Source of the DNA: Vulcanimicrobiota bacterium
GTDB lineage: Bacteria; Vulcanimicrobiota; Vulcanimicrobiia; Vulcanimicrobiales; Vulcanimicrobiaceae
Reading direction: 5' to 3'
NCBI GenBank assembly: GCA_963812155.1
Contig: CAWETW010000005.1
Coordinates: forward strand, 21,734-85,733
Length of the DNA: 64,000 bases
Part shown: piece by piece, positions 1 through 64,000 of the stretch
Position numbering within the stretch: the stretch's first letter is position 1
Layout of the letters: the number at the start of each line of letters is the position of its first letter
The notes under the pieces: generated by a model
The model's database searches: none
The model's input: only the letters and a program-made list of their open reading frames with translations
What the model was told of the DNA's origin: nothing
Position numbers and translations under genes: made by a program

Positions 1-1
1 C

Positions 2-2293
<2,292 letters not shown>

Positions 2294-2295
<2 letters not shown>

Positions 2296-3567
2296 GGAGA
2301 AGCGCGCCATTACGCAGTCCGCAAACGCACTCCTACCGGGTGCGGGTTTCGAAACCGGAAAGCTGCTCGCGCCGCAGCAGGCGCTGGTTGCGTATTTTTG
2401 CGCGCGTGCGCGTCGCTGCGCCGCTCGTAGAACGCGTCGCGCTCGACGACGCATCCGGCCGCGTGCTGGCACGCGAACTCTCCGCCGGTGACGACTTTCC
2501 AATCGCGCCGCGTTCGGCGATGGACGGATTCGCATTGCTCGCCGCCGGCACGCCCGGAACGCTGGCGATCGCCGGCGAGGTGCGCATGGGCGAGGCGATG
2601 CGCGCGACGGTTCACGCGTGAGACCGCACTGCGGATTCCGACCGGCGGAACGTTGCCCGACGGCGCCGATGCAGTCGTTCCGATCGAAGAAGCGCGTGCG
2701 GACGCCACGATGGTGTACGTCGAGCGTGCGTTCGACTCAGGCGCGAACGTCATTGCGCGCGGTTCCGACATGCGCCGCGGCGAGACGCTGCTCGCGTCCG
2801 GCACGCGCATCGCTTCGCCGCAATGCGGCCTGCTGGCAGCGCTCGGCGTCGCGCGCGTGGACGTGTATCGACGGCCCGTCGTGGCGGTGTTTTCGAGCGG
2901 CGACGAGTTGGTCGACGTCGAGGAGACGCCCGGGCCGGGACGAATTCGCGACTCGAATCGGTACGCGATCGCCGCATCGCTGCGAGCGATGGGCGCGCAG
3001 GCGCGCCACTATCCGACGGTTGCCCGACGACTCGCGAGTCGTTCGTTCTCGCGCTTGCGGCCGCACTGCACGAGTGCGATGCGATCGTAATGACCGGTGG
3101 ATCGTCGGTCGGGAGAACGCGACCGTCACGCCCGCTGCGGTGGCCGCGCTCGGGGAGCCCGGCGTCGTCGTGCACGGCTTGCGCGTCAAGCCCGGCAAGC
3201 CGACGCTGCTCGGGGCGGCCGGCGGGAAACCGATTCTGGGTCTGCCGGGCAATCCGATCTCGGCGCTGATGATGCTCGAAGCGGTCGGCGCGCCGATCGT
3301 GGCGCGCGCTGTGCGGCGCGCGCCCGCCGGCATATTCCATCGCCGCGCGCTTGGCCGAGCCTCTGCACGGGCGAGCCGATTGGACGTGGTACGTTCCGGT
3401 CGTCGCTGCGGCATGAGGGCGGGGCCTTGCTGGCGCATCCCCTGCCCTTGCGCTCGTTTTCGGTGAGCTTGGCGGCGCGTGCCGGCGGTTACGTCGTCAT
3501 GGACGAGCGTGACGAAGACTGGCCGGCCGGCACGCCGGTCACCGTCCATCAGTTCGTAGGAGCATAA
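2294..3567 (+). CDS. moeA: molybdopterin molybdotransferase (frameshifted; start uncertain, ATG 2294 or ATT 2309)
   Basis: RSAMDGFA, IPTGG..PDGADAVVPIE, SSGDEL, RDSN, TGGSSVG, VKPGKP, GLPGNP. Confidence 0.9.
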
Positions 3568-3576
3568 ACGCACACG

Positions 3577-4677
3577 ATGGTTCGCCCCGCCCCCGCGATC
3601 GACGCGATTCCCGCGACGACGCCGTTCGTCGGTCCCGAGCAGCTCATGCGCGAGCGTGGCCTGCGCGAACTCGTGCGGCTCGGCGCCAACGAGAGCCCGT
3701 TCGGACCGTCGCCGAAGGCGCTCGCCGCGATGGGCGGCGAGCTCCAGCGTTTGGGCTGGTACGGCGATCCCGAATCGCTCGATCTTCGCGACGCGCTCGC
3801 GCGCAAGCACGCGCTGCGATCCCGAGCAAATCGTCGTCGCGTCGGGCATCGACGACGTCATGGGCCTGGCGGTGCGCGCGTTCGTCCCGCCCGGCGGTCT
3901 CGTCGTCACGACGCGCGGCACCTATCCGACGTTGAACTACCACGCGATCGGGTATGGCGCGAAGCTCTCGACCGTCGATTACGCACCCGACGGCACGCCC
4001 GATCTCGATGCCCTGCTCGACGTTGCGCAACGCGAGCATCCGTCGCTGCTCTACCTCGCAAATCCCGACAACCCGAGTGGACGCTTCATCGCACGCGACG
4101 ACGTCGCCGCATTCTATCGCGCGCTTCCGCACGACACGCTGCTTCTGCTCGACGAAGCCTACGCCGATTTCGTCGATCCCGGCGAACTGCCGCCGCAGCA
4201 TTTCGACGAGCGCCTGATTCGCATGCGCACGTTTTCGAAGGCGTACGGCATGGCCGGAGCGCGCATCGGTTACGCGCTGACGGCGGCATCGAACGTGCGA
4301 CGTTTTCCAAAAGATCCGGCTGCACTACGGCATCAATCGCAACGCTCAGGTCGGAGCGCTCGCGTCGCTCTCCGACGACGAGTTTCGCGACCGCGTCGTG
4401 GCCGAAACCGCTCGCGCGCGCGCCGACTACTACGCGCTCGCGTCCGAACTCGGCTGCGACTCCATCGAATCGTTTACGAACTTCGTCTGCATCGACATGC
4501 TGACGGCGCGAACGCGCAACCCGGGTGGTCGACGATCTCTTGCGGCGCGGCGTCTGGATCCGCAAGCCGGGCGCGCCTCCGCTCGACCGCTTTATCCGCG
4601 TGAGCGCCGGCACCGAACCGATGCGCCGCGCCTTTGGTGCCGCATTACGCGCCGTGCTGCACGAGTTGCCGGCGTGA
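3577..4677 (+). CDS. hisC: histidinol-phosphate aminotransferase-like PLP enzyme, class I/II (frameshifted)
   Basis: LGANESPFGPSP, YLANPDNPSG, LDEAY, RTFSKAYGMAGARIGY. Confidence 0.8.
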
Positions 4678-5404
4678 GATACGCGTTCGTCTCCGACGTC
4701 CATGGGAATCTGGAGTCGCTCGAACGCGCGCTCGCGCTAGTCGATGCCGACGACGCGCTCGCGTGTTTGGGCGATATGGTCGGGTACTGCGCCAACCCCA
4801 ACGAGTGCGTGCGGCTGCTGCGCGACGCGACGACCGCACGCGGTTCTTGGCAATCACGATTTAGCGGCGCTCGAGAACTACGGCACCGAGTTTTTCAACG
4901 AGGCGGCGCGCGCCGCAATTGAATGGACGCAGCGCGTGCTCGACGACGAGTCGCGCCGATGGTTGAACGGTCTCTCCGTACGAACTGCGCTTGCCGGAGT
5001 TGCTGATGGTCCACGGCGCGCCGGTCAACTACTTCGAATACATTCTCGACAAGCGCGCCGCGGCGCGGGCCTTCGCTCGCACCGACGCACCGTTGGTCTT
5101 CGTCGGTCATACGCACATCGCGCAGTATTGGGTTCGCGAACCCGACGGGACGATCGGCCACAAACACTTGCAGACCGGCGGTGAGCTGACGCTCGACGCC
5201 GGAGTGCCGCTACATCGTCGACGTCGGCAGCGTCGGGCAGCCGCGCGATCTCAATCCCGGAAGCCTCCATGGCGTTCTTCGATACGGAGCAGAGACTCGT
5301 GCGCTGGGTGCGTTATCCGTACCCGATCGACGCGGTGCAATCGAAAATTCGCGACGCGCACCTTCCCGAACTATTTGGCCGAGCGGCTCGAGGTAGGACG
5401 ATGA
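4674..5404 (+). CDS. calcineurin-like metallophosphoesterase (frameshifted)
   Basis: SDVHGN, LGDMVGY, GNHD, VHG, VGHTH, GSVGQPRD. Confidence 0.9.
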
Positions 5405-5848
5405 GCGACGTTCCCTTCGACGACGGCAACTGCTTTGCGTGCGGTCCCGACAATCGCGGCCGGAATGCATCTGCAGTTCGAGCGCGCCGCCGACGGCGAA
5501 GAAGGCGTACGCGCGGACGTCACGCTCGCGCCGCATTATCAAGGCTGGCGCGGCGTCGCCCACGGCGGCATCGTGATGGCGCTGCTCGACGAGGCGATGG
5601 CGCACGCCGCGGGCTACGCCGGACATCGCGGCGTCACGGCCAGCGTCAACGTGCGGTTTCGCAGTCCGGTTCCGCTCGAGGTGCCGATCGAAGTGCGCGG
5701 ACGCGTCGCGTGGCAGCGGCGCAACGTGCTCGGAGTCGAAGCGGCGATTTACGATGCGACCGGAAGCGTGCTCGTGCAGAGCGAGGGACACGTGGTTTCG
5801 CGCGGGGCGCTCGACGCGGCGGCCGACCGGCGCAATCCGCAGCCATGA
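5401..5848 (+). CDS. PaaI-family hotdog thioesterase (frameshift near 5458)
   Basis: CFACGPDN and QGWRGVAHGGIVMALLDE. Confidence 0.85.
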
Positions 5849-6331
5849 AGTCGAAACAGCAACGCGCAGGGGCGCCGGGGGAGAAACGCGCGCCGGTATC
5901 GATCGACAATCGCCGCGCGCGTCACGAATACGAAGTGCTCGAATCGCTCGAAGCCGGCTTGGTACTGACCGGGACGGAAGATCAAGTCGATTCGCGCGGG
6001 CGGCGTCAGTTTGAGCGAAGCCTACGCGCGCTTTCGCGACGGCGAAGCGTGGCTGTTCGGCATGCACGTTCCCGCCTATCGGCAGGGAAGCTTTTCGAAC
6101 GTCGATCCGAACCGGCCGCGCAAACTGCTGCTGCACCGCGAGCAGATCGTGCGCTTGCAGAGCCGCGTGGGCGAGAAAGGCCTCACGATCGTTCCGCTGC
6201 GGATGTACTTCACGCGCGGTATCGCTAAAGTGCAGCTGGGCTTAGCACGCGGCAAGAAACTCTGGGACAAGCGCGCAGTCGTCGCCAAACGCGACGTCGA
6301 GCGAGAGATCGCACGCCGCGTGCGCAAGTGA
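5845..6331 (+). CDS. smpB: SsrA-binding protein (frameshift near 5980)
   Basis: NRRARHEY, EAGLVLTGTE, RKLLLH, GKKLWDKR. Confidence 0.95.
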
Positions 6332-6338
6332 CGCCGCC

Positions 6339-7226
6339 GTGAGAGGCGCCCGCGCGGAACGCGACGTCGAGCGCGCGATTCGCCAGAGCGGTGCGATCGA
6401 GCGTGGCGAACGCCTCCTGATCGCGTGCAGCGGCGGCCCCGATTCGGTGGCCCTGGCGTGGGCGCTGAGCGAGCTCTCCGGTCCGATGCGCCTGCAGGCG
6501 CGCATGGCATACGTGAATCACGGCATCCGCGAGGCGGCGTGGCAGGACGAATGCGTCGCGGCATCCGTCGCTGCAGCCTGCGGCCTCGAACTCGAGGTGA
6601 TTCGTCCGGCACCCTCGGGTAACGACGAAGCATCGTTACGCGCGTTGCGTTACGAGTCGCTGCTCGAATGCGCGCGGCGCTGCGGCAGCACGGCCGTCGT
6701 GACGGCGCACCACGCGGAGGATCAAAGCGAAACGGTGTTGCTCGCGCTGTTTCGCGGGGCGGGTCGAGACGGTCTTGCCGGCATGCCGGTGCGGCGCCAG
6801 CTCGGCGACGGCATTGCGCTCGCGCGGCCGCTGCTGCGCGTCGAGGCCGGCGCACTGCGGCGCCTCTGTCACGCACGCGCGCTGCCGTATGCAGTCGATG
6901 CGACCAATGCGGACGCCGCGTTCCGCCGCAATGCGGTTCGCGGTGCCCTCGACGCGCTGCGCCCGCTCTTCCCAGGACTCGATGAAGCGGTCGCTCGGGC
7001 GGCGACGCTCGCCTCCGACGAGACGCAGTCGCCGCGGCGTGCCGAGCTTCGGCGGATCGTGCGCGCCTGCTTGGCGGAGCAAGAACAGCTGCGCGACATC
7101 GCCTTTGCCCACGTCGAAGCGGCCGTGCGTGCCCTCGAAAGCGGCCGCAGCGGAAGCTTTTGGATGAAACCCGGAGTTATTCTCGAGGTACGCCAAGGCG
7201 AAGTCTCGGGCATAACCCGGGAGTAG
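6339..7226 (+). CDS. tilS: tRNA(Ile)-lysidine synthetase (short form)
   Basis: SGGPDS PP-loop, TAHHAEDQSET, RPLL, RRNAVR; upstream of ftsH. Confidence 0.92.
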   Translation: MRGARAERDVERAIRQSGAIERGERLLIACSGGPDSVALAWALSELSGPMRLQARMAYVNHGIREAAWQDECVAASVAAACGLELEVIRPAPSGNDEASLRALRYESLLECARRCGSTAVVTAHHAEDQSETVLLALFRGAGRDGLAGMPVRRQLGDGIALARPLLRVEAGALRRLCHARALPYAVDATNADAAFRRNAVRGALDALRPLFPGLDEAVARAATLASDETQSPRRAELRRIVRACLAEQEQLRDIAFAHVEAAVRALESGRSGSFWMKPGVILEVRQGEVSGITRE

Positions 7227-7334
7227 AAAAGGGGCGCCTTCGGCGTCGAGCAACCAGCCCGTCCGCCGGGTGTGTTGAAAGGAAACGATGCCCGCGAAGG
7301 CCCAAGAGTCCCCCGTGTCCCCCGGAAAGGCGAC

Positions 7335-9250
<1,916 letters not shown>

Positions 9251-9254
<4 letters not shown>

Positions 9255-10555
9255 GATTCGGCCGGGCCGTCGCCATCGCGGTGCTCGTTTGCGCATCGCC
9301 GCTCTTGACGGCGCCCTCCGCAGCCGCCGGTGCAGCGCAGCAGCGAGGCTCGCTGCCGCGCGGAGGCGTCTACGTACTCGATGCAAATCCGTCCATCGGT
9401 GCAGCTGCGGTTGCGCTGTGGTTTCGCGCGCCCGGTGCAGGCTACGACAATGCGTCGCCCGGAATCGCGCGGCTGGCGGCGACCGCCGCGGCGGTTGCGC
9501 CGCTGGCGGGCGGAAAATCGCTCGTGGAAGTCGTGCACTCCGCGGGCGGCCAGTTAAACATCAACGCCTATCCCGACATCGTCGGCGTAGACGCGCTCAT
9601 CCCGTCTTCGGGGGTGCGCCGCGTGGTCGCGGCAATGACGGCGGCCTACTTTGCGCCGTCCATCGGCGATGCGGCCGTGAAAACGGCGCAGCGCGATGCG
9701 GCGGTGCTCGCCGTTCAACAGCGCTACTCGACGGATCTCACGCTGCACGACCTGCTCTTCAAGAAAATTTTCTCCAGCGGTCCGGCGCACTATCCGGCGT
9801 TGCCCGATTCGGTTACCGATATCGCGCGCATCTCGCCGCAGAGCATTGCGGACTTCGCCAAGCGCGCGTTCCGGTCGGGGAACGCGCTGCTCGCCATGAC
9901 CGGCAATGTCGACGCTTCAACGATTGCTGCCGTGAGCGACGGTAGCGGCGGCACGATGGATGCGCCGTTCGACTCGGCGCTCTCGGGAGCGACCGGCGAA
10001 ACGACCTCGTCGGGTGAGGTGCCGGGGACCGGTTTGGCGTGGGTCGGTCCGCCGATCGCCGACCAAAAAGCGGCGACCGCGCTCGATTTCGTGGCCGACT
10101 ATCTCTTCCGCGAGCAAACCGGCGTAGTGAGCCGCGAGATCGACGCCGGCAACAAGGATGCCTACGTGATCGGACAGTTCATCACGCTGCACGATCCCGG
10201 CGTCATGCGCGTCACCATCGGGGGCAGCGACGACAAGACGGCCGCGCAGACCGTTCTCGGCGCACTGCAAAAGTTGGCGACGCCGATGGATCCGAAAACG
10301 TTCGGCGCCGCGCGCGAAGCGTTTCTGTACCACATCGCATCCGACACGCAAACGCCCGACGCGCTTTCCGATAATTTGGGCTGGTACGCCTCCGAGGGAC
10401 GGCCGGAGTATGCGCCCGGCGACGACAGTGGCGAGTATCTCCGGGCCGCGCGCGCCCTCGATCCGCAATACGTGTCGGAGGTCGTCCGCAAGTATTTGAC
10501 CGCACCGGTTACGGTGCGGCTCATCACCGTCGCGCCGAAAGGACCGCCGTCGTGA
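9251..10555 (+). CDS. exported M16 (insulinase)-like protein lacking HxxEH
   Basis: Signal-like N-terminus; AVALWFRAPGAGYD..PGIARL matches the M16 N-domain pattern; ATGA-coupled to ftsH. Confidence 0.7.
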
Positions 10556-11895
10556 TCGTACGCGCTCTCTTGTCCGCCACGCTCGCTCTCGCTGCGATCG
10601 TGCCCGTCGCCGCTCGTGCGAGCGGCGAAGCGACGGCGCCGATCGTCGAGCGTCATGGCGGCGGCACGATCGTTCGTCAGCCGGATGCGCGCGCGTCGCT
10701 GGTCGGCATCGCAATCGTCGTCGCGGCCGGCCTCGACCGGCAAACGATGAAGCAAAGCGGGTTGGCAGCCCTCGTCGCACAGACGATTCTCCAGACGCCG
10801 GTCACGTTGCCCGCGCAATCACCGGCAACGATGCCGCTGGAGCAAGCCGTGGCGGCCAGCGGCGGTTCCATCCATTTCGCCGTCGATCCCGAAGACGTGC
10901 GTTTCTACGTTGAAGCGCTGGCCGGGGATGCGTCAACGGCGGTCGGACTCTTTCGTCAGGCGCTCGGTTCGCCGGACTTCCATCCCGTGGTGGTGCGCGA
11001 TGCGCGTGCGGCGCTGATGCGAAAACTCTCGCAGTCGCAGCAATACAACCAAAACGCGCTGCAAGTCGGCCTCGACATGCTCAACGAAGCGTCGTCGTCG
11101 GAGGCGAACGCGGGGCTGCCCGCGCTTGGAACGTCGGGTTCGCTCGCGCAACTCGTGTCGTCCGACGCGCAACGTTTCTACCAGACCTACTACAAGCGCG
11201 GCGGTATGGTCGTCAGCGCCGTCGGACGGCTCGATTCGCTCGGTTCCGATTCGCTCGCGTCGCTCGCGGACGCGTTGCCGGAAGGAAGCACCGCGGCCAT
11301 TTCGGTGCGCGTCCCCTCACTGCGCGGGGCCTCGCGCGAAATCGTCGCGCATCGCGACATCGCGTCGCCGTGGCTGATCGCTCAATACGCCGCGCCCGGC
11401 GTCGAGAGCCGCGACTTCGGGCCGATGCTGGTGCTGGCCGCATTCGTGCGGCGCACGCTGGCCGAGATCGCGCAAGTACCGGGCGTCGTCTCGCCGACGT
11501 TCGCGTCGCGCGCCGTCGGCGCCGACTACAGTTACGACCGCATGCCGGCCCATCTCGTGCTCTACGTCAACGGCGGCATCGGCAACCCGAGCCGCGCTTT
11601 CGCGACCGCGTTGTCGGTCGTCGGCGTGCTCGCCGTCACGCGCCTGCAGGGCTCGATCGACGAGTTCAAAGCCGAGGCGGCGGGCGACTTCGCAACGGGT
11701 GCGACGACGCTCGAGACGCGCGCCTGGCTAGCCGCAGTGTTCGCGCGCAACGATGCGTCGCCCGACTTTTTGGGGCGCGCGCTGCGCGCAATCTCCGCGA
11801 CGACCGCAGAAGACGTGCAGCGCGTCGCGCGCGTCTATTTGGGCAACCCGACGATTGCGCTGGTCCTACCGCGTGACATTGCCCCCCAGAACTAA
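10552..11895 (+). CDS. exported M16 (insulinase)-like protein, second subunit, lacking HxxEH
   Basis: Signal peptide; VAAGLDRQ..SGLAAL, FYQTYY, VSAVG, TAEDVQRVARVYL. Confidence 0.75.
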   Translation: MIVRALLSATLALAAIVPVAARASGEATAPIVERHGGGTIVRQPDARASLVGIAIVVAAGLDRQTMKQSGLAALVAQTILQTPVTLPAQSPATMPLEQAVAASGGSIHFAVDPEDVRFYVEALAGDASTAVGLFRQALGSPDFHPVVVRDARAALMRKLSQSQQYNQNALQVGLDMLNEASSSEANAGLPALGTSGSLAQLVSSDAQRFYQTYYKRGGMVVSAVGRLDSLGSDSLASLADALPEGSTAAISVRVPSLRGASREIVAHRDIASPWLIAQYAAPGVESRDFGPMLVLAAFVRRTLAEIAQVPGVVSPTFASRAVGADYSYDRMPAHLVLYVNGGIGNPSRAFATALSVVGVLAVTRLQGSIDEFKAEAAGDFATGATTLETRAWLAAVFARNDASPDFLGRALRAISATTAEDVQRVARVYLGNPTIALVLPRDIAPQN

Positions 11896-11924
11896 GGACG
11901 AGTTGGGATAAATCCGAGCCTCCT

Positions 11925-13031
11925 GTGAAGGTTGCGCTCGTTCATGATTATCTAAACCAGCGCGGCGGCGCGGAACGCGTCTTCGCCAGCATCGCGCGGG
12001 CGTGGCCCGATGCTCCCGTGTATACCGCTCTCTACGATCCGCGCGCGACCGGCGACCTGGTCGCCCGGGACCGCGTACGGACGTCGTATCTCGCGCGCGT
12101 ACCGTTCGCGAACCGTTCCTTTCGAGCGCTCGCGCCGTTCTATCCGAGGGCGTTCGAGTCGTTCGACCTTTCGGGTTTCGATACGATCGTCAGTTCGACG
12201 ACCGCATGGGCGAAGGGCGTGATCTTCCCTCCGTCGAGCGTCCACGTCTGCTATATCAATACGGTGAGCCGCTTCGCGTTTGCGTACGACGCCTACGTCG
12301 GCGAACTGACGCGTTCGCGCGGCGGAACGGTTGCATCGATGCTCGCGCGCCCGGTCGTCCGCCGGCTCGTCGAATGGGATCGCCGCGCCGCGCAGCGTCC
12401 GACGGCCTTTGTTGCGAACTCCCAAAACGTTGCCGCGCGCATTCGTGCGTTCTACGGTCGCGACGCGGAGGTGCTTGCGTGCCCCGTCGACGTCGATCGC
12501 TTCAGCGTCGGCAGCGGCTCCGGCGATTATTTTTTCATTGCGTCGCGGCTGCTGCCATACAAGCACGTCGAGCGTGCGATCGACGCCGCGCAGGCGGCGC
12601 GCGTGCCGTTGCTCGTCGCAGGAACCGGCCCGTGCGAACGCGCGTTGCGCGCACGCGCGCGCGGGACGACGACGACGATGCTGGGGTTTGTCGACGATGC
12701 GCGCCTCAACGAACTGCTCGGCAAGGCGCGTGCTGCGGTGCTGCCGGGCGAAGAAGACTTCGGCTTGCTGCCGCTGGAGGCGGCGGCCGCCGGGCGTGCG
12801 ACGATTGCGTATCGCTGTGGAGGCGCGCTGGAAACGATCGTTGAGGGAACGACGGGCGAGTTTTTCGACGAACCGTCCGCGGAATCGCTGGCGCGCGCCT
12901 TGCGCGCCTTCGATGCGTCTCGCTACGACGCCCGCACGCTGCGCGCCCACGCGGAGGCGTATGCGCCGGAGCGCTTCATCGGGCGCCTGCGCGCGATCGT
13001 CGACCGCGTCCGCGCCGAACGCCATGCCTAG
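11925..13031 (+). CDS. glycosyltransferase family 4
   Basis: VHDYLNQRGGAERV, SRLLPYK, EDFGLLPLEA. Confidence 0.92.
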   Translation: MKVALVHDYLNQRGGAERVFASIARAWPDAPVYTALYDPRATGDLVARDRVRTSYLARVPFANRSFRALAPFYPRAFESFDLSGFDTIVSSTTAWAKGVIFPPSSVHVCYINTVSRFAFAYDAYVGELTRSRGGTVASMLARPVVRRLVEWDRRAAQRPTAFVANSQNVAARIRAFYGRDAEVLACPVDVDRFSVGSGSGDYFFIASRLLPYKHVERAIDAAQAARVPLLVAGTGPCERALRARARGTTTTMLGFVDDARLNELLGKARAAVLPGEEDFGLLPLEAAAAGRATIAYRCGGALETIVEGTTGEFFDEPSAESLARALRAFDASRYDARTLRAHAEAYAPERFIGRLRAIVDRVRAERHA

Positions 13032-14277
13032 GCCGGAGAAAAGGTGGCTGCTTTTCGCCGTCGCGTTGTTCGTTGCGGTCTACCTTGCGTACGATTTCAA
13101 TCGGCTCTACGCGTTGCGCTACGGCGCCGATTTGGGCACGTATTTGCAAACGCTGGTGAATCTGCGGCACGGCTCGTCGTTTAACTTCGGCGAGTGGCGG
13201 CCGCATTTCCAGGTTCACGACTCCTGGGCCCTCGTCGCGCTCGTTCCCGTGATTGCATTGATTCCGCGGGCCGAAGCGCTGATCGCCGTGCAAGTCGTCG
13301 CCGTTGCCGTAGCGGCGATTCCGCTCGCGCTTTTTGCGCGCGAGATCGGCGTGGCGCCGCGCGCCGCGATCGTCATCGGCATCGCCTATCTCCTGACGCC
13401 TTCGGCACAGGGACTGGCCTACGACAACTTCTCCGAGAACGTTTTCGTGCCGCTACTCGTATTTTGCGGCGCGCTCGCAGTACGGCGGCGTGTGCTCTGG
13501 CCCGCGCTGCTCTGCGCGCTGCTGCTGTGCGGTTTGAAGGAAGACGAGATCCTTTTCGTTGCGTGGTTCGCTGTGGCATGCGCGCTGTGGTGGGACCGGC
13601 GAATCGGCGTGGCGCTCCTGGCGCTGGCCTTCGTTAATGCGGCGGCGTATTGGGGAATCGAAACGCTGCGCGGCGTGCGTCCGAACGATCCGCCGTACGG
13701 CTTCGCGGTGCACGACGTCAGCGGCAAGTTCACGCTCGTGTCGCTGCTGCTCTTACCGTTTGCGCTGGCACCGTTGGCGGTTGGCCGTTGGCTGCTGCTG
13801 GCGCTGCCGCTGCTGGCGGAAATTGTCTTCATGCAGCCGTGGAACTACGAGCCGAGCCGCATCGGGTCGCACTACACGGCCCCGCTGCTTGCGGCGGCGG
13901 CGCTTTCGGCCGCCTTTGGAGTGCGCCGCGTTAGCGGCTTCGCGCGTTGGATGATTCCGTGCGCGCTCGTGGTGACGCTGGTGATCTTCACGGATACGGC
14001 GCTGCGTCCCGGACGCTGGCCGTATATCGTCGACTGGAATGCGTACGCTCGCGCCGTTGCAACGCGCGACGGGGAAAAGGCGGTGACGCTGCCGCGCCGC
14101 GACGAGGGCGTCTGGGCGGTGGCCGCCGTCAATCCGCGGGTTCGTCTCGACCCGCATCCCGATCCGCTCTTCGTCGCCTGTCCCGCGTACGACACGAACG
14201 CGCGCGCATTTTTCGCAAGTCTGCTGGGCCGCATGCCGGCCGCGCTGTGCGGCGGCGTTCCGCTCGAGCCCAAGTGA
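13024..14277 (+). CDS. DUF2079-like polytopic membrane protein (possible GT-C glycosyltransferase)
   Basis: DLGTYLQ...HFQVH, L.KED motif, many TMs; lies between two glycosyltransferase genes. Confidence 0.65.
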   Translation: MPRPEKRWLLFAVALFVAVYLAYDFNRLYALRYGADLGTYLQTLVNLRHGSSFNFGEWRPHFQVHDSWALVALVPVIALIPRAEALIAVQVVAVAVAAIPLALFAREIGVAPRAAIVIGIAYLLTPSAQGLAYDNFSENVFVPLLVFCGALAVRRRVLWPALLCALLLCGLKEDEILFVAWFAVACALWWDRRIGVALLALAFVNAAAYWGIETLRGVRPNDPPYGFAVHDVSGKFTLVSLLLLPFALAPLAVGRWLLLALPLLAEIVFMQPWNYEPSRIGSHYTAPLLAAAALSAAFGVRRVSGFARWMIPCALVVTLVIFTDTALRPGRWPYIVDWNAYARAVATRDGEKAVTLPRRDEGVWAVAAVNPRVRLDPHPDPLFVACPAYDTNARAFFASLLGRMPAALCGGVPLEPK

Positions 14278-15374
14278 TGCCGGACCTCACGCATATTGAG
14301 GTTGCGCGCGCGATGCGCGAAGACCGCGGACGCTTCGCGCGCCTGCGGGACGCGCGCGTGCTCGTCTACTGGCCGCACGGTTTGGGCGATTGGGTCCATC
14401 TCGGTGCGATATTGCCATTGTTGGAGCCCAGCAATGCCTATGCCGTCGCGCGATTCGGCGACGACTATGCGGCCGTCATGGAAAACGATCGCTGCGCGAC
14501 GCCGCTGACGAGCGGCGTTCGCGCGCCAAATACCGGTGCGGAGCTGGGCGCGCCGCATCTGGGCGTCGATTTGCGGAGGCTGCGCGGCGGCCCCGCGACG
14601 CTGCGTTTACCGGCGCCGCTCGACGGCGCCGTGCGTACATTCGCACCCGATACGCTGCTCTGGACGGATTACCCCGAGACCGAAGGCCGCACCGCATATC
14701 CGTTTCATACCAAAGCGCGTAACCTGGCACGACTCCTCGTGCGGCCCGAACGATTGGCGCAGTTCGATCTTTCGCGGCCGCTGCCGAATTCGATCGACTT
14801 CGCGCCGCCGGAACCAACGCAGCACCGCGTCGACGAACGACTCGTTGCGTTCGCACCGCCCGGAACGAAGCTTTGCGTCGTCTCGCGGGCCGGCGTGACG
14901 GCCGCGCGCAAGAATTGGGGCGACGGTTCGCAAGCGCGCGAGTTCGTCGCGCTGCTGCGCCGCGACGATCCGCGCTGGCGCGTGCTTTCGATGGACGGGG
15001 AAACGTTGGGCTACGGCGCCGCAAGTTATCGCGACGTCTTCGGCGCCGTCGACGAACCGTTCGCCCGGGTCTTCAAAGCGGTGCTCGCACGCACCGCGCT
15101 GTTCGCCGGCGTGCCGGCCGGCCCGCTGCACGTCACGATGGCTCGCGGAGGCGTTCCGGTCGTCGGCGTTTGGACCGCACACCACCCCGATTGGTACGAC
15201 GAGCCCAATCCCGCGGCCATTCACCTCATCGGCACCCACGTCCGGGAGCGCCGATTCGATCGCCGGGCGGCGACGGCCACCAAACCGGCCTCACTCGCGC
15301 ACCACGTCGAGTATCTCGAAACGGCAATGCCCGCGGGCTCGGCGGTTTTCGAGGCCGCGCGCCGCCTCACGTAG
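14277..15374 (+). CDS. GT9 (heptosyltransferase)-like glycosyltransferase
   Basis: N-terminal HGLGD; C-terminal FAGVPAGPLHV..GGVPVVGVW resembles the GT9 DSGxxH motif. Confidence 0.55.
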   Translation: MPDLTHIEVARAMREDRGRFARLRDARVLVYWPHGLGDWVHLGAILPLLEPSNAYAVARFGDDYAAVMENDRCATPLTSGVRAPNTGAELGAPHLGVDLRRLRGGPATLRLPAPLDGAVRTFAPDTLLWTDYPETEGRTAYPFHTKARNLARLLVRPERLAQFDLSRPLPNSIDFAPPEPTQHRVDERLVAFAPPGTKLCVVSRAGVTAARKNWGDGSQAREFVALLRRDDPRWRVLSMDGETLGYGAASYRDVFGAVDEPFARVFKAVLARTALFAGVPAGPLHVTMARGGVPVVGVWTAHHPDWYDEPNPAAIHLIGTHVRERRFDRRAATATKPASLAHHVEYLETAMPAGSAVFEAARRLT

Positions 15375-15488
15375 CGGTTTACCGAAGACACCAACGGGTT
15401 TTGCATCAACGGGCAATACTTCGACTTCCGCCAGCGAGGAGCCGAACGGCAAGGTGCCCAACTCGCGCGGCAGGACGGAGGAAATTTC

Positions 15489-15971
15489 ATGACGCGTTTA
15501 GTTGCTACGCTCGTTTTATCGTTGGCGCTGGGAACGGCGGCGCGCGCCGCCGCGGCGCCCGACATGCCCGCTCTGCCGCCGCAGCCGGCGGTTCATCCCG
15601 CCGGAATACCGGCCGATGCGGTATTGGTTTCGCCCTGCATCGCCGGCATGGGCGAACACTGGGTCGCGCTCAAAGATGCGCCGATGGGGCCGATTTATGG
15701 CGTGTGGGAAGGCAAACCGATCTTCACCGAGCTCATGGTGACGGTGAAGCAGCTGCAGGACGGTTTCAGCTACGCGAACATCCGGGCGCTGCCCGGATAC
15801 ACGATCGATCACGTCGATTTCAAATACGAACCGACCGGGCACGAGGGCTTGCCGGTCCCCCATTACGACGTGCACGCGTATTACGTGTCGCCTGCGATGC
15901 AGGCTGCCATTTGTCCCAACGGCATCCCCGATCCGTCGATGAAGCCGATGAACGGCAGCGGAGTGCGCTGA
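15489..15971 (+). CDS. secreted His-containing protein, TTHB210/DUF5602-like
   Basis: Signal peptide, CIAGMGEHW, GPIYG, HVD, GH.G..PHYDVH; SD GGAGG. Confidence 0.6.
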   Translation: MTRLVATLVLSLALGTAARAAAAPDMPALPPQPAVHPAGIPADAVLVSPCIAGMGEHWVALKDAPMGPIYGVWEGKPIFTELMVTVKQLQDGFSYANIRALPGYTIDHVDFKYEPTGHEGLPVPHYDVHAYYVSPAMQAAICPNGIPDPSMKPMNGSGVR

Positions 15972-15992
15972 GGCGCTTTGGGCGCGCCGGCG

Positions 15993-16745
15993 TTACGGCG
16001 TCGTCAGTTTGGGAAATGCCAGCAGCGCAACGATCGAGATCGCGTTGAAGAGCGCGTGCGAGATCATTGGAGCGACCGCGTTGCGCGTCGAGTAGTAGAC
16101 GTAGCAGAGGATCACGCCGCCGAGTGCGAGCGGAAGGGCTTCGTAGAAATCGCCGTGCGCGAGGCCGAACAGCACGCCGCTCACGATCGCGCCGCCGGCG
16201 AAGCCGCCGTAGCGCAGCCCGAAGTTAAAGAAGAACATGCGGAAGATCGTCTCTTCCGCAAAGGGCGCGAATAACACCGCGAACGCCGCAAAGATCGCGA
16301 TCGTTGTGCGATCGTGCAGCGCGCGAAAAATCTCAACGGCTTCCTGCTGATGTTCGACGTGCGCGAACTTATCGATCAGCGATGCGCCGCCGTCGGCGAC
16401 GATAGCCATGAGTACCGCACCGACGATCGCAATGCCGATCGCGCGTCCGCCCGGAACCTGCAAGCCGAGTTCGCGCAAGCTGAATTTCGCGATGCCCGGA
16501 AGGGTGAAGAGCACCCCTGCGACGAGCGCTCCCTCGAGCACGAACTGCAGGCCGATCGCGGCGTCGAGCAGCCGCGGATCGATGTCGTGCGGAAGTGCGC
16601 CCGAGCTGCGAATGCCGCCGGCAAAGGCGAGCAGCAGCAGCAGAACGATGAACGCCGCCAGCAGCCACGCCGAAATCCCGGAGAAACTATCCTTCGGCCA
16701 GCGCGTCGGCCAGGCGGGCGAAGTCGGCGAGGTCGAGTCGTTCAC
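15993..16745 (-). CDS. CPBP (CAAX/Abi) intramembrane metalloprotease
   Basis: APFAEETIFR, FGLAH, HALFN. Confidence 0.9.
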   Translation of the reverse strand: MNDSTSPTSPAWPTRWPKDSFSGISAWLLAAFIVLLLLLAFAGGIRSSGALPHDIDPRLLDAAIGLQFVLEGALVAGVLFTLPGIAKFSLRELGLQVPGGRAIGIAIVGAVLMAIVADGGASLIDKFAHVEHQQEAVEIFRALHDRTTIAIFAAFAVLFAPFAEETIFRMFFFNFGLRYGGFAGGAIVSGVLFGLAHGDFYEALPLALGGVILCYVYYSTRNAVAPMISHALFNAISIVALLAFPKLTTP

Positions 16746-17527
16746 CACGAAGCTCCGGAGAGAGATTGCTGGCCGCCACCGCGCGAGCGGCACGCTCGTG
16801 AGAAATTTCGAGCGCGAGTGAGAGCGTGTTGGCGAGCGTTTTGCGCCGGTACGCGAACGCAGCGCGCACGACCTTCCGAAAGAGCGCGATGTCGCGCGTC
16901 GTCACCGGCGGCGTTTCGCGTCGAGTGAGATGCACGACTGCAGACGTCACCTTCGGCGCGGGATAGAACGCCTTGGGCGGCAGCGCGAACGCAAGGTCGA
17001 CGTACATCGCATACTGCACCGCAACCGAGAGGCTGCCGTACGCCGCGGTCGCGGGCCGCGCTGCCAGGCGTTCGGCGACGTCCTTTTGGATCGTCACGGT
17101 GAGCGACTGCGGCCCGGCATCCATTTCGGCGAGTTTCACGATCAGCGGTGTCGCGACGTTATACGGAAGATTTCCGGCGACGCGCCACGGCCGCCCTTCC
17201 GACCATGCGGCATAGTCGAACTCGAGCGCGTCGGCGTGCAGGATGTCGCGCGTCGCGCACGTCTTCGCTCGAGCGAAGAATGTCAACGAGTTCCGGATCG
17301 ATTTCGAGCGCGGTGAGATCGGCGCCGCATGCGAGCAGCGCGCGCGTCAGGGCGCCGGTTCCGGCGCCGATTTCGAGGACGCGCGGACGCGCCGGGGCGC
17401 CGGCCACGCAGAGTTTCGCGATCCGCAGCGCGGCGCCGGCGTCGAGAAGGAAGTTTTGACCGAAGCGTTTGCGAGGACGCAGCCCCCGGCGTGCGAGCAG
17501 CGCGCGCGGGTGCGGCGACGGCGTCAC
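16687..17527 (-). CDS. rsmA: 16S rRNA dimethyladenosine transferase (frameshift near 17270)
   Basis: KRFGQNFL, LEIGAGTG, GNLPYN, QKDVAERL, FYPAPKV, RRKTL. Confidence 0.95.
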
Positions 17528-18315
17528 TTCAAACGGTACACCGTGATTTCACGCCGGCCGAACAGCATCGCTTCGCGCAGCGAGTTGAATCCGAGATCGA
17601 TGCGCAGACCGTGAATCGCACCGCCGGTGTCGCCGGCAACGGCCGGACCGTATCCGGGAATGAAGAGATGCGTGCCGAGGGGGATGATGCGCGGATCGAC
17701 CGCGACGACGCCGCGCCCGGCGGGCCGTCCGCTGGCGGTTACGCCGCCGCAGCCGGCGCAGTTGGCGGTGTAGGCCGTCGCCACCATATGCATCGCGCTT
17801 GCCGCAAGTTGCGACATGCGCATGACGCCGCGTGCTTCCAGTTGCGCGAACGCCTGGCGTTCGTCGATGCCGATTGCGACGATGCGCGGGTGCGGTTTGC
17901 GCGTCACGTGCGATGCAACGACCCAGCGTTGCACGCTGCCGTCGTCGTTCTGCGTGTAACGCACGATGGTATCGCGTTCGCCGGCGGCGCCGCGTGCGAT
18001 CGTTTTATGCGTTCCGGGCGTCATCGAATAATCGAATCGGCGAATGGTGGGCGCCGGTACTACGTGCTTTTCGTCGCGGATCCAACTCGCGGAGGGCGAC
18101 GCGCTCGGCGTCGTGTCCGGAGCCGGAGTCGGCGACGGTTGCGCAGAGGGCGTCGCTTGTGCCTGCGCGGGGGTTTGCGACGGCGCATCCACGGGATCGC
18201 CGCCGGCAGCGCGCGCGGGAGCCGGGTGCGCTCCCAAGCTGGTGCCCAGCAGCAACGCGGTCAACAAACCGGCTGCAAACAAACGACTGGAACGAAACGG
18301 GCCGCGTCCGATCAC
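17524..18315 (-). CDS. secreted G5 + 3D domain cell-wall remodelling protein (YabE-like)
   Basis: Signal peptide, Pro-rich linker, G5-like segment, 3D motifs ATAY..TASG..VAVDP..IPLGT..AGDTGGAI..RIDL; the G5-3D/ksgA order is a known synteny. Confidence 0.88.
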   Translation of the reverse strand: MIGRGPFRSSRLFAAGLLTALLLGTSLGAHPAPARAAGGDPVDAPSQTPAQAQATPSAQPSPTPAPDTTPSASPSASWIRDEKHVVPAPTIRRFDYSMTPGTHKTIARGAAGERDTIVRYTQNDDGSVQRWVVASHVTRKPHPRIVAIGIDERQAFAQLEARGVMRMSQLAASAMHMVATAYTANCAGCGGVTASGRPAGRGVVAVDPRIIPLGTHLFIPGYGPAVAGDTGGAIHGLRIDLGFNSLREAMLFGRREITVYRLK

Positions 18316-18319
18316 GATT

Positions 18320-18552
18320 CGGAATTCCTTTCACTCTCGGCTCCCGTCAAGGTTCGCTAGCACACCAACAAGCTAAGAACGATGGCGAGTGAGCCGCACT
18401 GCGCGCGGATCCGAAGAAGGCTCTTGGAAACGGCGACATGGAAGGCCGGGAGCCGAGGCTCCTCAGAGCCTCAAGCAGGTCCGACGTTCCTGCGAACCGC
18501 GTCGCGATGACGGCGGATCGCGGGGCTGCCAAGCCGGCAGCCAGGTCTGACC
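18320..18552 (-). ncRNA. candidate structured 5' leader RNA of unknown class
   Basis: Four local hairpins plus an 11-bp long-range helix (18336-18346/18447-18457) between the promoter and the RBS. Confidence 0.45.
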
Positions 18553-18557
18553 CGGGC

Positions 18558-18587
18558 AATATAGCACGGTAAACGAAATCCCGGCAA
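18558..18587 (-). promoter_or_regulatory. sigma70-type promoter of the G5-3D/rsmA/CPBP operon
   Basis: TTGCCG-N18-TATATT with extended -10 TG. Confidence 0.65.
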
Positions 18588-18632
18588 ATGCCGAAAGTAG
18601 CATTGCGGCAGGAGGACCCTCTTCGATTGAAC

Positions 18633-19793
18633 ATGCGCGTCGGCTTCTTTACGGAGGTCTACCGTCCGGTGGTCAACGGCGTCGTAGCGTCGATCGACAC
18701 GCTCGCCGACGGCCTGCGCGGGCGCGGGCATCAAGTCTACTGTTTTGCGCCCCGCGTTCCGGGATACGAGGAGGCCGACGGTCCGGTCTTTCGCATGCCC
18801 TCGCTGCCGTTGCCGGCGCAGGCGTCGTATCGTCTTACGCTGCCGCTGGTCAGCCGGCGCAACCTCAACACGGTCATCAAGCGGCTCTCGGTCGTTCACG
18901 TTCACTCGCCGTTCGTCACGGGCTGGATGGGCTTGCGCTACGCGCGCCGTTACGGCATGCCGCTGGTGTACACGTATCACACGCAACTCGAGGCGTACGC
19001 GCACTACGTACCGTTCGAACCGAATGCGACGCGCTTCGCCGCATCGCAACTGACGCGCACGTTTGCCAATCTCACCGATGCGGTAATCGTGCCGACGCCG
19101 GCGATGGCCACGCATCTGCGCGATCTCGGTGTGACGGTGCGTTTGGAAGTGGTGCCGAGCGGCATCGACCTGCGCGCCTTCGGCGCCGGACGGCGCGACG
19201 AAGCGCTGCGCGACCGGATGGGCGTCGGCCCCGGCGATCGCATGTTGCTGTGCGTCTCGCGCCTCGCGAAGGAGAAGAATATCGAGCTGCTGCTCGAGGC
19301 GGTGGCGCTGGCCGGAGACCCGCGATTGCGCGTGGTCGTGGCCGGCGACGGCCCCGCCCGCTCCGAGCTGGAGGAGCGCGCGCGCGAGTGCGGCGTCGCC
19401 GAGCGGACGCGTTTCCTCGGGTTCGTCCCAAAGGAGTGCCTGCCCGATCTCTATGCCAGCTGCGACGCCTTTTGCATGCCGAGCACGACCGAAACGCAGG
19501 GCCTCGTGCAGGCCGAGGCCCTCGCCGCCGGGGCCTACGTGCTGGCCGCCGACGCTCCCCAGAACCGCGACGTGCTCGGCGGCGCGGGCCGCGTGCTCCC
19601 AGCGACCCCTCGCGCCTTTGCCTTCGCGCTGCGGACGCTGCCGGCGACGGCCGACCCCGCGGTCGCCGAGGTGGCGCGCGAGGCGGCCGAACGCTTCTCG
19701 GTGGACGTGCAACTGGACCGCACGGTCGCGCTCTATCGCGATCTGCAGGGCCCGGCGAACGGAGGCTTGACAGCGAACATACGTTCGCAATAA
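18633..19793 (+). CDS. glycosyltransferase family 4 (diacylglycerol glycosyltransferase-like)
   Basis: FTEVYRPVVNGV, HVHSPF, TYHT, SRLAKEKN, ETQGLV.EA. Confidence 0.9.
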   Translation: MRVGFFTEVYRPVVNGVVASIDTLADGLRGRGHQVYCFAPRVPGYEEADGPVFRMPSLPLPAQASYRLTLPLVSRRNLNTVIKRLSVVHVHSPFVTGWMGLRYARRYGMPLVYTYHTQLEAYAHYVPFEPNATRFAASQLTRTFANLTDAVIVPTPAMATHLRDLGVTVRLEVVPSGIDLRAFGAGRRDEALRDRMGVGPGDRMLLCVSRLAKEKNIELLLEAVALAGDPRLRVVVAGDGPARSELEERARECGVAERTRFLGFVPKECLPDLYASCDAFCMPSTTETQGLVQAEALAAGAYVLAADAPQNRDVLGGAGRVLPATPRAFAFALRTLPATADPAVAEVAREAAERFSVDVQLDRTVALYRDLQGPANGGLTANIRSQ

Positions 19794-19796
19794 AAT
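19767..19796 (+). promoter_or_regulatory. sigma70 promoter with a LexA (SOS/Cheo) box in the spacer
   Basis: TTGACA (19767-72), TAAAAT (19791-96); CGAAC-ATAC-GTTCG at 19774-19787. Confidence 0.85.
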
Positions 19797-19808
19797 TCGG
19801 GTAAGACC

Positions 19809-20228
19809 ATGAGCATGAGACGAAACGGGCGGACGGTAGAGGCCATCATCGGCTGTGCGGCCGATACGCGCGGCGCCGGGGTGGCCTACGCGCAACTCGC
19901 CGGCGCGGCAGAGCGCCACCTTTTACGCATCCCCTTCCGGCTCGACGCCCTCGAACAGCCCGATCGCGCCGCCGGCTACGCTGCCTTGACCGCGGTCGCG
20001 CGCGTCTTACGCGGGCGCGGCGTCGCGCGCGTGCGCTTTCTGGTCGACGACGAGACGCTGCTCGGCGACCTGAGCGGCCGGACCAACGTTCCCGACGCGC
20101 TCGTCATGCCGTACGTGCGGTTGCGGTGCGCGCTCAATCAATTCGACGACGCAAGTTTTGGGCAGGCGACGTCCGGCGATCTTGCGCAGCGCGCGCGCGC
20201 TGAAGTGGCATTGCGCATCGCTGCGTGA
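19809..20228 (+). CDS. hypothetical protein with degenerate RNase H-like fold
   Basis: AGYAAL..G..RVRFLVDDE.L..L.G pattern resembles RNase HI/RVT_3; first two catalytic acids missing. Confidence 0.6.
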   Translation: MSMRRNGRTVEAIIGCAADTRGAGVAYAQLAGAAERHLLRIPFRLDALEQPDRAAGYAALTAVARVLRGRGVARVRFLVDDETLLGDLSGRTNVPDALVMPYVRLRCALNQFDDASFGQATSGDLAQRARAEVALRIAA

Positions 20229-20827
20229 AAGCGTATCGCCGGCTTCGAGCGGGCGAACTTCCCGAGCAGACGGAACCGCTTGCACGAGCGCTTCTTGGGT
20301 GCGTGCTGATGCGGCGGAGCAGCGAAGGAATCACGGCGGGCAGAATCGTCGAGACCGAAGCGTATCTTCCGAACGACCCGGCCTGCCACGCCTTTTCCGG
20401 AAAGAGCGCGCGTAACGCGACGCTGTTCGGGCCGCCGCATCGTGCCTACGTCTATCAAATTTACGGCACGTCGTTCTGCTTCAATCTTTCCAGCGAAACC
20501 GACGGTCTCGGTGCCGGCGTGCTCGTTCGCGCGCTCGAGCCGGTTGAGGGTCTCGATCTCATGCGCGTCCGTCGCTGCGTCGAGCCGGCGCGCGAACTCT
20601 GCCGTGGGCCGGGGCGGCTCTGCCGGGCGCTCGCGATCGATCGCGCCTTCGACGGCATTGACCCGTTGCGCGATTCCGACCTCTGGATAGCAGCGCCGGC
20701 ACGGCCTGCCGCCCGAATCCGCGCCAGCCGCCGCATCGGAGTCCGCCTGGCCGCGCATCGCCGGTTGCGCTTCTACGAGGCCGGCAGTCCGTTCCTAAGC
20801 GGCCCCGCACGCTTGAGCCCTCCTTGA
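20225..20827 (+). CDS. mpg: DNA-3-methyladenine glycosylase (AAG/MPG family)
   Basis: GRIVETEAY..D.ACH, AYVYQIYG, VLVRALEP, GPGRLC.AL, RIG. Confidence 0.93.
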   Translation: MKAYRRLRAGELPEQTEPLARALLGCVLMRRSSEGITAGRIVETEAYLPNDPACHAFSGKSARNATLFGPPHRAYVYQIYGTSFCFNLSSETDGLGAGVLVRALEPVEGLDLMRVRRCVEPARELCRGPGRLCRALAIDRAFDGIDPLRDSDLWIAAPARPAARIRASRRIGVRLAAHRRLRFYEAGSPFLSGPARLSPP

Positions 20828-20852
20828 ACGCTCCGTAGGGCTATGCTATAGT
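20824..20852 (+). promoter_or_regulatory. sigma70 promoter of rho
   Basis: TTGAAC-N17-TATAGT with extended TG. Confidence 0.75.
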
Positions 20853-21017
20853 GTGGGCGTCGCGCCGCTCGATACAGCCGCGACGCTTGACATTCCCCTC
20901 GTGCGTGCCACCGAATCCGATTGCGAGGCAGCCTCGCCCGACAGTCGGCGCCTCGGCGCGTGCGGTACTCGAGAGAGCGAGACTCCTCTGCAAACCGAAC
21001 ATCGTCCGATCAACGAC

Positions 21018-22424
21018 ATGCGCCCGCCACAAGGCGGAGGCCGCCGTCGCCGCTCGCGCCACCGGCGCTTCGGTCAAAATCCGGGACAGTTTCACGAACC
21101 GTTTCCTCAGCCCGATCTAACGCCGCCGCCGTTGACGGCCGTACAACTCGCCGAAAAAACGAAGACCGAACTCACGGCCATTGCCGCCGAATTGGAAATC
21201 GAAGTTCCAAGTCCGGCGAAACTCAAGAAAGACGACATCGTCGCCATGATCGTAACGGCGCAAGCCGCGCGTTCCGGTCTGGAGATGGCCAGCGGCGTCC
21301 TCGACGTGTTGCCGGAAGGATACGGTTTCCTGCGCCGCGAGGGCTACGTCATCGGCAACGACGATATCTACGTCAGCCAGTCGCAGATCCGCCGCTTCGA
21401 ACTTCGTCGCGGCGACATGGTCGAAGGCCAAGTGCGCCGCCCGAAAGAGAGCGAAAAGTACTACGGTCTGATTCGTGTCGACAAGGTCAACGGTCTCGAT
21501 CCAGAGGCGATCAAGGGAAGGTCCGTCTTTGAAAAAGGAACGCCGATCTTTCCCGAGGAGCGATTCAAACTCGAGAATCGCACGACGCAGCTCTCGACGA
21601 GAATCATCGATCTCTTTTCTCCAATCGGTAAGGGCCAGCGCGCGCTGATCGTCTCGCCGCCGAAAGCCGGCAAGACGACGCTGCTCAAGAATATCGCGCA
21701 GGGCATCGCGATCAACCATCCGGAGGCCCACATCATCGCGCTGTTGGTGGACGAACGGCCCGAAGAAGTCACCGACATGCAGCGGACGATCGACGGCGAA
21801 GTCGTCGCCTCGACGTTCGACGAGCATCCCGAAAATCACACGGCGGTTGCCGAGCTGACGATGGAGCGCGCCAAACGCCTCGTCGAGCTCGGGAGAGACG
21901 TCGTGATCCTGCTCGACTCGATCACGCGTCTCGCGCGTGCCTATAACCAGGTCGTCGCAAGCTCCGGACGCACGCTTTCGGGCGGCCTCGATACGGCGTC
22001 GCTGCACAAGCCGAAGCGGTTCTTCGGCGCGGCCCGCAAGATCGAACACGGTGGATCGCTGACGATCGTGGGCACGGCGTTGGTCGAAACCGGATCGAAG
22101 ATGGACGACGTGATCTTTGAAGAGTTTAAAGGTACGGGCAACATGGAGCTCAACCTCACCCGCAAACTCGCCGAATCGCGCGTTTTCCCCGCGATCGACA
22201 TCAAGCGCTCGGGCACGCGACGCGAAGAGCTCTTGCTCTCGCCCGACGAGATGCGCAAGATTTGGATGCTTCGCCGCGCGACCGCGGTGCTCAATACCGG
22301 CGACATCACCGAGATTATCCTCGATAAGATGGCGCAAACGCGCACCAACGACGAGTTCCTGCAATCGGTGACGAAGGAAGCGATGTCGATGTCGCGCGGC
22401 TACGAAGACAACGGCAAACACTAA
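21018..22424 (+). CDS. rho: transcription termination factor Rho (start uncertain; CTG 20988 possible)
   Basis: GYGFLR, DIYVSQSQIRRF, PIGKGQR, PPKAGKT, DERPEEVTD, EEFKGTGNME. Confidence 0.97.
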   Translation: MRPPQGGGRRRRSRHRRFGQNPGQFHEPFPQPDLTPPPLTAVQLAEKTKTELTAIAAELEIEVPSPAKLKKDDIVAMIVTAQAARSGLEMASGVLDVLPEGYGFLRREGYVIGNDDIYVSQSQIRRFELRRGDMVEGQVRRPKESEKYYGLIRVDKVNGLDPEAIKGRSVFEKGTPIFPEERFKLENRTTQLSTRIIDLFSPIGKGQRALIVSPPKAGKTTLLKNIAQGIAINHPEAHIIALLVDERPEEVTDMQRTIDGEVVASTFDEHPENHTAVAELTMERAKRLVELGRDVVILLDSITRLARAYNQVVASSGRTLSGGLDTASLHKPKRFFGAARKIEHGGSLTIVGTALVETGSKMDDVIFEEFKGTGNMELNLTRKLAESRVFPAIDIKRSGTRREELLLSPDEMRKIWMLRRATAVLNTGDITEIILDKMAQTRTNDEFLQSVTKEAMSMSRGYEDNGKH

Positions 22425-23166
22425 ACAAACTCGACTCAATAAGTACCTGTCGCAGGCGGGCATCGCTTCGCGGCGCGCGGCCGACGCATTCATTGCGGAC
22501 GGCCGCGTTCGCGTAAACGGCCGCGTGACGCGCGAGCTCGGCACGACCGTCGATCCCAGCGATCGCGTCGAACTCGACGGAGCGCCGGTGCGTGCGGAGG
22601 CGCGCCGCTACGTCGTGCTGCACAAACCGGCCGGTGTCGTGACGACGATGCGCGATCCGCAAGGCCGGCGCACGGTTGCGCAGTTGATGCCCGCCGGCGC
22701 ACGCGTCGTGCCGGTCGGCCGCCTCGACTTCGAGACGTCGGGCGTGTTGCTGCTCACCAACGACGGCGATCTCGCGAACCGCTTGCTTCACCCGAAGTTC
22801 GGCGTCGAGAAAACCTACCGCGCCGTCGTTGCAGGCAGGCTCTCGCCGGCAGCCGTGCGCCGGCTGGGCGAAGGCATCGATGCCGGCGATCTTCACGCCG
22901 CACCCGCGAAGGTGCGCGTCGTTGCAGCCGGGCGCGAGCGAAGCGTCGTGGACATCACCATCCACGAAGGCCGCAACCGGCAGGTGCGCCGGATGTTCGA
23001 GGCGCTCGGCCATCCGGTGCAGCAGCTGACGAGATTGCGATTCGGACCGATTTCGCTGGGCGCCCTCGCTGCCGGGCGTACGCGCCCTTTGTCGTCGCGC
23101 GAGCGGGCGGTGCTCGAAGCCCATCGCATCGCGGCATCCGAACCGCAGCGCGCTGACGGAGGCTGA
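22411..23166 (+). CDS. rluB: S4-domain pseudouridine synthase, RluB/RsuA family (no canonical start before the S4 domain)
   Basis: RLNKYLSQAGIASRR, HKPAG, VGRLD, EGRNRQVRRM. Confidence 0.88.
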   Translation, partial: TANTKQTRLNKYLSQAGIASRRAADAFIADGRVRVNGRVTRELGTTVDPSDRVELDGAPVRAEARRYVVLHKPAGVVTTMRDPQGRRTVAQLMPAGARVVPVGRLDFETSGVLLLTNDGDLANRLLHPKFGVEKTYRAVVAGRLSPAAVRRLGEGIDAGDLHAAPAKVRVVAAGRERSVVDITIHEGRNRQVRRMFEALGHPVQQLTRLRFGPISLGALAAGRTRPLSSRERAVLEAHRIAASEPQRADGG

Positions 23167-23190
23167 GCGCCGTTGCGCGAATCGGCCGGG

Positions 23191-24039
23191 ATGCCTCCGA
23201 AAGACCGTCACTTGTCACGCCGCGGCGCCCGCCCCGGCAAGACCGTCGTTACGCTTGGTAACGGCGCGGCGTTCGGCGGCGAGGCGGTGGTGTTGTGCGC
23301 CGGCCCATGCTCGGTCGAATCGGAGGGGCAAATCGAAACGACCGCGGCCGCCGTCGCGGCGTCCGGCGCTGCGGTGCTGCGCGGCGGTGCGTTTAAACCG
23401 CGCACGTCGCCATATGCCTTTCAAGGATTGGGTCGCAAAGGGTTGGAGTGGCTGCGCAACGCCGCCGACCGCCATCGCCTGGCCGTCGTCACCGAAGTGC
23501 TCGATCCGCGTCACGTCGAGATGGTCGCCGAGTATGCCGACATGCTGCAAATCGGCGCGCGCAACATGCAGAACTTCGCGCTGCTGCGCGAGGCCGGGTT
23601 GGCGGGTAAGCCGGTGCTGCTCAAGCGCGGATTCGCGGCGACGGTCGACGAGTGGCTGATGGCCGCCGAGTACGTGCTCGTCGAAGGAAACCCGCACGTC
23701 GTGTTATGCGAACGCGGCGTGCGCTCGTTCGACTCGGCGACGCGCAATCTGCTCGATCTCGCAGTTGTCCCGCTGCTTGCCGAACTGACGCATCTTCCCG
23801 TCATCGTCGATCCTTCGCACGGCACCGGACTGGCGCGGCTGGTCGAGCCGATGAGTTTGGCGGCGATTGCGGCGGGCGCCGACGGGCTGCTGGTGGAAGT
23901 GCATCCCGAGCCTGCCGGAGCCGCATCCGACGGGGCGCAATCGCTTACGCTGGAACAGTTTGCCGTCCTTGCATCGAGATTGAGCGACGTTGCCGCCGCC
24001 GCCGGCCGTCGCGCCGGAACCGCCGGGCTGGCGGTGTGA
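23191..24039 (+). CDS. aroF: 3-deoxy-7-phosphoheptulonate (DAHP) synthase, type I-beta
   Basis: [44 protein letters not shown]. Confidence 0.93.
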
Positions 24040-24097
24040 AGTCTTGCGCACGAGTCCCCTGTATCGCTCTCTTCGTTTAATTCGAGGTACGGAATCG

Positions 24098-25471
24098 ATG
24101 AAACGCATCTCTGGAATCGCGGCAGCCGCCGTCGCCGGTTTCCTCATAGGAACGCTGCCGGCCGCCGCTCAGTATTCCAACGAGTTTTCGCCCGCGAAAC
24201 TCCTCAAACAAGGCAAAACCTCGGTCGACATCGCCGGCACGGGCATGGTCGTCGTCCAAGTTCAGGTCAACGCAGATGGCTCGCACAAGGCCATCAAAGT
24301 CATCAAGTCGACGAACCAGGGCGACAACGGCGCCGCGATGGACATCGCACAGAACTCATCGTACCGGCCCGCTCATCGCGGCACGACGCCGGTGACCGCG
24401 TTTTACGATTTCACGCTGAAGTTCAACGGCAAGTCGGTTGCCAACGCGGAATCCGACAGCGGCGGGGGAGGCGGCGGAAGCGGCTCGGACTCGAGCCTGA
24501 GCCCGGCCGCGCAATCGGTCGCCGCCCTGATCCGTCAAAAGAACTACAGTGGGGCGAAGTCGCGCGCGCAAGCGGATTTGATCTCCGCTCCCGACGACCA
24601 GTCGCTTCGACAGATGCTTGGCGTGGCCGCGTTCGATAGCGGCGACGTCTCGACCGCTGCCGCCGCGTTCGACAAGGTGCCCACCATCGGCAAGCAGTTT
24701 CAACCGGCGGCTGCGGCAAGCTTTGCGGCGGCTTCGGTTGCTGCGGTCGATCAGAATCCGCAACAGGCGCTCGCCTACGCGCAGAAGGCCGTCGCGCTGA
24801 ATCCCGACGCGAACTCGCGCTTTGCGCTGGGTACGGCCCAACTCGCCAACAAGCAGTTCGCCGACGCGGTCACGACCCTCAAAGCGGTGCGCGCTTCGGC
24901 GATGAACGATCCGAAGCTCTCCAAGTCGGCGAAGGTGAACATCGACGCCAGGCTGATGAGCGCGTATCTGGCCACCGGCGACTCCCAAAGCGCTGCGACC
25001 ATTGCTTCGGAAATCAAGCAGCTCGACCCAACCAGCACCTTGCCGGGCCGAGTGCTCGGCAACACCTATTTGAAGATGGGCGTCGACGCCGCAACGGCGC
25101 TGAAATACGACGACGCGTTCAAGTACTACGAGATGGCCGCCGCGCAGGGCGACGCCGAGGTCGCCGTCACAGCCGACACCGAAGCCGCGTTTCTCGTTAC
25201 GAAGACCCAGAAACCGGACTTTAAGAAGATGCAGGCCTATGCGGATAAAGCGATCGCTGCGAAGCCCGACGACGCGCAGGCAAACTTTGCCGAAGGCATC
25301 GCTTTGACGGGCCAATGGGCTCAAAGCCACGACGACGCCCAGAAGAAGAAGGCGCTCGACGCGCTCAATCACGCCGACTCGCTCGCGAAAACGGCGGGAA
25401 ACGAGGCGCTTGCGCTGTCGATCGAAACGTTCATCAAAAACAACCTCGCTGCGACCCCCGCCGCCCAATAG
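24098..25471 (+). CDS. exported TonB-C-terminal-domain + TPR protein
   Basis: Signal peptide; G.VVVQVQVNADGS...A..Y.PA..G.PV TonB-C pattern; Gly/Ser linker; Ala-rich TPR-like helices. Confidence 0.7.
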   Translation: MKRISGIAAAAVAGFLIGTLPAAAQYSNEFSPAKLLKQGKTSVDIAGTGMVVVQVQVNADGSHKAIKVIKSTNQGDNGAAMDIAQNSSYRPAHRGTTPVTAFYDFTLKFNGKSVANAESDSGGGGGGSGSDSSLSPAAQSVAALIRQKNYSGAKSRAQADLISAPDDQSLRQMLGVAAFDSGDVSTAAAAFDKVPTIGKQFQPAAAASFAAASVAAVDQNPQQALAYAQKAVALNPDANSRFALGTAQLANKQFADAVTTLKAVRASAMNDPKLSKSAKVNIDARLMSAYLATGDSQSAATIASEIKQLDPTSTLPGRVLGNTYLKMGVDAATALKYDDAFKYYEMAAAQGDAEVAVTADTEAAFLVTKTQKPDFKKMQAYADKAIAAKPDDAQANFAEGIALTGQWAQSHDDAQKKKALDALNHADSLAKTAGNEALALSIETFIKNNLAATPAAQ

Positions 25472-25579
25472 TATGAGGAAGCAAAAACGCACCAGGACTT
25501 TCCGCGAGGGTGGGCCAATGGGGGGGCCTCTGAGTCCATTGCGCGGCGAAACGTAGCGGAACGGGAGGAACTTAGCACC

Positions 25580-26251
25580 GTGTTTTCCGGATTTATCGGT
25601 CTCATGCAACAGGGCGGCTGGGATATGTGGCTGCTCCTGTTAATCTCGATCGTCGGCTTGGCGGTCGCAATCGAGCGCCTCGTTTTCTTCTGGTCGCAGC
25701 ACGGCGATTCGAAGGGGCTTTTGCGGCAGATCGGCCAGAAAATCGCTGCCGACGATCTCGACGGCGCGATCAAGATCTGCAGCGCGCAGAAGGGCATGCT
25801 CCCGCGCATCCTCGAGTTCGGCTTGCGCCGCGGCGAGAAGAATCGCGCCGACATTACCGACGCGCTCTCGATCGCGCTGATGGAGCACCTGAACTCACTG
25901 GAGCGCAACCTTGCGATCATCGGCACGATCGCCGTCATCGCGCCGTTCGTCGGCCTGTTCGGAACCGTGCTCGGCATCATCAAGGCCTTCCAAGACATCG
26001 CGCTCAAAGGCAACTCTACGCCGGCCGTCGTCGCGGCGGGCGTGTCGGAAGCGCTGATTACAACCGCCAGCGGTCTGATCATCGCGGTCATCGCGGTCGT
26101 GTTCTTCAACTACTTCAAGTCGCGCATCAAGAACTACAACCAAGAGATGATCGTCGCCGCGAATCAGCTGGCCGAAATGCTGCACTTCCACAATACCGGC
26201 TCGCCGATCCCGACCGACCTCTACCAGCCGCCGGCCGCCGCAAAAAAGTAA
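25580..26251 (+). CDS. exbB: MotA/TolQ/ExbB proton channel protein
   Basis: GGW.MW, APFVGLFGTVLGII.AF, GVSEALITTA.GL. Confidence 0.9.
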   Translation: MFSGFIGLMQQGGWDMWLLLLISIVGLAVAIERLVFFWSQHGDSKGLLRQIGQKIAADDLDGAIKICSAQKGMLPRILEFGLRRGEKNRADITDALSIALMEHLNSLERNLAIIGTIAVIAPFVGLFGTVLGIIKAFQDIALKGNSTPAVVAAGVSEALITTASGLIIAVIAVVFFNYFKSRIKNYNQEMIVAANQLAEMLHFHNTGSPIPTDLYQPPAAAKK

Positions 26252-26274
26252 GCGGCTGACGCGGAGGCACGACG

Positions 26275-26688
26275 ATGGGACTGCTCTCGGCGAAACAAGA
26301 CGAAGAGGTGATGGCGGAGATCAACATCACGCCGTTTACCGACGTCTTGCTCGTGTTGCTCATTATCTTCATGATTCTCGCCGCGCTGGTGGCTCCGCCC
26401 GGCTTCGAAAAGGAGCTGCCCAACAAGAACTCCCAGAATCAGGCGCAGCAGAACAAGAACAAGAACGACATCGAAGTCGACGTCAACAACAAGGGCGTCA
26501 TCTTCGTCGACGGCACGAAAGCCAACGAGCAGAGCATCTATCCCGCTATGCAGGCAGCCGCGAAAAAGAAGCCCAACCATCACGTCGCCATCGTCGCCGA
26601 CGCCAAGGCTCCGTACGGCATCATCATCCGAATTCTCGACGCCGCCAAGATCGCCGGTCTTGAGGACGTCGGATTCGTTACGTCTTAA
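26275..26688 (+). CDS. exbD: ExbD/TolR family protein
   Basis: EINITPFTDVLLVLLIIFMI, AD..APYG. Confidence 0.9.
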   Translation: MGLLSAKQDEEVMAEINITPFTDVLLVLLIIFMILAALVAPPGFEKELPNKNSQNQAQQNKNKNDIEVDVNNKGVIFVDGTKANEQSIYPAMQAAAKKKPNHHVAIVADAKAPYGIIIRILDAAKIAGLEDVGFVTS

Positions 26689-26718
26689 CGCGCGAGCAGG
26701 ACGGAGGAGTTAAAGAAC

Positions 26719-27144
26719 GTGGCCGTTTCGACAGGTGGAGGCGAAGATGAGGTGATGTCGACGATCAACATCACGCCGTTTACCGACGTGCTGTTGGTGT
26801 TGCTCATCATCTTCATCATCCTGGCATCGGTAACCAAAGAGCCGAAGCTGCCGGACGCCTACAACAAGGACAAAGTGCAGCCGTCGCAGATCCTCGTGCG
26901 CATCGACGAGAAGAACAATATCTCGATCGGTTCGAATCAGGTCAACATCGCCGACGCGAAAACGGCATTTGCGCAACTCCAGCAACAAACCGACTACAAA
27001 TTCAAGAGCGTCATCATCAAAGCCGACCCGAAGACGGCTTACGGCGTCATTCTCCAGGTCATGGACGCGGCGAAGTCGGTAAACCTGACCGACTTCGGTT
27101 TGGCCAACCACGTGCAGGGCACGCCCGAGGGACAGACTCAGTAA
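26719..27144 (+). CDS. exbD: ExbD/TolR family protein (second copy)
   Basis: INITPFTDVLLVLLIIF, KAD..YG..QVMD. Confidence 0.9.
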   Translation: MAVSTGGGEDEVMSTINITPFTDVLLVLLIIFIILASVTKEPKLPDAYNKDKVQPSQILVRIDEKNNISIGSNQVNIADAKTAFAQLQQQTDYKFKSVIIKADPKTAYGVILQVMDAAKSVNLTDFGLANHVQGTPEGQTQ

Positions 27145-27148
27145 CTCC

Positions 27149-27917
27149 ATGGCGCAGACACCAAAACCAGGCGCGAAGAAACCGGCGCCGCCGCCGCCGA
27201 GAAAGTCTCGCTACATCACGACGAGCGAGCGCGTCGGCAGCTTCATCGGCTGGGCGATCGTCATTTCGCTGTTAATTCATTTTGGGGTCGGCGCGTTCTT
27301 ACCGAATCTCGCCAACCAACACGAGAACAACGAAGTCGAAAAAGTCACCATGGCCAAGAAGACGAAGGTGCGCGTGCCAACCCCGCCGCCGAAGCCGACG
27401 CCGACGCCGCCGCCCACTCCGACGCCGAATCCGCAGAACACGCCGCCGCCGAAGAAACCGGTCCAACAGCCGAAAGCGCTGAAGGTCAATCTCGTCAAAA
27501 CGACGAGCAACACGGCGGGTGGATCGACGGAGAATACGGTGAGCCAGCCGAAAAACGGCTCCCAGCAAGGCGTCCCCAACGGCACCGGAAACGCGACCTC
27601 CGCGCCGGCCGAAACGCCAAAGCCGGCGTGCGCGAATCCCAACGTCGAGGCGACGGTGACCAACGCCGTGCAGCCCGACTACCCGGAGTCCGCGCGCGAT
27701 CTGGGGCTCGGCGCCGTTTCGGTAGAGGTCGAAGTCACGGTTGGACCATCGGGCAACCTCATCTCGGCAAGCGTGTACAAGAGTGCGAGCAACATGGCGA
27801 TCGACCAGGCGGCGCTGCGCGCGGCGCGCCAATCCGCCTACTCGCCCAAGCTCATCAATTGCCAGCCGACGACGGGAAATTATCTTATTCCGCGCCGACT
27901 TCCAACCCGACACGTAG
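27149..27917 (+). CDS. tonB: energy transducer TonB (probable 1-nt indel near 27885)
   Basis: TM with SLLIH, Pro-rich linker, PDYPESAR..G.V.V.V.V..SG..D.AAL.AA; corrected end GNYLFRADFQPDT*. Confidence 0.85.
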
Positions 27918-28016
27918 AAAGGCCTGATTTTCCCCAACTCGTTGTCGCGAGCGCCTCATTTGCCGTAGCAAACTTCGGCGCTCGGCTCCTAGATTTGGTG
28001 AAAATCGGCCCTTTTT
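27918..28016. terminator. ~100-nt nested inverted repeat ending in a T-run (terminator-like)
   Basis: AAAGGCC/GGCCCTTTTT, GATTTT/AAAATC, GAGCGCC/GGCGCTC and TTTGC/GCAAA arms. Confidence 0.55.
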
Positions 28017-28031
28017 AAGCTGAAGAACTCT

Positions 28032-28653
28032 ATGCGCTCTCAATCGCACCAAGCGGTTTCTCATTGCGGCATTTGCGATTTCGCTGCTGGTGCATCTGCT
28101 GTTCGCGTTGCTCGCGCGTCCCTGGCGCGGTCGCGAAGAGAACCAGGTCGAGGTCGTTTCGATTCAGCGCCGGCCGGTTGCAATGACGAGGCTGCAAACG
28201 CCACCGCCTCCCAAGGCAACGCCGAAGCCGCATCCGTCACCGGTGGTCCGGCCGGCGACCGCCCAGCCGAACTCGACGCCGGGACAAGCCGCCGGAAATG
28301 GCGCGGGTGAGGCCACCGCCGCCCCCGTGGCTGCGCCGACGCCGCAACCGACGCCGGCGGGGAACGCCTGCGCGCGCAACGATCTCGAAGCCGCCGTCGC
28401 AGAGAATCCACCGCAGCCGGAGATTCCGACCGCCGCGCGCGCCGACGCAACCAGCGGCGTGGCGGCGGTCGACGTGAAGCTCGACAGCCGCGGCGAGGTA
28501 ACCGGCGCGGCGGTTTCGCAGAGCACCGGAAACTCGTCGCTCGATTTGGTCGCGGTCTCGATGGCGCGCGGCGCCCGCTATACGCCGGCGTTGCACTTAT
28601 GCAAGCCGGTCGCGAGCGCGTACACGTATCGCGTGCGATTCTATGCGTGGTGA
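28032..28653 (+). CDS. second TonB-family protein (frameshift near 5' end)
   Basis: FAISLLVHLL TM, Pro-rich linker, TonB-C domain (VDVKLDSRGEV..STGNSSLD..A). Confidence 0.8.
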
Positions 28654-28710
28654 CGCCGGCGAGCGGCACGTTGCGGGACCTCGTCGCCGCCTGGGCGTAA
28701 CGGATGCGCC

Positions 28711-29556
28711 GTGACGTTTACTCAAGCGATCGTTCTCGCGCTGCTGCAAGGCGTGAGCGAACTCTTTCCGGTTTCCAGCCTCGGACACACGATTCTCGTT
28801 CCGGCCGTGTTGGGCTGGCGCAACATCGACCGCGCCGCGCCGTCGTTTCTCAGTTTCGTCGTCGTGCTTCATCTCGGAACGGCGATCGCGCTGATCGTTT
28901 TCTATCGCGCGCAGTGGGCGGCTATCGTGCGCGCCCTCGCTCGCAGCGTCGTGCGCGGACGGCTGGGCGACGACCGTGACGAGCGCATCGGATGGCTGCT
29001 CGTGGTCGGCACTATTCCGGTGGGTATCTTAGGCGTGCTGCTCGAGCATCCGGTGCGCAACCTCTTCGGCTCGCCTGCGCCGGCAGCGGCGTTCCTTTTC
29101 TTGAACGGGCTCATCATGTTTCTCGGCGAGTTCCTGCGCCGGCGCCGGGCGCAGGGCCGTCCGTTGGAGAAACTCTCCTACGCCCAAAGCGTCGGAATCG
29201 GGTTGGCGCAGTCGGCGGCGCTGTTGCCGGGAATCTCGCGTTCGGGCGTTTCGATGGTGGCCGGTTTGCTTTGCGATCTCAACCACGAGGATGCCGCCCA
29301 CTACTCGTTTCTCTTGGCCACGCCGGTCATTTTGGCGGCGGCCGTCCTCGAAGTTCCCAAGCTGTTCGTGCCGGGCGCGCACGTCGTACTAATTCAAGCC
29401 ATCGTCGGTGGAATCGCCGCGGGCATCGCCGCCTACGCGTCGGTGGCGTTTCTCACCCAGTATTTCCGGTCGAACGACCTGCGCCCGTTCGGCTGGTATT
29501 GCGTCCTCGCGGGCGCGATCTGTTTCGTCTTGGCGCGTACGGGAGTCATTGCATAG
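28711..29556 (+). CDS. uppP: undecaprenyl-diphosphate phosphatase
   Basis: QGVSELFPVSSLGH, HLGT, PGISRSG, YSFLL. Confidence 0.95.
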   Translation: MTFTQAIVLALLQGVSELFPVSSLGHTILVPAVLGWRNIDRAAPSFLSFVVVLHLGTAIALIVFYRAQWAAIVRALARSVVRGRLGDDRDERIGWLLVVGTIPVGILGVLLEHPVRNLFGSPAPAAAFLFLNGLIMFLGEFLRRRRAQGRPLEKLSYAQSVGIGLAQSAALLPGISRSGVSMVAGLLCDLNHEDAAHYSFLLATPVILAAAVLEVPKLFVPGAHVVLIQAIVGGIAAGIAAYASVAFLTQYFRSNDLRPFGWYCVLAGAICFVLARTGVIA

Positions 29557-29747
29557 TGCGAATCCTCGCTTTCGTTCTCGCGGCCGTTTTCTTCGTCGTC
29601 GGCATTCTCTACGGCATGGGCAAGATCAACTGGCTGACGGAGTCCGGGCCGCAACACACGCACCACGTCACGCACCTCATCGTGTTTTGGTTCCTGGCGC
29701 TGCTCTGTCTGATCTGGGCGCGATTCCAGAGCGCGCCGTCGCGTTGA
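29556..29747 (+). CDS. small 2-TM membrane protein with a His-rich loop (63 aa)
   Basis: TAG/GTG overlap with uppP and TTGA overlap with moaC; loop QHTHHVTH. Confidence 0.65.
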   Translation: MRILAFVLAAVFFVVGILYGMGKINWLTESGPQHTHHVTHLIVFWFLALLCLIWARFQSAPSR

Positions 29748-30238
29748 CCAAGCTCTCGCACCTGACGCCGGCCGGCGAACTCGCCATGGTCGACGTGTCG
29801 GCAAAACCGGAAACGTCGCGCAGCGCGCGGGCGGAGGCGTTCGTGCGCATGAGTGTGCCGGCGCGCCGCGCGCTGACCAAGGCGGCGTTGCCCAAGGGCG
29901 ACGCATTCGTCGCCGCACAACTGGCGGGCATCATGGCCGCGAAGCAGACGCCGTCGCTGATTCCACTCGCCCACCCGCTGCCGCTTTCGCACGTGGACGT
30001 GCGATTCGAATGGACCGGCGGTGCGCTGCGCATCGAAAGCGAAGCGCGAACGGTCGCGGCGACGGGCGTCGAAATGGAGGCGATGGTGGCGGCGTGCGTG
30101 GCGGCGCTCACCGTGTACGACATGTGCAAGAGCCTCGACAAGGGGATCGTCGTCGAAAACGTTCGGCTGGTGGAGAAGCGCGGCGGCAAGAGCGGGACGT
30201 GGCGGCGCGGCGCACGCCGAAAGAGCGCGCGTGTTTAG
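29744..30238 (+). CDS. moaC: cyclic pyranopterin monophosphate synthase
   Basis: LSH, MVDVSAK, KGD, AGIMAAK.T..LIPLAH, TGVEMEA, YDMCK. Confidence 0.95.
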   Translation: MTKLSHLTPAGELAMVDVSAKPETSRSARAEAFVRMSVPARRALTKAALPKGDAFVAAQLAGIMAAKQTPSLIPLAHPLPLSHVDVRFEWTGGALRIESEARTVAATGVEMEAMVAACVAALTVYDMCKSLDKGIVVENVRLVEKRGGKSGTWRRGARRKSARV

Positions 30239-30710
30239 AGCCGCGCTCATCGTCCTCTCCGACCGCGCCGCGCGCGGCGAGCGCGCCGACGGCTGCATCG
30301 CGGTGATGCGCGAGAAACTTGGCGCCGTCTACGAGATCGTACGCGAAAAAATCCTCGCCGACGATGCGGCGGCACTGCAAGCCGAACTCATCGACCTTGC
30401 CGACTCCGTCGCCGCCGATCTGATTCTCACCAGCGGCGGCACGGGATTATCGCCGCGCGATCGGACGCCTCAGGCGACCGCCGCAATCCTCGACTACCAG
30501 GTTCCGGGAATCGCCGAGGCCATTCGCGCGCACTCCTTAGCGTTGGTAAAGACGGCGATGCTGTCGCGCGCGCTCGCCGGTGTGCGTCATCGAACGCTCA
30601 TCGTCAACCTCCCAGGGAGCCCCAAAGCGGTCGCGGAGTCTTTGGACGTCGTGCTTTCCGTATTGCCGCATGCGCTCGAACTTTTAGCCGACCGGGTGGT
30701 TGACGGGTGA
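30231..30710 (+). CDS. mog: molybdopterin adenylyltransferase MogA/MoaB
   Basis: LSDR, GGTGLSPRD.TP.AT, SRA.AG, NLPGSPKA. Confidence 0.9.
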   Translation: MFRAALIVLSDRAARGERADGCIAVMREKLGAVYEIVREKILADDAAALQAELIDLADSVAADLILTSGGTGLSPRDRTPQATAAILDYQVPGIAEAIRAHSLALVKTAMLSRALAGVRHRTLIVNLPGSPKAVAESLDVVLSVLPHALELLADRVVDG

Positions 30711-32050
30711 ATCCCTTCTCGAACTTCGACGCGGCCGACGCCTACATGCTCGGAACGATCGACGAGACCGTTTCGCGCCGGACGTCCTACAAACTCGACC
30801 GCATGCGCGCGTTTTTGCGCGAGTTAGGCGACCCGCACCGGCAATATCCGGCGATTCACGTCGGCGGAACGAGCGGAAAAGGCTCGACGTGCACGATGAT
30901 CGCGGCGGTGCTGCGCGCCGCCGGCAAGCGAACGGGACTGCACACGAAGCCGCACCTCCACCGAATGACCGAACGCGCGCGTATCGACGGGATCGCCATT
31001 GCGCCCGAGCGCTTCGCGCGGCTTCTCGGTGAAATGATGCCGGCCATCGAGCGCGTCGCCGGCGAATTCGGACGTCCGACGTATTACGAAACCCTCCTGG
31101 CGCTATCGTTCGCTCACTTCGCGGCCGAACGCGTCGACGTGGCGGTGATCGAAGTCGGGCTCGGCGGCCGGCTCGACGGCACGAACGTCCTGCAGCCGGA
31201 AGTTACGGCCATCACCTCGATCGGCTACGACCACACCGACGTGCTCGGCGAGACGCTCGAAGAGATCGCGCGCGAAAAAGCCGGTATCGCGCGCGCCGGC
31301 GTGCCGTTCGTCGTCGGTCCCGTGCCGCCGGCGGCGCTGGGCACGTTGAGCCAATGCGCGCTCGCGACCGGCGCGCCGCTGGTGCGCGTCACCGACGTCG
31401 TCGACGTCGAGCCGGCTTCCGCGCGCCCGCCCTACGCTCAAGCGCTCAGCGCGCGTACCGCCTCGGCGCGCTACGCCATCGATCTGCCCGTGCACGGCCT
31501 CTTCCAAATCACGAACGCCGCAACCGCAATCGCCGTGCTCGAGCGATTGCCGCCGTCGCTGCGTCCGACTGCGCGCAGCGTCGAGCGCGGGCTCGCGCAC
31601 GTCGTGATTCCGGGTCGCATGGAGATCTTCGCCGGCGCACCGCCGTGCGTTCTCGACATCGCGCACAACGAAGAAAAAGCGCGCAGCCTGGTCGCATCGC
31701 TGCGCGAAGCGTTCGGCGGCACGCGTCTCCACTACGTCGTGGCGATCGGCGAAAGCAAAAACACGCGGCAAATCATTGCAACGCTGGCCGAGTTGCCGGC
31801 AACCTTTACGTTTACCGCCTTCGACGTCATTGGGCGCCACGCCACGGATCCGCGCGAACTCGTTTCGGTCGCAACCGACCTCGGCATCGCCGCGCGCGCC
31901 GTCGAGGATCCGTTCGAGGCGTTCGCCACGGTCTGCCGCGATGCGACGCCCGACGACTTAGTGGTGGTCACCGGATCGACGTTCGTGGTTGCCGCATTGC
32001 GCGAAGCGCTGCTCGGCGGCGTCGCGGACGCAGTCGAATCCAGTGCGTAA
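30707..32050 (+). CDS. folC: folylpolyglutamate/dihydrofolate synthase
   Basis: HVGGTSGKGST, EVGLGGRLDGTN, DHTDVLG, EKAGI, PGRME, D.AHN. Confidence 0.95.
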   Translation: MNPFSNFDAADAYMLGTIDETVSRRTSYKLDRMRAFLRELGDPHRQYPAIHVGGTSGKGSTCTMIAAVLRAAGKRTGLHTKPHLHRMTERARIDGIAIAPERFARLLGEMMPAIERVAGEFGRPTYYETLLALSFAHFAAERVDVAVIEVGLGGRLDGTNVLQPEVTAITSIGYDHTDVLGETLEEIAREKAGIARAGVPFVVGPVPPAALGTLSQCALATGAPLVRVTDVVDVEPASARPPYAQALSARTASARYAIDLPVHGLFQITNAATAIAVLERLPPSLRPTARSVERGLAHVVIPGRMEIFAGAPPCVLDIAHNEEKARSLVASLREAFGGTRLHYVVAIGESKNTRQIIATLAELPATFTFTAFDVIGRHATDPRELVSVATDLGIAARAVEDPFEAFATVCRDATPDDLVVVTGSTFVVAALREALLGGVADAVESSA

Positions 32051-32903
32051 CACTCCATCGCGCGAGCGCGGATCGCTGCGCGTTCGCGGCGCCGACTTCC
32101 AGTGGGGTGCGCGCACCTACGTCATGGGCATCGTCAACGTCACGCCGGATTCGTTCTCCGGCGACGGCGAAAGCGGCACCGAAGCGGCGACGGCACATGC
32201 GCTCCGCCAACACGCCGCGGGCGCCGACCTGCTCGACGTCGGCGGCGAGTCCACGCGCCCAGGTCACCAGCCGGTCGGCGCCGAGGTCGAAATCGAGCGC
32301 GTCGTGCCGGTCATTCGCGCGTTGCGCCGTTGCTTACCTGAGACGCCGATTTCGATCGACACGTATAAATCCGAGGTGGCACGCGCCGCCCACACGGCGG
32401 GCGCCGACATCGTCAACTCCGTCTGGGGTTCCCCCGGCGATTTGCTCGACGCCGCCGCCGAACTCGAGATGCCGATCGTCGCGACCCACAATCGTACCCA
32501 AGCCGGCGAGGGAGGCGACGTCGTCGCTGCGGTCGTGGAGTTTTTGACCGAGTGCGCGCGGCGCGCGCGCGCGCGCGGCATTCCCGACGCACGGATATTG
32601 CTCGACCCCGGCATCGGATTCGGAAAGACCGCCGACGAGAATATTCGCGTGTTGAGGTGCCTCGGCGAAATCACGGCGATCGGATTGCCGACGCTGCTCG
32701 GCGTCTCGCGCAAGAGCACGATCGGAAAACTGACCGGCCGGCAACCGCGCGATCGCGCGTACGGCAGCGTTGCCGCAGCCGCGCTCGCGGTGCAAGCGGG
32801 CATCGACGTCGTGCGGGTTCACGACGTCGCCGCCGCGCGCGACGCGATGGCCGTCGCCGATGCGATCGTCCGCGATTGGAGACCGCCGGAATGGATCGGA
32901 TAA
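32043..32903 (+). CDS. folP: dihydropteroate synthase
   Basis: MGIVNVTPDSFS, GGESTRPG, SIDT, DPGIGFGK, SRKS, RVHDV. Confidence 0.96.
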   Translation: MRNTPSRERGSLRVRGADFQWGARTYVMGIVNVTPDSFSGDGESGTEAATAHALRQHAAGADLLDVGGESTRPGHQPVGAEVEIERVVPVIRALRRCLPETPISIDTYKSEVARAAHTAGADIVNSVWGSPGDLLDAAAELEMPIVATHNRTQAGEGGDVVAAVVEFLTECARRARARGIPDARILLDPGIGFGKTADENIRVLRCLGEITAIGLPTLLGVSRKSTIGKLTGRQPRDRAYGSVAAAALAVQAGIDVVRVHDVAAARDAMAVADAIVRDWRPPEWIG

Positions 32904-33250
32904 GACTCTCCGGCATTCGCGTTTTCGGACGCCACGGCGTCACCGCCGGGGAGCGCGCCGGCGCGCAACCGTTCGACGTGGATCTGATCGTCGAATGCGA
33001 TCTTTCGGGCGCGTCGCGCGACGACGAGATTGCGAAGACGATAGACTACGCGCGGCTGCACGAACGCGTCGTCGCGGCGGTGACCGGTACGTCGCACGCG
33101 CTGCTCGAGCGGCTGGCGCGCGGCATCCTCGACGCCGTCTTCGAAGACGCGCGCATCGCGGGCGCGGAGGTGACCGTCGCGAAACCGCGCGTGCTCGACG
33201 GTGCGACGCCGTCGGTGACGCTGGCGCGGCCGAACGACCGTCACACGTGA
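32891..33250 (+). CDS. folB: dihydroneopterin aldolase
   Basis: MDRIRL, GRHGV..E..Q.F.VD, TIDY, LLERLA, V.KP. Confidence 0.93.
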   Translation: MDRIRLSGIRVFGRHGVTAGERAGAQPFDVDLIVECDLSGASRDDEIAKTIDYARLHERVVAAVTGTSHALLERLARGILDAVFEDARIAGAEVTVAKPRVLDGATPSVTLARPNDRHT

Positions 33251-34131
33251 GCGTCCATCGAGCCTGGATCGGACTGGGAGCGAACCTCGGCGATCCCGCC
33301 GCAAACGTCGAACGAGCGCTTTCGGCGCTGAACGGGTTGGGGACCGTCCTGCGAGCGTCGTCGCCCTATCGCACGCGTCCGTGGGGAAAAACCGACCAGC
33401 CCGATTTCGTGAACGCTGCGGCGTTGCTCGAAACCGATTTGGATCCCCGCGATCTCCTCATCGCACTCAAGGCGCTCGAGCAACGGCTGGGACGGGTCGA
33501 AACCGAACGCTGGGGTCCCCGCGCTATCGACCTCGACCTGCTCGCCTACGACCAAGTGACCCTCGACGAGCCCGGGCTGCGGCTGCCGCATCCGCGGCTG
33601 CGCGAACGTGCCTTCGTGCTGGTTCCGCTGGCCGAAATCGAGCCGGCGTATGCGGCGGCGCGCGACGCGTTGCCCGCCGAGGAACTGCAAGGGGTCGAGC
33701 CTCTGGGCCGGGGAACGGTAGCGCTCATGCCTGACGAGCGCCCCGAAGTCACGCAGCGCGTCCGGCGGTTGGCCGAATTTCTGGCGGAGAGCGGCGCCGT
33801 CCGCGTTCGCATCGAGCGCGACGGCGGCGAAATCGAGGTGGCGCGTATGCCGCGCACGGCGACTACCGACGGCGTCGCGCACCTCGCCGAGAAGCCGGCG
33901 TCGCGCATCGAAACGATTAAGGCCGACCTCGTCGGCATCTTCCGCTTGAGCCGCCCGGCTCCAGTCGCCGGCGACCTGCTCGAGGAAGATCGCGAGCTCG
34001 CGTTCATCGAGGCGCTCGGCATCCGAACGCCGGTACGCAGTCTCGGCGCGGGCCGTATCGTCGCAATCGCGCCCGACGACGGCTCGCCGGTCGAATACGG
34101 ACAAGCACTCTTCTTGCTGGACAGAGGTTAG
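33247..34131 (+). CDS. folK: HPPK (FolK) in frame with a C-terminal BCCP-like domain lacking the biotinyl-lysine
   Basis: [37 protein letters not shown]; from ~33727 an AccB-like domain (ADLVGIF..IEALGI..VEYGQ.LF). Confidence 0.85.
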
Positions 34132-34135
34132 TTCT

Positions 34136-35478
34136 ATCTTTCGAAAGGTCCTGATCGCCAATCGCGGCGAGATCGCGTTGCGGATTAACCGCGCCTGCCA
34201 GGAACTGGGCGTACGGACGGTCGCGATTTTCTCGGAACCGGACCGCCGTTCGCTGCACGTGCGTCAGGCCGACGAAGCGTTCTGCGTCGGTCCGGGTCCG
34301 GTTCCGCGTTCGTATCTGAACATTCCGAACATCATCTCGACGGCGCTCATCACGGGTTGCGACGCGGTTCATCCGGGCTATGGATTCCTAGCCGAGAACG
34401 CGCGCTTCGCGGAAATCTGCGCCGACCACGGATTGACGTTCATCGGGCCGCGCCCCGGCGTCATTGCGGCGATGGGCGATAAGGCGACGGCAAAGCGCGT
34501 GATGCGCGACGCCGGCGTCGGGACCATTCCGGGGACCGACATACTTCCGACGGTCGCCGATGCGGTGCGCGCCGCGGAGAAGATCGGCTTTCCGGTGTTG
34601 CTCAAAGCCACGGCCGGCGGCGGCGGAAAAGGCATGCGCGTGGTCGAGCGCCGCGAGGATCTCGACCGCGCCTTTGCGAGCGCCACGGCCGAGGCCGAGG
34701 CGAGTTTCAAAGACGGCCGTCTGTACATGGAAAAGCTCATCTCAATCCGCGACACGTCGAAGTGCAGGTGCTCGGCGACGATTTCGGCGAGGTCGTGCAC
34801 CTCGGCGAGCGCGACTGTTCGGTGCAGAAGCCATCGCACCAGAAGCTCATCGAGGAGTCACCCGCGCCGAATCTTCCGGCCAAGACGCGCAACGCGCTGC
34901 ACGCGATGGCGGTGCGCGCGTGCAAGCACGTCGGTTATACGAACGCGGGGACGCTCGAGTTTTTGACGACGGGCGACGACGCATACTTCATGGAGATGAA
35001 CACGCGCATCCAAGTCGAGCATCCGGTTACGGAGATGGTGTACGGCATCGATCTGGTCAAGGAGCAGATTCGCATCGCTGCGGGCGAACCGCTCGGCTAT
35101 GCCCAAAAGGATCTCGTGCCGCGCGGCCACGCCATCGAATGCCGCATCAACGCCGAAGATCCGCGCAACGGCTTCGCGCCGCAAGCCGGCACCGTGACCG
35201 ATGTCGTTTTCCCCGGCGGTCCCGGAATTCGCGTGGATACGCATCTCTATGCGGGGGCGGAGGTGCCGCCGTACTACGATTCGCTTCTGGCCAAGATCGT
35301 CGCCTACGGCGACACGCGCGAAGCGGCGATTGCACGCATGGAGCGCGCGCTGCGCGAAACGGTCGTAGAAGGCGTGCACACGACGATCGATTTGTGTTTG
35401 GAGGTGCTTGCGTCGCCGGAGTTCCGCTCCGGACACTACGACATCGGCTTGCTTCCGGCGATGCTCGTTTCGGCATGA
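34136..35478 (+). CDS. accC: acetyl-CoA carboxylase biotin carboxylase subunit (ATC at start position; frameshift near 34745)
   Basis: [58 protein letters not shown]. Confidence 0.95.
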
Positions 35479-35897
35479 CGAGCCGCCGGCTGGGTCGCGA
35501 ACAGGCGCTGCAAGCGTTGTACTCTACCGAAATCGGCGGACGCGACCCCGCCGACGCATTGGGTGAAGTCGTCGGCGAGGCTGCGGATACGGCACATCGT
35601 GCGTTCGTGCGCGACCTCGTCATGGGCACGCTCGACTACCGCGGCGAAGCCGACCGCATCGTGTCGCCGCTGCTCGAGGGATGGACCCTCGAACGCCTTC
35701 CGACGATCGATCGTTTGCTCTTAGAGATGGGCACCTACGAACTGCGTCCCGGCGCCGAAACGCCGGCGGCGGTGGCGATCAACGAAGCGGTCGAACTGGC
35801 CAAGCGTTTCTCGACCGAGGATTCAGGGCGTTTCGTCAACGGCGTCCTCAACGCGGTCGTGAAGCGGCTGGCCGAGAGCTCGGATGAGCCGGCGTAA
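35475..35897 (+). CDS. nusB: transcription antitermination factor NusB
   Basis: RR.GRE.ALQALY, W..ERL..IDR, AINEAVELAK.F, FVNGVL. Confidence 0.95.
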   Translation: MTSRRLGREQALQALYSTEIGGRDPADALGEVVGEAADTAHRAFVRDLVMGTLDYRGEADRIVSPLLEGWTLERLPTIDRLLLEMGTYELRPGAETPAAVAINEAVELAKRFSTEDSGRFVNGVLNAVVKRLAESSDEPA

Positions 35898-37949
35898 GAA
35901 GGGCCGGCGCGGCGTGTGGCGCGGTATCCTCGTCGCGACTGCTGATGGTGGTGCTCTTTGCCGCGGGAACGATCGCCGGCATCGTTGCGGCCTATGCGAG
36001 AAACCTGCCGGACATCAGTCGCATGGCCGACTATCAGCCGGCGAGCGCGACGCGGATCTTCGCGCGCGACGGAACGCTGCTTGCATCCGTCTATAAGGAA
36101 AATCGCGTCTGGGTGCCGATTTCGCGCATTCCGCCGGTCGTGCGCGAAGCGTTCATCGCCAACGAAGATCACAACTTCTACCAGCATCACGGCGTCGATT
36201 TCGGCGGCATCGTGCGCGCCGGTTTCGCCGATCTCACGCATCAGGAATTTCAAGGCGCTTCCACGATTACGCAGCAGCTTGCGCGTCGTCTCTTTCTCAA
36301 CAACGAGGTGTCGCTGTCGCGCAAGGTCCAGGAGGCGCTGCTCGCAATGGAGATCGAGCGCTTCTACACCAAAGACGAAATCCTCGAACGCTATTTGAAC
36401 ATCATTTACCTCGGCGCCGGCGCGTACGGTGTCGACGCCGCGGCACACACCTACTTCGGCCGGTCGATCGACAAGGTGACCCTCGCGCAGGCGGCAATGC
36501 TCGCCGGTGTCGTCGCGGCGCCGTCCGACTACTCGCCGTTTTCGAATATGGACTTGGCGCGCGACCGGGAACGGCACGTACTGCGAGCGCATGACCGAGA
36601 GCGGCTACGTCACGCAAGCAGAAGCTGACGCAGCCTACGAGGCGCCGCTCGATTTGATCGGAGAGCGCGCCGCCGGTCTGCAAGGCTATGCGTATCCGTA
36701 TTTCACGACCTACGCAATCGCACAGCTCGACCGCATCTTCGGCAAGAACGCGGTCGATCAAGACGGCCTTGCGGTCTATACGACGCTCGATCCGCGTATG
36801 CAGCGAATCGCGCAAGACGCCGTCACGTGGGGCGTGGGTCAAGCGGTCTCCGAAGGCATCAACGCGCACCAGGCCGCGCTGGTCGCACTGCGTCCGTCGA
36901 CGGGAGAGATTTTGGCGATGGTCGGCGGGACGGGGTTCTCGCTGGCCAACCAGTTCAATCGCGCGTGGCAAGCGCGACGGCAGCCGGGCTCGTCGTTCAA
37001 AGCGTACGTGTATACCGCCGCCATCGATTCCGGGATGCCGGCCTCGGCAACGATCGACGACACGCCGGTCAGCTACCCGATGGGGGACGGCACGCGGTGG
37101 TCGCCCTACGACGACGACTTCCGCTATTTAGGCGCGGTGACGCTGCGCGAAGCGCTGACGCTTTCGCGCAACGTCGTGGCCGTGAAGCTGGCCGAGCGCA
37201 TCGGCGTCGACCGCGTCATCGAGTACGCGCATCGCATGGGCATCACGTCGCCGCTGGAAGCAAATCTTTCGCTGGCACTCGGCTCGTCGGTGGTTTCCGT
37301 TCTCGACCAGGCCAGCGGCTACTCGACCCTGGCCAATCAGGGGCTGCACGTCGATCCGACGCCGTTTCGTCTGGTCAAAGACTCGCTGGGAAGCGTCGTC
37401 CTCGACAATCAATATCCGCAGGCCAACGACGTCATCGGGGCCGGCACGGCGTACATCGTCACGTCGATGCTGCAGGACGTCATCGCAAAGGGCACCGGCT
37501 ATCCGAATGCGGTCATCGGCCGCCCGGCGGCCGGTAAGACCGGCACGACGTCGAACTTTCGCGACGCGTGGTTCGTGGGATTCACGCCCGATCTCGTCAC
37601 CGCCGTGTGGTTCGGAAACGACGACTACTCGCGCATGAACGAATCCTACGGCGGTAACGTTCCGGCGCGAATCTGGGCACGTTTCATGAAGGCCGCGCTG
37701 GCCGGAACGCCGCCGCACGACTTTACGGTTCCCAGCGACGAAGTCAGCAAAATTGCGGCATGCGGCGGGGGGCACGAATACTACTTAAAGGGAGAGGAGC
37801 CGTATTCGCCTTGCGGCGACGCTTACGCGCAGAACGCTCAGCCGTACGCGACCCTCGCGCCGTACGCTTCCCTTCCGCCGCAGCCGACGCTGCCGCCGAC
37901 GCTGCCGCCGCCGACGCTCCCTCCGACGCTGGCGCCGCCGCCCAAATGA
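35884..37949 (+). CDS. class A penicillin-binding protein (PBP1A family; frameshifted)
   Basis: ED.NFY.H.G, GASTITQQLAR, RK..E, RQPGSSFK, SRN, GKTGT. Confidence 0.93.
37884..37943 (+). repeat. short coding tandem repeat (PTLPP-like, 4 copies) at the PBP1A C-terminus
   Basis: ccgacgct unit repeated four times. Confidence 0.6.
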
Positions 37950-39295
37950 ACGAAAACGACAGAGGCTATCCCGTTCGGACGGTCGGCGAATTTACGAGCG
38001 GCATGGCCGACTGGTTCGTCAAGAAAACGTGGCTGCAGCGTATCGGTATCCGCGGAGAAGTATCGGATCTCTACGTTGGGCGCAGCGGTATTCTGAGCTT
38101 TAAGCTCAACGAATCGAGCCGGAAAGCCGTGCTCGAATGCGTCGCATGGGCAGACGTGCGCAAGGGACTGCCGGAGTTTGCGAACGGCGAGGCGGTTACA
38201 GCCGTCGGCAGCGTTCGCGTACGGCCCGACCGCAGCCAGTATCAGTTGCACGTGGAACTGGTTGAGCTGGAAGGCCGCGGTGCGCTGTTTCTCGAGTACG
38301 AACGATTGCGCAAACGTTTCGCCGCCGAAGGATTGTTTGACGCCGGGCGAAAGCGGCCCGTCCCCACGTTACTGCGTAAGGTCGCGCTCATCTCATCACG
38401 AGGTCTCGGCGCCGAGGATTTCATCCGTGCGATCGAACGCAACGTACCGTTCGTCCAGATCGTTTTCGTCGAAACGACGGTGCAAGGCATCGGTGCCGAG
38501 ATCGACATCGCCGATGCGCTCGATCGAGCCTCGCGGCTCGACGTGGATGCCATCGTGCTCGCACGCGGAGGTGGTTCAGACGAGGATTTAGTGCCGTTCA
38601 ATCGCGAGCCGGTCGTGCGCGCCATCGTGCGCGCGCTCAAGCCGGTGTTGACGGCGATCGCGCATACGCGCAACCAGCACCTCGCGGATTTGGCCGGCGA
38701 TCGCGAATTCGGAACGCCGTCGCTTGCCGCCGAGTGGATTTCGGCCGGTTGGGTCGAAGCCGGGCGTCGTCTCAAGGTCGCAGCACGTGACCTCGAGCGC
38801 GCGGTGCGGGTGATTGCGGGCGACAACGGCCAGCGGTACGAACGCGCGAGCTTGCGTTTCGAGCGCGCCGAGGAGCGCCTCGTCGCGGGCAAACGAGCGT
38901 CGCTGAACGACTGCATCGCTCGACTTGGCCGGCAGAGCCCTCAGCGAAAGCTCGTCGATTTCAATGCGCGGCTGGTTCCGGGTCGCGAACGGCTATCGGC
39001 TGCGGCGATTCGTCTGTCCTCCCGCAAGGCGCACGCGTGGGGTGAAGCCCGTTCCACGCTCGATCGCGTCGCAGCAACGCGGTGGATCGGGTTTTCGCGA
39101 ACGCTCGAGAAGAAGGACGCTGCGCTCGACCGATACGATCCGCTTGCCCCGCTCGAACGCGGCTACGCGATCGTCACGCTCGGCGGACGCGCGCTGCGCG
39201 ATGCGCGCGACGCGGCGCGCGGTGACGAGATTGCGGCGCGACTCCATCACGGGAGCCTCCGTGCGCGCGTCGAACGGGTGAGCGACGATGAGTGA
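37946..39295 (+). CDS. xseA: exodeoxyribonuclease VII large subunit (divergent)
   Basis: GEVS OB-fold, EGLFD..K, ARGGGS.EDL..FN.E, LERGYA; followed by xseB. Confidence 0.9.
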   Translation: MNENDRGYPVRTVGEFTSGMADWFVKKTWLQRIGIRGEVSDLYVGRSGILSFKLNESSRKAVLECVAWADVRKGLPEFANGEAVTAVGSVRVRPDRSQYQLHVELVELEGRGALFLEYERLRKRFAAEGLFDAGRKRPVPTLLRKVALISSRGLGAEDFIRAIERNVPFVQIVFVETTVQGIGAEIDIADALDRASRLDVDAIVLARGGGSDEDLVPFNREPVVRAIVRALKPVLTAIAHTRNQHLADLAGDREFGTPSLAAEWISAGWVEAGRRLKVAARDLERAVRVIAGDNGQRYERASLRFERAEERLVAGKRASLNDCIARLGRQSPQRKLVDFNARLVPGRERLSAAAIRLSSRKAHAWGEARSTLDRVAATRWIGFSRTLEKKDAALDRYDPLAPLERGYAIVTLGGRALRDARDAARGDEIAARLHHGSLRARVERVSDDE

Positions 39296-39494
39296 CGGCT
39301 CACCGAAAACGTTCGAGGAGAAACTCGACCGCATCGACGCGATCGTCAAAGAGCTGGAAGGCGGCCGCACCGACCTCGATCGCGCCATAGCGCTTTTCAA
39401 GGAGGGCAAAACCCTCACGCGCGAATGCGAAGCGCTGCTCAAAAGCGCGCAAGAGCAAATCGATCGCGCCAGTCGCGTAGAGGCGCAGGAGTAG
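39288..39494 (+). CDS. xseB: exodeoxyribonuclease VII small subunit
   Basis: TFEE...IV..LE.G..L..AI..F.EG..L..C..L..A. Confidence 0.92.
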   Translation: MSDGSPKTFEEKLDRIDAIVKELEGGRTDLDRAIALFKEGKTLTRECEALLKSAQEQIDRASRVEAQE

Positions 39495-39500
39495 TTTTTC

Positions 39501-40295
39501 GTGCCGCCCGAGCGGGGCCTTCGGTTGGATGCCGTGGTCGCCGAACGTGCCGGCGTAACGCGCTCGCAGGCGCGGAGTCTCATCATGGAGGGCCGCGTGC
39601 GCGTCGACGGCGTCGTAGCGACGAAGGCAGGCCAAAACGCAAGGGCTTCCGCTGCAATCGAAGTCGCGCGGCCGCGCCGTTTCGTCAGCCGCGGCGGCGA
39701 CAAACTCGAGGCGGCATTGCAGTCATTCCGTATCGACGTTACCGGTGCAACGGCGCTCGACGTCGGCGCTTCGACCGGCGGATTCACCGACGCGCTGCTG
39801 CAGCGCGGCGCGGCGACCGTGACCGCCGTCGACGTCGGCTACGGACAACTCGACTGGCGCTTGCGAAACGACCCGCGGGTCCGGGTCATGGAACGCGTCA
39901 ACTTCCGGCTGCTGCCCGACGACGCATTCCCCGGTGGTTTCGACGTCGCGGTCATCGACGCGTCGTTCATTTCCGTGCGCACCCTGCTCGCGCGAGCACG
40001 GACGTACGTGCGTCCGGGCGGCGCGATCGTCGCGTTGGTGAAGCCGCAGTTCGAGGCGGGACGCGAACGCCTCGGCGGGGGCGGCGTGGTGCGGGACGCC
40101 AACGTGCATCGCGAGATACTGCGCGAAGTGCGCGACGCGGCGGCCGCGCTCGGTCTCGTTCCGGTCGCGCTGGTCGCATCGCCGCTGCGCGGACCGGCGG
40201 GCAATCGCGAATTTTTCATCGAGTTGCGCGCCGAAGGTTCGGCATTCGATGACGTGCGGATCGAGGCGGTCGTTACGCAGGCGGCCGAGGAATGA
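39501..40295 (+). CDS. tlyA: TlyA-family rRNA methyltransferase
   Basis: S4 domain, FVSRGG.KL, DVGASTGGFTD, DVGYGQL, LVKPQFEAG, GNREF. Confidence 0.95.
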   Translation: MPPERGLRLDAVVAERAGVTRSQARSLIMEGRVRVDGVVATKAGQNARASAAIEVARPRRFVSRGGDKLEAALQSFRIDVTGATALDVGASTGGFTDALLQRGAATVTAVDVGYGQLDWRLRNDPRVRVMERVNFRLLPDDAFPGGFDVAVIDASFISVRTLLARARTYVRPGGAIVALVKPQFEAGRERLGGGGVVRDANVHREILREVRDAAAALGLVPVALVASPLRGPAGNREFFIELRAEGSAFDDVRIEAVVTQAAEE

Positions 40296-41128
40296 TGCCG
40301 GCGCCGTCGACCGACGTCAAACGCGTCGGTCTCTACGTCGATGCGGCTCGCGATCGCGCGCGCACGATCGGCGAACGTATCGCAGCCAGTTTTCGCGAGC
40401 GCGGCTTCGAGGTCGTGGACGCAAAGTCGCCGCAGGTGTATCCGCTGATGATCGTCGTCGGCGGCGACGGTACGTTGCTGCGCGCGGCGCGGCTCGCGGT
40501 CGGCAACGACGTGCCGGTGCTCGGCATCAACACCGGACGGCTTGGTTTTCTCACCGAGCTCGATGAAGGCGATCCCGCCATCGATACGCTGCCGGAGGCG
40601 GTCGAGCGGGGACTCTACGTCGAGAAGCGGACCGCGCTTGAGGCCGAGTACGAAGGCCGCCGCTACTTTGCGCTCAACGACGTGGTCGTGCGCAAGGGGG
40701 AAATCTCGCGCATCGTGCCGTTCGGTTTGCGCTTCGACGACGAAGCCATCGTGCACATCCCCGCCGACGGTATCTGCGTCGCGACCCCGACCGGATCGAC
40801 GGCCTACTTTCTTTCGGCCGGCGGCGCCATCATCTCGCCGAAGGTCGAGGCCTTCGGCGTCGCACCCCTACTTCCGCATACGCTCTTTTCGCGGCCGCTG
40901 ATCGTCCCGGCGACGTCGCACATCGAAATTACCTGCGATTCGGAAATCGCGCAAGCGCATCTCGAGTGCGACGGCGACGTCCTGGCGGATCTCGCGCCGA
41001 GCTCGAGCGTCTTCATTCGAAGACACCCAAAGTGCGTGCAATTCGCGCGTCTTTCTCCGCTGCACTTCTTCGAACGCCTCGAAGAGAAGATGCTGTGGGG
41101 CGTTTCGGTCAAAGGCCCGCGCCGGTAG
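40292..41128 (+). CDS. nadK: NAD(+) kinase
   Basis: GGDGTLL, GIN.G.LGFL, ALND, ADG...TPTGSTAY. Confidence 0.95.
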   Translation: MMPAPSTDVKRVGLYVDAARDRARTIGERIAASFRERGFEVVDAKSPQVYPLMIVVGGDGTLLRAARLAVGNDVPVLGINTGRLGFLTELDEGDPAIDTLPEAVERGLYVEKRTALEAEYEGRRYFALNDVVVRKGEISRIVPFGLRFDDEAIVHIPADGICVATPTGSTAYFLSAGGAIISPKVEAFGVAPLLPHTLFSRPLIVPATSHIEITCDSEIAQAHLECDGDVLADLAPSSSVFIRRHPKCVQFARLSPLHFFERLEEKMLWGVSVKGPRR

Positions 41129-41142
41129 GAGCAGACTCCTAA

Positions 41143-42813
41143 GTGTTGCGGCGGCTGGAGATCGAAGACTTCGGGCTGATCGCCCGCGCTTGCGTCGACT
41201 TCGACGGCGGTGCAACGATCTTCACGGGCGAAACCGGCTCTGGGAAGACGATGCTGCTCGGCGCGCTGGCGTTTGCGCTCGGCGCGCGTGCCGGCGCCGA
41301 CGCCGTGCGACGCGGTGCACCCAAAGCAACGGTGACGCTCGCGTTCGAGCCGAGCGATGCCGTACGCGAGCGTCTCGTTGCCGACGGTTACGAATTCGAC
41401 TCGGGAGAGGAAGCGACGATCGTACGCGAGACCACGGGCGCCGGCCGTTCGAACGTGCGGCTGTGCGGACGTCCGTCAACCGCGGCATACGTTCGCGACA
41501 TCGCGCCGGACATCGCCGAGATTGCCGGGCAGCACGAAGCGCAGCGGCTGCTCTTACCTGCCTACCATCAGGAACTGCTCGACCGTTTCGGCGGCAACGA
41601 GCCCGCGCGCGCCGCCGTCTCCGCCGCATTCGAACGGCTCGCCGAGAGCGAACGCGCGCTCGAACGCCTGCGCGCGGACGAGGCGCGCGCCCACGACCGT
41701 TACGACGATGCCCTTTTCGCCGCGCGCGAAATCGACGCGGCGCGCCTAACCGCCGGCGAAGAAGAACGTCTCGACGAGCGGCGCCGCCGTCTCGACAACC
41801 TGCAGCGCGTCGGCGAAGCCCTGGAACGGTCGCGCGTTGCACTCGCCGGTGACGACGCCGGTGCGGTCGCCGCGCTTGGCGATGCGGCCGCATCGCTCCG
41901 CAGCGTCGCCGACGTTTCGCCGTCGTTTCACGCGATGTCGGAGCACGCTGCCGCGCTGCAAAGCGAAGCCGGAGAACTCGCGTCGGCGGTGGCTGCGGCG
42001 GCGGAGAGCGACCTCGATCCCGCCGAACTCGATGCGATTAACGCACGCCTGGAACTCCTCGACGGATTGAAACGCAAATACGGCGGCAGCATCGAGCGCG
42101 TGTTCGAGCACGGCGAAAAAGCTCGCGCTGCCGCCGCCGAGTACGAAGGACGCGATCGCCGCATCGCCGATCTGCTCGCGCTGACGAACGATGCCCGAAG
42201 CCGCCTCGAGGTCGTTGCGGCAAAACTCACCGCGTCGCGAAAGCGCGCGGCGGCGACGCTCGCCAAGCGCGTCGCGGCCGAACTCGGCGACCTCGCGCTC
42301 GGCTCCGGACGCTTCGACGTCGCCATGGAACCGCTCGATACCATTGGTTCCGACGGCGCGGAACGCGTCGAATTTCTGTTTTCGGCCAACGCCGGCGAAC
42401 CGCTGCGCCCACTGGCGCGCATCGCGTCGGGCGGCGAACTTTCGCGCATGCTGCTGGCGCTGATCGTCGCCCTTTCGAAGGCGCGCGACGCGTCGGCCGC
42501 CTTAGTCTTCGACGAAATCGACGCCGGCGTCGGCGGCACGACCGGCGCCGCCGTCGGCGCTCGTCTGGGACGGCTGGCGCGAGCGGGTCAGGTGATTTGC
42601 GTCACGCACCTCGCGCAACTCGCGACGTGGGCCGATCGCCACTACGTGCTCGAGAAAAGCGAACGCCCCCGCTCGACGACGATTTCCGTCCGCGAAATCA
42701 CGGGCGCCGCCGCACGCGAAAACGAACTTGCGCGCATGCTCTCCGGCGAAACCCACGACGTTGCCCTCAAACACGCGAGAGAATTGCTCAAGAAGCGCAA
42801 TGGGGCTACGTGA
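41143..42813 (+). CDS. recN: DNA repair protein RecN
   Basis: TGETGSGKT, GQHE, LKRKYG, ASGGELSR, FDEIDAGVGG, VTHL.Q. Confidence 0.96.
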   Translation: MLRRLEIEDFGLIARACVDFDGGATIFTGETGSGKTMLLGALAFALGARAGADAVRRGAPKATVTLAFEPSDAVRERLVADGYEFDSGEEATIVRETTGAGRSNVRLCGRPSTAAYVRDIAPDIAEIAGQHEAQRLLLPAYHQELLDRFGGNEPARAAVSAAFERLAESERALERLRADEARAHDRYDDALFAAREIDAARLTAGEEERLDERRRRLDNLQRVGEALERSRVALAGDDAGAVAALGDAAASLRSVADVSPSFHAMSEHAAALQSEAGELASAVAAAAESDLDPAELDAINARLELLDGLKRKYGGSIERVFEHGEKARAAAAEYEGRDRRIADLLALTNDARSRLEVVAAKLTASRKRAAATLAKRVAAELGDLALGSGRFDVAMEPLDTIGSDGAERVEFLFSANAGEPLRPLARIASGGELSRMLLALIVALSKARDASAALVFDEIDAGVGGTTGAAVGARLGRLARAGQVICVTHLAQLATWADRHYVLEKSERPRSTTISVREITGAAARENELARMLSGETHDVALKHARELLKKRNGAT

Positions 42814-44239
42814 TTTGGTGAATCTTGAGGACGTTCGTGCCGCCGGCGCCGACTGGAATGCCGGTGATGAACGCGATGAGGTCGCCGGCGGAGACGAGGC
42901 CCGCGCGCACCATTTCGCGTTGCGCCATGTAGAGCAGCACGTCGATCGAGTTGTACGGGTCGATGACGAGCGATTCGGTGCCCCATACGAGCGAGAGGCG
43001 GCGCGCAACGGCCGGGTCCGGCGTGAGCGCGACGATGCGCGCTTTCGGGCGAAATGCCGCGATGTGATGCGCCGTGCTGCCGGTCGTCGTGCCGGTGACG
43101 ATGTAGGGAATCTCGAGTTCGGCGCTGGCGCGCGTCGCCGCTTCTGCAATGGACGCAGCGATCGCCGGTTCCGCATCGTCGAGACGGCGGTCGCGTAATG
43201 CGGCGTGTGGATACGCGCGTTCGGCCTCGCGTGCGATTTCGGCCATCATGCGAACCGCTTCGGTCGGGTAGCGACCGATCGCCGTTTCGCCGGAAAGCAT
43301 GACCGCGTCGGTACCGTCGAAAATCGCGTTGGCGACGTCGGTAACCTCCGCGCGCGTCGGACGCGAGGACCCGATCATCGACTCGAGCATCTGGGTCGCC
43401 GTCACGACGGGCTTGCCCGAGCGGTTACATTCCGCGATGATGCGTTTTTGCACGATCGGAACCGTTTCGATCGGTATTTCGATGCCGAGATCGCCGCGCG
43501 CGACCATGATCCCGTCGGACGCCTTGATGATTGCCGCGAGATCTTCGAGCGCTTCGTGCTTCTCGATCTTCGCGATCACGGGAACCTGCGCACCGAGCTT
43601 CGTGATGAACGCCTTGGCGCGCACGACGTCGCCGGCGCTGCGGACGAAGGAGAGCGCGACGTAGTCGACGCCGTGTTCGATGCCGAACTCCAGGAACTCG
43701 AGATCGCGATCGGTCACCGCCGCAACGTTGAGCGTGCCGTCGGGATAACTGATGCCCTGGGATGCGCGCAGATCGCCGCCGGCTTCGACGACCGTCTCGA
43801 TGTCGGTCGCCGATTTCCCGACGATGCGCAGGGTGATCTGTCCGTCTTGCAAGTACAGCCGGTTGCCGATCGCGACGTCGGCGGCCAAGTCGCGGTAACT
43901 GGTCGAGACGCGTTCGGGCGTGCCCTCGACGTCGTCCACCGTCACGATGAAGCGGCTGCCGCGCGCGAGGTGTATCGACGCCGGATCGCCGGCAAGTTTG
44001 CCGGTACGGACTTTGGGCCCGGGCAGATCTTGCAGCAGCGCGCACTGAATGCCGAGTTCGGCGGCGATCGCGCGCGCGTCGCGGATGACCTCCGCATGTT
44101 CGGCCGGCGTGCCGTGCGAGAAGTTGAGGCGAATGACGTTCGCGCCGCAAACGAAAAGCGATCGCATGATCGCGGGATCGCGTGACGCGGGTCCAATCGT
44201 CGCGACGATCTTCGTCCGCTTTTGGATAATCGGTTCCAT
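42806..44239 (-). CDS. pyk: pyruvate kinase
   Basis: RTKIVATIGPAS, RLNFSHG, DLPGPK, AKIE, MVARGDLG, ATQMLESM, DAVMLSGETA. Confidence 0.97.
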   Translation of the reverse strand: MEPIIQKRTKIVATIGPASRDPAIMRSLFVCGANVIRLNFSHGTPAEHAEVIRDARAIAAELGIQCALLQDLPGPKVRTGKLAGDPASIHLARGSRFIVTVDDVEGTPERVSTSYRDLAADVAIGNRLYLQDGQITLRIVGKSATDIETVVEAGGDLRASQGISYPDGTLNVAAVTDRDLEFLEFGIEHGVDYVALSFVRSAGDVVRAKAFITKLGAQVPVIAKIEKHEALEDLAAIIKASDGIMVARGDLGIEIPIETVPIVQKRIIAECNRSGKPVVTATQMLESMIGSSRPTRAEVTDVANAIFDGTDAVMLSGETAIGRYPTEAVRMMAEIAREAERAYPHAALRDRRLDDAEPAIAASIAEAATRASAELEIPYIVTGTTTGSTAHHIAAFRPKARIVALTPDPAVARRLSLVWGTESLVIDPYNSIDVLLYMAQREMVRAGLVSAGDLIAFITGIPVGAGGTNVLKIHQIT

Positions 44240-44306
44240 GGGGACCGATTCGCTTGCGCGAAAGCTGCGGCAGGCTCCTGCGATTCCTTGAGCGCAAGGA
44301 AACCGG

Positions 44307-45653
44307 GTGAAATTCGAGCGCAATCCGCGCGACCGGCGCTACCCCGAGCGGCTGGCCGGCAGTACGCTCGCGTCGATACTGATTCACGCGCTGCTGGCAT
44401 TGCTGCTGGTCAGCATCATCGCGAGTTCGTCGGAAGAAGGGGCGACCGAAAACGTGGAAGGCGGTTCGATCGTCACGCTCGAGCGGCGCTCTCCCGCGGT
44501 GATCGCCAATCAGCCCGCCGCCGCGCGCGTCGAACTTCCGATGGCACACGTGCCGCGCATTGCGCCGGTGCGACACGCCGCGCTGCAGCAGCCTCAAACC
44601 CAGCGGATTCCGCAGAATCGCCACGAGTTAGCGCGCGAGGCGCCGACCGCGCCGCCGAACCCGCGCCCGTTGCCGCAGCAAAGCGCCCAACCCAATCCTC
44701 AGCCGACGCAGAACGTGTATGAGGTGCAGCCGCGTACGGAAGTCCCGGCCGCACCCGTCAGCGTTCCGACCGTTGCGCCCGTTTCCGTTGCGCTCAAAGT
44801 GACCGCCAGCGCGACGCCGTCGCCCGCGCCCACGACCGCGCCCTCGCCCGCGCGTTCGCCAAAGCCGGCCGCCTCGACCGCCGCGCCGCAGCGCCGGCCA
44901 AGTCCGGCGCCCGTCGCGAGCGTCGCGCCGAGTGCGGCTCCGGTCGCGGTTCGTGCCAGCGCCGTGCCGAGCAGTTCGCCCGCCCCGGCGGCTCGGGCGT
45001 CCCAGGCACCCGCCCCGCACGCCGGCGTCCCCAGTCCGAGCGCGACCGCGGTCGCGGCGGTCGCGAAAACGCGCGGTGCGGCCCCGAGTCCCGGACCGTC
45101 GGGCCTCGGTTCCCCGGGCCCGCATGCCGCCAGCGGTCCCAAGACCCAGCCCGCGCCCCAGCGGCCGATCGAGCTGCGGCCCACGCCTTCGCCCGCGCCG
45201 CGGGCAAAGGCGACACCCGCACCGCCGAACATCAATGCGAAGCTGCGTTCGCTGCTGCCGAACAACCCCGTGAACCCCGCAAGCAAGCAGTACTCGCCCT
45301 CGATCTCGCTGCATGGGTCGTTGCGTCCGACGCCTCCGCCGGCCGTACTCGCGCAAACGAAATATCTGTATCGCTCGACGGCGGGTACCGACGCGCTCGT
45401 GGAGATGTGGGTGACCTCGATTCGCAAGGCCGGACCGACCACCATGTGCACCGGGTGGCTCGTGCGCTATCCCGTCAACGCCAAGGCATCCCACGCCGGC
45501 GATTACGCGCCGGCCAACGGCACCCAAGTCAGCGTCGGCGGCGGTGCCGGCACGCCCGGGATCCTGCCGCCGGTGGTCGATGGAATCGTTACCGAACCAT
45601 GCGAGGGGCGGCTGCTCGTACCGTACGCTCCGTCGCCCGCATCGTCGCCGTAG
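44307..45653 (+). CDS. membrane-anchored Pro/Ala-rich protein with TonB/TolA-type SxxxH anchor and unknown C-terminal domain
   Basis: TM ASILIHALL; long P/A/S-rich linker; ~110-aa globular C-terminus with two Cys. Confidence 0.7.
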   Translation: MKFERNPRDRRYPERLAGSTLASILIHALLALLLVSIIASSSEEGATENVEGGSIVTLERRSPAVIANQPAAARVELPMAHVPRIAPVRHAALQQPQTQRIPQNRHELAREAPTAPPNPRPLPQQSAQPNPQPTQNVYEVQPRTEVPAAPVSVPTVAPVSVALKVTASATPSPAPTTAPSPARSPKPAASTAAPQRRPSPAPVASVAPSAAPVAVRASAVPSSSPAPAARASQAPAPHAGVPSPSATAVAAVAKTRGAAPSPGPSGLGSPGPHAASGPKTQPAPQRPIELRPTPSPAPRAKATPAPPNINAKLRSLLPNNPVNPASKQYSPSISLHGSLRPTPPPAVLAQTKYLYRSTAGTDALVEMWVTSIRKAGPTTMCTGWLVRYPVNAKASHAGDYAPANGTQVSVGGGAGTPGILPPVVDGIVTEPCEGRLLVPYAPSPASSP

Positions 45654-45670
45654 GAAGTCCTCTTTCCCGC

Positions 45671-45718
45671 TTGAGTTCCGACCTTCGTCGGAATACAATT
45701 ACGGTACCGATTCGGTAC
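45671..45718 (+). promoter_or_regulatory. sigma70 promoter with two palindromes, upstream of the rimP operon
   Basis: TTGAGT-N17-TACAAT; TTCCGAC-N4-GTCGGAA (45676-93); GTACCGA-T-TCGGTAC (45704-18). Confidence 0.6.
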
Positions 45719-45876
45719 AGCACATGTGACAAGGAGGGCGGTTGGAACCGCAAGATCCACCGGGCCACGGAGCCCGCGAAGGACGCGCCGAATAAGGGAC
45801 GCAAAGCATCGCGCCCACGCAAGCCGGACGACAACCGGCGGCGCGCGAATCGCAACGATAAGGAAAAAAGAACATC

Positions 45877-45921
45877 GAGTGAGGGGCCGCGCCCACGTGG
45901 GGTTGCGGCCCGTCGCTCTTT
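45877..45921 (+). terminator. rimP-leader hairpin / weak terminator
   Basis: GAGTGA-GGGCCGC...GCGGCCC-TCGCTC-TTT; similar hairpins precede rimP in other bacteria. Confidence 0.55.
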
Positions 45922-45996
45922 CGGCTATCATGATGGCGGTCATCCGGAGCGTGGGCAGGTCCCGCGCTTCGTTGTCTTCAGAGGTCATCGGGATAC

Positions 45997-46492
45997 GTGA
46001 GCGAGTTGCAGGGAGCATTCGAACGGGAAGTCGACGCCATCGCGTGCGATGCGTCGTATCCGGGACTGGAAATCGTCGGACGGCGCGCGCGTTCGGTTGG
46101 AAGAACGACCGCATTCGGGCTGACGATCGATCGTCCGGGCGGCGCCGATCTCGCGCTCTGCGAGCGCATCGCCGCGCGTCTTAACGCAATGCTCGAAACC
46201 TGCGGAGCGCCGTATACGCTCGAAGTCGAGTCGGCCGGCGTGGAACGGCCGCTGGTTCGTCCCGCCGACTACACGCGCTTTGCCGGCCGGCGCGTACGCG
46301 TCGTCACCACGCTCAGCGTCAACGGAAGCAAGACGCATCGCGGTACGCTGCGCGGGCGTGCGGACGGCGGCGGTGATTCTCGAAACCGACGGCGGCGAGC
46401 TGCCGCTGCCGATCGATACGATCAAGTCGGCGCATCTGGAATACGATCCGCGGGAAGATTTGCAGCGAAACAAACACAACGGAAGAGATTGA
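45997..46492 (+). CDS. rimP: ribosome maturation factor RimP (frameshift near 46360)
   Basis: IDRPGG.D..CE, YTLEVESAG.ERPL; upstream of nusA. Confidence 0.9.
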
Positions 46493-47700
46493 ATGCCGGT
46501 AACAGACACAGTCACTGACGAAAAACTTATCGACGTCCTGCAATCGATCGCGAAAGAGCGGAACATTCGCATTCGAGATGCTGCTCGAGGCGCTCGAGGC
46601 GGCGTTGCTGACGGCGTACAAGCGGCATTTCGGCAGCGAAGTCGAACGCCATCGTGATCGTCGATCGTCAGACGGGCGCGTACAAGGTCTACCATCGGCG
46701 CAGCGTCGTCGAAGAGGTGGCCGATCCGAAACTCGAGATTGCGGTGAAAAAGGCCGGCGCTCCGTATCAGGTCGGCGATTTCTACGACGAGGAAGTCACG
46801 CCCAAAGACTTCGGGCGCATCGCGGCGCAAACGGCCAAGCAAGTGATCGTGCAGCGCATCCGCGAGGCCGAGCGCGACACCGTCTACAACAAGTACGTGC
46901 GCAAGCTCAACGACCTCGTGACCGGCACCGTGCAGCGCTACGAACAGCGCAACATGTTCGTTACGCTCGAGGGCCGCGACGAAGCGGTGATGTACGCTCG
47001 ACGAGCAAGTTCCGGGCGAGTCGTACCGGATCAACGATTTCATTCGCGCCTACGTCCTCGACGTCAAGCAAGTCGCCGAAGGGCCCGCAGGTCATTCTGT
47101 CGCGCGTCGCCGAGGGCTTAGTGCAGCGTTTACTCGAGTTGGAAGTTCCGGAGATCGCCGACGGCATCGTCGAGATCATGGCGATCGCGCGCGACGCGGG
47201 AAGCCGTTCGAAGGTGGCGGTGCGCAGCAGTCGTGCGGAGGTCGACGCGATCGGCGCCTGCCTCGGACCGAAATCGAGCCGCATCGCCAACGTGACCGAC
47301 AACTTGCGCGGCGAAAAGGTCGACGTCATCTCGTTACGATGCGGATCCGGCGACGTTCATCATGAAAGCGCTCGCGCCGGCGAAGGTCATCGGCGTCGAG
47401 CTGTTCGAGGACGACGGCGTCGCACTGGTCATCGTTCCCGACTATCAGCTCTCGCTCGCGATCGGGCGCGACGGGCAAAACGTTCGCTTGGCCGCGCGTC
47501 TCACGGGGTGGCGGCTGGACATTACGAGCGAAACCGAGGCGGCCGAATCGCGCGAGCGTTACTTGGTGGAGCGTGCCGAGCGCACCGCCGAAGAGAGCGC
47601 CCCGGAGCCGGTCGAGAGCGATGCCGAGGGCGTTGACATCGATCCCGACCTCATTCGCAAACTCGAGGAGTTCCGGCGCGAGCGGTTGGGCAGCGAGTAA
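46493..47700 (+). CDS. nusA: transcription termination/antitermination factor NusA (frameshifted)
   Basis: FGRIAAQTAKQVI.QRIREAER, LEVPEI.DG, R.AG.RSKVAV, GEKVDV, LSLAIGR.GQNVRLAARLTGW. Confidence 0.96.
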
Positions 47701-47702
47701 AC

Positions 47703-47944
47703 GTGGAATCCGGTTCGCCAGTGCGTCGGGTGCCGGAAGCGCCTGGAGCAGGCGGCGATGGCACGCTTCGTACGAACGCCGGCCGGCTGGCGGCCGGACG
47801 GCAGCGCCGGCCGCAGACGCCAGCCCGGTCGAGGCGCCTACCTCTGCTCGGCGGCTTGCGGCGCGGCGGTCGCGAAAGAACAAGCGCTACCCGGGTCTTG
47901 CAGCCGTTGCGGCAGAATATGGTTTAATAGGTAGTTCGACGTGA
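47703..47944 (+). CDS. ylxR: YlxR/DUF448 RNA-binding protein (frameshifted)
   Basis: RQCVGCR and GRGAYLC across frames; between nusA and infB. Confidence 0.8.
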
Positions 47945-48069
47945 TGAACGGCAACATGATAAACGGCAATCGCCGGCGCTAATGGCCCCACATGCGATGA
48001 GGGGCCGTCAGTTGAGCGCGTAGTGGGGTGTCCCGTAGACGGGGCGACTGCCACCTGAAGTGAGGAGCA

Positions 48070-50780
48070 TTGGCTACGGGAAAAGTACGGATTTTCGAGC
48101 TCGCCAAAGAGGTCGGGCTATCGTCGAAGGAGTTGATCACGCTCTTCAACGAGCGCTTGGGCGGCATCTTCGAAGCGAAGAATCAACTCAGCGTCGTCCC
48201 GGATCAAATCGCCGATCTGGTCCGCAGCGTCTTGGTGAAATCCGGCGCGGCAGCCCGCGAAAGCCGCGCCGGCGCCGCGCCGTCGCAAAAGCCGCTCCGG
48301 CAAAAGCGCCCGTCCGAAAGGCTGCCGCCGGCGCGTCCGCCCGCGCCCGAGGCGCCGATTCCGCGCCTCCGTCCCGTCACCGGAACGCCTAGCCGTACGC
48401 CGCGCACAGGCTCCCGTCGCCGCCGTACCGCCGCCCGCCGCCGTCGCCGTCGCAGCCGCCGGCGCCGCTGCCCAGCAGGTTGCCGCCGCCGACGGTCGCG
48501 GCACCGCCCCGCCGCCCGGCTGCACAATCCGCGCCCGAGGCCGATCCCGCAGTTGCGTCCGGTTCCGTCCGGCCAATCCTCGATCGTACGGCGTGTAGCG
48601 CCCCCACCGACCACGAGCGCTTCCGCATCGCCCGGCCCCGCCGTGGGCATGCCGGGACGTCCCGGCGTGGCGCCGCGGCCGGGCCAGGCTCTCCCCGGAC
48701 AAATCGGCAAGGCGCCCGGTCAGCCGTGCGTCCCGGGCCACAAGCTCCCGTCGCGCCGCCGCGCCGGCACGCCGGCAACGGCCCGTTCCGTCCGCTCGGC
48801 CCTGCTCAGCGGCCGGAGGCGCGCCCGGGAGCAATGGTCGCGCCCGGCGACGGACCCGCACCTTCGGCGGGCGGCCGTCCCGGCGACCGCATTCGCTCGC
48901 ACGAAGACAAGGCCGCGGCCAAAAAAGATCGCGAGAAAGAACTGCTGCTCGAAAAAGAGCGGCAACGGAAGAAGAAAGGCGATCACGCCGCTCCCGTCGT
49001 GTCGCGCACCCTCGAGACGATCGAGATCCCCGATCTTCTCACGGTACAAGAACTCGCAACGTCGATGATCGTTCCGGTGAAAGACGTCATCACCGAACTG
49101 ATCAAGATGGGCACGATGGCGACGATCAACCAGAACATTCCGAGCGACGTCGCGATCTCGGCTGCGAAGAAGTTCGGCTTCAACGCGGTCGTCAAGGAAG
49201 CCGGCGAAGAAGTCACCGTCGAGCAAGAAGAAGACAAGCCCGAGATGATGACGCCGCGTCCGCCGGTCGTCACCGTTCTCGGTCACGTCGATCACGGCAA
49301 GACGTCGCTGCTCGACAAGATCCGCAAAGCGAACGTCGCGGCGGGCGAAGCCGGCGGCATCACGCAGAAGATCGGCGCGTACACCGTCGAGCAAAACGAT
49401 CGCAAGATCACGTTCATCGACACGCCCGGTCACGAAGCGTTCACCGCGATGCGCGCGCGCGGCGCAAAGGTCACCGACGTTGCGATCCTGGTCGTCGCGG
49501 CCGACGACGGCGTCATGCCGCAGACGCAGGAAGCGATCGCGCACGTCAAAGCCGCCGGCGTTCCGATCGTCGTCGCGATCAACAAGATGGATAAACCCGA
49601 CGCGCAGCCGGATCGCGTGAAGCAGCAGCTCACGGAACAAGGATTGCAGCCGGTCGACTGGGGCGGCAACATCGAAATGGTTCCGGTCTCCGCCAAGACC
49701 GGCGACGGCATCGACGCATCTGCTCGACACCGTGCTTGCTCGAAGCCGACATCCGCGATCTCAAGGCGAACAAGCACGCGCCGCGCGACCGGCGTCGTCA
49801 TCGAATCGGCGCTCGACCGCGGCCGCGGCGCCGTCGCAACCGTGCTCGTGCAGAACGGCACGCTGCGCGTCGGCGACATCGTCGTCGTCGGCGGAACGTT
49901 CGGCAAGGTGCGCGCGCTCATCGACGACAAGGGCAAACAAGTCAAGAAGGCCGGACCCTCGATTCCGGTCGAGATCATGGGCCTGTCCGACGTGCCCGTC
50001 CGCCGGCGACACGCTCGATGGTCGTCAGCGACGAGCGCGTCGCGCGCGAGGCCGCGGAAAAGCGCGCCACGCGGCGCCGCGACGTGCGCATTTCCGCGAC
50101 CGGTTCGCAGCGCGTTTCGCTCGAGACGTTCATGTCGATGCCGGCCGAAGGCAAGAAGACGCTCAACCTCATCCTCAAGGCCGACGGACAGGGTTCGCTC
50201 GAAGCGCTGCGCTCTCGCATGGAATCGCTCTCCGACGACAGACGTCGACATTCGCGTGATCCACGGCGGCGTCGGGGCGATCTCGCCGAACGACGTCAAC
50301 CTCGCGAGCGCCTCGAACGCCGTGCTCATCGGCTTCAACATCCGCCCGGACGAAACCGCGCAAGCGGCTGGCCGAGAACGAAGGCGTCGATCTGCGCTTC
50401 TACCAGGTCATCTACGAGATCGAAGAGGACCTCAAGAAGGCGATGCGCGGCATGCTCGCGCCGATCGTCCGCGAGGTCACGCTCGGACGCGCCGAAGTTC
50501 GCGAGGTCTTCAAGGTCTCGAAGGTCGGGACGATCGTCGGCTGCTACGTCACCAGCGGCAAGATCTCGCGCAACGCAAAGGCGCGCGTCCTCCGCGACTG
50601 CGGCGGTCGTCTTCGACGGCGAGATCGAGTCGCTGCGCCGCTTCAAGGACGACGTTCGCGAAGTCGCCGAAGACTTCGAGTGCGGCATCCAGGTCGCGAA
50701 GTTCCAAGACCTCAAGGAGGGTGACGTCATCGAAGCCTATGCGATCGAACACGTTGCCGCGGAACTGGTGCAGCGCATGA
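48070..50780 (+). CDS. infB: translation initiation factor IF-2 (multiple frameshifts)
   Basis: [56 protein letters not shown] start after GAGGAG. Confidence 0.97.
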
Positions 50781-51133
50781 AGGCTCAGCGCATGGCCAAA
50801 ATCGATCACGAGATCCAGCGCATCCTCGGAACGCTGATCACCCAGGAACTCCAGGACCCGCGCTTGGCGTTCGTGACGGTCACGCGCGCCGAAGTCAGCG
50901 ACGATTTGCGCCATTGTAAGGTGTACGTGTCGGTGATCGGCGACCGCCAAGCGGCGCGGCAGTCGCTCGACGCGCTGCGCCATGCGAGCGGCTTTCTGCG
51001 CGGCGAGCTCGGGCAGAAGATCGATCTTCGGCATACGCCCGAATTGATTTTCATCGAAGACCGCTCGACCGAGCGCGCCATCGCCCTGGCGAAGACGCTG
51101 CGCGATGCGCTCGCGCACGACGAGGCGTCGTGA
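50777..51133 (+). CDS. rbfA: ribosome-binding factor A
   Basis: DPRL.FVTVT..VS.DL, ASGFLR, LRHTPEL.F. Confidence 0.95.
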
Positions 51134-52112
51134 CGATCGAGAGCGCCTCGGCCATGGCCGGCACGGACGAAGTCGTTGCGGAACTGCGCGCGCGTTCCGC
51201 ATTCGTGATGGTGAGTCACGTAAAGCCCGACGGCGACACGCTGGGCGCGGGCCTCGCGCTCGGGCTCGCCCTCAAGAAGCTCGGAAAACGCGTCTTCTAT
51301 TTCAACCAAGATCCGGTGCCGCGCAACCTACGGTTTCTTCCGGACTCGGAGTTCGTTTCGCGCCAGCTGCCGGCCGATCTCCCGCCCGACACGCTCTTCG
51401 TTTTCTGCGACATGAGCGACCCGGCGCGCGCCGGCGAGTTTCTTCCGGCCGTCGATCGTGAGAACGTGCTCGACATCGACCATCACTTCGGCAACGCGCA
51501 TTTCGGCAAGCTCAACTACGTGATCGAAACGGAATGCTCGACCGGGACCGTCATCATGCAGTTGCTGCGCGACCTGGGCGTTCCCGTCGACGCCGATATT
51601 GCGACCTGCGTGCTCGCGACGATCATGACGGATACCGGCGGATTCATGCACTCGAACACGACGCCGGAAGTGCTCGACTTGGCTGCCGAGTTGATGCGGT
51701 TCGGCGCGAACAAAGAGCAAATCACCGAGGAAATCTTCCTGCGCAAACGCGTGGCGGCGACGAAGCTGCTCGGCGAGATCGTCGAACGCATGCGTTTCGA
51801 ACACGACAACCGCTATTGCTACTCGTACGTCGACGACGCGATGCTCGCGCGCACCGGCGCCGACGGCGAAGACACCGAAGACACCGTCAACGTCCTGCGG
51901 GGGCAGGAAGGCGTCGAAGTGTCGGCGCTGTTCAAAGCGATCGACGGTGAGATTCGCGTGAGCTTGCGCTCGAACGGGCGCGTCAACGTTCAGGCTGCGG
52001 CGAAGCGCCTCGGCGGCGGAGGCCATTTCCGCGCTGCGGGAATGACTTGCCATGGAACGCTCCAGGAGGCTTTGGCGCGGTCGACGCCGCGCTCGTCGCC
52101 GAAGGGTTGTAA
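51130..52112 (+). CDS. nrnA: DHH-family oligoribonuclease/pAp phosphatase (indel near 3' end)
   Basis: HVKPDGD, DIDHH, TDTGGF, VSLRS, GGGGH..AAG. Confidence 0.9.
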
Positions 52113-52116
52113 CGCC

Positions 52117-52365
52117 ATGACGGTGGCTGCGGGAATCGTGCTCGCCGTCTTCGGCAGCCTCGGATTTTGGTTTCTCGCGCGGCAGTTTCCGCAGGCCCGT
52201 TTGTTACGCACGAGTTACGCGCTGCTGGCCTTCGGCGGCGTGTCGTTCGTTGCGTGGGGTTTCTCGAAACTTTTGCCGCTCGGAATTGCGGCTGCGCTGC
52301 TCGTTGCGATCGGCGGCATCTTAGGGGTCGCCGGGGCGCTGCGCAAAGAACTGCGCTCGGCGTAA
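52117..52365 (+). CDS. small membrane protein (82 aa, ~3 TM)
   Basis: ATG 4 nt after the corrected nrnA stop; hydrophobic helices. Confidence 0.6.
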   Translation: MTVAAGIVLAVFGSLGFWFLARQFPQARLLRTSYALLAFGGVSFVAWGFSKLLPLGIAAALLVAIGGILGVAGALRKELRSA

Positions 52366-52381
52366 CGGTCTCGACCGCAAC

Positions 52382-53264
52382 GTGCTCGGTTTCGTCAACG
52401 TCTTCAAACCGGCGGGGCCGACGTCGGCGCACGTCGTGGCGAGGTTACGCCGCATCTACGGCGGGCGCGGGCGCGATCGCAAACCCGGTATCGGACACTT
52501 CGGAACGCTCGATCCGCAGGCCGCCGGCGTGCTGCCGGTGGCGGTAGGCCAAGCGACGCGTTTGATTCCGTTGCTCGACGATCAGCGCAAGGGCTACGCG
52601 TGCACGATCGTTTTCGGACGCTCCACCACGACGCAGGACGCGCTCGGCGAGACCGTCGAGGACGGTGCGGTGCCCGCGGATTGGGCGCGCCGGCTGCATG
52701 CGGCGATTCCCCGTTTCGTCGGCAAGATCGCCCAGGTGCCGCCGATGTTTTCGGCGCTCCACCATGAAGGGCGCCGGCTGTACGAACTCGCGCGCGAAGG
52801 AAAAACCGTCGAGCGCAAACCGCGCGATACGATCGTCTACTCGATCGCGCTGCTCGGCATCGAGTCGCCTGGAGTCGCGCGACTGCGTGTCTCCTGCGGC
52901 GCCGGAACCTACGTGCGCACGCTTGTGCCACGACATCGGTGCCGCCATGGGCGTGCCCGCGCACATGGGCGCGCTCGTGCGCGAGGCGTCGGGTCCATTC
53001 GTCCTCTACGAATCGCGCACGATCGAAGAGATCGCCGACGATCCCGAGGCAGCCTTGACGCCGCCCGAACGGGTGATTCCGTTTCCGACGATCGTGCTCG
53101 ACCTGCGTGACTCGGCGGATTTTCGGGCCGGCCGCGTGGTGCCGCTTCCGCAGGGCTCGGGCGCACGCCATCTCTTCGTGCGCGACGAGTCGCGCACGCT
53201 CGTGGGCGTCGGCGAAGCGCTCGGCGCGCTGCTGGCGCCGCGCAAGGTGCTGGTCGACGTATGA
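52382..53264 (+). CDS. truB: tRNA pseudouridine(55) synthase (frameshift near 52925)
   Basis: KP.G.TS, GH.GTLDP.A.GVL, TTTQD..G, Q.PPMFSA, GTYVR. Confidence 0.95.
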
Positions 53265-54181
53265 GCGCGCGCATCGTGCACGCGCTCGAGCGCGATTCGA
53301 AGCGTCCGCTCGCGCTGGCGATCGGATTCTTCGACGGGTTTCATCGCGGGCATCGCGCGATCGCGCGACAGACGCTGCGGATGCGCAGGCCGGGCTGGCG
53401 CTCGGGTGTGCTGACGTTCTCGAATCATCCGTCGGCATTTCTGCGCCCGGGCACGGAGCCGCCGTTGCTGTGCACGCCGGAAGAACGTGTGTCCGCGTTC
53501 GCCGGCGCCGGCTTCGAAGAGTGCCTGTTCATCAGGTTCGACGATCGCATCGCGACCCTGTCGCCACAGGAATTCCTCGAGGTGCTGGTCGACCGGCTCG
53601 GCGTTCGGGCCGTCGTCGTCGGTTCGAGCTTTCGCTTCGGCCATAAACGCGCCGGCGACGTCGCCTTCATGCGCGAGTATTTCGACCGGCGCGAGGTTGC
53701 GTTCGTTCCGCTGGAAAACGCGACCGACGGCGGCGAGCGCATCTCGAGCACGCGTATCCGCGAACTCGTCGCAGACGGCGAGGTCGCGGCGGCCGACCGC
53801 ATGATCGGCGGCAACGGCTACGAAATTCGCGGCGTCGTCGAACTCGGCGAAGGGCGCGGGCACGCGCTGGGATTTCCGACCGCCAACGTGCGCCCGCCGC
53901 GCAAACTCTTGCCGAAAGACGGCGTCTACGCAGCGATCGCGCGCTACGACGGACGCGACCATCCGGCGCTCGTGTCGATTGGAAGCAATCCGCAGTTCGG
54001 TGGAAAACAGCGTACCGTCGAGGCGTGGCTGCGCGATTTCCATCACACGATCTACGGCCGCGAACTCGCGCTGCGCGACCTGCGCTACGTGCGGGCGCAA
54101 ATGCTTTTCGAGGAGGTCGACGAACTCGTCGCGCAGATGCATCGCGATGTCGAAGCCGTCGCCTTTCCGAGTTATGGGTAG
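53261..54181 (+). CDS. ribF: bifunctional riboflavin kinase/FAD synthetase
   Basis: G.FDG.H.GH, FRFG, ISSTRIR, G..LGFPTAN, GVYA. Confidence 0.95.
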   Translation: MSARIVHALERDSKRPLALAIGFFDGFHRGHRAIARQTLRMRRPGWRSGVLTFSNHPSAFLRPGTEPPLLCTPEERVSAFAGAGFEECLFIRFDDRIATLSPQEFLEVLVDRLGVRAVVVGSSFRFGHKRAGDVAFMREYFDRREVAFVPLENATDGGERISSTRIRELVADGEVAAADRMIGGNGYEIRGVVELGEGRGHALGFPTANVRPPRKLLPKDGVYAAIARYDGRDHPALVSIGSNPQFGGKQRTVEAWLRDFHHTIYGRELALRDLRYVRAQMLFEEVDELVAQMHRDVEAVAFPSYG

Positions 54182-54707
54182 CACGCTCGCCGCAACATCC
54201 CGTGCGGCAGCTGCGTGTACGCTCGCGCTGGCGCTTGCGTCGTGCGGCGGAACGAGCAACGCAAAGAATACATCTGCGGCCGGCGCGCACGCGCGCGTCG
54301 GAGATGCGGCGCCGGACTGGTCGGAAGCGACCACCCAAGGCCCGGCGCTGACGATGACCTCGCTGCGGGGCAAGGCCGTCTATCTGAACTTTTTTGCGAC
54401 GTGGTGTCCGCCGTGCAACGAAGAGGCGCCCGCCATCAATGCGCTGCAGCGGGAGTTCGGCGCGCGCGGATTGCAGGTCGTCGGGGTCGACGTCCTCGAG
54501 AACGCCCGGAAGGCGGCCGATTTCAGCCGCGGCCACCACCTCACGTATCCGGTCGTCGTCGACGACGGAACGCTCCGCGATCAGTACGCCGTCAACGGCC
54601 TGCCGGTCCACGTTTTCATCGATCGCAGGGGCATCGTGCGCAAGATCGTCGTCGGCGAACTCTCGGCCCTGCAAATGCGCGCCAACGTGGCCGGGCTGCT
54701 GCAGTAG
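54174..54707 (+). CDS. TlpA/ResA-family thiol:disulfide oxidoreductase lipoprotein
   Basis: Lipobox LASC, NFFATWCPPCNEEAP, GLP.H.FID. Confidence 0.88.
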   Translation: MGSTLAATSRAAAACTLALALASCGGTSNAKNTSAAGAHARVGDAAPDWSEATTQGPALTMTSLRGKAVYLNFFATWCPPCNEEAPAINALQREFGARGLQVVGVDVLENARKAADFSRGHHLTYPVVVDDGTLRDQYAVNGLPVHVFIDRRGIVRKIVVGELSALQMRANVAGLLQ

Positions 54708-54759
54708 CAAGCGTCTGGGCAGGGCACCCATCGGCGTTGTGGAGAACCTGCCGACTCTC

Positions 54760-56632
54760 GTGAAGCGGTCGCTCAAGGGGTACCGTACTCTGTGCGCGGC
54801 GGCCGTGCTGTTTGCCGGGTGTGCGGGTGGCGGCGCCCAAAACTCGCTGGGTCTGCCCGCAGGGGCCGGCCTAAATCCAGGCGCCAACGTGATGGGGGCT
54901 GCTCCTAACGGCACGACGCTGTTTCGCGTGCGCGTGCCGTGGACGGCCGGAAATGGGGCCCCGGTTCCGGCGCGCGACGCCGCCGGGCGCTGGCGTGCCC
55001 ATGCCGATGGTCCCGGGAACGACGCCCACGCCTTTTGCGACCCCCACGCCGTTGAGCACCGGAGCACCCGCCGGCCCTTCCGCCCAGGTCCAGGCGATTA
55101 CGCTAAATCTCAGCGGCCCGACGCCGGCGACGGAAACGATCGGGTTGACCTCCGGATCGGCATCCTGCGTCAACGTCGCGGCGGGCGGCGCGGTCTGCCA
55201 AGCGTCGTTGCCGCTCGCGGCCGGCAACTATACGGCGGCCGTGTCCGAGGTGGGCGCCGCGATGCCGAACGGGATGCAAACGATCGCATTCGCGGTGACG
55301 TACGGCTCGGGCACCGTCGTAAATCTGACGCTTTCCGGCGTACCGCAGCAACTGGCCGTGCTTGCCGGATCGTCCATGAGTTACCTCAACGCGCAGGGCG
55401 GCGTCGATCTGTACGGTGCCGGAAAGCATCAACTCGTCGCGCAGCTCCTGGATGCCAACCAAAACATCATCGTTGGTGCCGCGTCACCGGTCGTCACCGT
55501 GGCGCAATCCGGCGGCGCGCTCGCGCTTTCGGTGGCACCGCCGGGTCCGAACCTTCCGAACGTCTTCACCGTTTCGCCGCCGGTTCCGTATGCCGGCGGC
55601 ACCGCGACGCTGCGCGTCATCGCCGCGTTTCCGGGAATGCTCTCGAATCCGTGCTTGCAAATCGGCGCGACCTGTTCGGGCAGCGTGGCCCTCGGCGTCA
55701 AGCAGTTGCTGGCGATTGCGAATGCGGGCACGAATGCGGTGGCATTATACGCCGGCGGCCAGAACGCGCCGGTCGCGACGATTCAAAACGGCGTGAGCAA
55801 TCCGCAGTCGCTGGTTTTCGACGGCGCCGGCGATTTGTTCGTTGCGAGCCAAACCGGCAGCGTTACCGCATACGCCGCGCCCTATAACGGATTGCCGGCG
55901 ACGATCGCCATGGGCGTCAATCATCCGCAAGCGCTCGCACTGGACGCGCGCGGCAATCTCTTCGTCGCCAACGGCAGCGCAAGCAACACCGTCACGGAAT
56001 ACTCGCCTCCCTACGGCGGCGGACCGGTGGCCACGATTTCGACCGGCATCGAAGATCCCGTCAGCCTCGGATTCGATGCCTCGAACGATCTGTTCGTCGC
56101 CAATCAGGCGTCGAACACCGTCACGGTTTACGCACCGCCGTACACCGGCACGCCGACGACGCTCTCGAACGGCCTGTACGGTCCGAACTCGTTAGCGCTC
56201 GACGGCCACGGAAATCTTTTCGTTTCGAACCTCAACAGCACGCCGGCATCGGTCGTCGAGTTTTCGCCGCCGTTCTCTGCTGCGAGCGCGCCTGCCGTCG
56301 CCATTACCAACGGCGTCAACGAACAAGGTGCGATCGCATTGGGTCCGTCGTCGAGCCTCTTCGTTCCCAATCAAGGCTCGAACACGGTGACGCAATATCT
56401 TCCGCCGTATGCCGCGGCGCCCGCAACGATTTCGGGCGGTCAGAATCAACCGGTCGCGCTCGCGATCGACGCTGCCGGCAATCTTTACGTCGCCAATTAC
56501 GGGAACAACACGGTGACGCAGTATCCGCCGCCGTACGCGGGCGCGTCGTGGATCACGATTTCCAACGGCGTGAGCAGTCCGCAGGCGCTCGCGCTTTCGC
56601 CGCCGACCTCGACGACCGCAATTTTCCCGTAG
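54760..56632 (+). CDS. lipoprotein with C-terminal NHL-repeat beta-propeller (frameshifted near 5' end)
   Basis: Lipobox FAGC; ~6 repeats of P..LA.D..GNLFVAN...NTVT.Y.PPY. Confidence 0.8.
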
Positions 56633-56637
56633 TGTTT

Positions 56638-58573
56638 TTACGCGGCGTCGACGACCAGGGCGCCGTCGTGGAGATCGACGCCGGCGGTGCTGCCCGCGTG
56701 TAATACGCCGCGCAATACGGCGGTGGAGATCGGCGTCGAGACGTGACGCGACACGGTGCGCTGCACGAAGCGCGCGCCCGAACCCGCCGCCATCGATTCC
56801 TCGGCGAGGAAGCGCCGGGCGTCGTCGGTGAGACGCAGCCGCACGTCGCGCGCGCCGAGCCGTGCCGCCAGCGCGTCGACGTGGATCGCGACGATGGCTT
56901 CGATTTGGGGTAGCCCCAGCGGTTCGAACGCGACGATCTCGTCGATGCGGTTGACGAGTTCGGGACGTAGCGCGAACGCCATTTCATCGTCTTCGAGATT
57001 GGTCGTGAGGACGATCAGCGCGTGGCGGAAATCGATCGTGCGTCCCTTCGCGTCGGTGACGCGACCGTCGTCGAGAATTTGCAGCAGCAGCGCGGCGACG
57101 TCGGGGTGCGCTTTTTCGAGTTCGTCGAAGAGCACGACGCAGTAGGGCCGGCGCCGCACCGGTTCGGTCAGCTGCCCCGGTTCGTCGTGGCCGGCGTATC
57201 CCGGCGGCGCGCCGAGCAAACGCGACACCGAGTGCTGCTCGGTGAATTCGGAGAGATCGATGCGTACGAGCGCGGATTCGCTGCCGAACAGGGCTTCGGC
57301 GAGCGCCTTCGCCAGTTCGGTTTTACCGACGCCGCTCGGGCCGCGGAAGAGAAAACTGCCGAGCGGTTTGCGCGGATCGTGCAATCCGGCGCGCGCGCGC
57401 CGGATTGCGTCGGAGACCGATGCGATCGCTCGCGACTGGCCGATGACGCGACGCGCGAGGACGTTCTCGAGATCGAGCAAGCGATTGGCTTGCGATTCGC
57501 TCAACGATGCTTGCGGAATTCCGGTCCAGCGCGTCACGACTGCCGCAACGTTCTCGCGCGTCACCACGGGACGATCGACGGTGCCTTTGTTCTGCAGCAC
57601 GACCGATGCGGCCGCTTCATCCATGAGATCGATCGCCTTGTCGGGCAAGAACCGGTCGGCGATGTAGCGCGCCGACAGTGCGGCGGCGGCTTCGATCGCG
57701 TCGTCGCCGATCGTCACGCGATGGTGCGAGGCGTATCCTTCACGCAGTCCGCGCAGAATTGCGACCGTCTGCTCGATGCTCGGCTCGTCGACCATGACCG
57801 GCTGAAACCGGCGTTCGAGCGCTGCATCGGACTCGACGTACTTTCGATATTCGTCGAACGTCGTCGCACCGATGCACTGCAGTTCGCCGCGCGCCAACTC
57901 CGGCTTGATCATCGAACTGAGGTCGAGCGCGCCTTCGGCAGCGCCCGCGCCGACGAGCGTGTGCAGTTCGTCGATGAACAGAATGACGTCGCGCGCACTG
58001 CGCTTGACTTCGTCGAGAATGCGTTTGACGCGGCCCTCGAATTCGCCGCGATACTTCGTTCCGGCGACGAGCGGACCGAGCGAAAGCGCGAGCACGCGCT
58101 TTCCGCGCAGCGACGCCGGCACCGTTGCCCTCGACGATCTTCAGCGCCAGCCCTTCGACGATCGCGGTCTTTCCGACGCCCGGCTCGCCGACGAGCACGG
58201 GATTGTTCTTGCTGCGGCGCGCGAGAATCGAAACGACGCGTTCGATTTCGTCGTCGCGTCCGATGACGGGATCGAGTTTGCCGTTGCGCGCCAGATCGGT
58301 CAGGTCGCGCGAAAAACTTCCCAGCGTCGGCGTGCCGCGGAAACGGCGCGTCAGTTCGTCGAGCGGCGATCCGCCGCGCTCGCGTTCCTCGCCTCCGAGC
58401 CGCTCGCTGAGCAGGATGCCTCCGGCGATGATGCCCGCCGCAGCCAGAGCCGCGCCGAGAAACGGCAGCGCGCCCGTGACCGTCCGTCGCTGGGCGCAGG
58501 CGGTGCACAGGCGCCGGCGGCCGTCGAAGACGGGTGCCGGGAGGGCGCCGCAGTTTTCACAGGTCGAAGTCAT
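56638..58573 (-). CDS. atypical Clp/Hsp100 AAA+ ATPase (Zn finger + hydrophobic helix, two NBDs; frameshift near 58125)
   Basis: [56 protein letters not shown]. Confidence 0.9.
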
Positions 58574-58606
58574 CGCTCTGCTCTACCGGTGGGCGCCCGC
58601 GAGGTT

Positions 58607-59305
58607 TCAGGGCTGCGCCAGGAACGTCGCGCTCAAGGTCACCGTAACGCTGACGTTCGACTGATCGAACCGCGTCGGCGCGTTGGCCGCCATGCGCATC
58701 ATCGGCTGGGGTTCGACTCCGCCGCCGCCAAGGTCGACGCTCTTCAGGGAAACGACGTGCAAGTGCGCCGCTGCGGCCAGCGTCTCGGCGTTCGCGCGAG
58801 CGTCGGCAACGGCTTTGCCGGTCGCCTGCGTGCGCGCCACGCTCGGGTCGGCGAGTCCGAACGAAACGTCGTTGATCGACGTGGCGCCGGAACCGCTGCA
58901 CGCGTCGGCGACGCGGCCGGCGTTGCCAATGTCGCGCACTTTGACGGCAAACGTGCGCGACACGGTGTAACCGTAACGCTCTCCATCGGGACTCGGCGCC
59001 ACGATGTGCGGTTTGGGATTGTAACTCATGTTGTACGACACGAGTGAGACGTCGCTGCGCGCGACGCCGGTTTTCACGACCGCCGCGACGATGCGCTCGT
59101 AGACGGCGTTGTTCTTCCCGACCGCATCCCCGGCGGCCGGTGCGTTGGTTTCGACCGCGGCGACGACGTTTGCGACGTCGGGTTGCATCGTCACCGAACC
59201 CGTGCCCGAAACGCGGATCTCGGTGGTCCCGGGAGGCGTGTCGGCGCTTGCGGGAGCCGACGCAACCGCGAGCGCTCCAAGCAGGCAGAGGAGAAGACGC
59301 TTCAT
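58607..59305 (-). CDS. SIMPL (DUF541/BP26/YggE) exported protein
   Basis: Signal peptide, I.VSG.G.V..PD, GAT.I..V.F, A...AV.DAR..AE.LA. Confidence 0.88.
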
Positions 59306-59382
59306 ACCCACGTAACGTCGACGCCGGGGCGGCGGTGCCCTTGGTCGAATCTTTCACCGATAGAAAAGGAGGCGCTGGCCGC

Positions 59383-59640
59383 ATGGGCATTCTGTTGTGG
59401 ATCGTTTTCGGGTTGATCGTGGGGCTGGTCGCGCGATGGCTCGTTCCGGGTGAGGGGCCGGGCGGGGTTCTCGGCGACATCGTCATTGGCATCATCGGGG
59501 CCATCATCGGCGGATGGATCTATCGATTCTTCGGACATACCGGCGTCACGGGTTTCAATCTGCCGAGCATTGTCTGCGCGATCGTCGGGGCGGTCGTGCT
59601 ACTCTTTATCATCCGCGCGCTACGCGGCCGGCCGGCGTAG
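59383..59640 (+). CDS. GlsB/YeaQ/YmgE transglycosylase-associated stress membrane protein
   Basis: WIVFGLIVG..A...PG...GG....I.GIIGA..GG; SD AAGGAGG. Confidence 0.9.
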   Translation: MGILLWIVFGLIVGLVARWLVPGEGPGGVLGDIVIGIIGAIIGGWIYRFFGHTGVTGFNLPSIVCAIVGAVVLLFIIRALRGRPA

Positions 59641-59713
59641 CGCCCCATGCCGGCGCGTCCGCCGCGTAAGGGCAGGGGCCGGCGCCACCGCTCGTCGTAA
59701 GGGGAAACCGCCC

Positions 59714-59962
59714 ATGGCCTACGTCATCACCGAACCGTGCATCGGCACCAAGGACAAGTCGTGCGTCGACGTTTGTCCGGTCGACTGCATTCACGGCAAG
59801 GATGAGGACGAGATGCTCTACATCGATCCCGAGGTGTGCATCGACTGCGGCGCGTGCGTCTCCGCCTGCCCGGTCGAAGCGATCTTCGCGGATTCCGACG
59901 TTCCCGAGCAGTTCGAAAAATACACCGAAATCAACGCGGAGTATTTCAAGAAGCAAAGCTAA
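59714..59962 (+). CDS. dicluster ferredoxin (7Fe FdxA-type)
   Basis: AYVITEPC..KD.SCVDVCPVDCIH; CIDCGACVSACPVEAIF. Confidence 0.93.
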   Translation: MAYVITEPCIGTKDKSCVDVCPVDCIHGKDEDEMLYIDPEVCIDCGACVSACPVEAIFADSDVPEQFEKYTEINAEYFKKQS

Positions 59963-60788
59963 CCGCGAAGACCGTCGCCGGCCGCGCGATCACCAGATCG
60001 GCCTCCTCGAGCAGCGAAGGAAGTGCATCGTCGCGTCTGACGGCGAGCACGCGGGAAACGGCCCGCAGACGGACGCGGCTGGCACGCTGTGCCGGGTCGC
60101 GGTAAAAGAGATCGCCGCCGCCGTCTCCTGCCGACTCGCCGCGCAAGGCTAAGAACGCGCACGGATGCACGCCGATGCTTTCGAGGCGGCCGCCGCGGCG
60201 CACGAATCCCACCGCGTATTCGCCGGCACCCTCCAGCCGCAGCGGCACGACCAGCCGCGCTCCGTCGGAAAGCGCGTTCCACCACGACTCGGCGACGTCG
60301 TCGCTGCGCGCGGTGACGACGATGCGATCGTAGCGCGTTCCTTGCATGGCCGGCCCGGCTCCGTCGGCGGTGAGCACGCGAACCTGCGCGTAGCCGAGGC
60401 TTTCGAGCACCGCCCCGGCGCGCGCCGTCAAGTCCGCATCGAGATCCGTCGTCGTGACGTCTCCCGCGGCCCCGACGAGTTCGGCGAGCAGCGCCGCATG
60501 ATAGCCGCTCCCCGTACCCACTTCGAGTACGCGGTCGCCGGCTTCGGGCGCGAGCAGCTGTAGCATGAGCGCGATCATGCTGGGTTGCGAAACTGAGGAG
60601 AGCACTTCGCCGTCGCTGCTCTTGATGGCAATCGCGCGGTCGGCATAGGCGTCGTCGAGCGGCATCTCGGGAAGAAACCGGTGCCGCGGCACGGCGCGCA
60701 TCGCGTTCGCGACCGGTCCCGCCCGAAGGCAGCCGCTGCGCTCGACGTTGGCGACCATTGCTTCGCGAAGGGTTACGTCGCGCTCCAC
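59946..60788 (-). CDS. pcm: protein-L-isoaspartate O-methyltransferase
   Basis: VPRHRF, AY.D, SQP, VLEVGTGSGY.AALL, DG, YDRIVVTA, LVVPL. Confidence 0.85.
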   Translation of the reverse strand: MERDVTLREAMVANVERSGCLRAGPVANAMRAVPRHRFLPEMPLDDAYADRAIAIKSSDGEVLSSVSQPSMIALMLQLLAPEAGDRVLEVGTGSGYHAALLAELVGAAGDVTTTDLDADLTARAGAVLESLGYAQVRVLTADGAGPAMQGTRYDRIVVTARSDDVAESWWNALSDGARLVVPLRLEGAGEYAVGFVRRGGRLESIGVHPCAFLALRGESAGDGGGDLFYRDPAQRASRVRLRAVSRVLAVRRDDALPSLLEEADLVIARPATVFAVSFAS

Positions 60789-60845
60789 GACTGCGACTTC
60801 GCCCCGACCGAGGTCCGCTCCCGATCCAGCGGGAAAAAGAACGCC

Positions 60846-61094
60846 ATGTCGTCGCAGATCTCGGCTACCGCCTTCAACCATTTTTTCGCGTGGGCGCCGC
60901 TCGTCGTGGGCGTCGTCATCTACGCTGCGTTCTACGTCGCAAAGCGGCACGAGGTCGCGGCCGGCGGCGCGCCGATCGGGCAGACGTTTGCATGCGCGGG
61001 CTGCGGACGCCGCGGACATCGCGAGCACATGCTGGCGCGGGAGCATAGCGGCGCCACTCTGTGGTACTGCGGTCGTTGTGCTTCCCTAACTTGA
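60846..61094 (+). CDS. small TM + Cys4 zinc-ribbon protein (82 aa)
   Basis: Hydrophobic helix followed by CAGC...CGRC. Confidence 0.65.
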   Translation: MSSQISATAFNHFFAWAPLVVGVVIYAAFYVAKRHEVAAGGAPIGQTFACAGCGRRGHREHMLAREHSGATLWYCGRCASLT

Positions 61095-61116
61095 GGAAGC
61101 TTTGATTTAAGCCGAA

Positions 61117-61371
61117 TCAGGGATTTCCTGAAATTTGTAGGACTTCGTTGATTTCGGGCACGTCGGCCACGACGATCGCTTCGATTGCGCCCTTGAGCGT
61201 CATCATCGACGCAGGGCAGCCGCCGCAGGCGCCGAGCATCTGCACGTACGCGGCGCCGTCCTCGACTTTCACCAGCCACACCTCGCCTCCGTCCATCGCG
61301 ATTCCGGGACGGACCTTGTCGAGGGCCGCGTTGACGCGTTCTTCGAGGCTAAGCGTTTTGGCCGTATCCAT
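61117..61371 (-). CDS. NifU C-terminal (Nfu) Fe-S carrier
   Basis: VRP...DGG.V.L, GACGGCP.S..TLK..IE. Confidence 0.92.
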   Translation of the reverse strand: MDTAKTLSLEERVNAALDKVRPGIAMDGGEVWLVKVEDGAAYVQMLGACGGCPASMMTLKGAIEAIVVADVPEINEVLQISGNP

Positions 61372-62272
61372 TCATGACGTCGTGCATGCGCTGCGCCATG
61401 GACAGCGCGTCGTCCCATTTGCGTTGCCACATGTTTCGTCCGAAAATGAGTCCGACGCACCCGGCCTCCATCGCGACGCGCGCCTTGTGAATGGTCGCCT
61501 CGTCGCCCATTTTGCTGCCGCCCGAAACGAGCACGAGCGTGCGTCCGGCCGATTTCACGACCTTGCGCAAGCCTTCGACGTCGTCGAACTCGAGCGTGTC
61601 GTACGGCTTGGGCAGTTTCGGCGCGTCGGCGGCCTTCCACACCGGTTCGTTGAGCTTCACGACGTTCGCACCGATCTCGCACGCGACGCGCGCCGCATAG
61701 TCGACGGCGTAGAGCGAGTCGATGCCGCCCTTGGCTTTCACCGCCGCGCCGCGCGGATACGCCCACACGACGAGCGGCATGCCGTAACGGTCGCACTCGC
61801 GCCGCACGTCGTTGCACTGCGCGATGTCGAGATCTTGCGCCGGGCTTCCAACGTAGAGCGTGTAGCCGACCGCGTCGGCGCCGAGGCGAATCGCATCTTC
61901 GACCGACGACGTCATCGGACTGAAGGCATCGTCGTCGGGCGGAACGTTCGTCTTGCCGTTGACCTTGAGCAAAAGCGGCACCCGTCCCGCGTATTTCTGC
62001 TGATATTTTTCCGCCAAACCGACGTGCAGCGCGATGCCGGAGAAATTGCCGGCAACGGCCAGCCGGTAAATCCAATCGGTGTCGATCGAGTCGGGATTGT
62101 CGAAGAAGTCGACCGGCCCGTGTTCGAGACCTTGATCGATCGGCAGCATCATCAACGTGCCGTTGGCGGGCCCGTGTTCGTACATGAGGCGGTGAAGCCG
62201 CGTGCGCTTGCCCGTCGAGAGGTTCATGTCGTCGAACGTCGGGCGCGTCACGGGGAGGGCGGCGATGGTCAC
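61349..62272 (-). CDS. fbaB: class I fructose-bisphosphate aldolase (DhnA type)
   Basis: LPIDQGLEHGP, A.RLGADAVGYT.Y.GS, WAYPRG, SGG, GLIFGRN.WQ. Confidence 0.9.
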   Translation of the reverse strand: MTIAALPVTRPTFDDMNLSTGKRTRLHRLMYEHGPANGTLMMLPIDQGLEHGPVDFFDNPDSIDTDWIYRLAVAGNFSGIALHVGLAEKYQQKYAGRVPLLLKVNGKTNVPPDDDAFSPMTSSVEDAIRLGADAVGYTLYVGSPAQDLDIAQCNDVRRECDRYGMPLVVWAYPRGAAVKAKGGIDSLYAVDYAARVACEIGANVVKLNEPVWKAADAPKLPKPYDTLEFDDVEGLRKVVKSAGRTLVLVSGGSKMGDEATIHKARVAMEAGCVGLIFGRNMWQRKWDDALSMAQRMHDVMNGYGQNA

Positions 62273-62340
62273 GGCAGTCGTGCTCCGTTGAAACGTAGAG
62301 GTGGCGGTACGGAACAGGCTTCGGCGGAGTCGGACGCAGC

Positions 62341-62357
62341 CCTAGTGGGACACTAGG
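62341..62357. promoter_or_regulatory. perfect palindrome between divergent genes (candidate operator)
   Basis: CCTAGTG-GGA-CACTAGG. Confidence 0.45.
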
Positions 62358-62410
62358 ACGGTACGCCGGCATGGCGGGAATGCCGTCGCGTTGCGACCAA
62401 AGGCGGGGCG

Positions 62411-63310
62411 GTGAGCGAGCCCCGGGTCGGATTCGTCGGACTCGGCGCCATGGGAGAGCCGATGGTGCGCTCCTTGCGCCGTGCCGGCTTTGCCGTCGCC
62501 GCCTGCGCGCATCGCAGGCGCGATGCGCTCGAGCGTTTGCGCGCCGAGTGCGCCGTTACCGAAGCGGCCAATCCCCGGGAAGTCGCCGCGACGTCCGGCG
62601 TCGTCGCAATCTGCGTTCCCGACGCCCCCGAGGTCGAAGATGCGATCTTTACGCCGGACGGCATTGCCGCCGGCGCGCGTCCCGGCACGCTCGTCATCGA
62701 TCTCTCAACGATATCCCCCGTGGCGTCGCGGCGGTTCGCGCAGCGGCTGCGCGAACGCGGCATCGCCTTCGTCGATGCGCCGGTCAGCGGCGGACCGGCG
62801 CGCGCCGCCAACGGAACGCTCGCAATCATGGCGGGCGGTTCGGAAGAAGACTTCGCGCGCGCCGAACCGGTGTTGCGCGCGATGGGGACGCCGCATCACT
62901 TGGGCCCGGTCGGCATGGGTGAAACGGTCAAACTCGTTAACCAAATCATTATCGCCGGTGTGATGATCGCCAACGCCGAAGGGCTCGCCTTCGCACGGCG
63001 CGCCGGAGCCGACCTCGATCGCGTTCGCGGCGTGCTCGCCTCGGCGACGGCATCGAACTACCTGCTGGAGCACTGGCTGCCGAAAACTTGGCTAGCCGGA
63101 CGGTTCGATGGAGGATTTGCCCTCGATTTACTTCGTAAGGACTTAGCCGCGGCACTCGATGCCGCGCGCACCGACGGATATCCGATGCCGGCGACGGCGC
63201 TGGCCTATCAGCTTTATACTGCTCGCTCGGCTATGGGAGACGGAGCGCTGGATTACAGCGCGGTCGCAAAATCGTATGAATGGAATCGTGGAGACGAAGC
63301 CCCCGCGTAG
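62411..63310 (+). CDS. beta-hydroxyacid dehydrogenase (3-hydroxyisobutyrate/tartronate semialdehyde reductase family)
   Basis: GFVGLGAMG, D.STI.P, DAPVSGG, G.G..VKLVNQ, F.L.L..KDL. Confidence 0.9.
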   Translation: MSEPRVGFVGLGAMGEPMVRSLRRAGFAVAACAHRRRDALERLRAECAVTEAANPREVAATSGVVAICVPDAPEVEDAIFTPDGIAAGARPGTLVIDLSTISPVASRRFAQRLRERGIAFVDAPVSGGPARAANGTLAIMAGGSEEDFARAEPVLRAMGTPHHLGPVGMGETVKLVNQIIIAGVMIANAEGLAFARRAGADLDRVRGVLASATASNYLLEHWLPKTWLAGRFDGGFALDLLRKDLAAALDAARTDGYPMPATALAYQLYTARSAMGDGALDYSAVAKSYEWNRGDEAPA

Positions 63311-64000
63311 CGGGATCGTCAAGGCGCCCGACGTCAATAAGAAGATCCTCGTCGTCGACGACGAGTCGGCAATTCTTCAAACCTTGCGCTTCAATCTCGA
63401 ACGCAGCGGTTACGCGGTCGTCACGGCCGGCGACGGTCGCAACGCGATCGTTACCGCGCAGCGCGAGCAGCCAGACCTCATCGTGCTCGACATCATGTTG
63501 CCCGTGCTCGACGGCATCGAGGCGTGCAAAGAGATTCGCAAGTTCTCATCGGTGCCGATCATCATGCTCACGGCCAAGGATCAGGAGATCGATAAGGTGC
63601 TGGCGCTCGAGTTGGGCGCCGACGACTACGTTACCAAGCCGTTCGCGCTGCACGAGTTTCTCGCGCGCGTCAAGGCCCGGCTGCGCCGGCAAGCGCCGAT
63701 CCAGTCGGATCACGACGAAGCGATCGCGCTCGGCGAAATCGTCCTGGATCCGTCGCGCCAGCAGTTGACGGTTCGCGGGCAGAACGTCGCGCTGGCGCCG
63801 AAAGAGTTCGCGCTGCTGCGGGTGCTCATGGAGAACAACGGGCGCGTGGTGACGCGTCAGACGCTGCTCGACAAGGTATGGGGCTACGATTTCGAGGGCG
63901 AGCAGCAGACGGTCAGCGTGCACGTGCGCTGGTTGCGCGAAAAGATCGAGGAAGATTCCCGCACGCCGCGACACATTCTCACCGTGCGCAGCCGCGGCTA
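63276..64000 (+). CDS. OmpR/PhoB-family response regulator (3'-truncated by window)
   Basis: KILVVDDE, PDLIVLDIMLP.LDG, MLTAK, GADDYVTKPF, KEF.LL, VWG, V.VHV..LR.KIE. Confidence 0.93.
   Translation, partial: MNGIVETKPPRSGIVKAPDVNKKILVVDDESAILQTLRFNLERSGYAVVTAGDGRNAIVTAQREQPDLIVLDIMLPVLDGIEACKEIRKFSSVPIIMLTAKDQEIDKVLALELGADDYVTKPFALHEFLARVKARLRRQAPIQSDHDEAIALGEIVLDPSRQQLTVRGQNVALAPKEFALLRVLMENNGRVVTRQTLLDKVWGYDFEGEQQTVSVHVRWLREKIEEDSRTPRHILTVRSRG

Follow-up and report, generated by a model that had tools for sequence, protein, structure and literature searches.

The locus described here raises two questions: what can a homologue of the biotin carrier protein AccB (BCCP) still do when the residue that bears biotin has disappeared, and which protein then carries the biotin? 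In the window, i.e. the whole stretch of 64,000 nucleotides that was analysed, the gene preceding accC encodes a protein of 134 aa, here named AccB*, which its translation and its homologues identify as a lysine-less AccB paralogue (accB*, 33727..34131, on the forward strand like all the features of the window given below). The translation agrees with the preliminary description, where EALGI was reported in place of EAMKM at 34009..34023: these residues (95-99) retain the hydrophobic flanks, and Gly98 occupies the position of the biotinyl-lysine. In a profile alignment with the E. coli AccB (4HR7, positions 12-140), Gly98 lies opposite Lys122. The defining feature of AccB/BCCP, a biotinyl-lysine in the motif (A)MK(M/L), is absent from AccB*.

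The AccB-like character that had been claimed for the whole protein was borne out by sub-cut-off matches to PF00364 (E 4e-4, 20.6 bits, under the Pfam cut-off of 22.1) and TIGR00531 (29 bits, below the curated cut-off of 115.2), and by the best Foldseek matches of its AlphaFold model, which are the BCCP domains 9a87 and 1bdo. The model starts with a helix-strand-strand motif (residues 6-39, 33742..33843; H6-22, E26-31 and E34-39 at pLDDT 61-75) that aligns with the N-terminus of E. coli AccB. It is followed by a variable linker of low confidence (residues 42-54, 33850..33888; pLDDT <50, unconserved columns) and by a biotinyl-like domain recognized from the model and from Foldseek (residues 61-132, 33907..34122; pLDDT 94-98 across residues 61-130), whose thumb is five residues short (13 instead of 18). 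Both the biotinyl fold and the N-terminal motif of the AccB/BCCP family are therefore present in AccB*, according to the model, Foldseek and the profile match. The protein also keeps the docking positions V88, P/A145, E147 and aromatic 148 of AccB/BCCP (E. coli numbering). By alignment, Val69 (33931..33933) is the equivalent of E. coli BCCP Val88, named as a biotin carboxylase docking contact in the supplement of PMC11160672, and PVEYG (34087..34101) is the equivalent of Pro145-Val146-Glu147-Phe148-Asp149, the non-catalytic docking face. AccB* resembles E. coli AccB (4HR7, 8UXZ, 1BDO) by its helix-strand-strand N-terminus, its flexible linker, its biotinyl domain and its slot before accC. It differs by the absence of K122 and of five thumb residues, docking and carrying being distributed over two genes instead of one.

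A sequencing error at the biotin site, already considered improbable from the number of changed bases, was rejected: contigs assembled from the read runs X1 (577 nt) and X3 (274 nt) show 0 differences each and reproduce the EALGI codons, and the sequence EALG[IM]R is found in 121 of the 121 closest homologues (query included), none of which contains MK. The start methionine is kept in 119/121 of these homologues. A pseudogene was rejected as well, given the conservation of the homologues, the retention of the gene throughout the phylum and the values of dN/dS in the C-terminal domain (about 0.10 and 0.09 in comparison with the two closest relatives), which indicate purifying selection. The same data weigh on the idea that AccB* might be another true carrier, with its modification at a different residue, or else a duplicate in decay. 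The presence of a lysine at the biotin site of some orthologues would suit a second carrier, but 11 of the 121 homologues are devoid of any lysine, which excludes biotinylation at another lysine for these proteins. With MK found in none, a dN/dS of about 0.1 and retention across the phylum, this idea is hardly tenable.

The source names of homologues place the genome in Eremiobacterota (Vulcanimicrobiota), and AccB* is a real feature found throughout this phylum. All 61 genomes searched in the class gave a match, and 59 of the corresponding loci were fetched (G048 and G059 were left out). Two of the 59 (G033 and G035) come from unpublished genomes, and all conclusions are independent of both. 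The gene accB* is directly before accC in 59/59 class loci, and the residue at the biotin site is G in 42, K in 9 and R in 8 of them, the K forms (as LKL or LKV) and the R forms all belonging to a single family (f3). Within one genus of this family K and R alternate at the site (K in G047, R in G056), and the AccB* proteins of the family (L049-L066) have an acidic, proline-containing C-terminal tail ending in EPPR[LIM]. In other classes of the phylum, a BCCP-like gene precedes accC in 19 of 20 loci, the twentieth being a different carboxylase; the residue at the biotin site of these 19 proteins is N, G, S or R, never K. The thumb spans 13 residues in 121/121 closest homologues and in 58/59 class proteins, and 17-18 residues in 12 of the 19 orthologues from other classes. 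The expected conservation of the lysine loss in accC-adjacent orthologues thus holds broadly but not everywhere, K being present in 9/59 class loci and in 13 of 36 AccB*-like loci of other phyla, and the members with K may still be biotinylated.

The gene order around accB* is folC-folP-folB-folK-accB*-accC-nusB-pbp1A-xseA. The gene nusB (35475..35897) marks the ancestral slot accB-accC-nusB. On the 5' side, folK (33247..33726) is in frame with accB* and has no stop of its own, so that read-through gives a product of 294 aa. This arrangement raises the idea that AccB* functions mainly as the C-terminal portion of a fusion with FolK, coupling folate synthesis to the carboxylase. The in-frame read-through is present in 19/39 loci (19/28 when only the loci with folK within 450 nt are counted), and fused proteins of 293-325 aa exist in databases. 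The fusion is absent, however, from 20/39 loci; in family f3 and in the other classes folK does not neighbour accB*; and the internal methionine, like a GAA located about 14 nt upstream, is conserved whether or not a locus is fused. These observations make this idea very improbable. The GAA (33713-33715 in the window) is found in nearly all 39 loci whatever the frame of folK and is possibly a promoter or initiation signal. CGAA shows a mild peak near starts across the genome, with 14 and 11 occurrences at -15 and -14 (519 starts).

The gene accC (34136..35478) begins 4 nt past the stop of accB*. No other stand-alone biotin carboxylase was found in the genome, whose completeness is 84%. The two other BC domains each have their own carrier domain downstream, and accD-accA and birA are located at other sites. 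No ATG, GTG or TTG start was detected for accC, and ATC is predicted instead (34123-34138). The last codons of accB* contain a Shine-Dalgarno-like AGAGG (34123..34127), 8 nt from the ATC, which is presumably used by the ribosome. Of 77 loci compared, 20 have ATC or ATT here, among them every one of the 15 loci of the same genus, and the starts in the remaining loci are mostly ATG, GTG or TTG. Such a weak start would reduce the amount of AccC compared with that of AccB*. The frame of accC is interrupted by a base missing near 34742. This base is present as an extra base at 34742-34743 in 4/4 read runs, and three relatives are in frame; the frameshift is therefore an assembly error and accC was rejected as a pseudogene. 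Near 36628, pbp1A is split into two frames, probably by an assembly error like that of accC.

The true carrier is encoded elsewhere, as had been proposed. A canonical AccB (EAMKLF, full thumb) is found alone between hisS and gmhA on a separate contig (G000 C3:36124-36570), so that accB* coexists with a true-carrier gene in its own genome. In the accC-bearing genomes of other classes, a true carrier gives the best BCCP match in 24 of 25 cases. We compared 199 AccB* (121 closest homologues, 59 from the class and 19 from other classes), none of them selected on the docking motif, with 183 partner carriers (120 + 12 + 24 + 27, the truncated L260 being left out). An aromatic residue (Y/F) is found at the position of Phe148 in 121/121, 59/59 and 19/19 AccB*, i.e. 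199/199, and in 0/120, 0/12, 0/24 and 0/27 partner carriers, i.e. 0/183, these being counts from sets that contain close kin and overlap in part. Position 147 is E or D in 198/199 AccB*, and V is kept at position 88 in 121/121, 58/59 and 15/19 of them (194/199). The carriers have K122 in 119/120, 12/12, 24/24 and 27/27 sequences (182/183) and an 18-residue thumb in 183/183, and P145 persists in only two of the 183. They keep M121 and a mostly hydrophobic residue (M/L) at 123, and E147 is found in 14/24 carriers of the other classes; they may consequently dock weakly by themselves. At the level of sequence, AccB* and the carrier AccB have thus degenerated reciprocally, the former having lost the lysine and, in the class, five thumb residues, and the latter the docking face.

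To place this pattern, single-copy BCCPs were taken as controls from two other phyla (31 and 41 genomes searched) as the best TIGR00531 matches over the cut-off; they were not chosen on the docking motif, carriers and controls being picked by the same family score. V88, K122, E/D147, F/Y148 and the thumb are together in 24/24 and 28/28 of these controls (52/52). On the side of the partner, the AccC loop that receives the BCCP docking residues is present in all 78 AccC matches.

In E. coli, according to PMC11160672, the biotinyl domain of BCCP rests at a non-catalytic AccC/AccD site through V88, M121, M123, P145, E147 and F148, M121 and position 123 making the main AccD:BC contacts. The same source gives a predicted helix-strand-strand for the N-terminus of E. 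coli AccB, a barrel of N-termini tethering the travelling carriers (modelled with AlphaFold and placed in density that is weak), and the proposal that docked biotinyl domains and oligomerised N-termini retain these carriers in the complex. An accC-adjacent copy without the lysine but with the docking residues, and a true carrier showing the reverse, make a separate anchor subunit likely in the phylum. We propose, with a probability of about 0.6, that AccB* is a dedicated anchor subunit predicted to dock onto AccC/AccD, and that AccB is the swinging arm. The carrier gene would have been duplicated, docking and carrying being then divided between the two copies. The sequences themselves show this division: the copy beside accC retains V88, E147, F148 and hydrophobic residues at 121/123 and has lost K122 (as well as five thumb residues in the class), and the copy beside hisS retains K122 and the thumb, F148 being lost and P145 mostly so. 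AccB* would occupy the docking site on AccC/AccD and co-assemble with AccB through the shared N-terminal motif, thereby tethering it. A predicted complex of the two N-termini (residues 3-45 each) scored 0.18, the mark being 0.32, and counts neither for nor against this. With AccB* docked and acting as a tether, AccB could swing freely from one active site to the other, and AccB* would be needed for the assembly and the activity of acetyl-CoA carboxylase (ACC). Against this proposal stand the lysine kept at the biotin site by some AccB*, the docking contacts retained by the carriers and the read-through from folK.

A docking-site blocker would leave the same sequence pattern as an anchor. AccB* could be a dummy carrier that damps or tunes ACC, by binding the docking site of AccC or by diluting the biotin-bearing copies in AccB oligomers: it keeps the docking face, most members cannot carry biotin, and accB* shares its locus with accC and not with accB, so that the ratio can vary. 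An inhibitor role has also been proposed for the plant BADC (PMC11926652). A pure competitor nevertheless leaves unexplained why the carrier has lost the same face (183/183), which single-copy carriers keep (52/52), and an inhibitor directly before accC throughout the phylum would stand in a nearly fixed ratio to its target, an arrangement that probably suits a subunit better. We consider this role rather unlikely. The class-invariant surface motif of AccB* (ADLVG, DREL and RNP) lies outside what a docking model explains, and it could point to an adaptor that recruits PII or a protease adaptor, or that acts on transcription through its N-terminus; the binding of PII to BCCP and autoregulation by the N-terminus of AccB are cited in PMC11160672. 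This motif is specific to the class, however, while the fold and the docking positions are all that is retained phylum-wide, and the reciprocal losses seen in the carrier indicate the docking face for BC. An adaptor role is thus quite unlikely. As for the regulatory or structural subunit suggested in the preliminary description, the structural part (docking) is favoured over a purely regulatory one, and the term BADC-like is used as a working analogy.

The gene accC is missing from 19 of 151 genomes of the phylum (G061, G062, G071, G075 and 15 more), all 86-98% complete. No full-length match to AccB* was found in these 19 genomes (best E 6e-11), and none to AccB either, so that ACC appears to have been lost altogether. 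The 19 genomes belong to three families and count as about three events. In two of these families, four of four genomes that have accC gave an AccB* match (E 6e-31 or better).

The plant plastid BADC (BADC1-3, the biotin attachment domain-containing proteins of heteromeric ACCase) is described in PMC11926652 as a BCCP paralogue without biotinylation motif, 25-30% identical to BCCP and unique to plants. In the same text, plant BCCP1 alone forms no complex with BC, BADC acts as a glue for the assembly of BC and BCCP, and its role as activator or inhibitor is disputed. Like BADC, AccB* is a motif-less BCCP paralogue beside a true carrier, with 26% identity over residues 46-132. Unlike BADC, which is nuclear-encoded and plastidial, AccB* is bacterial and its gene stands in the accC operon where accB ancestrally stood, the carrier having moved away. 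The carrier of this genome shares with Arabidopsis BCCP1 a serine at the position of E147 (S190 in BCCP1, the register being derived from Lys165 and the strand limits; PMC11926652). By analogy with these descriptions, AccB* may work like BADC. A search for BADC by name among the matches of the longer-protein search (3 matches) and in the ESM Atlas (biotinyl-domain clusters only) returned none. PMC11926652 also mentions a non-catalytic subunit that aids the assembly of the holoenzyme in actinobacterial acyl-CoA carboxylases. We found no description of a bacterial lysine-less AccB in the literature searched, whose coverage mostly excludes subscription papers. The actinobacterial glue subunit, which we take to be epsilon (AccE), is like AccB* in being non-catalytic. 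It is a small protein that is not known to be related to BCCP and that acts on the carboxyltransferase, whereas AccB* is a whole BCCP paralogue.

A bacterial pair with such a clean reciprocal loss predicts residue by residue the purpose of the non-catalytic docking site, and AccB*/AccB represents a small system that could be rebuilt in E. coli for testing the glue and inhibitor models. For annotation, the gene next to accC that is named accB in these phyla does not encode the carrier, and such an operon transplanted without the distant carrier gene would fail.

When 1.84 billion representatives were searched, further AccB*-like proteins were recovered outside the phylum, with G, R, N, S, A or K at the biotin site, the named sources being Armatimonadota, Ktedonobacterales and one Lactiplantibacillus. 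Eighty named loci were considered, of which 36 outside the phylum were classed as AccB*-like from a short thumb or a changed motif; these 36 were found with the PVEYG pattern and cannot be counted for its retention. Pairs of AccB* and carrier similar to those of the class are found in Armatimonadota, in Ktedonobacteria and in one Elusimicrobia genome. Among 30 genomes with an AccB*-like gene from other phyla, a separate canonical carrier is the best BCCP match in 27. At E 1e-12, at least two BCCP matches are present in 25/30 AccB* genomes, against 2/29 genomes with an all-in-one AccB. A quick tree using all columns grouped 35/38 AccB* (SH-aLRT 95) and 28/28 carriers (87), and a careful tree without the trait columns (80 columns) resolved neither these groups nor a single origin. 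The 24/24 all-in-one carriers from the phylum of a Melainabacteria genome point to separate origins for AccB* and BADC. Tentatively, and with the odds somewhat against it, one ancestral duplication (Eremiobacterota, Armatimonadota and part of Chloroflexota) may have given rise to a five-subunit bacterial ACC, with AccB* as obligatory anchor and AccB as swinging arm. Plants would have converged on the same arrangement, using BADC and BCCP, and what generally makes a 'dummy' carrier essential would be that the true carrier has lost its docking face.

Gene orders outside the phylum were read in 14 loci. The order is efp-accB*-(pilin-like gene)-accC in Armatimonadota, efp-accB*-xseA in Chloroflexota and efp-accB*-accC in one Elusimicrobia genome. 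One Ktedonobacteraceae genome has a tandem accC-accB*-accB (L231:1464-3805), a convenient natural operon for reconstitution. The pilin-like gene separates accB* from accC in the Armatimonadota loci read (e.g. L169:3936-4304). In many of the Bacillota genomes sampled (L309-L333), the open frame that holds the best AccB match is longer than 600 aa, which suggests a fusion.

Follow-up and report, generated by a model that had tools for sequence, protein, structure and literature searches.

The window, a 64,000-nucleotide stretch of a Vulcanimicrobiota bacterium genome, carries a gene for an Hsp100/Clp ATPase in which a cysteine finger and a hydrophobic segment precede two AAA+ modules, raising the question of what such a protein does and on which side of the membrane it would work. 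A first-pass annotation had read it as a stand-alone, membrane-associated unfoldase of unrecognised architecture. We refer to the protein as the third Clp.

Gene, distribution and neighbour of the third Clp

The gene and its conserved neighbour are laid out as follows.

56638..58573, minus strand: gene for a third Hsp100/Clp ATPase ("third Clp"), about 644 aa in intact orthologues
58607..59305, minus strand: SIMPL (PF04402) gene with a Sec-type signal peptide, conserved neighbour of the third Clp

The third Clp reading frame is in two pieces (58573 to 56638), and the indel suspected near 58125 in the first-pass annotation was traced to a single surplus base at 58127. This base is absent from contigs of four out of four soil-metagenome runs (three studies, one run possibly being the source sample), and two same-genus genomes, G001 and G007, have an uninterrupted 644-aa frame, their proteins being 99% and 93% identical to the third Clp over the first 149 residues. 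The frame break is hence an assembly error, and a pseudogene is ruled out on the same grounds. Full-length analyses were based on the G001 orthologue. Further indels occur in infB, truB, clpB and clpC of the same assembly.

A profile of the first 90 residues, searched against 201 genomes, matched 124 of them with one strong match each: the source genome, 111/113 genomes of family f1, 3/3 of f2 and 9/15 of f3, the last count taking in one unpublished genome (G036). None of the 69 phylum genomes outside the class Vulcanimicrobiia matched, and within the class the gene is single-copy and near-core (123/131 genomes). Carriers are named Ca. Eremiobacteraeota/Vulcanimicrobiota, including Ca. Tumulicola, Cybelea, Tyrphobacter and Baltobacteraceae. 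A few are labelled Babeliales, Acidoferrum or Binatia (57–80% identity), and these are probably mislabelled bins. Among 1.84 billion representatives there were 38 matches, 18 of which were inspected (17 third Clp-like or fragments, one McsA-like). Ten relatives encode 11 ClpC (with IGF loop) and nine ClpB paralogues beside the third Clp, and clpP-clpX is present in the source genome, hence general disaggregation and proteolysis are already covered.

Clustering with ordinary ClpE or ClpC had been named as an outcome that would speak against an unusual family. Instead, the third Clp formed one side of a branch with 99–100% support, apart from ClpB, ClpC, ClpE, ClpK, ClpA and ClpV, in two quick SH-aLRT trees whose long-branch warnings confine them to the separateness of the family and not its sister group. 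The layout of finger, hydrophobic segment, NBD1 and NBD2, for which a homologue search had been suggested, is conserved, the transmembrane nature of the segment being a prediction. Databases label the protein plain ClpC; it falls below every NCBIfam Clp cut-off and, judged on sequence, none of the defining features tested agrees with that label.

A gap of 33 nt, as previously measured, separates the SIMPL gene from the third Clp, and SIMPL lies directly upstream of the third Clp in at least 98 of 123 genomes among the SIMPL matches listed (f1 95/112, f2 3/3, f3 0/8). This count covers 123 of the 124 Clp matches, G036 being left out, and 30 weaker SIMPL matches fall outside it. The linkage suggested in the first-pass annotation therefore holds for most genomes but not for f3, where SIMPL is unlinked in 8/8 genomes, nor for seven f1 genomes that carry the third Clp but gave no SIMPL match. 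In five of seven f3 loci examined, a stand-alone Lon N-domain gene sits just upstream instead. An obligate partnership is not supported, given the seven f1 genomes and the unlinked f3 genes, and SIMPL is a long-kept neighbour that is dispensable for the third Clp. A literature search on SIMPL returned nothing linking it to Clp.

Intact motor modules and missing docking elements

The two AAA+ modules and the regions that distinguish them from other Clps are listed below.

57621..58330, minus strand: NBD1 (Walker A 58189-58166, KYRG 58056-58045, Walker B 57981-57961, Arg finger 57822-57805)
57544..57621, minus strand: short NBD1–NBD2 linker at the M-domain site of ClpB/C/E/K (from alignment)
56641..57544, minus strand: NBD2 (Walker A 57342-57319, GYAG 57201-57190, Walker B 57132-57106, sensor-2 56856-56848)
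57006-56941, minus strand: truncated ClpP-docking loop in NBD2 (from alignment with reference Clps)

Motif reading found Walker A/B, the pore loops KYRG and GYAG, both Arg fingers and a sensor-2 GAR, and every motif that had been called intact beforehand (Walker A/B, both pore loops, the NBD1 Arg finger) was located in its place. Motif by motif, the catalytic residues matched in 94–103 of 103 full-length homologues; in the f3 members examined, the NBD2 Walker B Glu is replaced by Asp (3/3). With two AAA+ modules, Walker A/B, aromatic pore loops, Arg fingers and a D2 small domain, the protein is a class I Hsp100/Clp.

Alignment with ten reference Clps revealed neither an M-domain nor an IGF/LGF loop in the third Clp. 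In this one alignment the middle region has 36 residues, compared with 35 in ClpA, 83 in ClpE, 92 in ClpK, 94 in native ClpC and 151–155 in ClpB. The D2 loop region has 23 residues against 41–56 in the ten references, so the ClpP-docking segment is excised rather than merely mutated. The first-pass annotation had DEAAAS running directly into VTRENVA and TTNL into RPELVNRID; 13 and 10 residues, respectively, lie between them, but its two conclusions, no M-domain and no IGF/LGF loop, both stand. Independence from ClpP, and from DnaK or adaptor control via the M-domain, is supported by the lack of these two elements in the sequence.

Each known family shares some of these traits. ClpA (E. coli) also lacks an M-domain but has helical N repeats and an IGL loop for ClpP, and the third Clp scores 678 against the ClpA model TIGR02639 (cut-off 993). 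ClpB differs in its long M-domain coiled coil and helical Clp-N repeats (TIGR03346 score 826, cut-off 1232), and ClpC in its UVR-type M-domain and D2 loop of 56 residues, native ClpC having the IGF. The stand-alone disaggregases ClpG/ClpK (PMC10641755) share the N-terminal zinc-finger type, two AAA+ modules and the lack of an IGF loop. They are larger (about 950 aa), carry an M-domain and a helical N2 domain and lack a hydrophobic helix (best KD19 0.85), and the third Clp, in a separate clade, has their V17/L21 aggregate-binding hairpin shortened or changed and scores 636 against NF033606/7 (cut-off 1900). ClpE (PMC13125188) resembles the third Clp in its zinc finger followed by a short linker and NBD1, its adaptor independence and its own stress promoter, but has an M-domain and a VGF loop, works with ClpP and occupies a separate branch. 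Where the third Clp has a hydrophobic helix, ClpE has a disordered linker containing a short Phe motif (KD19 0.35).

ClpIb of Actinomycetota is also an extra double ring beside ClpB and ClpC, with a short LGF-less loop and a presumed role as an independent unfoldase (PMC10149685), although it has a ClpC-length M-domain and belongs to another phylum; ClpI was compared by description, the tree holding no ClpI-named sequence. The word "transmembrane" has 0 occurrences in the main text of that paper, and its supplementary sequence sets could hold comparable outliers. A Lactococcus plasmid Clp encoded beside TrbC/VirB2 lacks the M-domain (31 residues) and the IGF motif but has no N-domain, a long D2 loop (51) and a distant position in the tree, and ClpV/TssH, also without an IGF motif and also distant, differs by its N repeats and a middle region as long as 167 residues. 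On sequence features, then, the third Clp is a class I Hsp100 that fits the definition of none of the families ClpA, B, C, E, G/K, I and V, and the architecture first noted as unrecognised proved real and conserved. Each loss has a precedent (the M-domain in ClpA, the loop motif in ClpIb, both in the Lactococcus plasmid Clp). For both losses together with finger and hydrophobic helix, no precedent was found in our literature search, which covered main texts and few subscription papers and turned up no paper describing this family or any bacterial Hsp100 anchored in a membrane.

The N-terminal finger, the hydrophobic helix and the topology question

Three elements make up the region ahead of NBD1.

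58496..58561, minus strand: predicted four-Cys zinc finger (C5, C8, C23, C26), a shortened relative of the ClpG/ClpK N1, ClpE and McsA finger
58406..58474, minus strand: uncharged Gly/Ala-rich hydrophobic helix, residues 34–56, candidate membrane anchor (KD19 2.10)
58337..58366, minus strand: short amphipathic helix, residues 70–79, ahead of NBD1 (helix in both the full-length and the N-terminal model)

The earlier reading that CENC-x14-CTAC replaces the Clp-N repeats was borne out: the motif is present, its four Cys are invariant in 79/79 aligned sequences, and the N-part, about 98 aa of finger and helix, gave no Clp_N match. A finger profile from 19 long-finger members scored 18.7 bits with ClpK N1, 18.9 with an unnamed ClpG-like protein and 11.2 with ClpE, and Cys-preserving decoys (n = 100) reached these scores in 0/100, 0/100 and 1/100 cases (decoy maxima 8.2 and 10.6 for ClpK and the ClpG-like protein). 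The scores above decoys place the finger in the ClpG N1/ClpE/McsA type; there was also a weak McsA match (8wtb, E = 0.05). PMC10641755 describes how these fingers are related and names V17 and L21 as the residues that bind aggregates. In the third Clp the hairpin is short (spacer 14 in 64/79, against 21 in ClpK) and Asp is the commonest residue at the V17 position (26/66 scored; Tyr 16, Phe 8). An RR pair comes after the finger in 73/103 homologues. A Pfam search of the N-part gave no family, Foldseek with the N-terminal model nothing at E ≤ 0.001 and ESM Atlas no usable match, the best fold match (VIA Z 5.0) being to common zinc-finger-plus-helix shapes. Such blank searches are not proof of novelty.

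The hydrophobic segment of about 22 residues noted earlier after the finger is kept in all 111 scorable sequences of a 112-homologue set (KD19 at least 1.77, uncharged run 22–27 aa) and also in 30/30 loci, so homologues without it, the anticipated counter-evidence, did not appear. The highest N-terminal windows of ten reference Clps range from −0.6 to 1.46, which confirms that the segment exceeds chance. Its borders are sharp (R30 in 73/79, E/D57 in 78/79, then K/R58) and single letters are conserved within it (P37 77, G40 78, A42 78, G47 70 and G51 77 of 79, with a G47xxxG51 motif). Small residues make up 56% of the helix. The mean hydrophobic moment is 0.34, compared with 1.64 for helix 70–79. 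An AlphaFold2 model of the N-terminus shows the finger, a kink near P37 and an unbroken helix 36–59 without a compact fold (pTM 0.37), and in the full-length model the hydrophobic helix has pLDDT <50. Its insertion energy averages +0.46 kcal/mol (range −0.85 to +3.23, 30 loci) on the Hessa scale, a crude measure on which an S41 anchor scores −2.4, FtsH TM2 −2.2 and FtsH TM1, owing to edge charge, +0.22. Membrane attachment is plausible. Msp1/ATAD1 and FtsH are membrane-anchored AAA+ rings that pull proteins from membranes. Their likeness to the third Clp lies in working mode only: they are single rings of the classic AAA clade and not Hsp100s, FtsH carries its own protease, and their anchors are strongly hydrophobic true transmembrane helices, whereas the third Clp helix is marginal.

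These features also bear on a soluble stand-alone disaggregase, in which the helix would be a substrate-capture or oligomerisation element replacing the ClpG N1/ClpE/ClpL patch, six copies acting by avidity. The finger is homologous to that of ClpG/ClpK N1 and ClpE, and just after its finger ClpE, a soluble enzyme, has a hydrophobic Phe motif that binds aggregates (PMC13125188), an analogy that would count against a membrane anchor at the same place. In addition, the helix would insert into a membrane only marginally well and is conserved at the level of single residues, the promoter motif described below is common to cytoplasmic HslUV, and the topology problem would vanish. We nevertheless consider a soluble enzyme rather unlikely, although it is the strongest of the alternatives. 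None of ten reference Clps has a comparable helix, 22–27 residues long, uncharged, non-amphipathic and sharply bounded by charges; hydrophobic all round, the helix is unlike one-face packing on a soluble domain, and the models predict it free, with no globular packing or packing partner. The shortened ClpG-type hairpin, with V17 not kept, likewise appears to favour a membrane role, and ClpB is already present.

With a single transmembrane pass, zinc finger and ATPase ring would end up on different sides of the membrane, a topological conflict that the first-pass annotation missed. An ATP-driven ring with intact motifs belongs in the cytoplasm, the periplasm being without an ATP supply; with the catalytic motifs kept across homologues, the ring needs ATP and would thus be cytoplasmic. 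Over 25 residues the helix shows no positive-inside bias, K+R averaging 4.1 before and 4.5 after it, the balance that a cytoplasmic location of both flanks would give. Within the 12 residues closest to the helix, the N side is net more positive in 108/111 (mean 3 K/R against 0.2 D/E), which disfavours an N-out orientation, though the same pattern would also fit an ordinary N-in/C-out helix with the ATPase outside. Given its marginal hydrophobicity and the basic residues flanking it, the helix would more likely form a re-entrant or bundled anchor than a plain single pass; a literature search on re-entrant helices returned nothing. Tat export is not supported, a TatFind-like motif (RR then hydrophobic residues) occurring in only 1/103.

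The single-pass anchor proposed at first, N-out/C-in as in Msp1, would expose the Cys finger on the periplasmic side, where it might act as a disulfide sensor or make contact with SIMPL, with the ATPase inside acting as an extractase. Length and borders of the helix suit one pass, G47xxxG51 could serve in packing, and an exported SIMPL gene adjoins in most genomes with listed matches. We regard this topology as improbable: the N-tail stays basic as far as the start of the helix, its finger belongs to a cytoplasmic type that binds zinc (PMC10641755), and SIMPL is missing or unlinked in the f1 and f3 genomes counted above.

Promoter-like element, Ala-Ala tail and a possible working mode

Two upstream elements and the C-terminus suggest how the third Clp may be controlled.

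58582..58608, minus strand: ECF-type promoter-like element GAAAC-N16-GGTAG in the 33-nt gap, 8 nt before the third Clp ATG
59313..59340, minus strand: promoter-like element GGGCAC-N17-CGTTA, 7 nt before the SIMPL ATG (strict pattern in 16/80 loci)
56641..56655, minus strand: C-terminal Ala-Ala, candidate ssrA-like ClpXP degron (99/103 homologues)

The strict pattern precedes 53/80 third Clp starts in GTDB loci. Allowing A/G at the first −10 position, a relaxation chosen after inspecting the misses, raises this to 78/80 starts, against 0/4860 other windows of the same loci. The third Clp transcript is probably leaderless given this spacing, and similar ECF promoters are found in Bacillus (TGAAAC ... 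CGTA for SigW, PMC5758882). The motif is kept at third Clp loci without SIMPL and is present in family f1 only, not being found at Clp starts in f2 and f3; matches in the vicinity of f3 loci fall within the Lon-N gene or at other sites and were taken as chance. SIMPL and the third Clp had been thought probably one operon. The third Clp's own promoter-like element in the gap, the different SIMPL motif and the seven genomes with the Clp only speak against this.

Scans of ten genomes for the pattern plus an ATG gave 59 matches, compared with 22 for a reversed-pattern control, and 56 matches were inspected. Recurring targets were the third Clp (10/10, seven of them in the training set), hslV (6/10), an S41 protease (2–3), a 108-aa protein (2) and a 62–70-aa hydrophobic protein (2), and TPM, Bax1-I (Bax1-I/YccA), M48, DUF1232 and DPP-IV-like peptidase genes appeared once each. 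Many matches precede no real gene and many are chance. In the source genome the motif also stands before hslV, an S41 protease, TPM and the 62-aa and 108-aa genes. A role of the third Clp as partner of an orphan HslV was ruled out, hslU following hslV in 5/5 loci examined. Similarly, ftsH was dropped as a regulon member, the motif being upstream in the source genome but in only 3/21 orthologues. No GGTA-type motif was found in 20 clpB/clpC upstream regions (one CGTA-like match at −150), no strict CIRCE in the source genome and no autoregulated sigma among 17 sigma loci. We predict that the third Clp is transcribed from an ECF-type promoter of its own and has this promoter type in common with hslVU, an S41 protease and small membrane proteins; this prediction is new here.

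These co-regulated 62–70-aa and 108-aa proteins, themselves conserved, raise the alternative of a ring devoted to remodelling a single complex or regulator, much as ClpV serves the T6SS sheath, with finger and helix recognising a specific membrane partner such as an anti-sigma factor or one of the small membrane proteins. Letter-level conservation of the helix suggests a specific partner, and the Lactococcus plasmid Clp beside TrbC/VirB2, also without M-domain and IGF motif, indicates that stripped rings can be specialist machines. This seems quite improbable, since no neighbour is class-wide (SIMPL in f1/f2, the stand-alone Lon N-domain in f3) and the promoter motif is shared with general proteases.

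The Ala-Ala end is equally characteristic, occurring in 99/103 full-length third Clp homologues against 22/1134 coding-like frames of the source genome and 0/20 ClpB/ClpC paralogues; like the promoter it is confined to f1, and no such tail was found in f2 and f3 members. Ala-Ala ends mark ClpXP degrons but are insufficient alone (PMC10862746), and ARAGORN found no tmRNA in the source genome. The tail is likely a ClpXP degron, a proposal new here.

Tail-specific S41 proteases also read non-polar C-termini. This, the shared promoter motif of one S41 protease and the more positive N side would fit an N-in/C-out signal anchor, with the double ring on the periplasmic side together with SIMPL and the S41 protease; such a topology is highly unlikely, because a periplasmic ring would have no ATP supply while all catalytic motifs are kept, and a TatFind-like motif is nearly absent.

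The explanation we favour is a third, lineage-specific Hsp100 of Vulcanimicrobiia that likely acts as a stand-alone unfoldase at the cytoplasmic face of the inner membrane, without ClpP, DnaK or adaptor; we put its chances a little short of even. An envelope or proteotoxic-stress ECF sigma factor would induce it together with hslVU, the S41 protease and the small membrane proteins. The Gly/Ala-rich helix would dip into the membrane or pack with its five neighbours instead of crossing singly, leaving finger and ATPase both cytoplasmic, with amphipathic helix 70–79 lying on the membrane surface. The hexamer could then take hold of membrane and pre-secretory proteins that are damaged, stalled or mislocalised and thread them through its pore, releasing them unfolded for refolding or for HslUV, FtsH and Lon acting separately. 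Without the M-domain brake, activity might be limited by location and by ClpXP turnover via the Ala-Ala tail. Against this explanation, the putative regulon mixes cytoplasmic HslUV with envelope genes, and promoter and tail are confined to f1.

More tentatively, at somewhat less than an even chance, the third Clp may be a helix-anchored, Msp1-like extractase built independently from a ClpB/ClpC double ring, in which membrane confinement and a ClpXP degron replace M-domain repression, and which would be the motor of an unrecognised ECF-sigma envelope-proteostasis regulon (HslUV, S41 protease, small membrane proteins) across an abundant soil class. Characterised bacterial Hsp100s either feed ClpP via an IGF loop or are restrained by an M-domain; the third Clp has neither, yet is near-core and single-copy across a whole class. 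It is thus a natural minimal double ring that asks how threading is controlled without an M-domain, and whether an Hsp100 can extract membrane proteins, a job so far assigned to FtsH/Msp1-type enzymes. The gene is small enough for direct expression in E. coli, and the common promoter motif is a starting point for studying a stress regulon in a phylum most of whose members are uncultured.

Genes beside the third Clp and assembly quality

Two genes in the vicinity of the third Clp gene, which encodes the stripped Hsp100 protein, lie on the opposite strand in the window:

54953-56632 (+), Pro/Ala-rich NHL-repeat protein, 559 aa
59377-59640 (+), GlsB/YeaQ/YmgE-type transglycosylase-associated membrane protein (PF04226)

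The NHL-repeat gene is convergent with the Clp gene, ending 5 nt from its stop, and is found in some relatives and is missing in others. The PF04226 gene is divergent from the upstream SIMPL gene, with an intervening gap of ~70 nt.

Frameshifts were detected in infB and truB (window 48000-53300) and also in clpC and clpB (G000:C1:641551-644048; G000:C3:268497-271365, G000 being this genome), hence broken genes in this assembly should be taken as sequencing errors unless proven otherwise.

Clp variants in relatives and on a plasmid

At loci of family f3, a stand-alone gene for a Lon N-terminal substrate-binding domain (~222 aa, PF02190) lies directly upstream of the Clp gene (L038:8201-8866, likewise in L037, L039, L041 and L042), preceded by sod and fabI, and its product is a possible adaptor. 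In the f3-type members L030, P0039 and P0040 the NBD2 Walker B Glu is replaced by Asp (LFDDVD), hence this module may hydrolyse poorly. The sensor 1 residue is His in f2 members.

A second stripped double ring, lacking N-domain, M-domain and IGF motif, is encoded on a Lactococcus plasmid (594 aa, L256:738-2522, NZ_CP053674.2), with a TrbC/VirB2 gene nearby; it is perhaps tied to conjugation.

A candidate stress regulon

The element found at the third Clp, GAAAC-N16-18-GGTA, precedes five further genes of this genome outside the window:

G000:C3:989774, hslV
G000:C2:400016, S41 protease gene
G000:C3:220261, TPM-domain gene
G000:C4:98905, gene of a 62-aa hydrophobic protein
G000:C4:91591, gene of a 108-aa protein (no Pfam match)

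The last two pairings of motif and gene recur in relatives. Within the window, ftsH also has a GAAAC...GGTA element upstream, a feature confined to 3 of 21 orthologues, namely the one of this genome and those of its two nearest relatives:

7166-7190, GAAAC...GGTA element
7272-9251 (+), ftsH

The promoter motif was also observed 98 nt upstream of a gene for a 190-aa Cys/His-rich protein (G000:C3:1208711, minus strand); some 4 kb separate this gene from that of an ECF sigma factor (G000:C3:1204040).

The five further genes preceded by GAAAC-N16-18-GGTA represent a candidate ECF stress regulon of the third-Clp family.
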